64,000 bases of DNA from Candidatus Latescibacterota bacterium. GTDB taxonomy: Bacteria > Latescibacterota > UBA2968 > UBA8231. Below the pieces are notes generated by a model. The model had not been told where the DNA came from. It worked only from the letters and a program-made list of their open reading frames with translations, and made no database searches. Within the stretch, counting starts at the first letter, position 1. Each line of letters starts with the position of its first letter. Location of the stretch: assembly GCA_965197905.1 (NCBI GenBank), contig CBDAOB010000004.1, positions 128,001 to 192,000 of the forward strand. The letters are read 5' to 3'. Below, in pieces: positions 1 to 64,000 of the stretch. Made by a program: the position numbers and the translations under genes.

Positions 1-713
1 TGGTGGGCGGGTGGGTAAACGGTCGCATCGCCGACCTCCGCCACCAACAGATCGAGAAGCCCGTTCTTTGATTCGAAGGTGTTGCCGTCAAACAGGAGTT
101 TGAGACCACTGTTGAGATAGGCGTAGTTCCACAGGCGACGCTCGACGTATTCGTAGTTGAATTCGTACTGGTCAAAGATCTTTGAGTCGGGAGTGAACTC
201 CACGTAGGTACCATCTTCTTCGTCTGCCTTGCCGCGTTTCTGATTTTTGAGTTCCCCTCTCGAAAAGGTTGCCTCCGCATAACGACCGTCTCGATAGGAA
301 ACCACTTTGAAATGGCTCGACAGCGCGTTGACCGCTTTGGTGCCCACTCCGTTTAGACCGACGCTGAACTGAAAAACGTCGTCGTTGTACTTCGCACCCG
401 TATTTATGGTCGAGACGCATTCCACGACCTTTCCAAGTGGAATGCCCCGACCGTAATCCCTGACTCCTGCCACATCATCGCCGATCCAGACATCGATCTT
501 GCGGCCGCAACCCATGATGAATTCATCAACGGCGTTGTCTACGATCTCTTTGAGCAGGATGTAGATACCATCGTCCGGATCCGAGCCGTCGCCCAGCCGA
601 CCGATGTACATGCCGGTACGCAGGCGGATGTGCTCCAGCGAGCTCAGGGTCTTGATCTTTGTTTCGTCGTACTGAGTATTGCCGTTGATTTTGGTTTTTC
701 CGTTTAGTCCCAT
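1..713 (-). CDS. parE: Type II topoisomerase B subunit (ParE/GyrB family, likely topoisomerase IV subunit B), runs off the window start
   Basis: Manual translation from ATG at 713: MGLNGK...LSSLEHIRLRTGMYIGRLGDG...GIYILLKEIVDNAVDE...DYGRGIPLGK...GLNGVGTKAVNALS (GHKL ATPase motifs of GyrB/ParE). Confidence 0.85.
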   Translation of the reverse strand, partial: MGLNGKTKINGNTQYDETKIKTLSSLEHIRLRTGMYIGRLGDGSDPDDGIYILLKEIVDNAVDEFIMGCGRKIDVWIGDDVAGVRDYGRGIPLGKVVECVSTINTGAKYNDDVFQFSVGLNGVGTKAVNALSSHFKVVSYRDGRYAEATFSRGELKNQKRGKADEEDGTYVEFTPDSKIFDQYEFNYEYVERRLWNYAYLNSGLKLLFDGNTFESKNGLLDLLVAEVGDATVYPPAH

Positions 714-896
714 GTTATTCCCAAAAATCAGTGTTACTCAACGTTGGGGTGTCGTGTGAGCGGTTACCTAAGAACTCGAGCGAGGTGGCGCGAACTTGTG
801 GGGATATTGGAGCTGCCGCGGCGGGGGAGTGTTCGATTGCCGGGGGCGCTTTCTACCTTTGGTTCCTATGCAATGATAGGAACGCAGTGAGTTTCA

Positions 897-925
897 AGTA
901 TACTATACATTTGTATAGGCGTCAA
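897..925 (-). promoter_or_regulatory. Sigma70-like promoter for parE with a palindromic operator in the spacer
   Basis: Minus strand TTGACG-N17-TATACT; spacer contains inverted repeat CTATACA-TT-TGTATAG (903-918). Confidence 0.65.
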
Positions 926-1069
926 TAATTTGCCACTGGTGATGGCGGTCACGGACGCTCGATCAGCATGTATTTAGTTTGGAAACAGCTGAAACCGATT
1001 TATACTTGCAACATCGCGCGTCGAGTCGGCAACGCAATGTTGCTCCAACCTCACAGAAAGGATGTCGCT

Positions 1070-1831
1070 ATGAACTGGATGATCCGCATGAAGATCCTCT
1101 TCGTCGCCGCCGGTTTCATGGCCATGTGTGCCGTTCCGTCCTGGGCACAGATGGGCGATTTCGAAGACATGGAGGATATGAAAAAACGCGCTAGGGAAAA
1201 GATGAAGGAACGGCATGCGGGGGAGAACGAGGGCCCAGGTGGTCCGCCTATGCTGGTTCTGATTCCGCCGCCCGATGCCGAAAAACCTGAGGGTGTGGAG
1301 ATGTCGGACGATCCGGAGGAGCGTCACGGGCAGATCCTGGAGACCTTTTTTCGCATGATGGACGGCGACCACAGTGGGGAGCTCAACTTCGACGAGCTAG
1401 GATCCTGGGCGCACCCGGCACCCATGATGGGTCCGGGGATGGGCGGTGAGATGGACGAAGAGATGCGCCAACGCATGGAAGAAGAGATTCGCCATCACGT
1501 TGAGCAGGAGATTCGTCATCAGCTCGAGGAAGAGATGAAACACCGGATGGAGGAGATGAGAGGCGGTGGCGATGGTGGCGACGGTGATGGCGGTGGTGGA
1601 GATATGGAAGAAGAGATCCGCCGACGGGTCGAACATGAGCTCCAGCAGCACATGCGCGAGATGCGTCGCGAACATATGCATAGAATGGCCGAGGAGCTAC
1701 GCGAAATGCGGCGCCACGAAAACCAGTTGAAGGAAGAGCTCTCGCAGATTCGGAATCATATCCGCGAGATGCAGGAAAACTTGGAACGAGAGGAAGAAGA
1801 GGGTCAAGACGGGCCTCCCGATATGGAATAG
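1070..1831 (+). CDS. Secreted Glu/Met/His-rich coiled-coil protein with one EF-hand
   Basis: Signal-peptide-like N-terminus (...AVPSWA-Q), EF-hand loop DGDHSGELNFDE, repeated EEEIRxxVExE helices; ATG 1070 follows AGAAAGGA. Confidence 0.6.
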   Translation: MNWMIRMKILFVAAGFMAMCAVPSWAQMGDFEDMEDMKKRAREKMKERHAGENEGPGGPPMLVLIPPPDAEKPEGVEMSDDPEERHGQILETFFRMMDGDHSGELNFDELGSWAHPAPMMGPGMGGEMDEEMRQRMEEEIRHHVEQEIRHQLEEEMKHRMEEMRGGGDGGDGDGGGGDMEEEIRRRVEHELQQHMREMRREHMHRMAEELREMRRHENQLKEELSQIRNHIREMQENLEREEEEGQDGPPDME

Positions 1832-1853
1832 GTGGAAGGTCCGAAAGGTAGAT

Positions 1854-3077
1854 CTAGCGCTCCCTCTTCCGTTTGGAAGCGGGAGCGTTTTTTTGTTCGG
1901 GTCGCCGAGGCCGCCGCCGCGGTGGTCTTCTGCCTCGTCCGGAAGCGGATCTCCCCCCGCCGTTTAAACTAGGCTCGCTGCCGCGCCAGGCAGGGTCGAT
2001 GCGATTGGTTTTGAGTATGGATTTGAGATTGCCCAGATCGCGATTGGCGACGAACGTCATCGCCGTACCTTCACGACCCATGCGCCCGGTTCGTCCGGTT
2101 CGGTGCGTATATATCTCGCTAGAAGGCGGAAAATCGTAGTTGATTACGTGGGATACATGACTGAAATCCAGACCCCTGCCTGCCACGTCCGTCGCCACCA
2201 TAAACTTGATCTTTTTGCTGCGAAAGCGATTGAAGATCGAGATCCTCCGATCCTGGTCCAGTCCGCCATGAATGTACTCCACTGATCTGAACTGTTTCTT
2301 GAGACTGTTCATCAGATCCGCCCCATTGTCCCGAGAGTTACAAAAGAGAATCGCCTGGGCTATTTTTTCGGAGTTGAGATATTCGATCAGCGATTGATAT
2401 CTGCCGCGGCCGACGTGTTCGAAGCTATGGATCAACGATTGGGGCGCTCGTTGATCCCTATTGAGCTCGACGCGTACCGGATCATCGAGGTAGGTAGAGG
2501 CCAAGCGGTCGATCTCGGCAGGCATGGTCGCCGAAAATAGAAGCGTTTCGTGCTCGTGAACCAGGCAGGACATGATGAAGTCGATGTCCTCCACAAAACC
2601 CATCTTCAACATCTCGTCGGCTTCGTCCAAAACGACCGTGTGAACGCCCGTGAGATCGACGAGATCGGTGTTCCAGAGGAAATCGATCAAGCGGCCCGGT
2701 GTTGCCACGAGAATGTGAACGCCGTGGCGTAGCTTGGCGCGCTGGATTCCCATGTCGAAACCCCCAAAGACGGCAAATGGCACGACCTCAGTGTGGGTTG
2801 AAATAGAGTCTATTTCTTGGACGTACTGGAGGGCGAGCTCTCTGGTAGGCACCAGGATCAGCACCTGAATGGCGTTGGTGTTCGAGTCGACCCGTTGTAT
2901 CAGAGGTACCGCGCAAGCACCCGTTTTGCCGGATCCGGTCTCGGCTAGCCCCAGAAGATCAAGACCTGCCATTATGTGGGGCATGGTCAACTCCTGGATG
3001 GGCGTCATATCTTCGTATCCGATTTCCTTGAGAGCCCGCAATATTTCGCTCTCAAGGTCCAACTCTGAAAACTTCAT
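1854..3077 (-). CDS. DEAD-box ATP-dependent RNA helicase
   Basis: Motifs AETGSGKT, PTRELA, TPGR, DEAD, SAT, HRTGRTGR; AGGAGG RBS before ATG 3077. Confidence 0.95.
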   Translation of the reverse strand: MKFSELDLESEILRALKEIGYEDMTPIQELTMPHIMAGLDLLGLAETGSGKTGACAVPLIQRVDSNTNAIQVLILVPTRELALQYVQEIDSISTHTEVVPFAVFGGFDMGIQRAKLRHGVHILVATPGRLIDFLWNTDLVDLTGVHTVVLDEADEMLKMGFVEDIDFIMSCLVHEHETLLFSATMPAEIDRLASTYLDDPVRVELNRDQRAPQSLIHSFEHVGRGRYQSLIEYLNSEKIAQAILFCNSRDNGADLMNSLKKQFRSVEYIHGGLDQDRRISIFNRFRSKKIKFMVATDVAGRGLDFSHVSHVINYDFPPSSEIYTHRTGRTGRMGREGTAMTFVANRDLGNLKSILKTNRIDPAWRGSEPSLNGGGRSASGRGRRPPRRRPRRPEQKNAPASKRKRER

Positions 3078-3240
3078 CTGCCTCCTTTGCCAGCAACTCA
3101 CTATTCGAACTAAGTTGAGGCTTATCACTGAATTGCGCAAATATTCAGGCATGTTCACAGCGTTTGCACGATACGTCAGCGCACCTATTTTTGTCGAACT
3201 ATGACCCGTGGTGACACGGACCTTGGAAGGAATCGAACAG

Positions 3241-4740
3241 ATGGCTGATGTTCGCACGCGTATGGCACCGTCCCCGACGGGATCACCCCACGTGGGCAGC
3301 GCTTACATTGCGCTTTTCAACCTGGCGTTTGCCCGCCGACACGGCGGCAGCTTCGTGCTCAGGATCGAGGACACCGATCGGGAGCGCTCCCACGATCGGT
3401 TCGAGACCGATATTCTGGACGCCTTTCGCTGGCTCGGTCTGCAGTGGGACGAGGGACCCGACGTAGGTGGGCCGCATGGACCGTACCGGCAGAGCGAACG
3501 GGTGTCGATCTACCGGCAGTACATCGAGCAGCTGCTGACGGCAGACCATGCCTACCGCTGCTTTTGTTCGACCGAGCGGTTACAGAAGTTGCGCAGCGAA
3601 CAAAGCAAGATGAAGCACAAGTTGGGGTACGATCGTCACTGTCGCCTTTTGACCGCTTCCGAAATCGAACCCAGGCTTGCGGCGGGCGAGCCTCACGTGG
3701 TGCGCCTGAAAATGCCGGATTCCGGGACCGCGACGGTTGTGGACAGACTGCGTGGCGAGATCGAATTCGACTATGCCCATCTCGACGACCAGGTCATTCT
3801 CAAATCAGACGGATATCCAACCTACCACTTCGCCGTCGTCGTGGACGACCATCTCATGGGCATCACCCATGTGATTCGGGGCGAAGACTGGATCAACTCC
3901 GCCCCCAAGCACCTTCTGCTCTACGCATATTTCGGCTGGGAGCCTCCAGAGCACACGCACTTGCCGATGCTGCTCAACCCGGACGGCTCCAGGATGTCGA
4001 AACGCAAGAATCCCACCTCGGTTGAGTACTACCGCCGAATGGGTTACTTGGGTCCGGCGTTGTGCAACTATCTCGGTTTGATGAGTTATGCGCAACCCGG
4101 GGAGGAGGAGAAATTCAGCATTGAGGAATTCTTCAACAGCTTCGATCTCGAGCGCGTCAGCCTGGGAGGGGCGATTTTCGATCGAAAGAAACTAGATTGG
4201 TTGAACGGCCGCTACATTCGCGAAAACTTGAACGTAGACGATCTGCTGGACGAAATGAGGAAATGGCAGCTCAACGACGGGTTCTTGAGAGCTACCCTGC
4301 CGCTGATGAAAGAGCGCATGGACACCCTCGGCGACTATATGGGCAAGTGCGCCTTCTTCTTCATGCGGGATCTGTCCTACGAACCCGAGGAGCTGGTACC
4401 CAAGAAGCGGACTCCGGAGGAGGTCGTTCAGGTTCTGCAGACGGCCATCTGGTCGCTGGACGAAATCGAAGAATGGAACCGCACGGCGATTGAGAGCGCC
4501 CTAGGGGACGTGGCCCAGTATTGGCAGTGGCCGATCCGCGACGTCACCGCTCCACTCTACGTCGCTACCATGGGAGAGCGAATCGGTCCGCCGCTGTACG
4601 AATCTATGGAGCTCCTGAAGTTGGACCTGATTCGCGTCCGCTTGCTAGACGGCATCGAGAGGTTAGGGGGGTTGTCCAAGAAGAAAGCCAGCCAGCTGGA
4701 GAAGCGGTGGCAGGCCGGCCCGCCGGTCGATGACGGTTGA
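3241..4740 (+). CDS. gltX: Glutamate-tRNA ligase
   Basis: RTRMAPSPTG-PHVG (HIGH), RIEDTD, RGEDW, RMSKR (KMSKS). Confidence 0.95.
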   Translation: MADVRTRMAPSPTGSPHVGSAYIALFNLAFARRHGGSFVLRIEDTDRERSHDRFETDILDAFRWLGLQWDEGPDVGGPHGPYRQSERVSIYRQYIEQLLTADHAYRCFCSTERLQKLRSEQSKMKHKLGYDRHCRLLTASEIEPRLAAGEPHVVRLKMPDSGTATVVDRLRGEIEFDYAHLDDQVILKSDGYPTYHFAVVVDDHLMGITHVIRGEDWINSAPKHLLLYAYFGWEPPEHTHLPMLLNPDGSRMSKRKNPTSVEYYRRMGYLGPALCNYLGLMSYAQPGEEEKFSIEEFFNSFDLERVSLGGAIFDRKKLDWLNGRYIRENLNVDDLLDEMRKWQLNDGFLRATLPLMKERMDTLGDYMGKCAFFFMRDLSYEPEELVPKKRTPEEVVQVLQTAIWSLDEIEEWNRTAIESALGDVAQYWQWPIRDVTAPLYVATMGERIGPPLYESMELLKLDLIRVRLLDGIERLGGLSKKKASQLEKRWQAGPPVDDG

Positions 4741-4751
4741 AACCCTGCCTG

Positions 4752-6464
4752 CTACTTGCCGCCGGCTTTTTCGATCTTAGCCCACGAATCGCGCAGGGCT
4801 ACGGCACGATTGAACACCAACCGGTCCGGTCGGGAATCAACCCCGTCGAGACAGAAGTAACCCTGTCGCTCAAACTGGTAGGTGATGCCCACTTCTGCTT
4901 CCGCAAGGCTCTGTTCCACCAGGCAGTCCGTTAGTACCTCTAAAGAATCGGGATTGATGTGCTCCCTGAAGTTCTCTCCGTTCGGATCGTCCACCGTGAA
5001 CAGGCGGTCGTAGAGACGCACCTCCGCTTTGACGGCGCGGGCGGCCGACACCCAGTGGATCGTACCCCGTACTTTGCGTCCATCGGGGGATGAGCCACCC
5101 TTCGTTTCGGGATCGTAGGTGCAGTGAAGTTGAGTAACCTCCCCTGAATCCGGATCCTTGACTACGTCCACGCAGGTGATGTAATACCCGTACCGCAGGC
5201 GAACCTCCTTGCCGGGAGCCAACCGGTGGTACTTCTTCGGCGCGTCTTCGCGAAAATCGCTCCGCTCGACGTAGAGAGTGTGCGAGAAGGGTACCATGCG
5301 AGTTCCCATGGATTCATCTTCGGGGTTGTTAATCGCCTCCAATGCCTCTTTCCTATCTTCCGGAAAGTTGTCGATAACCACTTTGAGCGGGTTGAGCACT
5401 CCCATCACTCGCGGGGCGATGCGGTTGAGATCCTCGCGCAGCTTGTGTTCGAGCAGAGCGACGTCGATCAGGTTTTCCCGCTTGGCGACACCGACCTCGT
5501 CCATGAAATTTCGAATCGCGGTCGGCGTATAACCACGTCGGCGCAAACCAGCCAGCGTCGGCATGCGTGGATCGTCCCAACCATCAAGGTGCCCCTCGTC
5601 GACCAGTGGACCAAGAAAACGTTTGCTCATGATCGTGTTGCTGAGATTGAGACGGGCAAACTCGTACTGGTTGGGTGGATCCGGAATCTCTGCCGCCTGG
5701 AGAATCCAATCGTAGATGGCGCGGTTGTTCTCGAACTCCAGGGTACAAATGGAATGAGTGACCCCTTCGATCGCGTCGGAAAGACACTCCGTAAAATCGT
5801 ACATGGGGTAGATACACCAGGCATCGCCAGAGCGGTAATGCGCGTGATGTTTGATGCGGTAAATGGTCGGGTCCCGCATGCTCAAATTCGGTGATGACAT
5901 ATCGATTTTCGCACGCAGCACGTGGGCACCGTCGGCGAACTCGCCGGCGCGCATGCGTTTGAAGAGGTCCAGATTCTCTTCAACGGAGCGCTCGCGACAG
6001 GGACTCTCCACCCCCGGCTCGGTGAGAGTTCCGCGATGTTGCCGAATCTCGTCGGCGCTGAGGCTGTCGACATACGCCTTGTCGTTTTCGACCAGTTTCA
6101 GCGCAAACTCGTAGAGTTTTTCGAAATAATCGGAGATATAGTACTCCCGATCCTCCCAGTCGAATCCGAGCCAGCGGATGTCATCCTTGATCGCTTCAAC
6201 GTATTCGAGCTTTTCGTTTTCCGGATCGGTATCTTCGAAGCGAAGATTGCACAAGCCACCATTTTCCTTCGCGACGGAGAAATTGAGGCAGATCGACTTG
6301 GCGTGGCCGATGTGCAACCTGCCGTTCGGTTCGGGAGGGAATCGCGTCATTACGCGGCCGTCGTGCTTTTTAAGCGCAACGTCCTCTTTGACGATCTCGC
6401 GAATAAAATCGGAAGGTGCCGAGGACTCGGTCCCCGCCACGTCGGTATCTGTCATTTCTTGCAC
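4752..6464 (-). CDS. glnS: Glutamine-tRNA ligase
   Basis: [52 protein letters not shown]. Confidence 0.95.
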
Positions 6465-6528
6465 AATCGGGTCGGGTTTGGCGGAACTGAGGGAAACTTA
6501 ACGGATTCGCAGAACAGTTGCCAAGGGC

Positions 6529-8103
6529 TCAGGAGGCCATTTGGCGTCGCAGTTCCCGCTCATACTCTCCCAGAATCCGCTCATAGGTGTCTTCGCTCAT
6601 GAAGCCGGTTACCTCGAGCGCGAGATCGTTGCGATAGCGGCCCGCCGGAATATACATGCGGCTGGAGGGTGGCGTGCGGCGCTGCCATAGGATTTCCGCT
6701 TGCGGCGGAACGTAGCTGGCTTCGCGCCGTTGCCCGTCGGGGCCTGCGGTGTAGAGCGATATCAAATGGGGAGAAAAACGATCATTGCCGTGGGAGATGC
6801 TTCCGCCCTGAACCCCGGTAAGGTCGTTATCAATCCTCCCCGATTCTCCCGATCCCCTGAGGATGGGGATCATGCCTTCCAGTTTCACATAGGATCGTCG
6901 GGGCGCGACGACCTCTACCTGGCTGTTGCACAGGGCGAGCACGTACTCCGAGTACGGCTCCGAGCCGACAAACCTGGTCAGCTGGCCGATACACTCGGCT
7001 CTGGATTTCGCTTCGAATCCTTCGGTATGGGTCAAATAATACTCGGCCACGGCAACGGGAATGACCAATCGGGATTCTTCAGCGGTCAACAGATCGCCAG
7101 AGGTGCCCCGCGCCTTCAGGGCTGCCTGTGCTGCTTCCGACGTTTTGTGAAGCTCGTACTCAACCCCGGACCACTGCGAGCTACCTCGCTGCAGGCGCAG
7201 TTTCAACAAACCTGAGCGATTCGCCAATCGCGCCGCTTCCGAGTGGAACAGGATCATGTTGACCAGGACGGGCGCCAGTCCGCCCAGAGAGGTCAGATTC
7301 GAAACGAGGTGTGCGCCCACGCGCTCATGCCCCTCGATATGGCGGCTGGATTCATTCCACAACCCGCAGTCGTGCATAAACCCGCCCAGAAAGATCTGCT
7401 GCAAGTTCAGTCGAAGATCGGCGTCTATTGTTTTGCTGGGCTCTACTCCGGACGGTGCCTGATCCACCGCGATACGGCTCGCTCTCCGAGACTCGAGCTC
7501 CGTGGCAAACACGGCAGCTTGCAATCCATGACGCACGATCTGGGCGCCTTCGTATTCGGAGATCAGATCCATGATCAGGGTGTTTCCGTCAAGGTATTCC
7601 CCCAGCGCGACAGCGACCGATTCGGAAAATCGCAGCATCTGCCGGCCAAGCTCTTCAAAGCGGTGCTGCGTCTCTCCACCGGCTACGGCGTCAGGCGGGA
7701 CCTCCTCGATGATCTGAAAGATCTTGTGCGCTGCGTGAACTACATCCTCGCCTCGGGTAATAACCTCCCTGGAGACCTCCTCGGCCCGCTGCTGGCGACG
7801 TTCCTTCTGATCCGCACCCTCCACCTGGATGTCGAGCTGAGTCTGGATGTCGTCGGTGGAGCCATGCTCACGAACGAATATCACGTCGACGACGGTAGGT
7901 GTGGTTCGTCGTGCCGGATTGCGCTGCTCGAGCCAGGACAGATGCCGCGGCCGAAGCTCATGGTCCGCCGCCAGGTAAACCCCGCCCCCCGGGCCAGCGA
8001 TGTCGCGGGCGGCGCAAACCCGATACCCCAGTTCGGTTTCTTTGATCTTGCGCATGAGCGCGCGCAGGTTGCGCGTACTCATGCTGACCGTGTTGCTATT
8101 CAT
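6529..8103 (-). CDS. Hypothetical protein with possible degenerate HD-domain
   Basis: 524-aa ORF with RHGLQ...GGFMHDCG...HE..GA...ILFH pattern resembling HD-domain metal ligands. Confidence 0.5.
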   Translation of the reverse strand: MNSNTVSMSTRNLRALMRKIKETELGYRVCAARDIAGPGGGVYLAADHELRPRHLSWLEQRNPARRTTPTVVDVIFVREHGSTDDIQTQLDIQVEGADQKERRQQRAEEVSREVITRGEDVVHAAHKIFQIIEEVPPDAVAGGETQHRFEELGRQMLRFSESVAVALGEYLDGNTLIMDLISEYEGAQIVRHGLQAAVFATELESRRASRIAVDQAPSGVEPSKTIDADLRLNLQQIFLGGFMHDCGLWNESSRHIEGHERVGAHLVSNLTSLGGLAPVLVNMILFHSEAARLANRSGLLKLRLQRGSSQWSGVEYELHKTSEAAQAALKARGTSGDLLTAEESRLVIPVAVAEYYLTHTEGFEAKSRAECIGQLTRFVGSEPYSEYVLALCNSQVEVVAPRRSYVKLEGMIPILRGSGESGRIDNDLTGVQGGSISHGNDRFSPHLISLYTAGPDGQRREASYVPPQAEILWQRRTPPSSRMYIPAGRYRNDLALEVTGFMSEDTYERILGEYERELRRQMAS

Positions 8104-8268
8104 GCCGTCGGTAACAATCCTCCAGTGCCCACATGGTTGCCTTATTGCGGGTGCTCATCTTGTCCGAGAGCGCCGGACAGCTATGTTGAAAACGGGTCGG
8201 GCGAGAGTTAGATTCTAAGCCCTCGACCGCTATAAAAACCAACACATTCAAAGAAAAAATAAGCAATT

Positions 8269-9495
8269 ATGGCATTGATCAACGAGAATTATCTGAAGCT
8301 CAAAGCGGGGTATCTGTTCCCTGAAATCGGCCGCAGAATGAATTCCTTTGTCGCCGACAACCCGACAGCCGAGGTGATTCGCCTCGGCATCGGCGATGTG
8401 GTCAAGGGTATTCCCCGGGTCATCATTGACGCCCTCAAAGAGGCGACGGAGGAGCTAGCCCACGACGAAAGCTTTCAGGGGTACCCGCCCGACCAGGGAG
8501 GGCTGTTCCTGCGCGAGGCGATAGCGGATCATGACTTCGCCAGCCGCGGGGTAGAAATCGACGCGGACGAGATTTTCATTTCAGACGGGTCGAAATGCGA
8601 CTCCGCCAATATCCAGGAGATATTCGGAATCGACAACAGGGTGGCGTTGACAGACCCCGTTTATCCGGTGTATTGCGACACCAACGTAATGGCGGGAAGG
8701 ACAGGAGACGGGGATGAGAGCGGGCGTTACGGGGGGCTGGTGTACCTTCCCTGTACGCTGGAGAACGGGTTCAATCCGCCGCTCCCAAACGGCCACGTCG
8801 ACTTGATCTACCTGTGCGCGCCCAACAATCCGACAGGGGCGGTAATGGACCGGCCGACACTGACTCAATGGGTCGATTACGCTCGCAGTGAACGGGCGGT
8901 GATCCTTTTCGACGCTGCCTACGAAGCCTACATCACGGATCCCGACATCCCTCATTCGATCTATGAAATTGAGGGGGGGCGCGAGGTTGCCGTCGAGTTC
9001 AGGAGCTTCTCCAAGAACGCGGGATTTACCGGCACCCGCTGCGCCCTGACTGTCGTTCCGAAGGAGCTCAACGGATATACCCAGAGCGGGGAGACCGTCG
9101 ACTTGCGCAGTCTCTGGCAGCGGCGGCACTCCACCAAGTTCAACGGGGTTGCCTATCCGGTCCAGCGGGCAGCCGCCGCCGTCTACACTCCGGCCGGAAA
9201 AGCGGCCGTCCGCGAACTCGTAAGCTTCTATTTGGGCAACGCCTCCTACATGAGAGATCGGCTTGACGGGTTCGGCATTTCAGTCCACGGAGGGGAGAAC
9301 GCGCCCTACCTGTGGCTACAAACCCCGGAGGGAATGGACAGTTGGGGATTTTTCGACCATCTGCTTCAGCGGGCTCACGTGGTGGGCACGCCGGGATCAG
9401 GGTTCGGGGCTGCCGGCGAGGGATTCTTCCGACTTTCGGCCTTCAATCATCGGGATCAGATCGAGCTAGCAATGGATCGCATAGGTGTCCTGTGA
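8269..9495 (+). CDS. dapL: LL-diaminopimelate aminotransferase
   Basis: [53 protein letters not shown]. Confidence 0.95.
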
Positions 9496-9564
9496 GCGGC
9501 CGACACTAGATCCGCCATGTCGCCGCGGCACCGCCGGCGAATCCGTATCAGAGCCCCTCAAGCC

Positions 9565-9593
9565 TTGACGGAGCCGAAATAACCCAGTAAGTT
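9565..9593 (+). promoter_or_regulatory. Sigma70-like promoter for small regulator-nadA operon
   Basis: TTGACG-N17-TAAGTT followed by AT-rich leader. Confidence 0.5.
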
Positions 9594-9633
9594 CTATACA
9601 CTTATTATTCAAAAGTTACATAGGAAATAGATA

Positions 9634-9852
9634 ATGCCTCCAGCAAAGCTGCAGAAGAGCGCGCGGGCAAAGGTTCGCACATTCTCTGCAACCGACCGCG
9701 ACGACGAAATGCTCGAAGCCGTTGCTCGCTATCACGGCGTCAGCAAGAGCGCAATGATCACGGGTTTGATTCGCAAGGAGTTTTGGCGCGTTTTCCCAGA
9801 CGGCACCGAATCGGTACCGCCCGATGAAGGAGTGAGAACCAGCCATGAGTGA
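9634..9852 (+). CDS. Small ribbon-helix-helix (CopG-like) DNA-binding protein
   Basis: KVRTFSAT (strand) DRDDEMLEAVARYHG-VSKSAMITGLIRKE (two helices); overlaps nadA start. Confidence 0.6.
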   Translation: MPPAKLQKSARAKVRTFSATDRDDEMLEAVARYHGVSKSAMITGLIRKEFWRVFPDGTESVPPDEGVRTSHE

Positions 9853-10837
9853 AACTCGGTCCACGGGCAGCCCGACCTACCAGCCGTTTCACAATTACGA
9901 TCTGCCGATCGAGGAGTTGGTGGCGCAGATAGACCGTTTGCGCAAGGAGAAGAACGCCGTCATTCTGGCGCACAACTACCAGGTCCCCGAAATCCAGGAT
10001 ATCGCCGATTTTACCGGAGACTCTCTGGGGCTCGCGGTTGAAGCGACAAAATGCGACGCCGAGATGATCGCCTTCTGCGGCGTGCACTTCATGGCCGAGT
10101 CGGCAAAGATCCTCAATCCGGAAAAACGGGTGTTCCTGCCTCACCTAGGCGCCGGCTGCTCGCTGGCGGATTCGATTACGCCCGAAAGCCTGGATGACTG
10201 GAAGGAGCGTTACCCCGATCACACCGTCGTCACCTACATCAACTCCAGCGCCGAAGTAAAGGCCGAATCGGATATCTGTTGCACCTCTGCCAACGCCGTT
10301 TCGGTGGTTCGCAGCCTGGATTCCGACCAGATCCTGTTTACTCCGGACCGCAATCTGGGCCGCTGGGTCGCGGAGCAGGTGCCGGAGAAGACGATCGCCA
10401 TATACGACGGGGTCTGTCCTACCCACGATGTGCTGCGCCAGGCCAGCGTGGAACGCACCCGGGAAGAGTTTCCCGAGGCGGTCATTATCGCCCATCCGGA
10501 ATGTCGGCAGGATGTGGTGGAGGTGGCGCATGAGGTGTGTTCTACCACCGGAATGTTGACAGCGATAGAAAAATACCCGCAGACCAAGACTTTTATCATC
10601 GCCACCGAGAGCGGCATGCTCCACCAGATGAAGCTGCGCTTTCCCGACCGAGATTTCGTGGCGGCCGACGGCTGCATCGGCTGTCGCCTTCACTGTCCGT
10701 ACATGAAGGTGACCGGCCTGCAGGATCTGTATTTCTCGCTGAACGACGAGCGCTACGAGGTCGTTCTCGACAGAGAGATCGTCGATGGCGCACGTCGCGC
10801 CCTCGAGCGGATGATGGCCGTACCGAGAGATAACTAG
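9845..10837 (+). CDS. nadA: Quinolinate synthase
   Basis: ILAHNYQ, GDSL, FCGVHFMAE, AGCSLAD, YINSSA, CTSANA, HPEC, CPYMK. Confidence 0.95.
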   Translation: MSETRSTGSPTYQPFHNYDLPIEELVAQIDRLRKEKNAVILAHNYQVPEIQDIADFTGDSLGLAVEATKCDAEMIAFCGVHFMAESAKILNPEKRVFLPHLGAGCSLADSITPESLDDWKERYPDHTVVTYINSSAEVKAESDICCTSANAVSVVRSLDSDQILFTPDRNLGRWVAEQVPEKTIAIYDGVCPTHDVLRQASVERTREEFPEAVIIAHPECRQDVVEVAHEVCSTTGMLTAIEKYPQTKTFIIATESGMLHQMKLRFPDRDFVAADGCIGCRLHCPYMKVTGLQDLYFSLNDERYEVVLDREIVDGARRALERMMAVPRDN

Positions 10838-10890
10838 GGAGGGTCGGTCAGCGTCTATCAATACCCCTTCCCCACGAACCGCTTTCAACG

Positions 10891-10931
10891 GACCCTTCTG
10901 AATTCGCCTGTTCGCAAGGGTCTTTTTTTTT
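10891..10931 (+). terminator. Intrinsic terminator after nadA
   Basis: GACCCTT...AAGGGTC stem followed by a long T run. Confidence 0.75.
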
Positions 10932-10945
10932 CCGGGCACCAACAA

Positions 10946-12772
10946 ATGAAATCTCCCACCACTTCGATCGTATTGGCGTTTTCCATGGCGATCTCGGTTC
11001 ACGCCGAGACCATAAAGAGTCATGCGTTGTCGATGTTTGACCAGAGCAAATACGTCCCCGAGTTCGCGCATTTCGACTACGTGCGCCCCGACGCCCCGAA
11101 AGGGGGCCATTTGCGTCTGGCAAAGGTCGGCAGCTTCGACAATCTGAACCCGTATACCTTAAAGGGCATCGCCGCGGCCGGTACGTTGATGATCTACGAC
11201 AAGCTGCTCGCGAGAGCGCTGGACGAACCGGCAACGGTGTACGGGTTATTGGTAGAGAAGGTCGAATTCCCGCCAGACCGGTCCTGGGTGTTGTTCACCT
11301 TGCGGCAGGAAGCCCGCTGGCACGATGGCACTCCGGTTACCACCGCGGATGTGGTGTTCACCTTTTACACGCTCATCGACAAGGGTATACCATTCTATCG
11401 GTCATTCTACGCCGATGTCACCAAGGTGGAAGCGCTGGATGATCGGCGCGTCAAATTCAGCTTTAGCCCGGGGGCGAGCCGTGAGATGCCTTTGATCCTC
11501 GGTCAGCTGCGGCCCCTCCCGAAGCATTATTGGGAAGGACGGGACTTCAGTGAAACGACCCTCGATCCTCCCTTGGGAAGCGGACCGTACCGGATTGCCA
11601 CCGTGGATCCCGGGCGTTCCATCCGCTTCGAGCGGGTGAAGAGCTACTGGGCACGGGAATTGCCGACGCAAAAAGGACAATTCAATTTTGATACGATTCA
11701 ATACGATTATTATCGCGACAACACCGTGGCTACCGAGGCGCTAAAGGTCGGCGAGGTCGATTTTCGGTCTGCCAGTAATGCCGTCCAGTGGTCCGCCAGC
11801 TACGAGACCGCAGCAAACGAAAAGGGATCTCTCGTCAAAGAAGCCATACCGCACCGGGCGATCCGGGGAATGCGGGGATTCTGCTTCAATACCCGTCGGC
11901 GCAAATTCTCGGATCCCGCTGTCCGCCAAGCGTTGGGTTACGCCTTCGACTTCGAGTGGACCAACCGGCAGCTCCTGCACGGTATCTACGAGCGCAGCAC
12001 GAGTTACTGGAACAATTCGGAAATGGCTTCCAACGGGATACCCAAAAGTTTGGAGCTCTCGGTGTTGCAGGAGTACCAAGACCGACTTCCGCTCGTACTG
12101 TTCACGCAGCCGTTCGCGCCTCCGCGCACGGACGGCAACGGCAATGTGCGTGGGAATCTGCGCATCGCCCAGAAGCTGCTAACCGACGGCGGATGGCGCG
12201 TCGTCGAAAATGCTCTTATTCACCGCAAAACCGGGGAGCCGATGACGGTGGAGTTTTTGTTGGTTTCCCCCGCCCACGAACGAATCGTCGGGCCTATCCG
12301 CGAGAATCTCAAGCGTCTCGGGGTTCGTTCGCGCATCCGCACCGTCGACTCCTCCCAGTATCAGAATCGGTTGCAGTCGTTCGACTACGACGTGATCGTC
12401 AACTACTGGCGCCAGACCCTGAACCCCGGCAACGAGCAACGCAACTTCTGGTCGTCTGCCGCCGCCGATTTGAACGGCAGTCGCAACTATGCCGGTGTTC
12501 GCGATCCGGTGGTGGACGAGTTGGTCGAGCGCGTGATCACCGCCGAGTCCCGCCAGATGCAGGTGGCCCTGACGCGGGCTCTGGATCGCGTTCTGCTGTG
12601 GGGGCACTACGTGATCCCGGGTTGGTACAGCAACACCTACCGCCTCGTCTATTGGAACGATCTCGGCCATCCGGATCCCGTACCCCCGAACAAGCTCGGA
12701 TTTCCGGAAACGTGGTGGTACCAATCTCCTTCGGCGATCACTGAAGCGAACGCCTCGACCCAGTCCGACTGA
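10946..12772 (+). CDS. yejA: ABC peptide transporter substrate-binding protein (YejA-like)
   Basis: Signal peptide, HFDYVRPDAPKGG, FDNLNPY, LGSGPY, FDFEWTN. Confidence 0.85.
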   Translation: MKSPTTSIVLAFSMAISVHAETIKSHALSMFDQSKYVPEFAHFDYVRPDAPKGGHLRLAKVGSFDNLNPYTLKGIAAAGTLMIYDKLLARALDEPATVYGLLVEKVEFPPDRSWVLFTLRQEARWHDGTPVTTADVVFTFYTLIDKGIPFYRSFYADVTKVEALDDRRVKFSFSPGASREMPLILGQLRPLPKHYWEGRDFSETTLDPPLGSGPYRIATVDPGRSIRFERVKSYWARELPTQKGQFNFDTIQYDYYRDNTVATEALKVGEVDFRSASNAVQWSASYETAANEKGSLVKEAIPHRAIRGMRGFCFNTRRRKFSDPAVRQALGYAFDFEWTNRQLLHGIYERSTSYWNNSEMASNGIPKSLELSVLQEYQDRLPLVLFTQPFAPPRTDGNGNVRGNLRIAQKLLTDGGWRVVENALIHRKTGEPMTVEFLLVSPAHERIVGPIRENLKRLGVRSRIRTVDSSQYQNRLQSFDYDVIVNYWRQTLNPGNEQRNFWSSAAADLNGSRNYAGVRDPVVDELVERVITAESRQMQVALTRALDRVLLWGHYVIPGWYSNTYRLVYWNDLGHPDPVPPNKLGFPETWWYQSPSAITEANASTQSD

Positions 12773-12855
12773 CCCTGTTAGCGTCGCCTCCCGCAGGAAC
12801 CTCGAGATTTAACGGGGCGCGCGCGCCGCGCCCTGCGTAAATTTGCGGCGAACCC

Positions 12856-13962
12856 ATGACTTCCTACATCCTTCGTCGTCTCTTGCTGATGATTCCGACC
12901 ATCCTCGGGATCCTGCTGGTCAACTTCCTCATCGTGCAGGCCGCTCCCGGTGGTCCGGTCGAACAGGTAATTGCTCGTCTTCAGGGACACGCGGTCGATG
13001 CGACGGCTCGCGTAAGTGCTTTCGGCGCCTTGGAAGGGGAGGCGGAATTCCAAGGTTTCGAGCTGGATGCCATCTCCTCGAAATATCGGGGAGCTCAGGG
13101 CGTGGACCCGGAGCTGTTGCGCGAGCTGGAGCGAATGTACGGCTTTGACCAGCCCGCCCATGTCCGCTTCTTCAAGATGCTCGGCGATTATCTCTCGTTC
13201 GAATTCGGCGAAAGTTTTTATCGCGACCGGCAGGTCGTGGACCTGGTACTGGAAAAACTTCCCGTTTCCATTTCTCTGGGGTTGTGGAGCACACTCCTCA
13301 TCTACGGTATCTCGATTCCCCTGGGCATCGCCAAAGCCATTCGCGACGGGTCCCGCTTCGACGTGTGGTCGTCGACGGCCGTCGTCGTAGGGAATGCGAT
13401 TCCCAGTTTTCTGTTTGCCGTCTTGCTTGTTGTTTTGTTTGCCGGAGGGCACTACCTCAACTGGTTTCCGCTACGTGGTCTCATGTCTCCGGAATGGGAA
13501 AACTTCGGCTTCCTGCACAAGGTGGCCGACTACTTCTGGCATCTGGCATTGCCGCTCTCCGCTCTCGTAGTCGGTGGTTTCGCGGGTTTGACGTTGTTGA
13601 CCAAGAATTCATTCCTCGACGAAATCAACAAGCAGTATGTGATGACCGCTTACGCCAAGGGTCTGAGCGATCGTCGTGTACTGTATCACCATGTTTTCCG
13701 CAACGCCATGCTGGTGGTGATCTCCGGCTTCCCCCCCGCCTTCGTACATATCTTTTTTACCGGCGCCCTCCTGATCGAGGTGATCTTCTCCCTCGACGGA
13801 CTCGGACTGCTGGGTTACGAAGCGGCGGTGGGGCGCGACTACCCGGTGATGTTTGCCACCCTCTATTTCTTCACCCTACTGGGGCTTCTAACCCAGTTGT
13901 TGAGTGACTTGAGTTACACCCTGGTGGATCGCCGCATCGACTTCGAATCAAGGGACGCCTGA
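12856..13962 (+). CDS. yejB: ABC peptide transporter permease (YejB-like)
   Basis: YILRRLLLMIPT, APGGPVEQ, LTKNSFLDEI..QYV..A.AKGL. Confidence 0.9.
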   Translation: MTSYILRRLLLMIPTILGILLVNFLIVQAAPGGPVEQVIARLQGHAVDATARVSAFGALEGEAEFQGFELDAISSKYRGAQGVDPELLRELERMYGFDQPAHVRFFKMLGDYLSFEFGESFYRDRQVVDLVLEKLPVSISLGLWSTLLIYGISIPLGIAKAIRDGSRFDVWSSTAVVVGNAIPSFLFAVLLVVLFAGGHYLNWFPLRGLMSPEWENFGFLHKVADYFWHLALPLSALVVGGFAGLTLLTKNSFLDEINKQYVMTAYAKGLSDRRVLYHHVFRNAMLVVISGFPPAFVHIFFTGALLIEVIFSLDGLGLLGYEAAVGRDYPVMFATLYFFTLLGLLTQLLSDLSYTLVDRRIDFESRDA

Positions 13963-15057
13963 ATGGACTCCGGCACCCCACTTGCAGAATCGCAGGTCGT
14001 TTCCGCGAGGCCGATGCGGCAGCTGTCGGACCTGAACCGGCGGCGGTTCTCGAGCTTCCAACGAAACCGGCGTGGATATTGGAGCATGTGGATCTTTCTG
14101 GCCCTGTTCCTTCTCGCACTCCCCGCCGAGTTCATCGCCAACGACAAACCGCTTCTCGTCAGGTACGCGAGCGAATGGTATCTCCCGGTCCTGTTTCTCT
14201 ACTCCGAACGCACCTTTGGCGGCGATTTCGAGACCGAGGCGGAGTACCGAGACCCGTTCGTGCAGGCGTTGATCGAAAGCGACGGGTGGATGCTCTGGCC
14301 TCCCGTCCGTTTTGGCTACAGCACCATCAACTACCAGTTGCCGATCCCGGCTCCGTCGCCACCGTCTCTGCAAAACCTGCTCGGCACCGACGACCAGGCG
14401 CGAGACGTTCTGGCACGCCTCATATACGGATTCCGGATTTCGATTCTTTTCGGTCTCGTGCTCACCTTGTTCAGCTCCGTTGTCGGAATCGCGGCGGGTG
14501 CCCTGCAGGGGTTCTTCGGTGGGTGGATCGATCTCGTTCTGCAGCGGTTCATCGAAATCTGGTCTGGCCTGCCGACGCTGTTCATGTTGATCATCCTGGC
14601 CAGCGTCGTCGAACCCAACTTCTGGTGGCTCCTGCTGCTGATGTTATTGTTCAGCTGGATGACGTTAGTCGGTGTCGTGCGCGCCGAGTTCCTGCGCACC
14701 CGAAACTTCGATTTCGTGCGCGCCGCTCGCGCTCTGGGTGTGGGAAACGCGAAGATCATGATTCGCCATGTCCTGCCCAACGCCATGGTTTCCACATTGA
14801 CGTTCATGCCGTTCATCCTGACCGGTTCGGTAACCGTTTTGACTTCGCTGGACTTCCTCGGGTTCGGACTTCCACCCGGCTCACCATCGCTGGGTGAGCT
14901 GCTGAATCAAGGCAAGCGCAACCTGCATGCGCCCTGGCTGGGGATCACCTCGTTCATGGTGCTGGCCGTCACCCTATCGCTGTTGGTATTCGTGGGGGAA
15001 GCGGTGAGGGACGCCTTCGATCCGCGCAAGAACTTCGCCCCGGAGCCGTCTTCTTGA
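13963..15057 (+). CDS. yejE: ABC peptide transporter permease (YejE-like)
   Basis: EFIANDKPL, LGTDDQARDVLAR, VRAEFLR, SLGELL.QGK. Confidence 0.9.
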   Translation: MDSGTPLAESQVVSARPMRQLSDLNRRRFSSFQRNRRGYWSMWIFLALFLLALPAEFIANDKPLLVRYASEWYLPVLFLYSERTFGGDFETEAEYRDPFVQALIESDGWMLWPPVRFGYSTINYQLPIPAPSPPSLQNLLGTDDQARDVLARLIYGFRISILFGLVLTLFSSVVGIAAGALQGFFGGWIDLVLQRFIEIWSGLPTLFMLIILASVVEPNFWWLLLLMLLFSWMTLVGVVRAEFLRTRNFDFVRAARALGVGNAKIMIRHVLPNAMVSTLTFMPFILTGSVTVLTSLDFLGFGLPPGSPSLGELLNQGKRNLHAPWLGITSFMVLAVTLSLLVFVGEAVRDAFDPRKNFAPEPSS

Positions 15058-16637
15058 AACTGTTGGAGATCGACGGCCTGGCCGTTTCGTTCCAGTCGGA
15101 GGGACCGCCGGTGGAGGCCGTCCGCGATGCCACGTTGGGGGTCGAGGCCGGACAAACCGTCGCCCTCGTCGGCGAGTCCGGTTCCGGCAAGTCGGTAACG
15201 GCCCTCTCCGTGCTGCGCTTACTGCCGTATCCACGGGCCTCACATCCCCGGGGCTCGATCCGCTTTGCAGGTGAGGACCTGCTCACCGCGCCGCTAGACC
15301 GAATGCAGACGGTTCGCGGTGCGCGAATATCGATGATCTTTCAAGAGCCGATGACGTCGCTGAATCCCCTGCATACGATAGAGAAACAGGTAAGTGAGAC
15401 GCTGATCGTGCACCAGGGGTTAAACCGCCGACAAGCCCGGGCGCGCACCATCGAACTGCTCCACATGGTCCACCTGTCCGACGTGCAGGACCGCTTGGAT
15501 GCCTGGCCGCACCAACTGTCGGGGGGACAGCGTCAGCGGGTGATGATCGCCATGGCGTTGGCGAACGAGCCCGATCTGCTCATTGCCGACGAGCCCACCA
15601 CGGCACTCGACGTTACCATCCAGGCGCAGATCCTGCGCCTGCTGCAGGAGTTGCAGCGCACGCTCGGCATGGCGGTTCTGCTCATCACCCACGATCTCAG
15701 CATAGTCAGGCAGGTAGCTGAGCAGGTATATGTGATGACGGTGGGGCAGGTGGTCGAAAACGGGCCTGCCGACCGTATCTTCCGCCACCCGGAGCACCCG
15801 TATACGGAGCAGTTGCTTGGGGCGCAGCCAAAGGGAATTCCCGCGCCCCATGACCCTGCGGCATCGGTGGTAATGCGCTGCGAGCAGCTGCGAGTCTGGT
15901 TTCCAATCAAACGCGGGTTACTCAACAAAACCGTGGATCACGTGAAGGCGGTAGATGGGGTAGATGTGGAGCTCCATGCTGCCGAGACCCTGGGTGTGGT
16001 GGGGGAGTCCGGCTCCGGCAAGTCTTCCCTGGGCCTTGCACTACTGCGGTTGGTGCGCAGCCAGGGTTCGATTGTTCTCGACGGGCAGGAGATACAGGGT
16101 TTGCGCAATCGCGAACTGCGTCCGTTGCGCCCGGAGATGCAGATCGTTTTTCAGGACCCGTACGGTTCCCTGAGCCCCCGGCTCTCGGCCTTCCAGATCG
16201 TCGAGGAAGGGATGTCGGTTCACGGGGTTCTCCAACCCGACGAGCGCCGACGGATCGTAGCGGAGGTGTTTGCGGAGGTGGGCCTGGAAGCCAATCTCCT
16301 GGATCGCTACCCACACGAGTTCTCAGGAGGGCAGCGCCAGCGCATAGCTATTGCCCGCGCCCTGGTCCTGCGTCCGAAACTCCTCGTGCTGGACGAACCG
16401 ACCAGCGCGCTGGACGTAACCGTGCAGGCGGAGATAATCACACTATTGCTTACGCTGCAGAAGCAGCACGGCATTGCCTACCTGTTCATCACACATGACT
16501 TGAAGGTGGTGCGGGCGATGGCAAGCCGCGTTCTGGTGATGCAGGGCGGGCGAGTAGTGGAGCGGGGGGACACGGACACCATATTCAACGCACCCAAGAC
16601 AGAATACACCAGGGATCTGGTGGCCGCTGCATTGTAA
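15054..16637 (+). CDS. yejF: Duplicated-ATPase ABC transporter subunit (YejF-like)
   Basis: Two GESGSGKS Walker A motifs, LSGGQRQR and FSGGQRQR signatures. Confidence 0.88.
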
Positions 16638-16680
16638 TTGCCTATCCCTGCGGCCAGGATTGTCGCCCACTCAACACGAC

Positions 16681-17991
16681 TCAGATATAGGTGTTGATCA
16701 GGTTTTCCAACATCTCCTCGCGACCGCTCCGCCTCTCCGGTTCCCCCTGGCTGTGAACGTAACGCTCCAGCTCCTCGAAGCTCGTCTCACCGCGCATTAT
16801 CTTGCGGCCGATACCCCGACTGAAGGAGCGGTACCGCTCCTTCACAAACCCTTCCAACTTCCTGTCCTCCAGAATCTGCTGCGCGATGAGCAGACCCCGA
16901 GCGAAGCTATCCATACCCCCGATATGAGCGTGGAATAGATCCACCAGATCGAAAGAGCCTCGCCGCACCTTGGCGTCGAAATTGATACCGCCCTTCCCGA
17001 TTCCATTCTGTCGAAGTATGACCAGCATGGCGAAGGTCGTGCTGTAGAGATCGGTGGGAAACTGATCGGTATCCCAACCCAACAGATAGTCGCCCCGATT
17101 GGCATCGATGCTGCCCAATCTCCCATCGCTAGAAGCGACGGTCAGGTCGTGTTCGAAGGAGTGTCCAGCCAAGGTCGCATGGTTGGCTTCGATGTTGAGT
17201 TTGAACTCGTCTTCGAGACCGTACTTGCGAAGAAAACCGAGCACCGTAGCGGCATCATAGTCGTACTGGTGTTTGGTGGGCTCTTTCGGCTTCGGCTCGA
17301 GCATCAACGTTCCCTTGAATCCGATCTTCTTCTTGTGTTCCACCGCCATCTCCAGGAACCGCGCCATCTGGTCCTGCTCATGAGCGAGATCGGTGTTCAA
17401 GAGCGAAGAGTACCCTTCTCGCCCTCCCCAGAAAACGTAGTTGGAACCTCCCAATTCCTGGGTGCATTCCATCGCTTTCTTGATCTGCGAGGCGGCGTAG
17501 GCGAACACGTGGGCGTCCGGATTCGTTCCCGCGCCATGGGTATAACGGGGATGTGAGAAGCAGTTCGAGGTGCCCCAAAGCAGTTTCACCCCGGTTTGGC
17601 GTTGAAGTTTCTTTGCCAGCGCCACGATCCGATCCAGTCTCGCGTTCGACTCTTTCAGGTCGTTGCCTTCGGGAGCAATATCGCGGTCGTGCCAGCAGTA
17701 GAACGGATTGCCCAACTTGGCGAAGAACTCGAACGCGGCGCGCAAGGTGTCTTCGGCGCGGTCCATCGGGTCATCCGCCAGGTCCCAAGGCCGATCGTAG
17801 ACGGGGCCACCGAACGGATCGGCACCGGTGGTTTTGAAGGTGTGCCAGCAAACGACGGAGAAGCGCAAGTGTTCCTTCAGCGTCTTCTTGCCGACCTGGC
17901 GATCGGCGTCGTAATACCTGAAGGCGAGGGGGTTGTCGGAGTCAGGCCCCTCATAGGCGATCTTTCGGATGCCGGGAAAAAACTCTTTCAT
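16681..17991 (-). CDS. xylA: Xylose isomerase (class II)
   Basis: WHTF...GADPFG, WHDRD, VFWGGREGY, EPKPKEP, NIEANHA, GWDTDQF. Confidence 0.95.
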   Translation of the reverse strand: MKEFFPGIRKIAYEGPDSDNPLAFRYYDADRQVGKKTLKEHLRFSVVCWHTFKTTGADPFGGPVYDRPWDLADDPMDRAEDTLRAAFEFFAKLGNPFYCWHDRDIAPEGNDLKESNARLDRIVALAKKLQRQTGVKLLWGTSNCFSHPRYTHGAGTNPDAHVFAYAASQIKKAMECTQELGGSNYVFWGGREGYSSLLNTDLAHEQDQMARFLEMAVEHKKKIGFKGTLMLEPKPKEPTKHQYDYDAATVLGFLRKYGLEDEFKLNIEANHATLAGHSFEHDLTVASSDGRLGSIDANRGDYLLGWDTDQFPTDLYSTTFAMLVILRQNGIGKGGINFDAKVRRGSFDLVDLFHAHIGGMDSFARGLLIAQQILEDRKLEGFVKERYRSFSRGIGRKIMRGETSFEELERYVHSQGEPERRSGREEMLENLINTYI

Positions 17992-17992
17992 G

Positions 17993-18670
17993 TCAGGTCC
18001 TTTCGATCACACTTGGGTATCGCTCGAGCAACCCGAGAACCTCGTGAGGCTCGGCCGCCAGAGCCTGGGCGCCGGCTGCCTCGAGCTCCGCTCGTGGTCT
18101 GAATCCCCAGGTTGCCCCGACGGCAAACATGCCGGCCCCAATGGCTGTTTCCATGTCGGTTCGGGTATCACCCAGGTAGAGGCATCGTGCCGGGGCGATA
18201 GAGAGGGCGGAGGCAATGAACCGGGCCCCGGTCGGATCCGGTTTTTTCGGTAGATCGGGGCGGGCGCCGCATACGGGCTCGAAAGTCCACGGTTTCAACA
18301 GCTCGGCGACCGCCATGCGGGTAAACTCATCGGGTTTGTTGGAAAGCACTGCCATCGGAAGCCCCCGGCTGGTCAGGGCATCCAATAACCCCGGTATGCC
18401 GTCGTAGGCGACGGTCTTGTCCGCCCATCGCGTTGCGTACTCGGCCTTCATCGCGTCGATGCATTGGGGAACGAACCTATCCGAGACGGCGTCGGCGGGA
18501 AGTGCACGGCGCACCAACTTCTCCACGCCCTCACCGACGAAATACCGATACGCATCGGGCTTATGCGTTGGGAATCCGCCGGTAGCCAAGACGGCGTTCA
18601 TGGAGTCCGCCAGGTCCTCCAGGGTGTCCAACAGAGTCCCATCGAGATCGAATACGACCGCTTCCATCAT
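17993..18670 (-). CDS. HAD-family phosphatase (phosphoglycolate phosphatase-like)
   Basis: FDLDGTL, LSNK, KKPDP, YLGDTRTD. Confidence 0.9.
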   Translation of the reverse strand: MMEAVVFDLDGTLLDTLEDLADSMNAVLATGGFPTHKPDAYRYFVGEGVEKLVRRALPADAVSDRFVPQCIDAMKAEYATRWADKTVAYDGIPGLLDALTSRGLPMAVLSNKPDEFTRMAVAELLKPWTFEPVCGARPDLPKKPDPTGARFIASALSIAPARCLYLGDTRTDMETAIGAGMFAVGATWGFRPRAELEAAGAQALAAEPHEVLGLLERYPSVIERT

Positions 18671-18772
18671 GCCAATACCAGCTTAGCAACAGGGGAACCC
18701 GGCGGCAAGTTTCACATTGACACCGGCAAACGAATTCGATTAGCTATCGCTGCATGGTTAAACGGCGACACG

Positions 18773-20062
18773 ATGGAGCAGAAGATGGATCGAGATACCG
18801 CGTTCGAGATGGCCACATCCAATATTCGCGTCGGGGCCGATACCACCCTGGAGGTGGGCATGGACCTGACCGACATGGGAGTCGAACGAGTGATGGTGTT
18901 GACCGATCCTCACTTGGCGCAGTTATCGCCGGTTCATCGCCTGCTCGAAGCCCTGGAGCGGGAAGGTATTGCCTTCCAGCTGTATGACAGGGTTCGGGTG
19001 GAGCCAACGGATCGCTCCTTCAAGGAGGCGATCGAGGTAGCCGCGGATGGTGGGTTCGAGGGTTTCGTGGCGATCGGAGGTGGCTCCACCATGGACACCG
19101 CCAAAGCCGCCAACCTCTACTCCACCTATCCAGCAGATTTTCTCGACTACGTGAACGCTCCCATCGGCAAGGGGTTGCCGGTGCCCGGGGTACTCAAACC
19201 GTTGATCGCCATCCCCACCACCACCGGAACGGGCAGTGAAACCACGGGTGTGGCCATTTTTGACTTCGAAGAGCTCCACTCCAAGACGGGCATTGCCCAT
19301 AGACGTTTGAAACCCACGCTGGGCATATTGGATCCGCAGAATCTCAACGACTTGCCACCCGCGGTGGCGGCTTCTACCGGTCTGGACGTTCTCAGCCACG
19401 CGCTGGAGTCGTTTACGGCGTTGCCCTTCGATCAAAGGCCGCGTCCGGAGCGCCCGGTTCTGCGGCCTGCCTACCAGGGTGCAAACCCGATAAGCGATCT
19501 CTGGGCCCTGGAAGCGTTGCGTATGGTGGCCGAATATCTGCCGCGGGCCTTTTGCGATGCCGACGATCACGAGGCGCGCACAGCTATGCTGATGGCTGCC
19601 GCATTTGCCGGAATCGGGTTCGGCAATGCCGGGGTTCATCTTCCCCACGGCATGTCCTACCCGGTCGCGAGCATGGTCTCATCGTTCACACCCGCCGGCT
19701 ATCCGACTGACTATCCCCTGGTCCCCCACGGCATTGCTGTGATCGTCAACTCCCCGGCAGTGTTTCGATTTACGGCCCCGGCTTGTCCTGACCGACACCT
19801 CCGCGCGGCAGCGGTGCTGGGCGCCCGCACCGAAGGAGCCTCCCAGACCGACGCCGGTCGGATTTTGGCTGACCGCCTGATCGAGATGATGCAGGAGATG
19901 AAGATTCCGAATGGTCTTGATGGGCTGGGTTACGGCTCGGAACAGATACCCAACCTCGTCCAGGGAACCTTGCCACAACACCGGGTGACGAAACTGGCAC
20001 CACGAGCGGCGGCGGAAGATGACCTTGCTGCGCTGTTCGAGGATGCCATGTCTTACTGGTAG
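18773..20062 (+). CDS. Hydroxyacid-oxoacid transhydrogenase (Fe-containing ADH family)
   Basis: DTAFEMATSNIR, GGGSTMDTAKAANLY, DFLDYVNAPIGKG, RPAYQGANP, GVHLPHGMSYP. Confidence 0.88.
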   Translation: MEQKMDRDTAFEMATSNIRVGADTTLEVGMDLTDMGVERVMVLTDPHLAQLSPVHRLLEALEREGIAFQLYDRVRVEPTDRSFKEAIEVAADGGFEGFVAIGGGSTMDTAKAANLYSTYPADFLDYVNAPIGKGLPVPGVLKPLIAIPTTTGTGSETTGVAIFDFEELHSKTGIAHRRLKPTLGILDPQNLNDLPPAVAASTGLDVLSHALESFTALPFDQRPRPERPVLRPAYQGANPISDLWALEALRMVAEYLPRAFCDADDHEARTAMLMAAAFAGIGFGNAGVHLPHGMSYPVASMVSSFTPAGYPTDYPLVPHGIAVIVNSPAVFRFTAPACPDRHLRAAAVLGARTEGASQTDAGRILADRLIEMMQEMKIPNGLDGLGYGSEQIPNLVQGTLPQHRVTKLAPRAAAEDDLAALFEDAMSYW

Positions 20063-20101
20063 ATCGGAGCGCCGATCTATCGCGTGCGGTTCGACTCCAG
20101 C

Positions 20102-20818
20102 TTAGCTTCTCGCATCCGCCTCCACGACCATCGTCGCCCAGTTCTTAAAAAAGGTGTTGCCCACCTGCCTCAATGGGGGCAGGAACCGGCGGGCTTGATT
20201 TAAGATTTCCTCCCCATCGAGTCGCTCTTGCACCAGTTCGTCCGCGAAAAGATCCACCATCTTGCGGACGATTTTTTCGGTGACCTCCATGTGGAAGAGA
20301 CAACCGCACGCGGTGCCGAGGCGAAAGGACTGATGGGCAGTGAGTTCCGAAGACGCCAACGGTACGCCGCCGGCGGGCAACTCGAAGATATTTCCGTGCC
20401 AATGAAAGGCCTAAAACTCGGAAGGCGCGTCGGACCAAAGGCGATCGCTCCGGGAGTTGTCATGCAACTGCACGGGGTACCAGCCGATCTCCTTTGCCGG
20501 CCCCGGTTTGACCTCGGCGCCCAACACCGCCGCCAGCAGCTGGCTTCCCAGACATATGCCGAGCACGGGCCGCTCGAGCTTCAGCGCTTGCTCGATCAAT
20601 CGCATCTCGTCCCCGAGAAAGGGATACCGTGCGCGGTCGTACACCCCCATTGGACCTCCCAGCAAGAGCAGCGCCGCGGCTTCGTCCATGCCGGTCGGCA
20701 CCGGTTCGCCGAGGTGGGTTCGCAGGTACCGGGGAGCGAGACCGTGGTTTTGCAGCACCGGTCCTATTCCACCCAGGTTTTCACACGGGGAATGTTGCAA
20801 GACCGATATCTCGAGCAT
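20102..20818 (-). pseudogene. Class I glutamine amidotransferase interrupted by an in-frame TAG at 20411-20413
   Basis: LGGPMGV, LGICLGSQ, EIGW; the same frame resumes after TAG as AFHWHGNIFELP...FHME. Confidence 0.8.
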
Positions 20819-20826
20819 GGCGACCC

Positions 20827-21906
20827 TCAGACAGCCGCAGGTTCGTTGGCCACGATTACCGGCTCGGGTTCCAGGCGGATGCCGGATAGCTCGAAGACGG
20901 CGCGCTGAATCTCTTCGGCCAGCTGCAGTAGGTCGGCGGAGGTGCCGCCACAGTTCACCAACGCCAGAGCATGATTGGTGGAGATCCGCGCGCCACCCTT
21001 CTGATGCCCTTTGGCGAAACCCGAACGCTCCACCAACCAGGCAGCAGGCAGCTTGTAGCCGCCGCTGGTCTCGAAACCGGGGAGCTCGTCCCCCAGACGG
21101 GCGCGCAGCGCAACCAGCGCGTCTGCGTTCACTACCGGATTGAGAAAGAAGGAACCCATGGATCGGCTGTTTTCATCCGCGGGATCGACCACCATCGATT
21201 TGGATCGGCGCAGTTTCAGTACGGCAGCGCGGACCATCGACATCGCCTCGGCCCCTTCGGCATCGTCTCCAAGGCCAAAGTCTCTCCGCATGGTTTGTTC
21301 CAGCTCCTGATAACGCAGCTGCGGTCGGCCCGGATCGGCGAGACGGTAGGTAACATGGGTGATTACGTAGCGATCTCGATCTGCGGTTTTGAAACGACTC
21401 GTGCGATACCCGAAATCGCACTCCTGGTTGGAGAAACGGCGCGTTTCGAGGGATGTCCGGTCTACCGCTTCGACCTGTAGGATACTGTCTTTGACCTCCT
21501 GGCCGTAGGCGCCCACGTTTTGAATCGGTGTCGCTCCCACCTGGCCGGGAATACCCGAGAGGCACTCGAAACCGCCGAGGCCGGCATCGACCGAGCGCGA
21601 TACCAGGTCGTCCCAGAACTCACCGGCGCCGGCTACGATGGTCGCCCTTCCATCTTTTCGCTCTATCTCCACGCCAGCTATGTCGACCCTGGCAACCACA
21701 CCCTCGAACCCGCGGTCAGGAAACAAGATATTGCTGCCGCCACCCATAACCTGGAGAGCCAACCCCTTTTTCCGAGCCCACAAAAGCGTAGCGCGAATGG
21801 CATCCGGATCGCGCCAGCGCACGAAGTAACGTGCGGGTCCGCCGAGACCCACCGTCGTCATCGGAGCCAGGTCCACGTTTTCGCGAATTTCCGGGGATTC
21901 AGTCAT
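20827..21906 (-). CDS. murB: UDP-N-acetylenolpyruvoylglucosamine reductase
   Basis: GGGSN, GIPGQVGATPIQNVGAYG, FGYRTS.FK, GSFFLNP, HALALVN, LEPEP. Confidence 0.95.
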   Translation of the reverse strand: MTESPEIRENVDLAPMTTVGLGGPARYFVRWRDPDAIRATLLWARKKGLALQVMGGGSNILFPDRGFEGVVARVDIAGVEIERKDGRATIVAGAGEFWDDLVSRSVDAGLGGFECLSGIPGQVGATPIQNVGAYGQEVKDSILQVEAVDRTSLETRRFSNQECDFGYRTSRFKTADRDRYVITHVTYRLADPGRPQLRYQELEQTMRRDFGLGDDAEGAEAMSMVRAAVLKLRRSKSMVVDPADENSRSMGSFFLNPVVNADALVALRARLGDELPGFETSGGYKLPAAWLVERSGFAKGHQKGGARISTNHALALVNCGGTSADLLQLAEEIQRAVFELSGIRLEPEPVIVANEPAAV

Positions 21907-22054
21907 GCACCGCCAAGGTCCAAGGTGAATTGCACAACCGGCTCTGGACGGGGGTGAAACCCGCCGGCAAGTTGCTGTTAAGCCTCAATAATATTATACA
22001 TTTGGCCTGCCCAACAGGATCTGGAGAACAGCGTTTCGAGGAACCGCTTTTTGT

Positions 22055-23997
22055 ATGACCCACTCCACCGAACAGAGCGCAGATGTGCCCACCCCGGCGC
22101 CGGATGATCCGATCGTCGTCCTGCTGGTGGACGACCAGATCATTGTTCACGAATCGGTGCGGGTGCTGCTAAGCGACCATCCCGAGATTGAGCTGCATAC
22201 GGTGCGCGACCCGACGAGGGCGGTAGACAGGGCGAATTCGGTGCAGCCAACCGTTATCCTTCAAGATCTCAACATGCCCCAGGTAGACGGTTTGACGCTG
22301 ATTCGGTTCTTTCGCGCCAATCCCGCCACCAGCCAGGTTCCCCTCATTGTTCTCTCCTCTCAGGAAGAGCCTAAAATAAAAGCCAACGCCTTCGCGTTGG
22401 GAGCAACGGATTACCTCATCAAGCTTCCAGACGCGGTCGAACTCGTTGCGCGCATCAAACATCACTCGCGCGCGTGTAGCAACAGCCACCAGCGAATGCG
22501 AGCCGAGCGCGAGCTAAAGGCGGCCAAGAAAGCGGCGGAAGAAGCCAGCCGGTCCAAGAGCGCCTTCCTGGCGACCATGAGTCACGAGTTTCGCACGCCG
22601 TTGAACGCTATTCTCGGATTCACCGAGCTGCTTATTCGGGAAGACGGACTGACCACCGAACAGAACGAAAATCTTCGCATCATCAATCGCAGTGGCGAGC
22701 ATCTCCTCGAGCTGATTAACGACGTGCTTGAAATGTCGAAAATCGAGGCAGGTCACCTAGAGGTCAACGATCGTCCGTTCGACCTGAGGACGTTGCTGAG
22801 CGATCTGGAACAAATGTTTGAGCTGAGAGCGCGCGACAAGGGATTGGAGCTCTCCTGTGAATGTGAGCACGAGGTGCGGAGATGCCTCGAAGCGTGGTTG
22901 CGGACGAAGCCAAACTGAGGCAAGTGTTGATCAATCTCATGAGCAACGCCGTAAAGTTCACCAGCGAAGGACAGGTGCGCCTGCGTACCAGCTGTCGCGG
23001 CAAAGATCTTGTTTTCGCGGTCGAGGATACCGGTCGAAGCGTGGTTGCGGCGTCGATCTCGTTCACCAGCGAGATCGCGGCAAAGACACCTCCGGGCGTC
23101 GATCTCGTCGAGATCGACACCTTGTTCGAGGCTTTCGAACAGAGCGGGGCGGGCAAGCAAGCGCGGGAGAGCACCGGTTTGGGCCTCTCGATCAGCCGGC
23201 GCTTCGCCCGCATGCTTGGGGGCGACATCGCGGTGCACAGCGACCCGGGGCGGGGAGCGGTGTTCACTCTTACCATCGAATTGAAACGTTCCGAAGACGC
23301 ACCCATCGCCGCAACGGGGTCCGTCACCCCTGCCGTCGAGCTGGATCGAGAGCGCAGCTATCGGATTCTCGTGGTGGGCGACCGGTGGGAGGATCGCAAG
23401 CTTCTGGTCAAGATCCACCAGCGGCTGGGATGCGACACTCGACAAGCCGACAACGGTACTGAAGCGATTCGGATATGGCAGACCTGGTCACCCGACCTGG
23501 TGTGGCTGGATCTGCGGTTGCATGGCATGAGTGGGGAGCCGGTCGCCCGTCATATTCAGCAAGGCAGTGGCGATCGAAGAACCCCGGTCATTGCCCTAAC
23601 CGCCAGCGGATTCGGCGAGGACACGGAGCCCGCCACAGCCGCGGGATGTGCAGACCTGGTGCGCAAACCGTTTCGCGAAAACGATATATTGGAGGTGCTA
23701 TCGCGCCATCTGGGCGTGGGCATGAGAGAGGTTGACCGCGATGGGCACCACCAGGTGCCGAATGATTCTCACGAACTCAACGCCGCGGATTTCGCAGGAT
23801 TGGAAGCGGAATGGTTGAGATCGCTTCGTCAGGCCGCCTACCGGGAAGAAACGGATCATATCGCCAAGCTGATCGATGAGCTCGGATCCGACCACCACTC
23901 TCTTTCTCGCGCCCTGCGATTCTTCGCCGCAAACCGAAGCTTCGATCGCATCATTGCCGCCATGATGGATGCGGCAGTTCTCGATGTCAGAAACTGA
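22055..23997 (+). pseudogene. REC-HisKA-HATPase-REC hybrid histidine kinase, frameshifted near 22875 and with a 19-aa insertion in the G1 box
   Basis: ORF 22055-22918 (REC, MSHEFRTPLN) and ORF 22882-23997 (N box, DTG, GLGL, REC) are in different frames. Confidence 0.8.
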
Positions 23998-24038
23998 ATA
24001 AACAGCTGCGTCGTGGAGCCGTTCCACGGCGGACCGGT

Positions 24039-25688
24039 ATGGATGACATTCTGATTGTAGATGACACGCTGCCGAATCTGCGGCTGCTCTCCAGCATGTT
24101 GTCGAAACATGGCTCCAAGGTCCGGGCTGTGCCCAACGGCTCCATGGCGTTGACGGCCGTCGCCTCTGCGCCTCCAGACCTTATTCTGCTCGACATCAAC
24201 ATGCCCGGATTGAACGGGTATGAACGCGAGCGGTTGAAAGCGGACGACAAGACGCGAGATATCCCGGTTATTTTCATCAGCGCTCTCGACAAGGCCACGG
24301 ACAAGGTCAGTTCCTTCGCGTCGGGTGGCGTCGACTACATCACGAAACCGTTTCAGGTGGAAGAAGTTCTCGCTCGAGTCGACTGCCATCTCAGCATCAG
24401 CACCTTGCAGAGACGCCTCGAGGAGGCGAACGACATGCTGGAGCGCCGGGTCGAGGAGCGCACCGACGAGCTGGCACAAGCCATCGTCAAGCTCGAGGAG
24501 CAAATCGTCGAGCGCCGTCGGGCGGAAGCGGAGCGGGCCGATCTCGAAGCGCAACTGCACCAATCGCAGAAAATGGACGCACTCGGCCGTCTCGCCGGAG
24601 GGGTCGTTCACGATTTCAACAATCTGCTCACGGTGATCATAGGGTACGCCGAAATTCTGAACTACAAATTCGACGAAGATCAGGTCAAGGACGAGGTGGA
24701 GCAGATTCTGCGCGCCGGAGACCAGGCGGCCTCGCTGACCCATCAACTGCTGGCGTTCAGCCGGCGGCAGGCAATGGAGCCCAAGGCGGTCGTCCTGAAC
24801 GACGTCGTCGAGAATGTGGCCAGGATGCTGAAGCCGATGATCGGCGAGCAGGTCGAGTGGGCTACCGAGTTGGATGCGGGACTGGGCAAGATCTTGGCGG
24901 ACCCGGGACAGATTGAACAATCGATTGTGAATCTGGCGCTCAATGCGCGCGATGCGATGCCGGACGGAGGACGGTTGAGCATCCGAACCGCCAATGATGA
25001 AAAGCAGGCCTCAGAGCAGCAGACCTCTTCGAGCTACGTGAGCCTCGAGGTGAGCGATACCGGCATCGGAATGGACGAAGAGACGAGAAAGCGGGTTTTC
25101 GAGCCGTTTTATACGACCAAGGCGGTGGGCGAGGGGACCGGCTTGGGGTTAGCCACCGTGCACGGCATTGTCAATCAAAGCGGCGGCTGGATCGAGCTCG
25201 ACAGTCGGCCAAGGGAGGGGACCCGGTTTGTGCTCTACTTTCCCCGCCTCGTCGACGATGTCGCAGTGGACGAGAAGCCGAGCATCTCCACCACCGATCT
25301 GCGCGGCTCGGAGACGGTTCTTCTGGTGGATGGCGATGTCGCGGTTCGTGGCATCGTGGGCACCACCCTGCGCGAATCGGGGTACACCGTTGTAGAGGCG
25401 CTGGACGGCGCCGACGCTCTGGACAACTGGGAGAAGCGGGAGGCACCCGTGCACCTGCTCATAACCGATGTAATCATGCATAAGGTCGGGGGTGCGGATC
25501 TGGTGGAATGGCTCCTGCCGCTCCAGGATCAGATGCGAGTGATCTACATGTCCGGCTTTATGGACGAGAGCACGGCTCGTCACGGATTGCTCGAACGGGG
25601 CATGTATTTCTTACAGAAACCGTTCTCGCGAAACGATCTTCTGGTCAAGGTACGCGAGGTCCTGGATGCGCCGGCGCTACAGCGTTGA
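24039..25688 (+). CDS. REC-HisKA-HATPase-REC hybrid sensor kinase (CckA-like core)
   Basis: ILIVDD, LAGGVVHDFNNLL, NARDAM, DTGIGM, GTGLGL, C-terminal REC. Confidence 0.9.
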   Translation: MDDILIVDDTLPNLRLLSSMLSKHGSKVRAVPNGSMALTAVASAPPDLILLDINMPGLNGYERERLKADDKTRDIPVIFISALDKATDKVSSFASGGVDYITKPFQVEEVLARVDCHLSISTLQRRLEEANDMLERRVEERTDELAQAIVKLEEQIVERRRAEAERADLEAQLHQSQKMDALGRLAGGVVHDFNNLLTVIIGYAEILNYKFDEDQVKDEVEQILRAGDQAASLTHQLLAFSRRQAMEPKAVVLNDVVENVARMLKPMIGEQVEWATELDAGLGKILADPGQIEQSIVNLALNARDAMPDGGRLSIRTANDEKQASEQQTSSSYVSLEVSDTGIGMDEETRKRVFEPFYTTKAVGEGTGLGLATVHGIVNQSGGWIELDSRPREGTRFVLYFPRLVDDVAVDEKPSISTTDLRGSETVLLVDGDVAVRGIVGTTLRESGYTVVEALDGADALDNWEKREAPVHLLITDVIMHKVGGADLVEWLLPLQDQMRVIYMSGFMDESTARHGLLERGMYFLQKPFSRNDLLVKVREVLDAPALQR

Positions 25689-28600
25689 GCGCCTGTGCGG
25701 GCGACTGCTCGCGTTTTTGGTCTTTGCCCTCAGCGCCGAGCTGCGCGGCGTAGAACCCTACAATCCGGTCATCTCCGATCCGGTGGTCGAAGGGTGGCGT
25801 TGGCGATCGTTTCCCGAACTCAAGGGTGCGGGTCTCCGTTGCATCGCTGAATCTTCAGATGGAGCGATGTGGTTCGGGACCGACGAAGGAGTCCGCCGCT
25901 ACGACGGGCGAGCATGGCAACAGTTCACCACCGAAGACGGGCTGCTCAGCGCCCCGGTCAACGTGTTGCGAGCGGCGGCAGATGGAACGGTCTATGCCGG
26001 TTCGGACATGGGAATAAGTCGTTTTGACCGCGGCAGGTGGCACTCTGTTTTTCCTCCCACCAAAGGTTTCTCCTGGCCCATCGATCAGATCCTGAAATCC
26101 GAGGAAGGGACGCTGTGGGCGGCTACCGCCTGGGGTCTGTTGAGGTTGGAAGGGGACGGCGCCACTCTGTTCACCAGCAGCGATATGGCGACGGCGATAC
26201 AGAAACACGTGGACTATGTCAAAATCTCCATTGTACCGGACGCGGTAATACCCGAACGACGGTGGGGCGAAGGTGTGGGGATCCGGGTGGCCAAGGGGGG
26301 ATACATGGGTGTATCTCGCGGCGGTCTACCGATGGTAGCGTGGGCGGTCGCAGCGGACGGACCTGGGGAGAGGGCTGGCGTCCAGGTGGGGGAGATCGTT
26401 ACCAGTATCGACGGCGCCGTCCCACAGCTACCTCACATCGTACTGCAGGGTGCCGAAGGGACCTCGATGAGCCTGGATCTGGACCGTGGAAACAAGCTCC
26501 AACCATCCTCCCTGACCTTGAAGCACGAACGCGTTTCCGGAACCTATCGGGACTTCGCCGTATCCGATGTCATCGAGGACGGCTATGGGAACCTGTGGAT
26601 CGGGCTTTCCTGGGGTGGCGAGATTCTGCGTTTGGACACAAGCGCAGAGGGGAACCAGAACACCTGGGAGCTCCACGTTGCGGCTAACGGCCTGCAACCG
26701 GGAGATAGGCCGAAACTGATACAGACCCGGGATGGAGCGATCTGGTCGGTTTCGAATCATGGACAGGGCGGCATCAATCGATTTGATGGGAATAGTTGGC
26801 ATCATCTCTCATTCAGTAGTAACATCCATACCTCCGTTCTCGAAACCGACGACGGAGCGCTGTGGATCGGCGGTCACAACGGCACCCTGCTCAGATACCG
26901 CGACACCTGGTCGTCCTGGGATTCCAACCAGGTGCCCCTCTCCCAAACGAGAATCATAGGTCTGCTGCAGGCAGCGGACGGTGCTGTGTGGGTCGCTGGA
27001 CTCGGACAGGAGGCTACGCGACTCGACTACGCCTCGTCTCGCTGGATTTCCTACGCTGGTCTGAACTATCAGGCCGAATCGATCGACGGCAAGCTCTGGT
27101 TTATGACCCAGGAGCGCCGCGCCGTTTCTTTTGACCGCCAACGAGGTGAGTGGAAGATCTACACCCCCGCCGACGGACTCGTCGAAAACCCGACGAGACT
27201 GATCGCGACACGGAACGGAGATATTTGGGCGGCGGGGCAACACCGTGGGCGTGCGGCAACCGCTCGATTCGACGGAAGCACTTGGACCCTGAAGGTGCAT
27301 CACCCGCTGGCTAAGAATATCGGCTGGCGCTCCGCCCTTGAGTCGCAGGATGGCTCGCTCTGGTTCGGGGCGGCGGTGGGCAGGGTTGCCGGAGAAGGTC
27401 AGCTGGGAGGTTTGTTGCGCTTCCGCGAAGGACAAGGATGGACCCATTACACCCCTCCAGACGCTCCCCAGTACACCTATGCCATCGGACAGACCAGCGA
27501 TGGGGTGATGTGGTTTGGTGGTGGCGGGTTGAAAAGGTTCGACGGGCTCGCCTGGACGATCATGACGGAACCGAAGGAACTGGTTTCATGGGTCCAGGCG
27601 CTGCAGGGCACGGCGGAGGGAAATCTCTGGGTAGGGACCCGCAGCTACGGGCTGCTCTTCTACGACGGGAAGGAGTGGACGTCCCACGGAGTGGCGGATG
27701 GGTTGGTAAACAACGTAATCAAAGGTATCGAGGTGTCCCTGGATGGTACCACATGGGTCAAGACGGACAAGGGAATGAGTCGCTATGACGGCTCGACCTG
27801 GATTACGCAGGCACTGCCCGCCGGGTTCGACGATCGGCACGTCGATCTTCGACAATCAAGCGATGGGGCCCTGTGGTTCAACTCGGGAGCAGGTCAGACG
27901 ACCAGATATCAACCAGAGAGCGACGCTCCCGATACCCGCATCACGCTTGCCGTGGACCAGGTATCACAACCGGGCAATACTACCTTTATCTGGGACGGAC
28001 ACGACGCCTGGCGCGCAACCCCCGACGCCAAACTGCAGTTTTCCTGGCGTCTCGACGGCGGGGCCTGGTCGGCGTTTTCCGCCGACAGGAACAAGGCATT
28101 TTTCTCGTTGGAAAACGGCGATCATCTGTTTGAGGTACGTGCCCGCGACCTCGATCTCAATGAAGATCCGACACCGGCCAGTGCGCGTTTCGCGGTGATT
28201 CCTCCGGTGTGGATGCAGCCCGGGTTCGTGACGTTGATGGTGGTGTTGACCCTTGCCATCGCACTGCAGACGGGAAGAGTCATCCGTCGCGACCGCCGGG
28301 TGCGGGAATCGAACAGCGAGCTGCAACAACAGAGCGAGAGTTTGCAGACAGCCAACCGAAAGCTGGACGAATCGAACCGGGCTTTGCAAGACAAGACATA
28401 CGAGTTGGAAGCGGCCAACGTGCAGATCGTCGAAGCCAATCGGCTCAAATCGCAGTTCCTCGCAAACATGAGCCACGAGTTGCGTACCCCGCTCAACGCG
28501 ATTCTTGGGTTTACCCAACTATTGACTCGCGATTCGGAGCTCGCGCCGCAACATAGAGAAAACCTCGAGGTGATCGGACGCAGCGGGGAGCATCTTCTTG

Positions 28601-29823
28601 GATTGATCAACGACGTATTGGACATGTCGAAGATCGAGGCGGGACAGGTGCAGCTCAGCGAAACAGATTTCGATCTCTTCGACCTGCTTGACAGTTTGGA
28701 GGCGATGTTCCGGCTCAGAGCCGAAGACAAGGGACTGGCCCTAGAATTCAAGCGCCGCGAAGACCTGCCCCGATATGTTCACGCGGACGAGGGCAAGTTG
28801 AGGCAGGTACTCATCAATCTGCTCAGCAACGGCGTAAAATTCACTAAAACAGGGACCGTGACACTCGAGGCAGGGTACGAACCCCAACGCCTGATCTTCG
28901 ACATAACGGATACTGGAGCAGGTATCGCCCCTGAAGAGCTGGATATCCTCTTCAACGCGTTTGTGCAAACGGAGAGTGGCCGCCACGCACAGGAGGGAAC
29001 GGGGTTGGGTTTGCCGATCAGTCAGGAGTTCGTGCGCCTGATGGGTGGCGAGATCACCGCCCGCAGCGAGCCCGGCCGCGGATCCCGCTTCAGCTTCAGC
29101 ATCTTGGCGACTCCGATTGACGCCCTGGAGGTCGCGGCAGCTCCGACCTATCGACGCGCCACCCGGTTATCCGCAGGGCAGCGGGAGTATCGGGTTCTGG
29201 TCGTCGAAGACCGGGACGACAGCCGGAACCTCCTGGTTCAGCTGATGAAGCAGCTTGGTTTCGAGGTGCGGCAGGCCTCCAACGGGCAGGAGGGTATCTC
29301 CGCGTGGGAGGAATGGGATCCACATCTCATCTGGATGGACATGCGGATGCCGGTTCTGGACGGGATCGAGGCGACGAAACGGATCAAGGCGAGCCCGCGG
29401 GGCAAGGCGACGGTGGTCATAGCACGTACGGCAAGTGCGTTCGAGGAGGAGCGCTCTGCCATTCTCTCAGCCGGTTGTGACGGATTTATTCGAAAGCCGT
29501 TCAAGGAAAGGGAGGCGGTGGAGTGTCTGATCCAACAACTGGGGGTCCGGTTCGACTACGAAGCCGATGACGCGCTCCAGGCGGGCCCTCCGAAGTCAAG
29601 AGTCGGCCTTACGACTGGGATGCTGTCGGAGCTACCTTCGGATTGGATAGAGCAATTGCACGAAGCGACTGCGATGGCGGATGCGGAGCGGATAAACGCG
29701 CTCCTCCTCAGCATCGATCCCGGTCATGAAGATCTCGTTGTCGCGTTGGAGAATCACGTGAGGGATTTTAGATTCGACGAGATCATGGCTGCAACCCAGC
29801 CACTCGTCGATTCCAACTATTAA
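25666..29823 (+). CDS. Large hybrid sensor kinase: beta-propeller repeats + PDZ + Y_Y_Y-like + TM + HisKA + HATPase + REC
   Basis: Repeated DGxLW(F/I)G propeller motifs, PDZ-like segment, GDHLFEVRARD, PPVW-TM, MSHELRTPLN, IWMDMRMP. Confidence 0.9.
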   Translation: MRRRYSVERLCGRLLAFLVFALSAELRGVEPYNPVISDPVVEGWRWRSFPELKGAGLRCIAESSDGAMWFGTDEGVRRYDGRAWQQFTTEDGLLSAPVNVLRAAADGTVYAGSDMGISRFDRGRWHSVFPPTKGFSWPIDQILKSEEGTLWAATAWGLLRLEGDGATLFTSSDMATAIQKHVDYVKISIVPDAVIPERRWGEGVGIRVAKGGYMGVSRGGLPMVAWAVAADGPGERAGVQVGEIVTSIDGAVPQLPHIVLQGAEGTSMSLDLDRGNKLQPSSLTLKHERVSGTYRDFAVSDVIEDGYGNLWIGLSWGGEILRLDTSAEGNQNTWELHVAANGLQPGDRPKLIQTRDGAIWSVSNHGQGGINRFDGNSWHHLSFSSNIHTSVLETDDGALWIGGHNGTLLRYRDTWSSWDSNQVPLSQTRIIGLLQAADGAVWVAGLGQEATRLDYASSRWISYAGLNYQAESIDGKLWFMTQERRAVSFDRQRGEWKIYTPADGLVENPTRLIATRNGDIWAAGQHRGRAATARFDGSTWTLKVHHPLAKNIGWRSALESQDGSLWFGAAVGRVAGEGQLGGLLRFREGQGWTHYTPPDAPQYTYAIGQTSDGVMWFGGGGLKRFDGLAWTIMTEPKELVSWVQALQGTAEGNLWVGTRSYGLLFYDGKEWTSHGVADGLVNNVIKGIEVSLDGTTWVKTDKGMSRYDGSTWITQALPAGFDDRHVDLRQSSDGALWFNSGAGQTTRYQPESDAPDTRITLAVDQVSQPGNTTFIWDGHDAWRATPDAKLQFSWRLDGGAWSAFSADRNKAFFSLENGDHLFEVRARDLDLNEDPTPASARFAVIPPVWMQPGFVTLMVVLTLAIALQTGRVIRRDRRVRESNSELQQQSESLQTANRKLDESNRALQDKTYELEAANVQIVEANRLKSQFLANMSHELRTPLNAILGFTQLLTRDSELAPQHRENLEVIGRSGEHLLGLINDVLDMSKIEAGQVQLSETDFDLFDLLDSLEAMFRLRAEDKGLALEFKRREDLPRYVHADEGKLRQVLINLLSNGVKFTKTGTVTLEAGYEPQRLIFDITDTGAGIAPEELDILFNAFVQTESGRHAQEGTGLGLPISQEFVRLMGGEITARSEPGRGSRFSFSILATPIDALEVAAAPTYRRATRLSAGQREYRVLVVEDRDDSRNLLVQLMKQLGFEVRQASNGQEGISAWEEWDPHLIWMDMRMPVLDGIEATKRIKASPRGKATVVIARTASAFEEERSAILSAGCDGFIRKPFKEREAVECLIQQLGVRFDYEADDALQAGPPKSRVGLTTGMLSELPSDWIEQLHEATAMADAERINALLLSIDPGHEDLVVALENHVRDFRFDEIMAATQPLVDSNY

Positions 29824-29849
29824 TCATAAGGCTTGAAAGGTAGATCTTA

Positions 29850-31157
29850 ATGCAGACGGATATAGACCCTGATCTTCTGCTTGAATCCGGTGTCAAGATT
29901 GCGGAAGAGATTCTGCGCACCTGCGTTCACTGCGGGTTTTGCAACGCCACCTGTCCAACCTACCTGCTTGAGGGAAACGAGCTTGAAGGGCCCCGCGGCC
30001 GGATCTACCTCATAAAGAATATCCTCGAAGATGCAATGGATATCACCGCGAGCACGGTTGGTCATATCGATCATTGCCTGGGATGCATGGCCTGCGAGAC
30101 CACCTGCCCGAGCGGGGTGCGGTACTCCCACCTACTAGAAGAAGCCCGACCCCGGTTGGAGAACCATTTCCGGCGCTCCGTGGGAGACGCTCTGTTGCGC
30201 AAGGTACTGACTTACCTGCTGCCCCATCCGGCGCTCTTACGGCCGGTCCTGCGCCTGAGCTCCGTCGGCAGGAGTCTGAAATTCCTGCTGCCGGCGCGCT
30301 GGAAGAATCTGCTCGAGTTGGCGCCGTCGGCGATGCCGGCCCCCGCACGTCACGCCCGCGCGGGGGTTATCCCGGCGCAGGTTCAGAAGCGTGCCCGTGT
30401 CGCGTATTTGACGGGATGCGCGCAACAGGTGTTGGGTCCGGAGATCAATGATGCCTCGATTCGAATGCTGACGAAGCTGGGTGCCGAGGTGGTACTGCCA
30501 CCCAGCCTGGGATGCTGCGGATCGCTGCCATACCACATGGGAGAACGGCGGCACAGCCTCAAGCTGATGCGCCGGGCCGTCCTCGCGCTGAGCGCAGAAA
30601 TAGAATCGGGTGGGTTGGACGCGATCGCCGTGAGCACTTCCGGTTGTGGCCCCGCCATGCGCGAGTACGGTCACATTTTCAGGGATGATCCTGAAATGGC
30701 AGACCAGGCGGCGTCGGTGGCAGAGCGGGTTCGGGATATCTCAGAAGTGATCTCCGATCTCGGACTTGGAGAGACGCGCCGGGAACTGGGGTTACGGGTG
30801 GCTTATCACGACGCCTGCTCCTTGCAACATGCCCAACGGGTTCGGAGTCAGCCGCGGGAGCTGTTGTCTGAAGTTGGCTGCAGCGTGGTTGAGGTGCCCG
30901 AAGCCCACATCTGTTGCGGCAGCGCCGGCACCTACAGCATGTTGGAGAATCAGTTCGCCTCACGGCTTAGGCAGCGGAAGGTCGCGAATATCGAACAGAC
31001 CGAAGCCGACGTTGTAGCCGCCGGCAACATCGGATGCATTGAACAGATCGCACGGGGAACCAAACTTCCCGTGCTACATACGATAGAGCTGCTGGATTGG
31101 GGGACGGGGGGACCCGTACCTGATGTTCTAAAGCGACTGGGCCGCTTCGAGCTATAG
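29850..31157 (+). CDS. glcF: Glycolate oxidase iron-sulfur subunit
   Basis: CVHCGFCNATCPTY, CLGCMACETTCPSGV, two CCG domains. Confidence 0.9.
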   Translation: MQTDIDPDLLLESGVKIAEEILRTCVHCGFCNATCPTYLLEGNELEGPRGRIYLIKNILEDAMDITASTVGHIDHCLGCMACETTCPSGVRYSHLLEEARPRLENHFRRSVGDALLRKVLTYLLPHPALLRPVLRLSSVGRSLKFLLPARWKNLLELAPSAMPAPARHARAGVIPAQVQKRARVAYLTGCAQQVLGPEINDASIRMLTKLGAEVVLPPSLGCCGSLPYHMGERRHSLKLMRRAVLALSAEIESGGLDAIAVSTSGCGPAMREYGHIFRDDPEMADQAASVAERVRDISEVISDLGLGETRRELGLRVAYHDACSLQHAQRVRSQPRELLSEVGCSVVEVPEAHICCGSAGTYSMLENQFASRLRQRKVANIEQTEADVVAAGNIGCIEQIARGTKLPVLHTIELLDWGTGGPVPDVLKRLGRFEL

Positions 31158-31199
31158 GGCTGCGGGCGTTGTGTTCGTTCTCGACTACAAAGCTCGAAG

Positions 31200-31766
31200 C
31201 TAAAGCACCTGTTCTATGTAGGCGGAGCTCTTCTTGTCCAGCGCGTTCAGATCCGGCACTTCGAACCGATTCCCGTCCACGTCGATGAGCAAGAGCCGGT
31301 GGTCTCCGAGCCATTGGGCGTTCTCCGCGGCGTTCTGGACTACGAATTCCCGCTCGCCCCGATTGGTCACAACGTGCCAATATGAGGTCCCAAATTCGTT
31401 CCGCACAGAGTCGATTTTTTCGATTCTCGACGTGAGATATCTACGGTCCAACTCTTCCTTGATGATGGCTCGTGCCTCCTCGTCCAGGACGTCCAGATCC
31501 TCGACCATGCAGATTTCCTCGTCCTTGCCGTCGAGAAAAGATATGTAGCGATCCGGATTCGACAACGGGGCGGCGCGTACGACTTTGACCTTCAGATAGG
31601 ATCGGTCATCCTCGATCGTCAATCGCAGCACCCAGGGGGGCGCTCTAAATAGACGAACCTGATCGATATCCACCTGTTCGGGATGGGTTACCGCGATCGG
31701 GGTCACATTCAGTTTTTCTTTTTTCGAGCTACCGGTTTCGCCTGCCAAATCGTGCTCCTTTCCCAA
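31200..31766 (-). CDS. DUF1854-family protein
   Basis: VRAAPLSNPDRYIS, ELDRRYL, W.V.TNRG.REF, DVDGNRF; directly downstream of ABC exporters. Confidence 0.75.
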   Translation of the reverse strand: MGKEHDLAGETGSSKKEKLNVTPIAVTHPEQVDIDQVRLFRAPPWVLRLTIEDDRSYLKVKVVRAAPLSNPDRYISFLDGKDEEICMVEDLDVLDEEARAIIKEELDRRYLTSRIEKIDSVRNEFGTSYWHVVTNRGEREFVVQNAAENAQWLGDHRLLLIDVDGNRFEVPDLNALDKKSSAYIEQVL

Positions 31767-31778
31767 AGCTTTGCTCCA

Positions 31779-34017
31779 CTATGAATGCCCGCCGCCCACC
31801 GCCATAACCGCCGTTGTAACCTGTTGTGTTTCCACCAATCGATGAAATAATCCCTCGCGCTGCATCAGCTCCTCGTGGCTGCCCACCTCGGCGACCATTC
31901 CGTCGTCCAGAACAACGATGCGATCGGCTGATCGCAACGTGGACAACCTGTGGGCGATCGCAAAGGTGGTGCGCCCCTTCGTCAGGTTGGCGATCGCTTC
32001 TTGTATCTTCTTTTCGGTGGGTGTGTCGAGCGAGGAGGTCGCTTCATCGAGAATAAGAATCCGCGGATCGTGGAGGATAGCGCGGGCGATTGCGATGCGC
32101 TGCTTCTCGCCGCCCGACAGCTTGTTTCCCTGTTCGCCAACCAGCATATCGTAGCCGTCAGGCATCTTTACTGCAAACTCGTGCGCATTCGCGGCTCGCG
32201 ACGCGCGCAGGATTTCCTCAAAGGAGGAACCGGGCTTTCCGTAGCCAATGTTTTCGGCGATGGTTCCGTTGAACAGAAACGACTGCTGCGCAACGAGGCC
32301 GATCTGATGACGCAGATCCTCAAGCTTCATGTCCCGAATGTCGACACCATCCACCTCAATCGCGCCGCGGGTCACGTCGTAGAATCTGCAGATCAAGTTT
32401 ATGAAGGTGGTCTTGCCGGCCCCCGATTTGCCAACGAGGCCGATCATCTCACCCGCGGACACCTCGAGCTCCACGTCCTTGAGGACCGGTTTTCCCGGAT
32501 CGTATCCGAAGCTGGCGTCTCCGAACCGCACGCTCCCGCTCAGATTCGGCATCGCCCGGGCTTGCGGATCGTCGAACGGTTCCGGTCGCCCATCGATGAC
32601 TTCGAATATGCGCTCGGCGCCGGCATAGGCGCGCATCATAAAACCGTAGAAGTCCCCAAACCATTTCAGCGGCTGATACAGCATCCATATGTAGGTGACG
32701 AACGCCATCAGCTCGCCCAGCGTGAGCTGGTTCCCCAAGATCTGCCGCCCCCCGAAGTACCAAACGAAGAAAACCCCAAAACTCATGAAAAAGTTGGTGA
32801 TCATGAAGAACATCACCCAGCTCCGCTCCGCTCCCACCAATACCTCTCGCAGCTCGTCGCTGTGACGGTCGAATCGGTCGCCTTCGCGACCCTCCTGAGC
32901 GAACGCCTTCACCACGCGAATGCCGCGAATCGACTCGTTCAGGTGGGAAGAGAGGCGCGACCACTTGACCGAGTAACGTCGCCAGTACGCTTCCAATCGG
33001 CTCCAAACCAAGCGGCCTCCGAGAATGATCGGGGGGATCGGAAGCAGCACGTAAAGAGTGAGCTCCCAGTTCATGTATATCAAGAGGCCAAGGATACCGG
33101 TGAGCATCAACGCATTGGAAACGATGAAAGGGATGTCGAACACCAGGTAGATCTCTACCAAGTCCGAATCGTTGCTCATGCGGGAAACCAGCGCGCCCAC
33201 CTTGCGCTTGTCGTGGAATCGGAGAGGCAGGAACTGCAACGACCGATACAGATCCGCCCGCATTTCCTCCGAGGTTCGCAGACCGATCCAGGTGCCCAAC
33301 CAGTTGCGGCCCATCCCGGCTGCCCAAACGAAAATACCCACAGCCAGAAGCCCGAGAACCAGCCAGGGTAGCAGCGACGGATCCGAAGGGCCTCAATACG
33401 TCGTCGATCAGACGTTTGGTTATCAGCGGCGGGACCAGTTCGGCAAGTGTGCTCACAAGGGTCAGGGAGATCAGCATAGCAACGCGGACCCAGTAAGGAG
33501 CCATATAACCCACCAGGCGCCGCAAGGTGTCCAGCTTGCGCGTGCAGGCCGGGCATTTGCCATCCTTCTCCGGCAGAACGCGACCGCACTTGATGCAGTG
33601 GCTGCGTTCCAACCACGTGGCCAGCGCCAGCGGTTTGTCGGCCTTGAGTTGATTGATGCCTTCGGCCACCTCGGAGAACTTGGGCGCGAGGGTGCTGGAG
33701 AAGTAGACTCTGACCGGCTCACGTCCGCTCCGCTCGACCTCCAGGTGACCGCCGCCAACCATCGGCTCAAACCTCGCCGTGCGGATCCCCGCCATGGGGA
33801 TGCTGACGGTTCCGTCGACACCTGGTCCGCGCAGTACCAATAGCTGGCGGTCTGTGACCACGAGCCAGCGCTCGTCATACATCTCATGGTCGGCCATGTC
33901 GGTGGCCACCTGAATCAGAACGCGCTCTCCAACTCCGATCTCACGCCTCAGCTTGTCTCCCACAGATGGGGGGATGTGCTCAAGAAACGCGGTTTGCTCT
34001 GTATTGGTCACGGTCAT
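31779..34017 (-). pseudogene. ABC exporter (extra N-terminal domain + Zn ribbon + TMD + NBD), frameshifted near 33380
   Basis: N-part (frame of ORF 32449-34017) parallels the upstream paralog up to VLRPFG; C-part (31779-33341) carries TMD, GKSGAGKT, LSGGEKQR. Confidence 0.8.
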
Positions 34018-34020
34018 GGC

Positions 34021-36264
34021 TTATTCATGGATGGCGATTATCTGAGCAACTTCCTGTTGTAGCTCTACCAGATCCGCGAATGCCCCGCCGCGCTCCATCA
34101 GCTCGGCATGCGTTCCGACCTCGACGACCCTCCCATCGTCCATCACGACGAGTCGATCGGCGTTGCGTAGCGTGGAGAGACGGTGGGCGATGGCAAAGGT
34201 TGTGCGCCCGCGAATGAGGTGTGCAATGGCGTCTTGAATCTGCTTCTCCGTCTCTACGTCGACCGAAGAGGTGGCTTCGTCGAGGATAAGTACCCGCGGA
34301 TCGTGCAGGATGGCGCGGGCGATGGAGATTCTCTGTTTCTCTCCACCGGACAGGTTGTTTCCCTGATCACCCACCTGGGTGTCGTACCCGTCCGGCTTGG
34401 CCGCGATGAAGTTGTGCGCATGAGCGATCCTGGCCGCCTCCAATACCTCGCCAAAGGTGGCCTGGGGATTGCCGTAGCCAATGTTTTCAGCGATCGTCCC
34501 GCTGAACAGCACTGGTTCCTGCAGCACGATGCCAATCTGGCGCCTGAGATCTGGAAGGCGAATTTTTCGCAGGTCTACGCCGTCGATTTCTATCGCTCCG
34601 CGGTCTACGTCATAGAAACGGCAAGTCAGGTTTACGGTCGTCGTCTTGCCCACGCCAGAACGTCCGACCAGGCCGATCATCTCGCCTGCTTTGACGTCCA
34701 GGTCGATATCGTGCAGCACCGGCTTGCTTTTGTCGTATCCGAAACTCACCCCGCGAAAGGTCACCCGTCCTTCGATATCGGGCATGGCTACGGCGTCGGG
34801 ATCGGCGTAGGCTTCGGCTTCGGTGTCGATCACCTCGAAGATGCGCTCAGCCCCGGCGAAAGCTCGCGACATCCACGAATTGACGGCGCTGAACCAATGC
34901 AGCGGTCCGTATACCAGCCACATATACGAGTAGAACGCGAGCAGGGTTCCCAAAGTAAGGCGGCCCTGCAGCACCTCAGCGCCACCAAAGTACCAGACTA
35001 CCAGTACTCCGAATCCGGTCAGGAACGTGGCGGTTTCGAAAAAGATGCCGCGATTCAATTCGGTATCCACGCCAACCTGGCGCGCTCGAGCGTTGACGGC
35101 ATCAAACGATTCGATTTCGCGTTTCTCCTGGGCGAACGCCTTGACCACACGAATTCCCGAGAGCGATTCGTGCGTGCACTCGGTCAATTTCGACCAGGCG
35201 CGGTTCCACTTGCCAAAGAAGCGTCGCATCCGCTGCCAAAACACCCCGCCCCAGACCACGATGAACGGAACGGGCAGCAGCATGTACAGGCTCAGGTCTA
35301 CGCTCATCGAGAAGAGAAAAGCGAGAATACCCAGAATCGTCAGTACATTTATGATCAGGTAGGGCAACCCGTCCACCAGGAATTCCTGCAGGCCGCCCGT
35401 GTCCCGCGTCACTCGAGACATGAGGGCGCCGACCTTGCGTTTGTCGTAGAACTGGAGAGAGAGCATCTCGAGCTTGCGGTAGAGCTCTCTGCGGATGTCG
35501 GCCGTTACCTGGGCACCTAACCAAGCCACGACCCATCCGTGCGCCCATTCCGCGCTCCAGGCGACCAGGCGAATCCCGATCAACGCCAGCACCAGGATTC
35601 CCAGAAGGTTGAAGCGCTGGTCAAGAGCTAACGCGCCGCTGTCGACGGGCACGAAAACTTCGTCGACAACACGCTTGATGACCAACGCCGGTAGCAACTC
35701 GCAGACGGTGGCGACGATAGATGCCCCACCAAGAACCAGGACCTTGCCTCGGTACGGCATCATGTAGTTGGCGATGCGCCGCAAGGTAGCCAGCCGCGAG
35801 ATGCAGGCCGGACAGATTCCGTTTTTTTCCGGCAGAAGACGCGCGCACTTCTCGCAGCGGGTGCGATCGAGGGTCGTATTGATCGACAACGCCTCCGCGG
35901 TTCGCAACTGCTCGATGCCGCGCGCGACCTCCGAAATCTTCTCCGCCTCGGTCCCCGAATAGGGCACCTCAACCGTTGGTCCCGAAAACCGCTCTATTTC
36001 CAGCCGACCGCCACCAACCAATGGCTCGGTGCTAGCCGAACGAACGTCCCCAAGTGGCACGCGGTCCAGCTGCTCCAGGGTTCCATTTCGAGCAACGATC
36101 ACCTGCTTGTCGGTGACTGCCAGCCAATGAGCGCCGAAGCGACCGTCGACATCCAAATCGGTTGATACCAGGATCTGTATCTCCTCATCGGAGCCGACAG
36201 CTTCGGCAATCTCGGGCGCGCTGGTCCCGTCGATATGTTCGACTAGCTTTTCGGTTTCCGGCAT
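34021..36264 (-). CDS. ABC exporter with N-terminal extra domain and CxxC-CxxC zinc ribbon
   Basis: CEKC...CPAC, TMD, GRSGVGKT, LSGGEKQR, DEATSS, IAHRLST. Confidence 0.92.
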   Translation of the reverse strand: MPETEKLVEHIDGTSAPEIAEAVGSDEEIQILVSTDLDVDGRFGAHWLAVTDKQVIVARNGTLEQLDRVPLGDVRSASTEPLVGGGRLEIERFSGPTVEVPYSGTEAEKISEVARGIEQLRTAEALSINTTLDRTRCEKCARLLPEKNGICPACISRLATLRRIANYMMPYRGKVLVLGGASIVATVCELLPALVIKRVVDEVFVPVDSGALALDQRFNLLGILVLALIGIRLVAWSAEWAHGWVVAWLGAQVTADIRRELYRKLEMLSLQFYDKRKVGALMSRVTRDTGGLQEFLVDGLPYLIINVLTILGILAFLFSMSVDLSLYMLLPVPFIVVWGGVFWQRMRRFFGKWNRAWSKLTECTHESLSGIRVVKAFAQEKREIESFDAVNARARQVGVDTELNRGIFFETATFLTGFGVLVVWYFGGAEVLQGRLTLGTLLAFYSYMWLVYGPLHWFSAVNSWMSRAFAGAERIFEVIDTEAEAYADPDAVAMPDIEGRVTFRGVSFGYDKSKPVLHDIDLDVKAGEMIGLVGRSGVGKTTTVNLTCRFYDVDRGAIEIDGVDLRKIRLPDLRRQIGIVLQEPVLFSGTIAENIGYGNPQATFGEVLEAARIAHAHNFIAAKPDGYDTQVGDQGNNLSGGEKQRISIARAILHDPRVLILDEATSSVDVETEKQIQDAIAHLIRGRTTFAIAHRLSTLRNADRLVVMDDGRVVEVGTHAELMERGGAFADLVELQQEVAQIIAIHE

Positions 36265-36284
36265 CTAACGTCTCAGATTATCCT

Positions 36285-36488
36285 TTAGTTTAGGTCGATG
36301 AACTCGTCCATATCAAGACCTAGTCGTCGAGGACGTCGATGGCGTCGGGAATGGGGCGTCTCGATTCCGTACTGCCGGCACAGCCGACCAAAGGTGCCGG
36401 CGGCGATCCCCAGGGCCCTACTGGCGTCCTGGTTGCTGGCGTAAAGACGAGCGGCGCGTTCGATGCGCTCGCGGGCGATCTTTTCCAC
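36285..36488 (-). CDS. Small Fis-like HTH protein
   Basis: NQDASRALGIAAGTFGRLCRQYGI helix-turn-helix pattern; GTG start after AAAGGAGG RBS. Confidence 0.7.
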   Translation of the reverse strand: MEKIARERIERAARLYASNQDASRALGIAAGTFGRLCRQYGIETPHSRRHRRPRRLGLDMDEFIDLN

Positions 36489-36518
36489 AGCTTCCTCCTT
36501 TCGAAACCTGCGGTTAAC

Positions 36519-36559
36519 AAAAAAAAGGCTGCAAACTCGGTCGATCTGAGTCTGCAGCC
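36519..36559 (-). terminator. Intrinsic terminator 2 in leader of HTH-ABC operon
   Basis: Minus strand GGCTGCAGACTC...GAGTTTGCAGCC followed by T8. Confidence 0.75.
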
Positions 36560-36560
36560 C

Positions 36561-36590
36561 AAAAAAAACCGCGGGGAAATTTCCCGCGGT
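36561..36590 (-). terminator. Intrinsic terminator 1 in leader of HTH-ABC operon
   Basis: Minus strand ACCGCGGGAA-AT-TTCCCCGCGGT followed by T run. Confidence 0.75.
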
Positions 36591-36931
36591 CTCGAATCCA
36601 ACTTTTGATTCGCTTAACCTCCGGGATCGTTCCAGGCTGCAGCGCGGGTCGCCAATACCCGCTTTGCGTCGACCTTTTGTGTAATCTGATTGTGATGGGG
36701 GCCTACCAGACGGGATTCACACATTCTTGCCCCCGCCGGAGTCACGAAACCCCATTTAGACATTGCGCATTTACGCATGCCGCCCGGCAGGGCAACGGAC
36801 TTCGGCTGTCCGCGAAACCGCTTTATCAGGCCCGAATTCATCGTTAGCATTCTGGTGTATGGATTAGTCGCATCATATTCAGTTGCCAATATTGGTGCTC
36901 ATTTCAACATATTGCTTGTCAGCACTGTGAA

Positions 36932-36961
36932 AAGGTAAAAGCGGTTTTTGAACAATGTCAA
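36932..36961 (-). promoter_or_regulatory. Sigma70-like promoter driving the long leader
   Basis: Minus strand TTGACA-N18-TACCTT. Confidence 0.45.
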
Positions 36962-37041
36962 GATCAAAAGCCGTTTTTTTCGGCGACAGGCCGATTTGCC
37001 ACAGATTTCCAACTTAGCTCCTCTTCGTATATTACCACTCC

Positions 37042-37860
37042 ATGTCCTCAACTCCATCTGCGGCAGCTGCCCCCAACGAAAAAAGCCGAACCGACCCGGA
37101 CCAGATCGATGCGTCCAATAGTCAGCTAGCGGCTTATATAAATGAAATCGCCTTCGAGACCATGGAGATGGGCGATCTTCTGAAGTGGGCGGATGAGGCT
37201 TTCCCGGGAAGGGCAGTGATCAGCACCAGCCTGCAGCGCACCGGCATTGTTTTGCTTCACCTGGCGTCGGAGCTCGGTTTGAGCCTTCGCGTCGCCACCG
37301 TGGATACCTGGAGGTTACATCGCGAAACCCACGAGTTCCTGGAACAGATCGAAAAACGCTACGGATGCGATGTGGAGCGCATCGTGCCTAATGCAGAGCA
37401 AGTAAATAGCATGATCGAACGTTTTGGTGAGTACCTCTTTTTCGATTCGAAAGAAAAGCAGGAGTACTGCTGTCAGGTGCGGAAGACCCGGCCTCACCAC
37501 GAGCTACTGACAACAGCCGACTGCTGGATTGCCGGCGTCCGGCGAGATCAGTCCAGCTATCGGGCAACGAATACACCCAAGGCGAGTCTGGTGCCGGAGT
37601 ACGCTACCCGCCGGCAGATCTTGAAGCTCAATCCTCTGGCTGACTGGACCGAACAGCGTTTGCTCCGGTTCGTCGAGGCGAACGGGATTCCCGAGCACCC
37701 TCTATACGCGAAAGGGTACACGAGCATTGGTTGTTTTATATGCTCGACGCCGGCGGTCGCGGGGGAAGACCAGCGTGTTGGTCGCTGGCGCTGGTTCAAT
37801 CAGAAGAATCGCGAGTTGGAAGAGGACGCGAAGGAATGCGGACTGCATTACAACATCTGA
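37042..37860 (+). CDS. cysH: APS/PAPS reductase (Fe-S type motifs)
   Basis: CCQVRK, GVRRDQS, NPLADW, YTSIGCFIC, GRWRW, ECGLH. Confidence 0.9.
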   Translation: MSSTPSAAAAPNEKSRTDPDQIDASNSQLAAYINEIAFETMEMGDLLKWADEAFPGRAVISTSLQRTGIVLLHLASELGLSLRVATVDTWRLHRETHEFLEQIEKRYGCDVERIVPNAEQVNSMIERFGEYLFFDSKEKQEYCCQVRKTRPHHELLTTADCWIAGVRRDQSSYRATNTPKASLVPEYATRRQILKLNPLADWTEQRLLRFVEANGIPEHPLYAKGYTSIGCFICSTPAVAGEDQRVGRWRWFNQKNRELEEDAKECGLHYNI

Positions 37861-37896
37861 CGCGGAAGGACCGTCGATTCTCGTCAGATAAAGGCC

Positions 37897-39282
37897 TCAC
37901 TGAAAGCGCGCACACCTTTTGAACTGCTGTGCTCGGTCCTCGTAGTTGGCGAACAACCCGAAACTGGCGCACCCTGGAGAGAGTAATATCACGTCACCCG
38001 GGCGCGCGTGACGCTCCGCGGCGGCGACCGCCCATTCCATCGAATCGCCTCTTTCCAAAATCAGGTCCGATCTTACGGCTGAGTCCTTCATTGCGCGCAC
38101 GATCGATTCTGCCTCGTCGCCCAAAAGTAGCACCGCTTTCACGTTGCTTGCCGCCACTGCTTCGCCAAGAGCCGCGAAGTCGGAGCCCTTCCCAGAGCCG
38201 CCCGCGATCAGCTGTAGCGGCTCGGTAAAACACCGGACCGCGGCGGCAGCGGCCTCAGGTGTGGTGGCGGCAGAGTCGTCCACGTATACGATACCGTTGC
38301 GTGTGCCGATCTGCTGTAACCGGTGCGGCAAGCCGGAGAAACTCCGCAGAGAATCAGCGATCGATTCGACGGAAGCACCGAGGATGCTCGCAGTGGCAGC
38401 CGCCGCGAGGCTGTTTTTCAGGTTGTGAGCACCTCTTAAAGAGAGATCGTGCAGGCCGCACAGCTCTACGTTCTCTCCTTCGCGGTCCACGAAGAGGGAC
38501 TCACCTTCGACCCACGTCCCGGTCGGGACCTCGCGGGAGGTGCTGAACCACACCTTCTCCGCCGGGCTCGAGTCGACCAGGCGTCGTGCCGATGAGCTCT
38601 CGAGATCGGCGATCACCCGATCTTTTGGTCCTTGGAAGCGACATATCGATCCCTTGGCGTTTACGTACTCCTCCGCGTCTGCGTGGTAATCCAGATGGTC
38701 TTGAGTAATGTCGAGAACGACTGCTGTCTGGGGGCTGGAACGAAGATCGTGAAGCTGAAAGCTGGACAGCTCCAGAACTATCCGATCGCCAGGTTCGACT
38801 TGCTCGAGGAATCTGATCGGAGGCACGCCAATGTTGCCTCCCAGATGGGTGGTGCCGTCTCCTTCTTTGTGGAGGATGTCAGCGAGCAGGGCAGCGGTAG
38901 TTCCCTTGCCCTTTGTTCCAGTAATGCCAACTACCGCTGCGGGGCACAGATCGAGGAACAACTGGGTCTGGCTCGAAACGTAGACGCCTGCGTTGCGGGC
39001 CGCTTCGATTTCCGGTCTGAGGGTATTGATTCCTGGGGTGCGAAAGATCCAGTCGAAGTCTGTCAGGGCTTCGAGGTATCGGGGCCCGATGCGCCAGGTG
39101 TGAACGCATGGATTCCATTCAGCTCGATTCTGGATAACATCAAGCTTGCCGCCGTCACACACCGAAAAATCGAACCCTTGGGCGCAAAGGAATCGGCCCA
39201 ACGCGCGGTTCTCCTTTCCGAACCCCAGCAGTGCGATTCGCGAGTCTCTCAGTTGTTCGAGTGATTGGTTTCTCGGCGACAA
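37897..39282 (-). CDS. murD: UDP-N-acetylmuramoyl-L-alanine-D-glutamate ligase (start approximate)
   Basis: GITGTKGKGTT, GGNIG, ELSSFQL, DHLDYH, LPHRL, DDSAAT, LLSPGCAS. Confidence 0.92.
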   Translation of the reverse strand: MSPRNQSLEQLRDSRIALLGFGKENRALGRFLCAQGFDFSVCDGGKLDVIQNRAEWNPCVHTWRIGPRYLEALTDFDWIFRTPGINTLRPEIEAARNAGVYVSSQTQLFLDLCPAAVVGITGTKGKGTTAALLADILHKEGDGTTHLGGNIGVPPIRFLEQVEPGDRIVLELSSFQLHDLRSSPQTAVVLDITQDHLDYHADAEEYVNAKGSICRFQGPKDRVIADLESSSARRLVDSSPAEKVWFSTSREVPTGTWVEGESLFVDREGENVELCGLHDLSLRGAHNLKNSLAAAATASILGASVESIADSLRSFSGLPHRLQQIGTRNGIVYVDDSAATTPEAAAAAVRCFTEPLQLIAGGSGKGSDFAALGEAVAASNVKAVLLLGDEAESIVRAMKDSAVRSDLILERGDSMEWAVAAAERHARPGDVILLSPGCASFGLFANYEDRAQQFKRCARFQ

Positions 39283-39466
39283 TTTGCTCTCGTAACGTAG
39301 CTTGAATGACCTATTTCCTACGCGTATATTGGGCGCGGCGTGCTCCCCTCCTTCTCCAAAACATAAAGATGTGTAATAACCGACGGAAAAACAGCACAAT
39401 CCGCGCTCCCATTCATCGGTGCGAGTGCTCCCCTGTGCATCCCGCTCAGCAGATTGAAGATGGCAT

Positions 39467-40285
39467 ATGCCCAAGCTAAAAGAGCTCAACGCGGTTGTCA
39501 CTCAAAAGGTCGAGATCGCGCCGGGACTGGCAATCTTTCGCGTCGTTCCCGATGGGTGGAGCTTGGCGGATTTTGCCCCCGGTCAGTTCGCCGCGGTCGG
39601 CTTGCCCGAATCCGTCCCACGCTGTGCCGCTGCCGAACCCGAGGCGAATCCAGAGCCGGAGGGCACCATGATACAGCGCGCCTATTCCATCGCCTCGTCG
39701 CCGTCGTCCAAAGAGCATCTGGATTTATACATCATTTTGGTTCCAGAGGGGTGTCTAACCCCCCGGCTGTTCCAGCTGGAGATGGGAGGCCGCATTTGGT
39801 TGTCTCCGAAGATTACGGGGAAGTTCACAATTGACGGGATCCCGTCGGAAGCGAATCTGGTGCTCGCCTGCACCGGTACGGGGATCGCGCCGTATATCAG
39901 CATGGTGCGCACCTACCTCGCCCCGGACATGCAACGAAAGCTGGCCATCATACACGGGGTTCGGCATTCGTGGGAGCTGGGATACGACTCAGAGCTTATG
40001 GCTTTGCAACGTATCGCTCCCGGGTTTGCCTACATCCCGACCGTGAGCAGGGCCCATCTGGAGCACACCGAGTGGAAAGGCGACACCGGGTACGTGCAGC
40101 ACATCTGGGAGAAAGGCATACTCGACGAAGCTTGGGGATTTCATCCCACGCCGGCCGATACGCACATTTTGATGTGCGGCAATCCGGGCATGATCGAGGA
40201 TATGGAGACGATTATCAAAGCCGAGGGGTTCGAAGAGCATACCTCAAGATCCCCGGGACAGTACCATGTTGAAAAGTACTGGTAA
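39467..40285 (+). CDS. fpr: Ferredoxin-NADP(+) reductase
   Basis: GQF, RAYSIAS, TGTGIAPY, CGNPGMI, terminal EKYW. Confidence 0.88.
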   Translation: MPKLKELNAVVTQKVEIAPGLAIFRVVPDGWSLADFAPGQFAAVGLPESVPRCAAAEPEANPEPEGTMIQRAYSIASSPSSKEHLDLYIILVPEGCLTPRLFQLEMGGRIWLSPKITGKFTIDGIPSEANLVLACTGTGIAPYISMVRTYLAPDMQRKLAIIHGVRHSWELGYDSELMALQRIAPGFAYIPTVSRAHLEHTEWKGDTGYVQHIWEKGILDEAWGFHPTPADTHILMCGNPGMIEDMETIIKAEGFEEHTSRSPGQYHVEKYW

Positions 40286-40306
40286 CACCCTGACCGGTCG
40301 ACAGCC

Positions 40307-41275
40307 ATGAAATTGATCGTACAGATCCCCTGCTTGAACGAAGCAGACACCCTCGCCGATACGGTAAAGGATATTCCGCGAGCCATCGAGGGCATCGATC
40401 AGGTAGAGATCCTGGTCATCGACGACGGCTCCACGGACAATACGGAGCGGGTGGCTCGTGATGCCGGCGTCGACCACGTCATACGTTTTCCGCGAAATCG
40501 GGGATTGGGGTACGCGTTTAAAGCGGGCTTCGACACTTGTCTGAAACTGGGGGCCGACATCATCATCAACACCGATGGAGACAACCAGTACTTTGGTGGC
40601 GACGTGCCCGCGCTTGTGAAACCGATTGTAGAGGGTCGGGCCGATCTGGTTATCGGGGACCGGCAAACCGGATCCATCGGCCACTTCTCGCCTTTGAAGC
40701 GGTATCTGCAGAGCGTCGGCAGTCGCACCATCAGTCGCATGGCGACGCTCTCCGTACCCGATGTAGCGAGCGGCTTTCGCGCTTTCAGCCGAGAGGCCGC
40801 CCTCAGGCTCTCGACCTTCACCGACTTCGATCACACCGCCGAGCATGTGGTGGAGTCGGGTCAGAATCGGTTTGCGGTCCTCAGCGTTCCGGTGCGCACC
40901 AATCCGAAAGCCCGGGAATCACGTCTGTTCTCCAATCTGGGCGAATTCGTTTTCCGCTCGGGGATCATCAGTCTCCGCACCTATGCCCGCTACAAGGCGC
41001 TGAAGATCTTCACGCTGTTCGGCGCCTTCACGTTCGTTCTCGGCGCCCTTCTCGGGGTGCGTTTCCTCTACTATTTCTTCTTCACCGCCGAGGGCGAGCT
41101 TCATATCCAGTCGGTAATTCTTGGTGCCGTTCTGCTGCTTGCCGGGTTCCAAATGTTTCTGACCGGTATCGTTGCCGATCTGATCGCCACCAATCGCAGT
41201 CTTATGGAGGAGACTCTGACGCGCGTTCGCAAGGTGGAGCTGGATCTGATCTCCAGGGACGCTGGTAGCCGGTAA
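40307..41275 (+). CDS. GT2 glycosyltransferase (DPM1-like) with C-terminal TM helices
   Basis: IPCLNEA, IDDGSTD, NTDGDNQY, DVASGFRA. Confidence 0.9.
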   Translation: MKLIVQIPCLNEADTLADTVKDIPRAIEGIDQVEILVIDDGSTDNTERVARDAGVDHVIRFPRNRGLGYAFKAGFDTCLKLGADIIINTDGDNQYFGGDVPALVKPIVEGRADLVIGDRQTGSIGHFSPLKRYLQSVGSRTISRMATLSVPDVASGFRAFSREAALRLSTFTDFDHTAEHVVESGQNRFAVLSVPVRTNPKARESRLFSNLGEFVFRSGIISLRTYARYKALKIFTLFGAFTFVLGALLGVRFLYYFFFTAEGELHIQSVILGAVLLLAGFQMFLTGIVADLIATNRSLMEETLTRVRKVELDLISRDAGSR

Positions 41276-41297
41276 CGGCTTGCGAGCGCTGCCCTTT

Positions 41298-42241
41298 CTA
41301 TTCTCCGCCGCACCGCAAGCGCTTCGGCGCGCGGCAGTAGATCTCGCACCAACGCCCGGAACCGGGGTGAGTGAATCCGACGTATCGAGCATGCAGGTGA
41401 TACCCGCAATCGCCGGGTAGCGCCGGGCGATCGCCAGGATCCCGGTCTAGTGGCACGCCGCCTGCACCGTAGAGCGGATCGCCGACAAGGGGATACCCTG
41501 CCGCCGCCAGATGAATCCGAATTTGGTGGGGCCTGCCGGTGGGGATTTCCACTTCTAGGAGGGTCTGCCGAGCGGCCAAATCGCGGCGACAGACGCAGCA
41601 CTCGCTGCGCGCAGGAACGCCGGCCGTTGTCGCCGCGTAGAGCTTGTCGACGGGTCCGTAGGCCACGCGTCCAATGGGGCTTTCCACCGAAAAGTCGTTT
41701 GGCATATCGGTTCCGGCGACCAGGGCTCGGTAACATTTGCGAATGGAACCGGTGCGAAAGTCTCGAGAGAGGTCCCTTCTGGCGCGCGGGGAAGCGGCGA
41801 ACAAAACCAGGCCTGAGGTCCCACGGCCCAGCCGGTGAAGCGGGGCTAGGTGGCCTCCGAGCTTGAGACGAACCAGATGCAGCAAGGTCCGATTCAAGAA
41901 CTGACCACCGGGAAGAACGGGAAGTCCGGACGGTTTGATGGTGGCGATCAGATCGTCATCCGCATATGCTAACGCGAACTGGGAGGGAGCTTCGGGCTCT
42001 CGCCAAGGCGGGCGATGGTAACTGAGCTTCTGCCCGGTGCAAACCACAGCCTCCCCCTGGTCGTGGGTCGATCGTCCAGTCTAACGAGACCGGTGGCGAC
42101 GCGCTCACTCCAGGTATCGCGGGAGGAGTGGGGGTAGCGTTGGGTATAGAAATCGAGGACGGCGATGCCTGCCGAATCCCCGGAAATGCGATCGACATAG
42201 GTCCATCCCTGATTCCGGTCTGCCCTACTCTCCGATTCCAT
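41298..42241 (-). pseudogene. RluA-family RNA pseudouridine synthase, frameshifted near 42050
   Basis: C-part has KPSGL, HRLGRGTSG (the usual catalytic Asp of HRLD reads as Gly), TGRPHQIR; N-part lies in ORF 41969-42241 in another frame. Confidence 0.75.
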
Positions 42242-42269
42242 CTCTTAAATCTACTCTCGTCTCGGGAGA

Positions 42270-42298
42270 TTGACACAAACCTGCTGAATATTTATTAT
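42270..42298 (+). promoter_or_regulatory. Host sigma70 promoter (probable original argC promoter) just left of the IS
   Basis: TTGACA-N17-TATTAT; overlaps ARG-box-like TGAATATTTATT. Confidence 0.55.
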
Positions 42299-42324
42299 AA
42301 TAAATAATTATCGGAACTATCTAC

Positions 42325-42353
42325 TTGACAAAGCAGCCCATAAGTAGTATATT
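42325..42353 (+). promoter_or_regulatory. Inward transposase promoter overlapping IRL
   Basis: TTGACA-N17-TATATT. Confidence 0.6.
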
Positions 42354-42385
42354 AACAAGTAGAAAGATTGAAAAAGGGGCTGAAA

Positions 42386-43315
42386 ATGACATTCGAAGAA
42401 ATCGCACAATTCTCGGAAGATGAAGCCCGAAGGCATCTGGAAAATCTGCGTTGGCTGAACGGCATTACATGCCCTCACTGTGAATCCAAGGACGCTACAC
42501 GCATGGAGGGCGAGGCACATCGCAAGGGTGCCATACAGTGCAACGACTGCCGCCAGCAGTTCACGGTTACCGTGGGCACCGTGATGGAGTCCACAAGGGT
42601 TCCGCTGCGCAAATGGATCATGGCCTTTCATCTCTTGTGCTCCAGTAAGAAGGGGTATAGCGCCCTTCAGTTGAAACGCGATCTCGGCTTGGGATCTTAC
42701 AAGACGGCTTGGTTTATGGCTCACAGAATCCGCTATGCGATGAATAACGGCCCCCTAAGTGAGAAGCTCAAGGGAACAGTTGAGATGGACGAAACCTATG
42801 TAGGCGGCAAACCCCGCAACAGAAGTCCGAAAAACAAGCGTGGGCGCGGCACGAAAAAGAAGCCGGTAGTAGCATTGGTAGAGCGTGATGGCGAGGTCCG
42901 ATCTAGGGCCGTGGAGAACGTCAAGGGAAAGACGTTGAACGCGGAGATCCTACAGCACGTGGACAAGCGGTCTACGCTTGTCACCGACGAACTACCGCAT
43001 TACACGCACGCTGGACGATTCGTGGGCGATCATCGCGTGATCAGACATAACGGAAGAGAGTACGTGAGACGAGAAGGGTTACTGTTGGTGACGACAAACA
43101 CGGTCGAATCGTATTTCGCCCTGATTAAGCGTGGCCACTACGGCGTGTATCACTCCATGAGCAGCAAGCACATAGGGCGGTATGTGGATGAATTTGCATT
43201 CCGATGGAACCACAGGAAGGCGAATGATTCAGAGCGGCGCGATACCGCGATTCAACAAGGGGAGGGGAAACGATTGATGTACTCAGAAAACCATTGTACT
43301 CAAGAAAATGTTTAA
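42386..43315 (+). CDS. IS1595-family DDE transposase
   Basis: Zn ribbon CPHC...CNDC, HTH (SALQLKRDLG.GSYKTAW), VEMDETYVGG, LVTDE, TNTVESYF, Y.DEFAFRWN. Confidence 0.95.
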   Translation: MTFEEIAQFSEDEARRHLENLRWLNGITCPHCESKDATRMEGEAHRKGAIQCNDCRQQFTVTVGTVMESTRVPLRKWIMAFHLLCSSKKGYSALQLKRDLGLGSYKTAWFMAHRIRYAMNNGPLSEKLKGTVEMDETYVGGKPRNRSPKNKRGRGTKKKPVVALVERDGEVRSRAVENVKGKTLNAEILQHVDKRSTLVTDELPHYTHAGRFVGDHRVIRHNGREYVRREGLLLVTTNTVESYFALIKRGHYGVYHSMSSKHIGRYVDEFAFRWNHRKANDSERRDTAIQQGEGKRLMYSENHCTQENV

Positions 43316-43331
43316 CGTTGTTGACATTTGG

Positions 43332-43360
43332 TTGACATTTGCTAGCGGATTTATTACTCT
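43332..43360 (+). promoter_or_regulatory. Sigma70-like promoter pointing antisense into the tRNA-like pair
   Basis: TTGACA-N17-TACTCT; the -35 lies in a tandem GTTGACATTTG repeat (43320-43341). Confidence 0.5.
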
Positions 43361-43386
43361 AACAAATAACCTTTGTTGTACAAAGT

Positions 43387-43467
43387 TGGTAGCCCCACCG
43401 GGACTCGAACCCGGAACCTGCGCCGTTCGATGGGTCCAGCTGCTCTATCCAGTTGAGCTACAGGGCC
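43387..43467 (-). tRNA. tRNA-like gene, 81 nt, Arg-like body, non-canonical anticodon arm (anticodon undetermined)
   Basis: GGCCCTG/TGGGGCT acceptor + A-CCA, D arm GCTC-AACTGGATA-GAGC, T arm CCGGG-TTCGAGT-CCCGG; anticodon/variable region 4 nt longer than canonical. Confidence 0.75.
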
Positions 43468-43491
43468 ACCAATTTTTCTGACAAAGGACTA

Positions 43492-43563
43492 TGGTGGAGG
43501 CAGGGGGAATTGAACCCCCCGGTACAGGTGTCTAAGTCCACTACCGGCTACCTAGCTGCCCCC
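43492..43563 (-). ncRNA. 72-nt tmRNA tRNA-like-domain (TLD)-like / Ala-tRNA-mimic RNA
   Basis: GGGGGCA/TGCCTCC acceptor with G3·U70, A-CCA end, T arm GGGGG-TTCAATT-CCCCC, no D stem, central CGGTA..GTG/CAC..TACCG hairpin. Confidence 0.7.
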
Positions 43564-44060
43564 ACGCTGGATGTGAAAATCCCGTTACCAGATTCCCCGG
43601 TAACGGGATTTTCCTCTTTGTGCAAAGATTCTCGCCATTTCATAGTCAGTCGGTATGCTGACTTACCGTTGCGCTTACCGGCTCGCTCAATGATTTTGCG
43701 CTTCCCAAATGATTTTAAGACCGTGTGAGCTGATCCAAGGAGATTGTCAGATTCGCTATGCAACTTCCCTTGCTCCTTGAGCTTCTGCAATTCGTCTCTT
43801 AATTCTGAGGGGTTCCAAGCCCGAGTGTGGTTATTGCGAAAAATGCTGGTAATCGCTTCGACGGGACCGACCGCTTCCACTCTTAGCGCCACCTCACTGT
43901 TGCCGTTACCCGAAATCGGGAACTGCGGTCCCTTGAGTAAGGTTTTAACGGCAGCCAGTTGCTCTTGTACGGCATTAAGCTCACGTTGGATCTCGTTGAC
44001 CTTATTGAGCAAGAATTTGCGTCGATCAGCTAAGGCGATTTCAAATTGCCTGTCGTCCAT
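43548..44060 (-). CDS. IS passenger protein: N-terminal coiled coil + probable winged-helix domain
   Basis: ATG 44060 after AAGGAGA; heptad-like LLNKVNEIQRELNAVQEQLAAV; helix-helix-helix-wing-like pattern ending IIERAGKRNGKSAYRL. Confidence 0.65.
   Translation of the reverse strand: MDDRQFEIALADRRKFLLNKVNEIQRELNAVQEQLAAVKTLLKGPQFPISGNGNSEVALRVEAVGPVEAITSIFRNNHTRAWNPSELRDELQKLKEQGKLHSESDNLLGSAHTVLKSFGKRKIIERAGKRNGKSAYRLTMKWRESLHKEENPVTGESGNGIFTSSVGAAR
43575..43613. terminator. Perfect 15-bp inverted repeat, possible bidirectional terminator or processing stem
   Basis: GAAAATCCCGTTACC-N9-GGTAACGGGATTTTC. Confidence 0.55.
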
Positions 44061-44138
44061 TGTTGATCTCCTTGGTTGGAGAATTACTGGCCCCAAGCTT
44101 AAAATAGCTTACGCACCAAGTTAGCACAAGTTGAAATT

Positions 44139-44339
44139 ATGGGTAAGAATAAAAGCACCAAATGCACCAAGAATGATAATCAAGAATTAGAACAAGCGCA
44201 AGGTGGGTTATCCTTGCACCCCTTGAACCCTGACGAAGCCCTCGCGGCGTTTCTGGACACGCCACCACCAGAGGATGAGCAGGGTAATAAAAACCGAAAA
44301 CGAGGTGCTGATAAAAAGAAGGATACGAGGGAAGAGTAG
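44139..44339 (+). CDS. Small IS passenger protein (66 aa)
   Basis: ORF inside the IS, divergent from the wHTH ORF; LSLHPLNPDEALAAFLDTPP core, basic tail. Confidence 0.5.
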   Translation: MGKNKSTKCTKNDNQELEQAQGGLSLHPLNPDEALAAFLDTPPPEDEQGNKNRKRGADKKKDTREE

Positions 44340-44426
44340 GTCTAAGTGCTAATAAATACGTGGCTTTGCGATAGCTTTCTTAAGTAGATAGTTCCGATAA
44401 TTATTACTCTCATTGGCACGGAATTC

Positions 44427-45398
44427 ATGGCCCAACCCAAGGTATTCATAGACGGTCAAGAGGGAACAACCGGTCTGCGCATTCGCGAGATGCTGAATGA
44501 TCGCCCGGATCTGGAACTGCTCACGATCCCGCCGCAAGATCGCAAGGATTCCACCGCCAGAGAGGACTATCTGAACGCCGCGGACCTAGCCATCCTCTGC
44601 TTGCCGGATGCGGCGGCGGCCGAGGCGGTCAACCTGGTGCAGAACCCGCAAACGAGACTCCTGGATACCAGCACGGTCCGGAGGGTTGATCCGAACTGGA
44701 TCTATGGCCTGCCTGAACTGGGTGTCTCGCAGCGGCAGTCGATCGCCGGGTCGATGCGGGTAGCCAATCCCGGTTGTTATCCCACCGGGTTCATACTGGC
44801 CGTGCGCCCACTGATCGAAGCCGGGGTGTTGAACCCAGCGGCGCGGCTCACCGTAAACGCGGTATCCGGGTACTCGGGTGGCGGAAAAGCACTCATCGAG
44901 GAATATAAATCGCTACCATCACCCGAGCGGGCGAACGACACAGCGCGGCCACTGGCGATCTACGGCCTCGATAGCCGGCACAAACATCTCTCTGAAATGC
45001 AGCTATTCAGCTGTCTGGAACACCCCCCGTTGTTCGTGCCCGCAGTCCTACCCGCCTATTGTGGCATGATGGTCAGCACGCCGGTTCCGATATCGGCCTT
45101 TACCAATGCTACCACCCCGAAGGAAATTTTCGACATCTGGAACGACCACTACGCCGATTCCCCCATGGTCGAGCTCCGCAACCCGCGAGACCCCACCGCG
45201 TTGCGCGACGGTCGATTTCTGGATCTGGAAGGGATCTCCGATCGAAACTCGATTCAACTGATGGTGTTCGGGGACGACGAGATCGGCCTGGTGCTTTTTG
45301 CCAGGCTCGACAATCTCGGCAAGGGAGCGGCTGGAAACGCCGTTCAATGTCTGAACCTCATGTTGGGATTTGCGGAAACCGCCGGACTCTCCGATTGA
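44427..45398 (+). CDS. argC: N-acetyl-gamma-glutamyl-phosphate reductase (type 2)
   Basis: KVFIDGQEGTTGL, ANPGCYPTG, SGYSGGGK, DNLGKGAAGNAVQ. Confidence 0.95.
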   Translation: MAQPKVFIDGQEGTTGLRIREMLNDRPDLELLTIPPQDRKDSTAREDYLNAADLAILCLPDAAAAEAVNLVQNPQTRLLDTSTVRRVDPNWIYGLPELGVSQRQSIAGSMRVANPGCYPTGFILAVRPLIEAGVLNPAARLTVNAVSGYSGGGKALIEEYKSLPSPERANDTARPLAIYGLDSRHKHLSEMQLFSCLEHPPLFVPAVLPAYCGMMVSTPVPISAFTNATTPKEIFDIWNDHYADSPMVELRNPRDPTALRDGRFLDLEGISDRNSIQLMVFGDDEIGLVLFARLDNLGKGAAGNAVQCLNLMLGFAETAGLSD

Positions 45399-46168
45399 AC
45401 CCTGAGCTGGTCGATAGTCACTGCCATTTGGATCAGCTGCCAGATCCTCCAGCCGTTGTCCGGGAAGCGCAAGCCCGAGCTGTTTCGCGCATCGTAGCCG
45501 TGAGCGAAAGCGCCGATTCAATGCGGGCGGTTCTCGGATTGAAGCAAAACCTCGGGGCAACCATCCTGGCCGCGCTCGGAATGCACCCGGCGTGGATTAC
45601 CCAACACAGTGAGGCCGAGATCGAAGCCGGTTTCGAATACCTGTCCGCTCATCTAGCAGAAGCGGACGCTCTCGGTGAGGTTGGCCTCGATTACAAATGG
45701 GCTACGACCGAGGCGGAGAAACGAGAGCAGGCACAGATTCTCGACAGACAGCTTCAAATGGCGGCCGACCACCGAAAAGCCATCAATATGCATTCACGTC
45801 GCTGCCAGAGGCAGGTTATGGAACGGGCGATTTCCTTTCGCCGGGAAACCGGATTGAACGTCCAGCTTCACTGGTTTACGCAATCGAAGAAATTGGCGCG
45901 GATCTGCAACGAAGAGGGTATCTACATATCCGCCGGCCCTGCGATCGTCGGTGATACACTGGGGTTGGCCGTCGTTTCCGAGGTGGCCGATGAGCTACTG
46001 CTTCTGGAGACGGACGCCCCCGTTGGTATCAACGGAATCCCAGGGCATCCGGGGCGGATCCGCGAGGTGGCTGAAGCGGTCGCCGCGTTTTCGGCAACAA
46101 CCTGGGAGCGGGTGGCCAACCGGACCACCCGTAATTTTCAACGATTCGTGGGACTTGAACCGGGATGA
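45395..46168 (+). CDS. tatD: TatD-family hydrolase/DNase
   Basis: DSHCH, GMHP, GEVGLDY, HSR, LETDAP; TTG start overlaps argC stop. Confidence 0.85.
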   Translation: MNPELVDSHCHLDQLPDPPAVVREAQARAVSRIVAVSESADSMRAVLGLKQNLGATILAALGMHPAWITQHSEAEIEAGFEYLSAHLAEADALGEVGLDYKWATTEAEKREQAQILDRQLQMAADHRKAINMHSRRCQRQVMERAISFRRETGLNVQLHWFTQSKKLARICNEEGIYISAGPAIVGDTLGLAVVSEVADELLLLETDAPVGINGIPGHPGRIREVAEAVAAFSATTWERVANRTTRNFQRFVGLEPG

Positions 46169-46225
46169 ATCAACAAGAAGAATGAACTCCCGCCCTCCCC
46201 GGGTCAGTGCGTCCAAGTGGGTGTC

Positions 46226-46254
46226 TTGACAACGGTTTGGGATTCACCTATCCT
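46226..46254 (+). promoter_or_regulatory. Sigma70-like promoter upstream of rfbB operon
   Basis: TTGACA-N17-TATCCT. Confidence 0.55.
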
Positions 46255-46434
46255 TGAAAATCTCGTCTAAATAATTCACCGTTCCCACCAAACCCCTGCC
46301 CACTTGCGTATCGTCCAGCGCTACTGATTTTCAACCCCGGCAATCCAAGCTGGACACGATTCACTATCATTGATCATGCGGGGGGCTCCGCCTGCGGTAC
46401 GGCGTGAGTTTCCACATAGCAAGGGGAAGCTGAT

Positions 46435-47472
46435 ATGAAAAAACTTCTGATAACCGGCGGTTGTGGATTCATAGGCAGCAATTTCGTTCGCTACATCCTG
46501 GAAACCTATCCCGACTATCACGTTGTGAATCTCGACAAACTGACCTACGCCGGGAATCGCGCGAACCTCCATGAGCTGGAAGACGACCCACGCTACGATT
46601 TCGTCCAGGGCGATATTTGCGATTTCGCCGTCGTTGAACGGTTGATGAGGTCAGTGGATATGGTTGCCAACTTTGCGGCGGAAACCCACGTCGATCGCAG
46701 TATCATGGGTGGGGACGCGTTTGTTCGCACCAACGTATACGGGACCTATGTGTTGCTGGACTGCGCTCGGGCAAGTGGGGTCGAGAAATTTCTCCAGGTC
46801 AGTACGGACGAAGTCTACGGAAGTATCGAGGAGGGGGCGTGGACGGAAGACTGGCCGATGGATCCGCGCAGTCCATACTCGGCAAGCAAAGCCAGCGCCG
46901 AGCTACTTACACGTTCCTACTTCACCACCCATGATTTGCCCACCCTGATCACCCGCTGTTCGAACAACATCGGAGCATATCAGTATCCTGAAAAACGCGT
47001 CCCCTTGTACATCACCAACGCCATCGATAATCTAGACCTTCCGGTTTACGGCAATGGGCTTCAGATACGGGATCATCTATTGGTCCAGGATCACTGCCGC
47101 GCCCTCGACCTCGTGCTGCACAAGGCAGTCCCCGGTGAAGCGTTCAATATTGGCGGTGACAACGACGCTAACGGTCTCGAAGTTGCGCGAACGATTCTCG
47201 AGCTGCTGGGCAAACCGGATAGCCTCATCCAGTTCGTTGAGGATCGCCCCGGTCACGATCAGCGATATGCTCTCGATTGCACGAAGATCAAAGCGATGGG
47301 CTGGAAACCGAAGTGGGATTTTGGCGCCGCGCTGTCGGAGACGGTGGATTGGTACGTGTCCAACGAAGAATGGTGGCGCAACATAAAAGGTGGCATGGAT
47401 TACAAAGCATACTATCAGAAACAGTACGGGGCGCGGGCGACATTGGCAACCGGGTCGGACGCCGAAAACTGA
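46435..47472 (+). CDS. rfbB: dTDP-glucose 4,6-dehydratase
   Basis: TGGCGFIGSN, DKLTYAGN, FAAETHVDRSI, STDEVYG, YSASK, DRPGHD.RY. Confidence 0.95.
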   Translation: MKKLLITGGCGFIGSNFVRYILETYPDYHVVNLDKLTYAGNRANLHELEDDPRYDFVQGDICDFAVVERLMRSVDMVANFAAETHVDRSIMGGDAFVRTNVYGTYVLLDCARASGVEKFLQVSTDEVYGSIEEGAWTEDWPMDPRSPYSASKASAELLTRSYFTTHDLPTLITRCSNNIGAYQYPEKRVPLYITNAIDNLDLPVYGNGLQIRDHLLVQDHCRALDLVLHKAVPGEAFNIGGDNDANGLEVARTILELLGKPDSLIQFVEDRPGHDQRYALDCTKIKAMGWKPKWDFGAALSETVDWYVSNEEWWRNIKGGMDYKAYYQKQYGARATLATGSDAEN

Positions 47473-47565
47473 GGCCAAAATGACAACTCGACTCTCGCAT
47501 CACTCGTGCAACGGAGATTGCTGCACCACGATTCGCGGTGCCGCCGTGAGATTCAGGAGGAAGAG

Positions 47566-49329
47566 ATGAGCAACGCAAAACCTGCACTTTTTGCGTTCAT
47601 CGCCATGTGTGCGCTGGCGTACCTGCCACAAGAAGCGTTGCCTCAGGAGCTTGAGGATTTGGTTGAGGAGAGGGAAAAGGAGGAAGCCAAGCTGCAGCGA
47701 ATCCCCGGAGTAGACATTCCCGGGATCGGCGACGGCAGGTTACCCGGACGCCTGCGAATGCCAAAGGGTGAAGAAGTGGAGCGCCTGCGCATCAGCCAGG
47801 ACAAGAAGATAGACCCGGCGACCTACATCGTGGGTCCCGGCGATGCCATCCTGCTTTACGTGTGGGGTGAGTGGGATCTTCCGTACCATCTGGAGGTGGG
47901 CCCTGAAGGATCTTTGATCATTCCCACCATCGGCCCTTTTGAAGTCGCTGACAAAACACTGCTGGAGGTGCGCGAGATGCTGACCGCCGCCGCCCACGAA
48001 CAATATCCGAACGTCAAGGTTTCCGTTTCGCTCCTGGGCATGCGGTTTTTTACCGTCTACCTCACCGGCGCGGTATTGAACGATGGCAGCTTCATCGTAC
48101 ACCCAACGACGCGAATTTCCGAGCTCATCGAACGCGGCGGTGGATTTCTGGATGATTTGGCAGGGACCGCAATAGAAGAGACCGTAGGGGGCAAGAAGAT
48201 AACTGGAAGGCGGGAGTTTACGCCGCAGCCGGCGGCCCGCCGTTCCATACAGCTTGTCCACCAAGATGGATCGAGAGAAGCCATCGATTTGGAGTTGTTC
48301 AGAGCCACCGGAGAGATTGAAAACAATCCGTATCTGCGCATGGGGGACGTGGTACACGTACCTTATCTGCAGTATGAAATCTACGCCTACGGCTCAGTCA
48401 ATCAGGAGGGCGTGCAGGAGTTTCGCCCGGGTGACACGATTGGCACGTTGATGAAGCTTGCCGGCGGCAAGTCGGGCAATGCCCCTCTGCAAGAGGCGGA
48501 GATCTGGCGTTTCGGTGCAGACGGGCGCGAAACCATCATGAAGCTGGTGGGAGCTGAGGATTCCACTCTTCGGACGCTGGAGGATATCGCCGATTTTCCG
48601 CTGCAACCCAAGGACATGCTCTTTGTCCGCACCCGCTCCGACTGGCAACAAACGCCAACGGTGCACGTTCACGGCGAGGTCGGTTTCCGGGGCCGATATC
48701 GAATCACTCATGGCAAAACGACGCTGCAGGAGGTCGTGGCCATGGCCGGTGGATTTACCGAAGACGCCTCACTGGCGCAAGCCTCGGTAGTACGTGCCAA
48801 GTTCCGCGCCATCGTCGACCCGGAGCTACGGCGTCTGCAGCAACTGCAGCGGGTCAGTGGGCTGGCAGATATGAGTCCAGAAGACAGGGCATACCTGAAG
48901 ACAAAAGGACGCGAACGACGAGGCCGTGTGGCCGTCAACTTCGAGCGCTTGTTCGAGGCGAATGACGAAAGCCAGAACATCCTGATCGAAGGCGGGGACG
49001 TAATCTTCGTGCCCGAAAAAAGACGGACGGTTAGCCTCAGCGGACAGCTCTGGCGACCGGGACTGCTGGATTTCGAGGACGGTCGCCGCGTCGGATTTTA
49101 TCTGGAACAGGCGGGCGGTTATACCTGGAATGCCGACAAGGGAGGTGCACGCCTCATACGGGCCCGCACCGGTGTCCGCGAGAGGCTGGACAAGAATCTA
49201 ATCGTTGAAGCGGGTGACGAGCTCTGGGTACCCGAGAAGGAGTATCGGGACTGGTGGGAGTTCGCCCAATCATCCTTGAGGACCGTGGCGGAGACGCTCA
49301 CACTGCTCGTCCTGGCGCGGACACTCTAG
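47566..49329 (+). CDS. Polysaccharide export protein with SLBB domains (Wza/KpsD-like)
   Basis: Signal peptide, Y.VGPGD poly_export motif, repeated AGG/GD.I.VP SLBB units. Confidence 0.85.
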   Translation: MSNAKPALFAFIAMCALAYLPQEALPQELEDLVEEREKEEAKLQRIPGVDIPGIGDGRLPGRLRMPKGEEVERLRISQDKKIDPATYIVGPGDAILLYVWGEWDLPYHLEVGPEGSLIIPTIGPFEVADKTLLEVREMLTAAAHEQYPNVKVSVSLLGMRFFTVYLTGAVLNDGSFIVHPTTRISELIERGGGFLDDLAGTAIEETVGGKKITGRREFTPQPAARRSIQLVHQDGSREAIDLELFRATGEIENNPYLRMGDVVHVPYLQYEIYAYGSVNQEGVQEFRPGDTIGTLMKLAGGKSGNAPLQEAEIWRFGADGRETIMKLVGAEDSTLRTLEDIADFPLQPKDMLFVRTRSDWQQTPTVHVHGEVGFRGRYRITHGKTTLQEVVAMAGGFTEDASLAQASVVRAKFRAIVDPELRRLQQLQRVSGLADMSPEDRAYLKTKGRERRGRVAVNFERLFEANDESQNILIEGGDVIFVPEKRRTVSLSGQLWRPGLLDFEDGRRVGFYLEQAGGYTWNADKGGARLIRARTGVRERLDKNLIVEAGDELWVPEKEYRDWWEFAQSSLRTVAETLTLLVLARTL

Positions 49330-49513
49330 TGCACTGTTCAACAACTATCCTTGTATTTCGCTGCCGACGCATCTCGGCTGGCTGCGTTGCGCTCGCTAAC
49401 CATATTCCACTAATATGGCTCGCTCGTGCGCCTTACCAGCCGCGCGCCTCGACGCCGAAATCTCAAGGCTTTCTATTGAACAGTGCACTAGAGGATTTGA
49501 GGAGCTCCTGGGA

Positions 49514-50701
49514 ATGAATCAAAACAAACTTGATCTACTGGATCTGCTGGCAACGTTAAACGCCGGTAAGCGCCTGATCCTGGGAAGCACGCTGGTTCTG
49601 TGTATTCTGGCCGGAGGAATCAGCTTCTTGCTGCCCAACGTGTACACTGCCGAGGTTCAGCTGCTGCCACCCAAAGAGCAGAAGAAGGGATTCGGGTTTG
49701 CCGATCTGCTTTCCGGCCTCCCCATACCGTCGCTGCACCTGGGCGAGAAGGGGACGCCGGCGGACATCTTTGTGGCGATCTTGAAGAGTCCCACCATGAG
49801 AAGGCGTTTGGTCCAGGATTTTGATCTGATGGGTGTCTACGAGGCGGATCTGATCACCGATGCGATCGAAATACTTAAAGATAATACCGATATCGGCAAG
49901 AGCGAACAGGGCACGATTCTGATAAAAGTGGCGGACCGCGATCCCCGGAGAGCGACCGACATGGCGAACCACTACGTGGTGCTGCTGGACAGTACCAACA
50001 AGAGTTTTACGCAATCCTCTGCTCAGGAGCGTTACGACTTCATCCAGAAGCTGATTCGCCGAGAGGAGGAGAAGCTCGACAAAGCCATGGATGAGCTGCA
50101 GCGATTCCAGGCGGAACACAACGCCATCTCCATCGAAGAGCAGGCAAGATCGGTTATTCGCGCTGCCGCCGAGATGCAGATGGCGGCTATGGAACTTTTG
50201 ATCGGCCGCAACAGCCTGCTGCTTTCCGGCTTTTCCATGACCCATCCCCAGGTCCAGAAACTGGAGCAGGAGTTTAACCTTCGTCAGGAAGCGCTGGCGT
50301 TTCTGCGCGACGGCGCCAACGATTCGAAAGACGTCAGAAGCAAGATTGCCGCGGAACTGCAGTTGGAGGAAAACCTGTTCCTGCCGCTGCGGGACATCCC
50401 CGAGGTCGCCCAACAGTTTGCCCTCGTCGAGAAGGATGTCCTCGTCCAGGCGGCGCTCCTAAAGCTGCTGTTGGAGCAGGAAGCGGAAGCTCTCATCGAG
50501 GCCAGCAACACTACCTCGACGGTGCAGGTGCTGGATCCAGCTACGGTCCCGGAAGAGAAATCCCATCCGAGCCGCATGTTGATCGTTTTCATCACTGCCA
50601 TTCTGAGTCTATTGGCCACCACGTTCTACCTTTTCGGTGCGGTTTATATGCAGAGCCTAAAGGCGCGCTGGCGGGCAGATTACCAGGGAGAACGGTCCTA
50701 G
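49514..50701 (+). CDS. Polysaccharide co-polymerase (Wzz/GumC-like)
   Basis: N- and C-terminal TM helices, coiled-coil core, VQVLDPATVP..KS.P.R. Confidence 0.85.
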   Translation: MNQNKLDLLDLLATLNAGKRLILGSTLVLCILAGGISFLLPNVYTAEVQLLPPKEQKKGFGFADLLSGLPIPSLHLGEKGTPADIFVAILKSPTMRRRLVQDFDLMGVYEADLITDAIEILKDNTDIGKSEQGTILIKVADRDPRRATDMANHYVVLLDSTNKSFTQSSAQERYDFIQKLIRREEEKLDKAMDELQRFQAEHNAISIEEQARSVIRAAAEMQMAAMELLIGRNSLLLSGFSMTHPQVQKLEQEFNLRQEALAFLRDGANDSKDVRSKIAAELQLEENLFLPLRDIPEVAQQFALVEKDVLVQAALLKLLLEQEAEALIEASNTTSTVQVLDPATVPEEKSHPSRMLIVFITAILSLLATTFYLFGAVYMQSLKARWRADYQGERS

Positions 50702-50705
50702 GCCG

Positions 50706-51149
50706 GTGCAAGACATACGCGTACTGCTAACACGGGCGAGCGAGAATCCGGTGCCGGCCTACGAAACGATTGATAGCGCCGGTATGGATCTCCGGGCACA
50801 TCTAGCGGCACCGCTGAAGATTGGTCCTGGAGAACGGGCACTGATTCCCACCGGACTGCACATGGAGATTCCCCGCGGTTACGAGGGACAGGTGCGACCG
50901 CGCAGCGGTTTGGCGCTCAAGCGTGGGCTCACCGTGCTCAACGCCCCAGGAACCATAGATGCCGATTACCGTGGCGAGGTGGGTGTCATTCTGATCAACC
51001 ACTCGGCAGAACCTCAGTCCATCGAGCACGGCGATCGGATCGCCCAACTGGTGATCGCGGCTGTAGTTCAGGCGGAGATGCTGGAAGTGGACAAACTGGC
51101 TGACACCGACCGTGGCGTGGGAGGATTCGGATCGACGGGACAACGGTGA
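50706..51149 (+). CDS. dut: dUTP diphosphatase
   Basis: AGMDL, RPRSGLA, GTIDADYRGE, RIAQ, RG.GGFGSTG. Confidence 0.97.
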   Translation: MQDIRVLLTRASENPVPAYETIDSAGMDLRAHLAAPLKIGPGERALIPTGLHMEIPRGYEGQVRPRSGLALKRGLTVLNAPGTIDADYRGEVGVILINHSAEPQSIEHGDRIAQLVIAAVVQAEMLEVDKLADTDRGVGGFGSTGQR

Positions 51150-52875
51150 AGCGCTGTTTCTCAAAAAAATATCTGCTCGCCCTGGGCGCGGTTCTGCCGG
51201 TGTCGATCGGACCGTTATTCGCCGCTGACATAAGTGGATTCGTGCGCGACCAAAGCAACGGCGAAAGCCTGCCTTTTGTCAGCGTTTACCTCCAGGGAGA
51301 ACAGCACGGCGGAATCAGCAACGAGAGTGGCTACTATGCGATAACGAGGATCCCGCCGGGACGTTACACCATGGCGGCTTCGATGGTCGGATACAAGACC
51401 TTCAAGAAGGAAGTCGATCTGGGCACCGGCGACCTGGTGCTCGACCTGCTGCTCTCCGAAGAAGCGATCGAGTTGGAGACGGTGGTCGTCGAAGCGGAGC
51501 GGGAGGAGATAGAGAGCTTCGATATCAGCCCGGGGCGAACGGTCCTGCAGGTGAAGGAGCTCAAGGCGGCTCCCGCAGCGATAGAAGCCGACCCGATTCG
51601 CACGATTCAAACCTTGCCCGGGGTGGCGGCGCTCTCTGATTTTTCGGTCGGTCTCTATGTCCGCGGGGGAACACCCGACCAGAATCTCGTGCTGCTGGAC
51701 GGCACCGACGTCTACAACGCCTCCCATCTCTTCGGCCTGTTCAGCACCTTTCCCGCCGATGCGGCGAAAAGCACCGAGCTGTTGCGCGGTGGGTTTCCGG
51801 CGAAATACGGCGGCCGTCTCTCTTCGGTCTTGAACGTACTAACGGATGAGGGCAACAAGCAGAAATTCGAGGCCGAAGGCGGGGTCAGTCTTCTCAGCTC
51901 GCGACTGACGGTGCAAGGTCCGGCGGGCAAGGGATCGTGGCTCGTTTCCGGTCGGCGCACCCATCTGGACCCGCTGCTCTCCTACGCCGAGGGGCAGTCC
52001 GACGATCTGGCCAATCTCACCTACAACTTCTTCGACCTTCAGGGAAAAACCCACCAGATCCTGTCCCATAACGATCAGCTGACCGTGGCGGGATACGCCG
52101 GCCGCGACAATCTCAACATTCGTATTCTCGAATTCGAGCCTTGGCGGATTCAACCGCCGGGCCCAGTGCCGCCAACCACTTCATCGCGGGGCTCGAGACC
52201 GAACGGTTCGGATTGAACTTCGATGTGGAGCTCTACTACAAGGACTACGAAGAGCTCTACGAGCTGAACTACGACGAGCAGAACTCCACCGAGATCGGAG
52301 ATATTCTGCGACGGGGGGACGGCGAGGCGTACGGATTCGACGCGCTGATCAAAAAGAGAGCCGGAAAACAGACCGGTTGGGTCTCTTTTTCGGTAGGTTT
52401 GAGCGAACGCACAATCGAGGGGCTGAACCGGAACGCCACGGGAGTGGAGAAGCCGTTCAAATCGAAATTCGATCGCAGATTCTCGCTCAACATAGTGCAT
52501 TCGTGGCGGCTTGGCCGGCTGTGGGCGCTCAACAGCAGATTCGCGCTCGCCTCAGGCCAGCCTTACACCCAGGTCCTTGGTCGCGGGGAGTTGGAAGTGC
52601 CCTCCGGTTTTCGTTACACCTTCCAGGACAAAGGCGACTTGAACGGCGTTCGGCTCCCCGACTACCGGCGCCTGGACATCTCGCTTCAGCGTCGCTTCGA
52701 ATTCCAAAATTGGGGAATGAAACTCTACCTGCAGGCGGTAAACGTCACGAACCATGAGAACATCTTCAATTACTACTGGAGTGAAGGCAATATCGAAAAA
52801 CGCAAGCCCGGGAAGCGACGGGAGATCTCCATGTTGCCGCTGCTGCCGAGTCTTGGTGTGGACTTCAAATTTTGA
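51146..52875 (+). pseudogene. TonB-dependent receptor-like outer membrane protein, frameshifted and apparently internally deleted near 52130
   Basis: N-terminal beta-sandwich + plug (VRGGTPDQN, GGRLSS) in 51146-52216; barrel end with terminal F in 52141-52875 in another frame. Confidence 0.7.
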
Positions 52876-52885
52876 GAGGCCATCG

Positions 52886-54016
52886 ATGATGGGTCGCCTA
52901 ACACCGTTGCTTCTTATGTGCACGATTTTTTCGGCGTGCAGCAAGCCGAATGAAGTCGAAAACGCGGACCAAACGGTTGTTGTCGAAGCCTACCTTACAC
53001 CGGGGCGCGACCCGCTGGTGAAGTTGCGCAACACCCTGCCGCCAGAGCAGTTCTTCGAGGGGCTCGAGGATACCCTCGCGGAGGCTGAGGTGAGAATCCT
53101 GGTGGACGATCAGACCTTTGTCCTGTCCGAAATGCCGGCGGGTTCGGGGTTGTATTCCATTTCGTCCTCCACGCTGCCTATCGAGTCCGGAAAGACCTAC
53201 GCCCTAGAAGTTGATTCTCCGGATTCCCCTCAGGTGCGCGCCCGGACGACCGTTCCGTTCACCGCTGAGGTGACCGTCGTCGTTGGAGACACCATTACCT
53301 ACCAGCAGTCCTTTTCGGAAGGATTTGGCAATCTGCAGCATCCGGGGGAATTTTTCTGGAACAAGAGCGAAAATGCGGCAGGTTACGTTATCATCGTGGA
53401 AGCGGTGGAGGTCAGGTCGCTGCCGATTTCAGCCGAGCCGCTCACCGCCGATCTCGATAGTCTGGTTGCCCTCAGGGAACGACTGGAGGGTTTGGCGAGC
53501 GCCGATTCCCTGGCGGCGTTGGATCGGCAGATCGAAGCGTTGCGGCGGTTTTTTGATGAAAACATTTCGTTGGTGCGCGCCAACGGCGACACCATCCGCT
53601 GGCTACGCGACCGGCAACAGGAGGATTGGGACGATATCGAGGGTAAAAACTCGACGGAGGGTAAGAAGTGGAGGGATCGGCGTGGCCATCTGTTTAGTCA
53701 GCGCAAGATCGACTACTGGGTTCCGGTAGACACGCTGCGCAGCGACTTCTGGTGGTTGGGGGTTCGGTTCGAAGGCGAATACCAGGTCCGACTGCAGTCG
53801 GTTGACCAGAACTATTTCGACTATTTTTCGACTTTTTTCAACGGCGAATCGGGCAACGACGGCGACAACGGCCCGGTGTTCCACGTGGAGGGTGGATTGG
53901 GCGTGTTCGGCTCTTATGCTGAAGACAGCTTCCGCGTCTGGACTCGCAGGGGAGAGAATGGACTAACGATGAAGATCGTGACGGAAGAGGCTGCGGATCG
54001 GGCTAACCGCCGCTGA
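52886..54016 (+). CDS. Lipoprotein, DUF4249-like partner of the TonB receptor
   Basis: Lipobox-like FSAC, VVEAYL, YFDY, HVEGGLGVFGS. Confidence 0.7.
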   Translation: MMGRLTPLLLMCTIFSACSKPNEVENADQTVVVEAYLTPGRDPLVKLRNTLPPEQFFEGLEDTLAEAEVRILVDDQTFVLSEMPAGSGLYSISSSTLPIESGKTYALEVDSPDSPQVRARTTVPFTAEVTVVVGDTITYQQSFSEGFGNLQHPGEFFWNKSENAAGYVIIVEAVEVRSLPISAEPLTADLDSLVALRERLEGLASADSLAALDRQIEALRRFFDENISLVRANGDTIRWLRDRQQEDWDDIEGKNSTEGKKWRDRRGHLFSQRKIDYWVPVDTLRSDFWWLGVRFEGEYQVRLQSVDQNYFDYFSTFFNGESGNDGDNGPVFHVEGGLGVFGSYAEDSFRVWTRRGENGLTMKIVTEEAADRANRR

Positions 54017-54266
54017 TAGCTGGAAGGAAGTGAACCTCGCTGTTACTGGGAACCTTGCGTCTCATGCCCTCGTTGTTGACCTCTCCGTCTACCGCCACGG
54101 CCATCCCTGGTTTCAAACGATCATCCTCGCATAACCTGTCTTTGAAACCGGGATACGTTGCTTCCAGCTCTTCGATGATCTGGCGCACCGTCTCACCTTC
54201 AACCTCAACCTGGGCGTTCCCACCGGTAAGTTTCTGCATAAGCGAGGGTACCCAGACCGTCGGCAT
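54003..54266 (-). CDS. MoaD/ThiS-family sulfur carrier
   Basis: Ubiquitin-like size, C-terminal ISGG. Confidence 0.85.
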   Translation of the reverse strand: MPTVWVPSLMQKLTGGNAQVEVEGETVRQIIEELEATYPGFKDRLCEDDRLKPGMAVAVDGEVNNEGMRRKVPSNSEVHFLPAISGG

Positions 54267-54270
54267 CTCA

Positions 54271-56565
54271 TTATCCGGCTGCGATAGCCTCCGTGGTTTG
54301 CTTCTGCTGCAACGCTGCAAGAAGGCGATCCGGCCGCATCGGCAGTTCGTCTAGGTGCACGCCCACAGCATCGTTGATTGCGTTGCAAACGGCAGCCGGC
54401 GGCGGAACGATGTTCGCCTCTCCCACTCCCCGAACCCCGAACGGATGAGTCGGGTTGGGCACCTCCACGATAACCGTCTCGATCATCGGCAGATCCAAAG
54501 AGGTGGGAATGCGGTAGTCGAGAAAGGTAGAGTTGACCATGATGCCTTCCTCGTTGTAGAAGTACTCTTCATTCAGCGCCCAACCGATGCCCTGCACCGA
54601 CCCCCCCTGCATTTGACCCTCAACGTAGCTCGGATGGATCGCCGTGCCCGCGTCCTGAATAGCGGTGAATCGGATGATAGAGGTCTTGCCGGTTTCCGGA
54701 TCTACTTCCACGTCGGCGATGTTGGCGGCAAACGATCCGCCGGCGGTCAGGAAACCTGAGTCCACCGTGCCGTTCCCGACCACGGGGCCGCCGGTCTCTT
54801 CCAGCTCGCCCGCAAGTTCCTTGAAGTTGAGTTTCTTGCTCGAATCGCTCTTGTGCGTGAACAGCCCATCACGAAATTCGACCTCGTCTTCTCCGGCCTC
54901 CCATAACTTCGCCGCACGCTCCAGCATCTGCCGCTTGACGTCGTGAGCGGCGTTGTAGGCCGCCCAGCCGGTGGCGTAGGTCGTCCGGCTTCCTCCAGTG
55001 ACGTCGGTATAGCCGACCGAGCTCGTATCAGCCACTTGAGGGATGATATCCTCCGATTCCAGGCCCAAAACCTCGGCGAACTGCATGGAGATGGAGGTCC
55101 GGGTGCCGCCGATGTCCGTCGAACCCTCCACCAGATTCACTGAACCATCCTTGTTGACGCTGGCGGAAACTGCAGACTTGAGCCCCACGTTGAACCAGTA
55201 TCCCACGGCGATGCCGCGGCCCTGGTTCTTGCCCAGCGGGGCTTTATAATGATCGCTGTCGCGGATAACCTCCAGGGCCTCCACACATCCGATTCTCGAA
55301 TAGACGATCCCGTCAACCCGTCGGGTGCCCTCCTTCGCAGCATTCTTGAGGCGAATCTCCAACGGATCCATGTCCAGCTTCGCCGCCAGCTCGTCCATGA
55401 CGGTCTCGGTGGCAAAGGCGACCTGGGTCGACACCGGTGCCCGGTAGGCAAAACTGCGCGGTTTGTTGACGACCACGTCGTAACCGTCGATGGTGCCGTT
55501 GGGCACGTCGTAGCAAGAGAGCACGCACATGACACCGCAATTGAAGGGTGACCCGGGATAGGCGCCAGATTCGATGGCGAGATACGCTTCGGCGGCTACA
55601 ATCTTGCCTTCTCGATCCGCACCTATCTTTACGCGCACGTATGACCCGGGTGTGGGACCTGTGCCTTCGAAGACATCCGCCCGCGTCATGATCAACTTGA
55701 CGGGATGACCGGTTTTGCGCGACAACACGGCGGCAGGCGGTTCCAGGTAAACCGGTATCTTACCACCGAATCCGCCCCCGATCTCCGCAGGAATTACCTT
55801 GATCTTCGACACCGGATGACCGAGGATCGCGCCGGTCTGCTTCTGGGCGACGAACGCCCCCTGTGTGCTGGTCCAGATGGTCAGCTGGCCATCCGGATTC
55901 CACATGGCCGTGGCGTTGTGAGGTTCGATGTACCCCTGGTGGACCGTTGCCGATTCCACCTCCCGTTCGGCGATCACGTGCGCTTGGGCGAATGCCGTGC
56001 CCGGATCACCCAATTTGTGATGGATGTGCTGCGCTACGTTGCTCTTCTTCCCGGTGTCCTCATCCCCCTCCTTTGTGGTGAGGTCCTCGTGCACCAACGT
56101 CGCTCCCTCCTTCATCGCATCGTGCACGTTGACCACCGGCGGCAGCACCTCGTAATCCACCTCGATCAGGGAAACGGCTTCGTCGGCGATATGGGGGTTG
56201 ATGGCGGCGACCGCGGCGATGGCGTGGCCACGGTAGAGCGCCTTGTCGGAAGCGAGGACATTGTCCCGCATGAATTTAAGCCGCGCCGGTCCCTCGCCCA
56301 GGTCGACAATCTCCTCCCCCTGTATGGGCGGCAGGTCGGCATTGGTGACCACCGCCTTAACTCCGGCAAGGGCTTCGGCTTTACCGGTGTTGATTGACTT
56401 GATCCTCGCATGGGCATGGGGACTACGCAAGACGGCCCCATACAGCATGTTGGTCAAACGAACATCACCGCCGTAGACCGCCCTTCCAGTCACCTTGTCG
56501 GCGCCGTCGTGTCGAAGAGGCCGCGTCCCGATAACCTTGTATTTGCCGTTTCCGTTGTTTGGCAT
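54271..56565 (-). CDS. Xanthine dehydrogenase/CoxL-family molybdopterin-binding subunit
   Basis: KVTG, RSPHAHARI, IGGGFGGK, AYRAP, EGQMQGG..QG.G, RGVGE; ATG 56565 after AAGGAGG. Confidence 0.9.
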   Translation of the reverse strand: MPNNGNGKYKVIGTRPLRHDGADKVTGRAVYGGDVRLTNMLYGAVLRSPHAHARIKSINTGKAEALAGVKAVVTNADLPPIQGEEIVDLGEGPARLKFMRDNVLASDKALYRGHAIAAVAAINPHIADEAVSLIEVDYEVLPPVVNVHDAMKEGATLVHEDLTTKEGDEDTGKKSNVAQHIHHKLGDPGTAFAQAHVIAEREVESATVHQGYIEPHNATAMWNPDGQLTIWTSTQGAFVAQKQTGAILGHPVSKIKVIPAEIGGGFGGKIPVYLEPPAAVLSRKTGHPVKLIMTRADVFEGTGPTPGSYVRVKIGADREGKIVAAEAYLAIESGAYPGSPFNCGVMCVLSCYDVPNGTIDGYDVVVNKPRSFAYRAPVSTQVAFATETVMDELAAKLDMDPLEIRLKNAAKEGTRRVDGIVYSRIGCVEALEVIRDSDHYKAPLGKNQGRGIAVGYWFNVGLKSAVSASVNKDGSVNLVEGSTDIGGTRTSISMQFAEVLGLESEDIIPQVADTSSVGYTDVTGGSRTTYATGWAAYNAAHDVKRQMLERAAKLWEAGEDEVEFRDGLFTHKSDSSKKLNFKELAGELEETGGPVVGNGTVDSGFLTAGGSFAANIADVEVDPETGKTSIIRFTAIQDAGTAIHPSYVEGQMQGGSVQGIGWALNEEYFYNEEGIMVNSTFLDYRIPTSLDLPMIETVIVEVPNPTHPFGVRGVGEANIVPPPAAVCNAINDAVGVHLDELPMRPDRLLAALQQKQTTEAIAAG

Positions 56566-56625
56566 GTTCTCCTCCTTGCTCACAGTCGTTCCGTTGGGAG
56601 ATGGATCGGTATTCGCGTCGTCGGC

Positions 56626-57090
56626 TCAAGCTTGAGCTGCATCGAGCACCGCCCGGACGATCTTGTCATAACCGGTGCAGCGGCAAAGATTGCCCGCCAG
56701 CCAATGGCGGACATCGTGCTCGGTGGGATCGGGTTTGTGGTCGAGCAGCGCCTTGGAGGCCACGAGAAATCCGGGCGTGCAAATGCCGCATTGAAGTCCG
56801 GCATGCTCGAGAAACTTCTGTTGTAGGGGTATTAGTCCATCGGGCGTGGCCAGGCCTTCGACCGTCGTGATTTCACTGCCCTCCGCCTCCACTCCAAGGA
56901 CGAGACAGGTGTCGACGATTACTCCATCCATGATGGCGGTACAGGCGCCACAGTTGCCGTCGTTGCACCCTTCCTTTGTGCCGGTGAATCCCAGTTCTTC
57001 ACGCAGCACCTCAAGCAGGCTTTGCCGGGATTCACAGAGGAACTCCACCTCTTCTCCGTTGATCTTTGTGTGAACGTGCAGTTTGCTCAT
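56626..57090 (-). CDS. 2Fe-2S subunit (CoxS-like)
   Basis: GCNDGNCGAC, QCGICTPG, NLCRCTGY. Confidence 0.92.
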   Translation of the reverse strand: MSKLHVHTKINGEEVEFLCESRQSLLEVLREELGFTGTKEGCNDGNCGACTAIMDGVIVDTCLVLGVEAEGSEITTVEGLATPDGLIPLQQKFLEHAGLQCGICTPGFLVASKALLDHKPDPTEHDVRHWLAGNLCRCTGYDKIVRAVLDAAQA

Positions 57091-57108
57091 TGCTTGCTCC
57101 AGTCCTGG

Positions 57109-58020
57109 TCAGTTGCTAGTCGGCTCTTGCACGGCGTTCGGTACGAATTCACCCCGAGCCCTGCGCACGGCGCCACTCAACGCTCTTTTGGTGAGAACCC
57201 CTACCAGATGGGTTCTGTATTCTGCAGTGCCACGCATGTCGGATATCGGTCGGGCGGCGGACTTCGCGGCCTCGCCCGCCTGCTCGATCGCCTCATCGCT
57301 CACGGCGCGGCCCACGAGCAGATTCGCCGCTTCCTCTGCCACTACTGGGGTCGGCGCCACCGCCGCCAAGGCGATGCGGACGGTTTTGAAGTCCTTCTTC
57401 CGGTTCGCCAACTCCACGTAGGCGCCGGCGCCTACGACGGCGATATCCATCTCGTTCCGCGGAATAAAACGCAGGTAATGGGCGCCGGAAAACTTGCGAA
57501 CTGGCGGAAAGGTCACCGCCACGAGGAGCTCCCCCGGAGTCAGAATGTTCGTTCCCGGCCCGGTGCAGAACTCGGCGACCGGAACCTGGCGTTTTCCATT
57601 GGGACCTACGATCTCACAGGTGGCGCCGTATGCGATCATGGTGGGCGTGCTGTCGGCGCTGGGCGACGAATTGCACAGGTTTCCGCCAATGGTCGCCCGT
57701 CCTTGAATCTGAATGCCACCAATGATGGATGCCGAGTCGATCAGGCCTGGGTACCGTTCCACCACCTCAGGATCGTTGTAGAGGCGCCAGCATGGCACGG
57801 CCGCGCCCACGCGCAACCCGCGTTTGGGACCGTACGACAACTCGTTGACCTCTGGAATTTTCTTGACATCTACAACCCGTTCGGGTTGTAGGCGTTTAAT
57901 CCTCATCTGGACGATGAGATCGGTTCCTCCGGCGAGGACCCGGGCATTGCCGTTTTTCTCGGAAAGCTGGGCGATGGCCTCGCGGAGCGTTTTGGGGGTG
58001 ACGTACTCGAAGTCTTTCAA
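57109..58020 (-). CDS. FAD-binding subunit (CoxM-like)
   Basis: LAGGTDL, ATIGGN, SPSAD, PISDMRG..EYR. Confidence 0.92.
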   Translation of the reverse strand: MKDFEYVTPKTLREAIAQLSEKNGNARVLAGGTDLIVQMRIKRLQPERVVDVKKIPEVNELSYGPKRGLRVGAAVPCWRLYNDPEVVERYPGLIDSASIIGGIQIQGRATIGGNLCNSSPSADSTPTMIAYGATCEIVGPNGKRQVPVAEFCTGPGTNILTPGELLVAVTFPPVRKFSGAHYLRFIPRNEMDIAVVGAGAYVELANRKKDFKTVRIALAAVAPTPVVAEEAANLLVGRAVSDEAIEQAGEAAKSAARPISDMRGTAEYRTHLVGVLTKRALSGAVRRARGEFVPNAVQEPTSN

Positions 58021-58120
58021 GAAGTACCCGCTCTCGCTGCGTGGTTGAAGGGACTATTATAGGTTCGAAAAATGCAGCCTAAATAAGCTCAGCCAAGGGG
58101 GAGGTGTCAAGGGTTGGAGC

Positions 58121-61329
<3,209 letters not shown>

Positions 61330-61333
<4 letters not shown>

Positions 61334-62565
61334 AGAGCGGACTCCTCCGCCACGCGAACCTTCATTCCGTTGGTCACGGCGGTCAATTGGGAAACCACAA
61401 TCTTCTCACCCGGCTCCATGTCGATGCGCACGAGCATCTCTTCCTTGCTTGCGTGAGCTACCTGAACCGGACGTACGCGCAGGATCTGGCCCCCATCCAC
61501 CACCCAGACCAGGTTCCCAGGTCGCACCGCGCGGCGCGGTACGCGACGGACGTCGTCCACCTCTCGTCCCAGTATCTGGACGTCCACGAACATGCCAACG
61601 ATCAGCGGGGCAGAGTAGCTATCGTCGTACGGACGATCTATCTCAGCCACCAGGTGTACCATTCGACTCCTGGGATCCAGCTCCCCCTCGGCCCTTATCA
61701 AGCGCCCGTCCCATCGGTGCTCCTCGCCGGCGTACCAACCAGCAATGATTACATCGCTGCCGGTGTCGCCGACGGCGCCGACCGACGCCACCTCTGAGGT
61801 AGCATCGCCGAGCAGGCGCGATCTCCCCTCGCTGTGGGTTTTGGTTGGCACCTCGAACCAGGCCAGGTCCTCGTCCGGCACCGGCAACACGATTTCCGCC
61901 TTCTCGATGCTGTAGAGCTGTGCCACCGCCTGGCCGGTATTTACGAATTGGCCGGCATCTATGCGGCTGCTCCGCACGCGCCCATCGAAGGGTGCTTTGA
62001 GCCGGGTGCGCTGCAGTCGCAAACGCGCTTCCGCCAGCCGCGCCATGGCCGCTTTCAGGTCTGCCTCCGCTGCATGCAGCTGCGGCAGACGGAAGACCAG
62101 CGGGTTTGCGGCTTCCAGCGGTGCGTCGCCGTTTGTCGACAGCCGTTCCCACTCACGGCGCGCAACCTCCGATTCCTCTTTGGCGATGGCGAGGCGATAC
62201 TGGCTCTGGGCGACCTCCGCCTCTGAACGCTGCAGGGCGAGCTCGTACTCCTCCGGGTCTATCTGGACGAGAAGATCTCCTTTGGAGAAAAAGCCCCCCG
62301 CCTCCAACGCGTCGGACTTCCAAACCGCGACACCCGACACCTGGGGCACCAGATCGATCTGAGCGCTTGGTCGCACAGTGCCCTGGGCTTCGACGGTGAC
62401 ACGAACCGAAACCGCCGGAAATTTCAGGGCTTCCACCAACGGTCCGCTGTAGGCGCGGTCCACCCTCGCAGGTGCCTCGCTCATCGACAGCAAGAGTCGA
62501 AACACGACAAATCCCAGTATGAGAATACCCAAGGGCAACGCCCCCAACCGCACGATTCGTCTCAT
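61330..62565 (-). CDS. RND efflux membrane fusion protein
   Basis: N-terminal TM, PQVSG, APFDG lipoyl motifs, helical hairpin. Confidence 0.9.
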
Positions 62566-63997
62566 TCGGTTGACACCGGGGGTGCGTCTGCGAGGGAATC
62601 GAAGTCGCCTCCAAGGGCTAGGTGGAGATCGATGCGAGCGTCAATTTTTCTGCCGGCGTACCAGCAAGAGCTGACTATCGGCGTTGAACGCTCGGCGTTG
62701 TGCCTCCAACAGCGTCGTCATATCCTCCAGCCCTTGTCGATACCGTTCGGCTGCCAGCGTGTGGCCGGCCCCCGCCTCCGCCGCGGCCGAGCGCAACGAC
62801 ACTTCCTGCCGGGCGAGAAAATGCTCGGCGGCGAGGGCGGCTTCCACCTCACCGAAGGCGCGCAGAGCACTCTGCACAAACCGTATCAACGCCTGCTCTG
62901 AAGTGGCGCTTGCGAGGTCGACGCCTGCCCGTAGGCGGCCTCCCTGGAACAGGGGTTGGGTCAGGTTCGACACCAGATTCCAGACGGCGAAATCACCATC
63001 CAACAGATCCTTAAGCTCACTGCTCGAGCGTCCCCCGGAGGCGGTGAGACCGAGCCTGGGGTACAGCGCTCGACGGGCTTCCGTCACCCGGGCTCCCGCG
63101 GCGGCCAACCGTCTTTCCGCGGCGATCAGGTCCGGACGCCGGGAAATCAGGTCCGCCGGCAATCCTGCGGGGACCGCGGGCGGCAGCGACGGGAGGACTT
63201 CTCCAGTCCTGATGGTAGCCGAGGGATAACGCCCCAGAAGCAGTTCGAGCTGTCGCAATGCGGCGTCCCGCGCGCGCAGACGTTGCTGCAGCACCGCGGC
63301 GGCGGTCGCTTCGTTTGAGAGCGCCAGTCGTAGGTCGAGGGAGGGTCGCAGGCCGCGGCTGTAACGTTCGCGAATCTGTTCCGTGGCAAGGCGGAGATTT
63401 TCGACCGTGGACTCCGACAAGTGCACCTGTCCATTAGACTCAAGAGCGGCAAAAAAAACTCGAGCGGTTTGCGCAACCAGAGACAGGCGGGCCGCTTCCA
63501 TGTCTGCCAGGCTAGGCTTGAAGGTCGGCCAGCGCAGCTGACTTCCCTGCGCGAAGCCGGCCCCATAGATCGAGCTCCCAGCTCAAGTTGAGCGCAGCGC
63601 CATAGGTGCTGGTAGTCGAGCTCGGAACCTCGGTGCCGGCCCCTGGTATGGGAAAGCCGATAAAGTTCTGACGCCGGCGTGAGCCGTCGGCGTGGGCGCT
63701 CAAGTGAGGCAACAGGGCCGCTCCAGCGATGCGCGCCAGGGCTCCCGCGGCCTCGACGCGGGTTGCGGCAACCTGAAGGTCGTGATTTTGCTCGAGGGCT
63801 TCGGAGACATACGTGGCCAACACCGTGTCCCCAAAGGCCATCCACCAGTTGCCGGTTGCCGCGGTTGGTGCCGTGTCGCTTCCAGCCGCTGACCATTGTG
63901 CCGGGGGGTCCAGATTGAGAACGGGGATCGCCACCCTTGGAGCTGAACCGCAGGCCAGAAAGAGACAGGCGAGGACGGGATGAATCGTTTTCACCAA
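62562..63997 (-). pseudogene. Outer membrane efflux lipoprotein (NodT/TolC family) with two single-base frameshifts
   Basis: LAC lipobox, WELDLWGR, RRPD..AAE; +1 insertions near 63512 and in an A-run near 62645; corrected end LALGG...TGA overlaps the MFP ATG. Confidence 0.8.
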
Positions 63998-64000
63998 AGA

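Follow-up and report, generated by a model that had tools for sequence, protein, structure and literature searches.

An IS1595-family transporter element carries two irregular tRNA-like genes that may let it make its host misread the genetic code

The window, that is, the whole 64,000-nucleotide stretch of Candidatus Latescibacterota DNA that was analysed, contains an intact IS1595-family transposon at positions 42312-44396. As the earlier note on this DNA had claimed, its ends are whole: the 23-bp left inverted repeat (42312..42334, plus strand) and right inverted repeat (44374..44396, minus strand) agree at 21 of 23 positions, and copies of an 8-bp target duplication, ATAATTAT, lie at 42304..42311 and 44397..44404. 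A genome of the same genus (G002) lacks the element and has a single copy of the 8-mer between flanks that are 86-88% identical, and this empty site fixes both boundaries. A perfect 8-bp duplication was found in 56 of the 68 bounded relatives listed, the window element counted in. The plus-strand gene at 42368..43315 has an open frame for a 315-aa transposase with an N-terminal zinc ribbon; its matches to DDE_Tnp_IS1595 (E 1e-40) and NF033547 (E 2e-59) confirm the family previously named. An inward promoter-like site (42325-42353; 11 of 12 matches) precedes this gene, with its TTGACA inside the left inverted repeat. Within the family, the element may belong to the ISNwi1-like subgroup. Near the right end lies a small ORF of 66 aa (44139..44339, plus strand), which matched no Pfam or NCBIfam family in profile searches and which is a frequent right-end passenger of related elements, its cluster comprising nine ORFs among the 67 elements listed. 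A plasmid search matched transposases alone, all with less than 47% identity.

The opposite strand carries a cargo gene of 170 aa (43548..44060, minus strand). The coiled coil and winged helix earlier ascribed to it were borne out by an AlphaFold model (pLDDT 85) with a 40-residue N-terminal helix followed by a winged helix, the structural matches being of the Fur/PadR/MukF type. No Pfam, NCBIfam or PADLOC family was matched. The protein is probably a repressor. Three GCACCAA repeats and one GCACAA repeat, spotted by eye between the divergent cargo and small ORFs (44113..44170), form a candidate operator; the motif has 18 copies in the whole window and an expectation of 0.04 per 140 nt. The earlier note placed the cargo ORF directly before two CCA-ended RNAs 24 nt apart. 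The CCA ends and the distance were upheld, but the ORF overlaps the first RNA (RNA1) by 16 nt, its final 25 or so codons crossing a hairpin into RNA1. This hairpin (43575..43613), which had not been remarked on before, has 15 bp between an A-run and a U-run (z -7.3) and lies immediately upstream of RNA1; we infer that it is terminator- or attenuator-like. The hairpin region has three differences in 74 nt from that of a related element, and many relatives of RNA1 are preceded by similar hairpins, with an upstream z below -2 in 49 of 111 listed members versus 10 of 104 control stretches.

RNA1 (43492..43563, minus strand) is a 72-nt compact tRNA-like RNA with an encoded CCA. Its acceptor is of the Ala type (G2-C71, G3·U70, G4-C69 and A73), its D-hairpin has 3 bp and an AGGU loop, its anticodon arm is long and bulged, and a variable loop is absent. 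The anticodon loop reads ACUUAGA, so spelled that the anticodon is probably UUA (ochre), in a register that is ambiguous between UUA and UAG; position 33 is C, and the lowest-energy fold gives an 8-nt loop. The best Rfam match is tmRNA, at 34.1 bits (E 2.5e-11) under the cut-off of 47, and the 72 nt hold no mRNA-like domain with a tag. An AT-rich spacer of 24 nt (43468..43491, minus strand) separates RNA1 from RNA2 (43387..43467, minus strand), an 81-nt tRNA-like gene that also encodes its CCA and matches the Rfam tRNA model at 40.9 bits, above the cut-off of 29. Free-energy folding of the two RNAs is not exceptional by itself (z -1.08 and -0.27).

The determinants of RNA2 (A20, A73, G2-C71 and C3-G70) are of the Arg type, and over 63 nt it is about 76% identical to the host tRNA-Arg(UCU). 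Four extra nucleotides in its anticodon arm produce an 11-nt loop in the window, and ARAGORN called tRNA-Met(CAT) because of this enlarged loop, a call that we rejected as an artefact. A form without 43435-43438, with the canonical length of 77 nt, is present in RNA libraries; it has four of five stem pairs, a loop reading CGA and a UCG displaced to 33-35, in place of the 5-bp stem and 7-nt loop with C35 of a canonical tRNA-Arg. The copy in this genome looks to have been disabled by a 4-nt insertion. Anticodon arms are broken in RNA2 and in two homologues (G147 and L073), and in G147 the homologue adjoins an RNA1-class gene, so that the order RNA1-RNA2 recurs.

RNA1 belongs to a large family of compact tRNA-like RNAs of 66-70 nt, which share the Ala acceptor (G3·U70, A73), a tiny NGGU D-hairpin, a long anticodon arm and the lack of a variable loop. 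At least 110 unique members with 33 anticodons are listed in metagenomes; under a heuristic that favours U33 and A38, 26 of the 110 have stop-reading anticodons and five have Ala anticodons. U33 and A38 stand at either of two fixed offsets in 24 and 33 of the 63 listed 68-nt members. Position 37 of a tRNA is normally a purine; it is C in 67 of the 110. Pairing in the class reaches 88%, versus 63% after shuffling, and both sides have changed in 15 of 20 pairs, a covariation measured across the wider class. This answers the earlier call for compensatory changes, and the structure is conserved while the anticodon changes freely. The acceptor is paired at 7/7 in all 121 metagenome matches listed, only part of it having been fixed by the search pattern, and a 3-pair D stem occurs in 37 of the 110 members where 15 were expected. 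A similar compact scaffold occurs in viral tRNA arrays with cognate UGC or GGC anticodons (21 of 25 loci listed), which suggests that the scaffold can decode; another tRNA-Ala is shown at five of those 21 loci. A viral pattern anchored on TTAGA returned mostly tmRNA 3' ends, with few RNA1-class rows among the matches listed. Literature searches found no paper on the RNA1 class.

The anatomy of the element recurs. Homologous elements, which the earlier note proposed to search, carry tRNA-like genes far above background (ARAGORN was noisy at thresholds of 85 or less, and at 90 gave 18 flank and 21 shuffle calls). Twelve long-arm RNAs were found within related elements or next to them, and in each the acceptor (7/7) and T (5/5) stems are fully paired. 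G1-C72 and A73 are found in 11 of them, which marks these as Leu type without the Pro determinant G72; nine of the 11 have Pro NGG anticodons and none a Leu anticodon. Such Leu-type bodies with Pro anticodons often stand behind a similar coiled-coil/winged-helix gene. The gene order of the window element is repeated in G059 (L435), a locus located by the RNA model alone. The winged-helix cargo is not exclusive to RNA-bearing elements, occurring in six of 13 of these versus two of 54 others among the elements listed. Three homologues of the cargo are 65% identical to it, and their alignment found no locus in metagenome or viral sets; in four same-family genomes with cargo homologues, an RNA1-like gene lies nearby in one (L107). 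A DNA search of 61 genomes for relatives of the element returned ordinary tRNAs only. Taken with the covariation and the presence of the cassette in RNA libraries, which is weak evidence, the abundance of tRNA-like genes in relatives supports the mobile RNA module that the earlier note had envisaged.

On balance we lean towards a mechanism in which the RNAs are charged by host synthetases that are blind to the anticodon and would go on to misread sense or stop codons; the winged-helix protein would be the likely repressor. Our analysis suggests that such elements can cause misreading of the genetic code in their host. A role as charged tRNAs with mismatched anticodons, that is, as missense or nonsense suppressors, did not figure among the functions previously listed, and appears better supported than those. 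The putative operon, antisense to the transposase, comprises the coiled-coil/winged-helix gene, the hairpin and two irregular tRNAs, RNA2 being the presumed Arg-type companion. The RNAs would be released by host RNase P and 3' trimming, and RNA1 would be charged by the host AlaRS, since it has all four of the acceptor determinants of bacterial tRNA-Ala and this enzyme ignores the anticodon. Ala-RNA1(UUA) could then read through UAA and UAG stops, and relatives could insert Ala, Leu or Arg at sense codons for other amino acids. Repression by the winged-helix protein, together with damping of read-through by the hairpin, would hold mistranslation down for as long as control lasts. On this view the element would bring a proteome poison or stress modulator made of RNA alone. 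As to its purpose, addiction or abortive phage defence is the answer that we tentatively prefer. One could, with similar reserve, envision IS1595/IS1-type elements as spreading a protein-free toxin for addiction or abortive anti-phage action: compact tRNAs, charged without regard to the anticodon and restrained by winged helix and hairpin, would be released when control fails and would put Ala at stops or at Gly, Thr or Gln codons and Leu at Pro codons.

Most of the bodies used here belong to amino acids whose synthetases do not read the anticodon, namely Ala, Leu and Ser (Table 1 of PMC9976931), and in E. coli allo-tRNAs whose anticodons did not match their body led to insertion of Ser or Ala and were lethal (PMC5389517). 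From the same study by Mukai et al. come two observations against decoding: a transposon-linked allo-tRNA(UAU) was inactive in translation, and tRNA1 was charged yet did not decode. C37 in the RNA1 class, C33 and the ambiguous register in RNA1, and the broken arms of RNA2 also speak against mistranslation, and the absence of the winged-helix cargo from seven of 13 RNA-bearing elements speaks against the repressor part. The cassette is present in metatranscriptomes, so a host would tolerate it, if it is expressed. Read-through in cis of the element's own transposase was rejected because none of 28 transposase alignments near RNA1-class genes has an in-frame stop and because, in the window, it would add only two residues.

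A quite doubtful alternative is that the RNAs, charged or uncharged, never decode and act as decoys that either sequester toxins aimed at tRNAs, anticodon nucleases among them, or keep AlaRS, EF-Tu or RelA occupied. The 33 anticodons of the 110 listed members have diversified as in an arms race, C37 and the distorted arms suit a non-decoder, Mukai's tRNA1 (PMC5389517) offers a precedent for a charged RNA that goes unused, and some RNA-bearing elements hold NYN (E 1e-14), HicB (8e-7), HicA-like (0.006) or PIN-like (by eye) genes. However, the stop-reading anticodons match no host tRNA, and decoding therefore fits them better than decoy work; PIN/NYN-type cargo is also found in elements without RNAs; and the window element has no nuclease, its unclassified cargo being predicted to fold as a winged helix. 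Nor did profile, structure and PADLOC searches of the element find an adjacent nuclease or other protein toxin, which leaves little support for the RNA antitoxin listed in the earlier note, and a role as transposase partner fared no better. We consider it unlikely that the tRNA shape is a processing signal at which RNase P or RNase E cleaves the cargo transcript, so as to destabilise the mRNA or free an antisense RNA against the convergent transposase. RNA1 does overlap the cargo stop codon, and cleavage at its 5' end would therefore strip the mRNA of its stop; in the window element, as in L435, L456 and L531, cassette and transposase run towards each other; and metatranscriptome contigs cover the cassette and not the transposase or cargo ORFs, although a lack of contigs over the latter is no evidence of silence. 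Yet the overlap is not conserved, since upstream ORFs stop between 8 and about 200 nt short of the RNA; at 17 of 27 listed loci with IS1-type transposases the RNA precedes the transposase on its own strand; and processing would require neither G3·U70 nor an anticodon loop of 7 nt.

That RNA1 antagonises tmRNA or SmpB is very improbable, although its best Rfam match is tmRNA and its acceptor and T loop look like the ends of the host tmRNA. The GGUUCGAC D-loop and GGAC linker segments, which we take to be the SmpB site, are kept in the host tmRNA and missing from RNA1, and the SmpB decoy proposed earlier was rejected for this reason. A separate viral class of RNAs of about 80 nt keeps both segments, none of the 48 listed members of the TLD-like/long group lies near these transposases, and RNA1-class members retain an anticodon-like loop. 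The precedent for such an antagonist is the RNA of phage DS6A, which inhibits host tmRNA (PMC11915505). It also seems scarcely credible that the RNAs are captured, decaying pieces of host tRNA or ssrA, the outcome that the earlier note had named as fatal to its proposal. The likeness of RNA2 to the host tRNA-Arg(UCU) and its distorted arm would agree with decay, as would the faster divergence of the RNA region than of the transposase in a related element and the patchy distribution of RNA cargo on the tree (nine changes). Against this stand the lack of a tRNA at the empty site, the fully paired acceptors, the covariation and the recurring RNA1-RNA2 order, and for RNA1 the decay reading is largely refuted.

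What allo-tRNAs and irregular tRNA polycistrons do has been a standing question since 2017. With such RNAs inside bounded elements of 2-3.5 kb, for which an empty site and candidates for repressor and operator are at hand, one small construct would suffice to test their role. If the RNAs decode, deliberate mistranslation travels on insertion sequences in many phyla, and the RNA1 class would be a natural bacterial tRNA scaffold that dispenses with D-linker and variable loop and accepts any anticodon; an Ala-charged RNA of 68 nt whose anticodon can be exchanged would also serve as a natural suppressor scaffold. In annotation, such genes are either overlooked or mislabelled, RNA2 as tRNA-Met and Leu-type bodies as tRNA-Pro.

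Among known systems, the transporter insertion sequences (tIS) of the IS1595 family, as described for MTnSag1/tISCpe8 (PMC5704250), share with our element the DDE transposase with zinc ribbon, inverted repeats of about 23-25 bp, the 8-bp duplication and passenger genes. The passengers here differ in including irregular tRNA genes, of which literature searches found no description as tIS passengers and no paper linking them to IS1595 or IS1. The coding-region-less tmRNA of phage DS6A (PMC11915505) is likewise carried by a mobile element, is short, has an Ala acceptor and looks like the ends of tmRNA; RNA1 differs from it in having an anticodon-like loop and neither the D-loop motif nor the linker motif of tmRNA. 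In Streptomyces, tRNA-ProX and ProRSx (PMC11415595) provide natural bacterial dual-identity tRNAs that mistranslate; they have Pro bodies and a dedicated synthetase, whereas the bodies here are Ala, Leu, Ser or Arg, the carrier is an insertion sequence, and the window element has no ORF for such a synthetase. The earlier note knew of no tRNA-mimic cargo of this kind. This holds for IS1595, which is not named in the main-text sections or supplement of PMC5389517 that were searched, and those parts tie no array to IS1595/IS1 or a winged-helix gene, nor did motif look-ups in the supplement return an RNA1-class row among the matches listed. It does not hold for irregular tRNA polycistrons, which Mukai et al. 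(2017, PMC5389517) described near toxin-antitoxin genes, with one allo-tRNA overlapping a transposon-related ORF. Allo-tRNAs are built on 8/4 or 9/3 branches with a long variable arm, whereas the RNA1 class, of about 68 nt, is 7/5 and has no variable arm; the RNA1 copy here can be drawn as 8/4, but across the family position 8 lies in the D hairpin and the pairing is 7/5. With allo-tRNAs and irregular polycistrons (PMC5389517; reviewed in PMC7609411) our RNAs share diverse non-cognate and stop anticodons, a D stem with an NGGU tetraloop and no linker, in some cases G3·U70, tandem arrays in metatranscriptomes, and proximity to toxin-antitoxin and transposon genes, and a Leu-body UUA tRNA much like Mukai's tRNA2 adjoins one RNA1-class member (L452).

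The element spans 42312 to 44396 (2,085 bp; 50% GC, against 58.5% for the window) and is present as a single copy in the genome. Its terminal inverted repeats are 23 bp each, with 21 identical positions, and the 8-bp target duplication, ATAATTAT, lies on both sides. In a same-genus genome (G002) the site is empty and the flanks are joined across one copy of the 8-mer, which proves the boundaries and the duplication; the repeats and duplication claimed in the earlier note are thus borne out by the repeat match and by this empty site. The transposase (42368–43315, plus strand) is an intact IS1595 member. The minus strand carries the 170-aa cargo ORF (43548–44060), a 15-bp hairpin, RNA1 (43492–43563, 72 nt) and RNA2 (43387–43467, 81 nt), the two RNA genes being 24 nt apart and both encoding CCA; the same note had also given the two CCA-ended RNAs and their spacing correctly. 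A promoter-like site, TTGACA-17-TATTAT (42270–42298), directly precedes the insertion point, and the element places 2.1 kb between it and an argC-like gene (44427–45398), which may depend on read-out from a site at the right end of the element (44077–44105).

A GTDB scan with the transposase matched at least 590 stretches, 557 of which were confirmed, and the best 80 of the 557 were retained. With the window element added, both ends were found in 68 elements, 56 of them with a perfect 8-bp duplication; removal of a duplicate (L077) left 67 for comparison, the window element included. ARAGORN at default settings made 10 calls in the interiors of 9 of the 67 elements (114 kb, window element counted), as compared with 3 in 312 kb of flank and none in 67 kb of transposase or 1.14 Mb of shuffled interior. 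With lowered ARAGORN thresholds and an RNA model, 13 of the 67 were labeled RNA-bearing, so RNA cargo recurs in related elements but is absent from most of this group. A quick transposase tree has two branches, one of 27 elements (12 RNA-bearing) and one of 40 (a single RNA-bearing element), with nine changes; the hosts of the RNA-bearing elements include Acidobacteriota, Planctomycetota, Chloroflexota, Verrucomicrobiota and Omnitrophota. In one IS1595 element, a tRNA-like gene of Leu type (L030:6894–7012, minus strand) reaches 116 nt by position 73, its anticodon arm holding a big insertion. A gene of ~250 aa and a gene judged PIN-like by eye form a recurrent IS1595 cargo pair (L006, L011, L013, L021, L030, L035, L040, L042, L045, L060 and L070), mostly in elements without tRNA-like genes.

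A search anchored on transposase or cargo, without a sequence pattern, found RNA1 look-alikes in 4 of 33 bounded elements of the viral set (L113, L121, L140 and L153) and at L107, all of which have G3·U70 and A73. A pattern scan of viral contigs matched at least 120 stretches, and the 111 unique ones were grouped by our rules as tmRNA-end-like or long (48), compact with an Ala anticodon (43) and compact with another anticodon (20). Among the viral matches listed, an IS1595- or IS1-type transposase was near 7, all in the last group, counts that are limited by the short flanks of 40 of the 120 listed loci. Many viral loci hold RNAs of ~80 nt that comprise only tmRNA ends and keep the GGUUUCGAC and GGAC segments (e.g., L165, L174, L186, L211, L237 and L270); judged from sequence, these phage RNAs appear to be a sizeable DS6A-like class. 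Compact tRNA-Ala genes, mostly UGC and with the D arm nearly absent, occur within phage tRNA arrays (e.g., L166, L172, L196, L238 and L243), most of which show no second tRNA-Ala within 3 kb.

The RNA model, built from 11 members, was applied to 151 genomes from the phylum with only 33 candidates scored per genome; ordinary tRNAs reached at most about 48 bits and five non-self matches exceeded 50. Three of the five adjoin IS1595- or IS1-type transposases, and one of the three, L435, has the order of the window element, namely winged-helix gene, hairpin, RNA and convergent IS1595 transposase. The other two show no such transposase in the 3.5 kb around them; at one of this pair, L436:3415–3658 (G147:C1), three irregular tRNAs lie in tandem: an Arg body with GCC, an RNA1-class member with CCA and an RNA2 homologue. 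A metagenome scan gave at least 121 hits (113 unique), of which 110 were kept after three tmRNA-end-like rows were dropped. These 110 listed members measure 66–70 nt to position 73 (68 nt in 63), and 19 encode CCA. By a heuristic call, 26 have stop-reading anticodons (UUA 13, CUA 12, UCA 1), and others read Gly (15), Arg (9), Gln (9), Thr (7) and Ala (5). Of the 62 listed loci whose downstream sequence extends for 600 nt or more, 22 have a transposase within 800 nt; the class is therefore not confined to insertion sequences. Among the metagenome matches listed, stop-reading anticodons occur in 11 of 19 RNA1-class genes beside IS1-type and 1 of 8 beside IS1595 transposases. Rfam holds no family matching RNA1 other than tRNA and tmRNA.

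The tRNA-like fold of RNA1 is supported by compensatory change. Across 34 members, in an alignment fitted to the model and including its training rows, 88% of cells are paired, against 63% when shuffled and 49–62% in slid controls, and 15 of 20 pairs vary on both sides; the anticodon arm is the weakest helix (67.5%). In the scanned hits, G1–G4 and U70–A73 were preset by the search pattern. The class has an Ala acceptor, a D hairpin of 2–6 bp capped by an (N)GGU loop, a bulged anticodon arm of 9–11 bp and a normal T arm; it lacks both the D linker and a variable loop. Under the family register Y33-NNN-N37-A38, the RNA1 loop ACUUAGA gives UUA with C33; an alternative reading is UAG (Leu).

RNA2 aligns with tRNA-Arg bodies, with four extra nucleotides in the anticodon arm. 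ARAGORN labels it (43387–43467) a fourth tRNA-Met(CAT), three CAT-anticodon tRNAs being already in the genome. The cassette is present in two metatranscriptome runs (X4 and X5) from a single study of sponges, in contigs that carry no strand, end or level and could include DNA carry-over. The X4 contig has 212 nt over 43384–43599 with four gap letters and no substitutions. The X5 contig covers 43439–43599, and its nine loose letters equal 43426–43434, so this form lacks 43435–43438; we infer that the X4 gap is the same. At 77 nt, the resulting RNA2 is canonical in length and forms 4 of 5 stem pairs; its loop reads CGA, the Arg triplet UCG being displaced to 33–35. We take the window copy to be the derived allele. 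In a DNA run (X8), a related element with a transposase 83% alike occupies the same site; its hairpin region is almost unchanged and its RNA part is swapped for unlike sequence.

No family for the cargo protein was found in Pfam, NCBIfam or PADLOC searches; its predicted structure is a long helix plus a winged helix. Most distant homologues align only up to profile position ~147, so the tail that crosses the hairpin and enters RNA1 is a local extension. A profile built on 18 ORFs found upstream of RNAs of this kind matched the winged helix of the cargo family (96.6%). A second profile, made from 14 of the 18 and taking in no ORF from the 67 elements, had hits at E <0.02 in 6 of the 13 RNA-bearing elements and in 2 of the remaining 54; the upstream ORFs were chosen by eye. 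The gene upstream of these RNAs recurs across loci.

In twelve long-arm RNAs in or beside related elements, the acceptor and T stems are paired throughout. Eleven carry G1-C72 and A73, as host tRNA-Leu does, whereas host tRNA-Pro has C1-G72; nine of the eleven have NGG (Pro) anticodons, one has CCU and one an interrupted CGA loop; the twelfth has G73 (Ser type) and a UAG anticodon. For bacterial tRNAs, Table 1 of PMC9976931 gives no determinant in the anticodon of the Ala and Leu species and none within the triplet of Ser. The cargo RNAs carry anticodons mismatched to their bodies.

One interpretation is that the RNAs would be charged with the wrong amino acid for their anticodon and, being active on the ribosome, would cause mistranslation, a reading toward which we lean slightly. 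The varying anticodon, the constant anticodon-like loop, bodies of mostly anticodon-blind synthetases and a stop anticodon in about one quarter point to such decoding over shape mimicry alone. Against decoding stand C at position 37 in 67 of the 110 listed RNA1-class members, C33 in the window RNA1, the broken anticodon arms of RNA2-type genes and the inactive examples of Mukai et al. (PMC5389517). Were the RNAs instead decoys, which we think rather unlikely, they would not need to decode; that they serve as a processing signal is quite improbable. Read-through of the element's own transposase was rejected, as the transposase needs none, and any effect of the RNAs would thus fall on the host or an invader. 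What the earlier note observed stands, and its interpretation as a mobile RNA module holds in part; ribosome-active mistranslation, which the note had not listed, is the better-supported reading.

In the literature searched, which mostly excludes subscription journals, we found no description of the RNA1 class with its gene arrangement, nor, among the papers listed, one on IS1595 with tRNA-like cargo, allo-tRNA with transposase or suppressor tRNA with IS1595. Among the papers listed, the closest work on irregular tRNAs is two Söll-group papers. The polycistrons of Mukai et al. (PMC5389517) have gene contexts in supplementary figures S5–S6, which could name the transposase. The element is of a known kind and carries a variant of known irregular tRNAs.

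Follow-up and report, generated by a model that had tools for sequence, protein, structure and literature searches.

Alanyl-tRNA synthetase (AlaRS) reads the acceptor of its substrate and not the anticodon (PMC3985003), and two kinds of unusual RNA are already known that come close to the one described here, namely anticodon-mismatched tRNAs near transposon genes and tmRNAs reduced to their tRNA-like domain (TLD). Among the former, allo-tRNAs with G3·U70 or serine identity and foreign anticodons inserted alanine or serine in E. coli (PMC5389517, PMC7609411), and some transposon-linked allo-tRNAs failed in translation (Mukai et al., PMC5389517). In tmRNA, SmpB stands in for the missing anticodon stem-loop (PMC8012679). 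TLD-only forms, which have no coding sequence, occur in mycobacteriophage DS6A, in plastids of Mallomonadaceae and among mitochondrial tmRNAs (PMC4131195, PMC11915505); those of plastids are about 65 nt long (PMC11915505), and the DS6A-like RNA inhibits tmRNA, perhaps by titrating SmpB (PMC4131195).

The window analysed is a stretch of 64,000 nt from a Candidatus Latescibacterota genome (GCA_965197905.1, contig CBDAOB010000004.1, positions 128,001 to 192,000). An earlier note had placed in it a 72-nt mini-tmRNA gene at 43492..43563 on the minus strand, and letters, coordinates and strand all match. The gene lies mid-way in a complete 2,085-bp element of the IS1595 family (42312-44396), which is absent from that note, as is the second irregular tRNA gene beside it. 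The IS1595 family is marked by a DDE transposase with a zinc ribbon, short terminal inverted repeats (TIRs), an 8-bp target-site duplication (TSD) and passenger ORFs. A DDE_Tnp_IS1595 transposase, TIRs and an 8-bp target duplication are present in the element, the features of which are as follows.

42304..42311, plus strand: target-site duplication, left copy, 8 bp, ATAATTAT
42312..42334, plus strand: left terminal inverted repeat
42368..43315 (likely start 42386), plus strand: IS1595-family DDE transposase (PF12762, E 1.1e-40; PF12760)
43387..43467, minus strand: second irregular tRNA-like gene (ARAGORN; RF00005, 40.9 bits)
43492..43563, minus strand: compact alanine-identity tRNA-like RNA gene, 72 nt (81.6 bits on model R2, of which it is a seed sequence; covariation)
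43563-43557/43502-43496, minus strand: acceptor of the 72-nt RNA, 7 bp, read from the sequence
43556-43547, minus strand: D mini-hairpin of the 72-nt RNA
43546-43520, minus strand: long arm of the 72-nt RNA
43530..43536, minus strand: anticodon-like 7-nt loop CUUAGAC (expectation maximization with the triplet masked; family pairing test of registers)
43519-43503, minus strand: T arm of the 72-nt RNA, 5-bp stem and 7-nt loop
43495 and 43494-43492, minus strand: A73 and encoded CCA of the 72-nt RNA
43548..44060, minus strand: passenger ORF, 170 aa, N-terminal long helix and winged-helix-like domain (weak)
43575..43613, minus strand: perfect 15-bp hairpin, no U tract, 11 nt upstream of the 72-nt RNA
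44139..44339, plus strand: small ORF near the right end, 66 aa, no family found
44374..44396, minus strand: right terminal inverted repeat
44397..44404, plus strand: target-site duplication, right copy, 8 bp, ATAATTAT

The transposase reaches 201 bits against NF033547 (cut-off 75), and the left TIR holds the TTGACA box of a sigma-70-like promoter (11/12) aimed at it. The RNA cassette and the transposase gene are convergent; for the cassette itself a sigma-70-like promoter and a terminator were sought and not found. The element is single-copy in the host, a search of 60 relatives found no close copy, and a T-arm pattern run over 13 other IS1595-like sites in the host found no such RNA. At least six more IS1595-like elements, whose TIRs are intact and whose cargo differs, lie on host contigs C2-C5; the ends of two of them are near-identical. 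The passenger ORF runs through the 15-bp hairpin and has its stop codon at nt 14-16 of the 72-nt RNA; 5' maturation of the RNA would turn the mRNA of the ORF non-stop (window 43548-43563). Three homologs of the ORF are 65% identical and near-invariant in the tail over the hairpin, which points to a constraint on the nucleic acid, and the hairpin may be a processing, stability or attenuation element. The model of the 170-aa protein has a pLDDT of 59; its best fold matches are Fur and forkhead proteins (E 0.03-0.07), with none at E 0.001, and its neighbours in the Atlas are unnamed, the nearest named one being HARE-HTH (0.87). A longer 182-aa reading has no match in Pfam or NCBIfam, the similarly placed ORFs of loci L448 and L450 give no profile match, and searches of 167 other genomes of the phylum, of the JGI metagenomes and of GTDB did not find the ORF.

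The acceptor with G3·U70 (43561/43498), A73, the encoded CCA and the full T arm, all described in the earlier note, are borne out by the sequence. Two of its other descriptions stand in part: the D-loop-like segment exists but is self-complementary rather than unpaired, with 3 bp around an NGGU loop, and the one hairpin, far from short, is a 27-nt arm with a conserved anticodon-like loop at its apex. The D mini-hairpin shows two-sided changes among relatives at two of its three pairs, and its pairing probability in the 72-nt molecule is only about 0.4. Where a canonical tRNA-Ala has U8, a full D arm, a variable loop and an NGC anticodon, the RNA has G8, a 10-nt D segment, no variable loop and a UAG triplet. 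The comparison with tmRNA and tRNA models that the note had proposed did return tmRNA (RF00023) as the best Rfam match, at 34.1 bits (E 8.7e-11; cmscan), below the gathering score of 47; ARAGORN made no call. In the 6.7-Mb host genome a loose gene pattern had just two matches, this site and one tRNA-Ala, which together with the RF00023 E-value indicates that the gene is more than a chance match. By RNAfold alone its folding z-score is a non-significant -1.08.

The note had also held that the gene is no att-site remnant, and this holds: both acceptor strands are present and paired, and the gene lies mid-element. An att-site remnant of ssrA or tRNA-Ala was considered as a candidate and rejected, the gene being different from the host ssrA and from the three host tRNA-Ala genes; from ssrA it differs in the D segment and the T stem. 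The host has an intact ssrA, smpB, its own tRNA-Leu(UAG) and, elsewhere, a real 3' remnant of ssrA (C4:1320609-1320635), and the 72-nt gene is thus neither a remnant nor a replacement. That remnant closes an interval (G000:C4:1301039-1320635) in which ssrA is followed 19 kb on by a duplicate of its 3' end, and such a duplicate is the signature left when a genomic island integrates into ssrA.

The 72-nt gene very probably belongs to a family of compact alanine-identity tRNA-like RNAs. Patterns blind to the apical loop, which fixed the GGGG/UCC ends and required the D segment to hold strong bases, found four sequences of the same build in the viral collection. In the unfitted alignment of these with the 72-nt RNA, 98% of the cells are paired, as against 40-52% in slid controls, with two-sided changes at 12 of the 20 pairs. 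The family was then searched with a covariance model R1 and its successor R2 (17 seed sequences), and is taken here as the 34 sequences scoring at least 50 bits on R2, 23 cellular and 11 viral; L516 and L546 (below 50 bits), a second match in G807 (L599) and the match in G346 are left out. On R2 the members reach 50-82 bits, against 43-47 for tRNA-Ala, ordinary or from phages, and 37-42 for the TLD-only RNAs of phages. They are 68-75 nt long, with a mean pairwise identity of 68%, and share 7/5 acceptor/T pairing, a D segment of about 10 nt, a long arm and a T arm, with neither U8 nor a variable-loop connector at the junction. CCA is encoded in 21 of the 34. G3·U70, which the note had expected true homologs to keep, is present in 32 and A73 in all 34, and with both acceptor strands able to pair the note is supported in that the RNA is, judged from sequence, a complete and probably alanylatable tRNA mimic. 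Three base pairs can close the D segment into a hairpin whose loop contains GG, and the two inner pairs covary (one of the two alignments being model-fitted). A loose scan finds at least three such pairs in 27/34 members and in 14/24 phage TLD-only RNAs and does not separate the two groups, so that the D hairpin rests on covariation.

Members are spread over several phyla. Of 151 genomes from the host's phylum at least 6, the host included, have a member, as do, in further samples of 151 genomes each, at least 3 (centred on Tepidisphaeraceae), 5 (Acidobacteriaceae), 2 (a delta proteobacterium), 1 (Verrucomicrobiae) and 4 (Dehalococcoidales); the counts are lower bounds, with 33 candidates scored per genome, and the unpublished genome G346, among the 5 positives, enters the tally only and was left out of the analysis. 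In cultured phages and plasmids, blastn with the 72-nt RNA found only T-arm or tRNA matches. R1 found no member at 80 GTDB loci with this TIR (best 27.6 bits) and one at 80 JGI IS1595 loci.

The link to transposons extends well beyond the window. An IS1595 or IS1-like transposase, sought with three query proteins, lies within 1.6 kb of 16 of the 23 cellular members, against none of the 36 tRNA loci taken as controls, the host genome as a whole giving 0.8%; among viral-collection members the figure is 3/11. Complete elements bounded by TIRs and TSDs enclose the members of the window, L194, G104 and G059, the first two of which were reached through the transposase and the last two were not. A hairpin of at least 10 Watson-Crick pairs stands upstream of 18/34 members (3 of 170 shuffles), and a second tRNA-like gene lies alongside 7/34, in tandem arrays of different irregular tRNAs. 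In one of these (L577, G147:C1:4615800-4616060) a 68-nt member sits between two Arg-like bodies with odd anticodons, which resemble the second tRNA gene of the window. Among complete GTDB elements with this TIR type, 8/24 carry irregular anticodon-mismatched tRNAs (shuffles, 1/480), most of which, judged by eye, have a Leu-type body and a UGG triplet; at the JGI loci a strict pattern, which missed L194, picked up tRNA-like passengers in one complete element out of 15 and in six open ones. The IS1595 elements with tRNA genes (L220, L221, L244, L261, L266, L278, L287 and L296 in GTDB, L157 and L196 in JGI) have Leu-type D arms, mostly long variable arms and the UGG (Pro) triplet, which makes these tRNAs candidates for Pro-to-Leu mistranslation. 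IMG/VR also holds phage tRNA-like genes (L417, L423, L442 and L449) whose first acceptor pair is mismatched and whose D segment is short; they have G73, and their loop reads CUA (amber).

At the apex of the long arm, 18-22 nt from the acceptor in 32/34 members, lies a loop with the signature of an anticodon loop. The apical motif has a log-likelihood of 194, as against at most 39 in 30 shuffles, and expectation maximization with the triplet masked returned a 7-nt loop with C32 in 30, U33 in 30 and A38 in 32 of the 34 members; among the 17 members outside the R2 seed, U33 and A38 are each found in 16. A second run, against a composition background, settled one base further 3' (Y32 32/34, U33 25/34, R37 33/34, one stop anticodon). 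The first register is preferred, since both of its closing pairs form in most of the 34 members (30-40 in 32, 29-41 in 30) and those of the shifted register in 17 each; folding energy alone cannot separate the registers and is ambiguous for even-sized loops. In the preferred register the triplets are UUA (9), UAG (4), UCC (4), CUA (3), UGA, GAU and CCA (2 each) and eight singletons, 15 types in all. An alanine anticodon occurs in one member and stop anticodons in 12, an enrichment of p 2e-8 over 3/64 that becomes 35% observed against 25% expected when the U34/A36-rich composition is taken as given, and on which it bears that R1 was seeded with UUA-like loops. Stop anticodons are found in 6 of the 11 viral members, which came from loop-blind patterns, and in 7 of the 17 outside the R2 seed. 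Unlike in ordinary tRNAs, a purine stands at position 37 in no more than 19/34. The 72-nt RNA itself reads UAG (Leu, codon CUA; 43534-43532) in the family register, a one-base shift within 43530..43536 would give UUA (ochre), and an A·A mismatch flanks the loop; the triplet is taken here as a leucine anticodon, the alternative being that the loop is a UUA form that has lost one base.

The second tRNA-like gene starts 24 nt downstream of the 72-nt RNA, in tandem, and has ordinary D and T arms, a weak acceptor with three G·U pairs and an 11-nt anticodon loop. Four sequencing runs were compared with the window. Both genes are represented in three of these, metatranscriptomes from a single study whose record names a sponge metagenome, by contigs without substitution over 43384-43599 (212 nt, depth 6), 43439-43599 (170 nt, depth 9) and 43381-43584 (200 nt, depth 32). 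Two contigs are without 4 nt at 43435, in the oversize loop of the second gene, and the loose end of the third fits the same form; this loss (43435-43438, anticodon arm) brings the second gene to ordinary length and is either a strain difference or an RNA-level event. The transposase, the passenger ORF and the host flanks all lie outside the contigs of this study. The contigs speak for presence only, the gap in coverage and the shared end at 43599 carrying no meaning as transcript boundaries, and, being unstranded and possibly derived from DNA, they are no more than compatible with expression of the pair.

The best reading of these observations, held tentatively and with decoding as its uncertain part, is that of an alanine-charged cargo RNA resembling a missense or nonsense suppressor. 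The RNA would be transcribed together with the adjoining irregular tRNA, trimmed to its CCA end by RNase P and 3' nucleases, and charged with alanine by the host AlaRS through G3·U70, blind to the anticodon. EF-Tu would bring it to the ribosome, with the long arm in place of the D and anticodon stems, and the apical loop would read a non-alanine codon. This copy would insert alanine at leucine CUA codons, perhaps at CUN, and about a third of its relatives would cause readthrough of UAA or UAG, so that the element would carry an agent of low-level mistranslation or readthrough, for which a stress, addiction or anti-phage role is plausible. With neither U8 nor a variable-loop connector at the junction, an L shape that the A site would accept is putative, which counts against decoding, as do the frequencies of purine 37 and of encoded CCA. 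A family with frequent stop-codon anticodons suggests that such elements can meddle with the reading of the host's genetic code. A broader proposal is doubtful as a whole: IS1595 and IS1-like elements across many uncultured phyla would carry a code-bending tRNA toolkit. It would consist of compact alanine tRNAs built on a four-way junction and showing a stop or foreign anticodon, and of tRNAs that join a Leu body to a proline anticodon; both would be charged without regard to the anticodon and would cause programmed readthrough or mistranslation in the service of the element, by way of addiction, of abortive action against phages or of readthrough of the element's own genes. On this view the compact RNA would represent a bacterial tRNA architecture of a new, minimal kind, able to decode with neither connector nor variable-loop nucleotides.

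The same features can be read as those of a decoy, matured and perhaps charged, that never decodes, its loop soaking up anticodon nucleases or tRNA-modifying toxins or its body tying up AlaRS or EF-Tu, with the element-carrying cell protected or slowed as the outcome. We regard this as rather unlikely, but it agrees with a loop signature that is kept while the triplet varies over 15 types, with a non-purine 37 in 15/34 and no encoded CCA in 13/34, with the tandem arrays of different irregular tRNAs beside 7/34 members, and with the report of irregular tRNAs near toxin-antitoxin genes that are charged and unused in translation (Mukai et al., PMC5389517). A decoy would, however, be expected to show common sense anticodons, and UUA and CUA, absent from normal tRNAs, are the commonest class (12/34); nor does a nuclease decoy need an alanine identity kept as strictly as in 32/34 members.

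The model of the earlier note, an alanylatable TLD mimic that binds SmpB and inhibits or short-circuits trans-translation in the manner of DS6A, has become improbable. TLD-only RNAs that perhaps titrate SmpB do exist, in phage DS6A (PMC4131195, PMC11915505), and the host carries ssrA and smpB. The family is close to such RNAs in several respects: the best Rfam match is tmRNA, the acceptor is tmRNA-like, position 8 is never U (G in 30, C in 4 of 34), GG stands at a TLD-like spacing in 31/34, and one member (L398/L485) is exceptional in reaching 47.9 bits on RF00023. The comparison with genuine TLDs nevertheless goes against it. A TLD-type pattern scan of IMG/VR gave 70 matches, 40 of them distinct and 24 of at most 68 nt. 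Of these 24 short phage RNAs, 22 have a D segment with UCGA together with a connector of the GAC type that joins helix P2 to the T stem; the connector by itself is present in all 24, the host ssrA has both motifs, and none of the 34 family members has either. These two motifs we take to be the SmpB site; a literature search for a statement to this effect found none. All 10 phage TLD-only RNAs tested reach 49.8-69.2 bits on RF00023, against the 34.1 bits of the 72-nt RNA and 23-38 bits for at least 11 of 21 further members. Whereas a TLD has no anticodon stem-loop, the family RNAs carry their own anticodon-like loop (C32, U33, A38) on a paired arm, and this conserved loop has no role in a TLD. 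The 72-nt RNA is therefore probably not a mini-tmRNA. Genuine TLD-only mini-tmRNAs are frequent in contigs of uncultured phages (the 70 narrow-pattern matches include 22 different sequences of this type, against the single case of DS6A cited in the accessible literature); they lie at IMG/VR loci within L343-L412 (e.g. L353:1501-1567, L349:298-363, L346:1501-1567) and are mostly 66-67 nt long. A group I intron match spans one of them (L347:1355-1643), a weak twister-ribozyme match lies near another (L353:563-620), and a match in phage Kumao was set aside as a full-length tmRNA.

Only a slim chance is given to a processing signal acting in cis, in which the fold recruits RNase P to cut the passenger transcript and so stops antisense read-through into the convergent transposase, and in which here the cut would also remove the stop codon of the 170-aa ORF and lead to SsrA tagging of its product. 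The stop codon inside the RNA, past the 5' end of which the three homologs also extend, the frequency of upstream hairpins (18/34) and the orientation of the cassette towards the transposase in the window, L194, L549 and L588 would suit such a signal, but the upstream ORF ends before the RNA in L194, L549, L486 and L489, and RNase P requires neither G3·U70 nor an anticodon loop, both of which are conserved. A neutral relic, a decayed tRNA-Ala or ssrA fragment acquired by the transposon, is disfavoured and the least probable: the single copy, the absence of the element from the 60 relatives searched, the non-significant z-score and the neighbouring 11-nt loop would fit it, but not the covarying stems and fixed architecture over 34 sequences, several phyla and three transposase types, a D segment and T stem unlike those of the host ssrA, or the near-invariant DNA under the hairpin in homologous ORFs otherwise 65% identical.

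If the suppressor-like reading is true, the family provides a natural and very small bacterial suppressor-tRNA scaffold, of a kind that annotation tools miss (no ARAGORN call, a sub-threshold tmRNA match in Rfam), and plain insertion sequences can bear RNA cargo acting on host translation; if instead the RNAs are decoys, unrecognised tRNA-targeting conflict systems are indicated. The minimum of a tRNA that the bacterial ribosome needs becomes testable, as does the reason why irregular tRNAs recur beside transposases, anecdotal so far for allo-tRNAs, and a compact, orthogonal-looking ochre or amber reader is of interest for genetic-code work. The compact 7/5 form without a variable loop and its systematic carriage by IS1595 and IS1-like elements are apparently undescribed: neither is found in Rfam 15 or in the full-text literature, a corpus that leaves subscription papers mostly uncovered, and the full-text search found nothing linking IS1595 to tRNA-like cargo.

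Compared with TLD-only tmRNA, the 72-nt RNA thus shares a length of about 65-75 nt, a tmRNA-like acceptor with G3·U70, A73 and CCA, a T arm, the lack of a tag frame and carriage by a mobile element; TLD-only tmRNA keeps the UCGA D segment and the GAC connector, and the family RNAs have a D mini-hairpin and an arm of nearly fixed length ending in an anticodon-like loop. With tRNA-Ala the family shares G3·U70, A73 and the T arm, and some phage tRNA-Ala(UGC) genes also have a short D segment with GG at its apex, but the family has no U8, no variable loop and, in 33/34 members, a non-alanine anticodon. In D-armless mitochondrial tRNA-Ser and tRNA-Pyl a longer anticodon stem compensates for the reduced D region. 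With these tRNAs, whose general features are given in PMC7609411, the family shares a reduced D region and a lengthened anticodon arm, and some members carry an amber loop; unlike these, it is bacterial and transposon-borne, with alanine identity and an intact TUC loop. With the allo-tRNAs it shares the uncoupling of identity from anticodon (G3·U70 in 32/34, an alanine anticodon in 1/34), that is, an AlaRS or SerRS identity blind to the anticodon combined with foreign sense or ochre anticodons, and it is also like them in its tandem irregular tRNAs, its links to transposon genes and toxin-antitoxin systems and its presence in metatranscriptomes (Mukai et al. 2017, PMC5389517; PMC7609411). The acceptor domain is 8/4 or 9/3 in allo-tRNAs, which also have a long variable arm, and 7/5 in the family, which has no variable loop and a D segment of 10 nt; none of 32 rows of the Mukai et al. 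2017 supplement is of this form (PMC5389517). The element of the window, finally, agrees with the IS1595 family in transposase type, TIRs, TSD and passenger ORFs, and adds to the cargo of that family a set of tRNA-like RNA genes.
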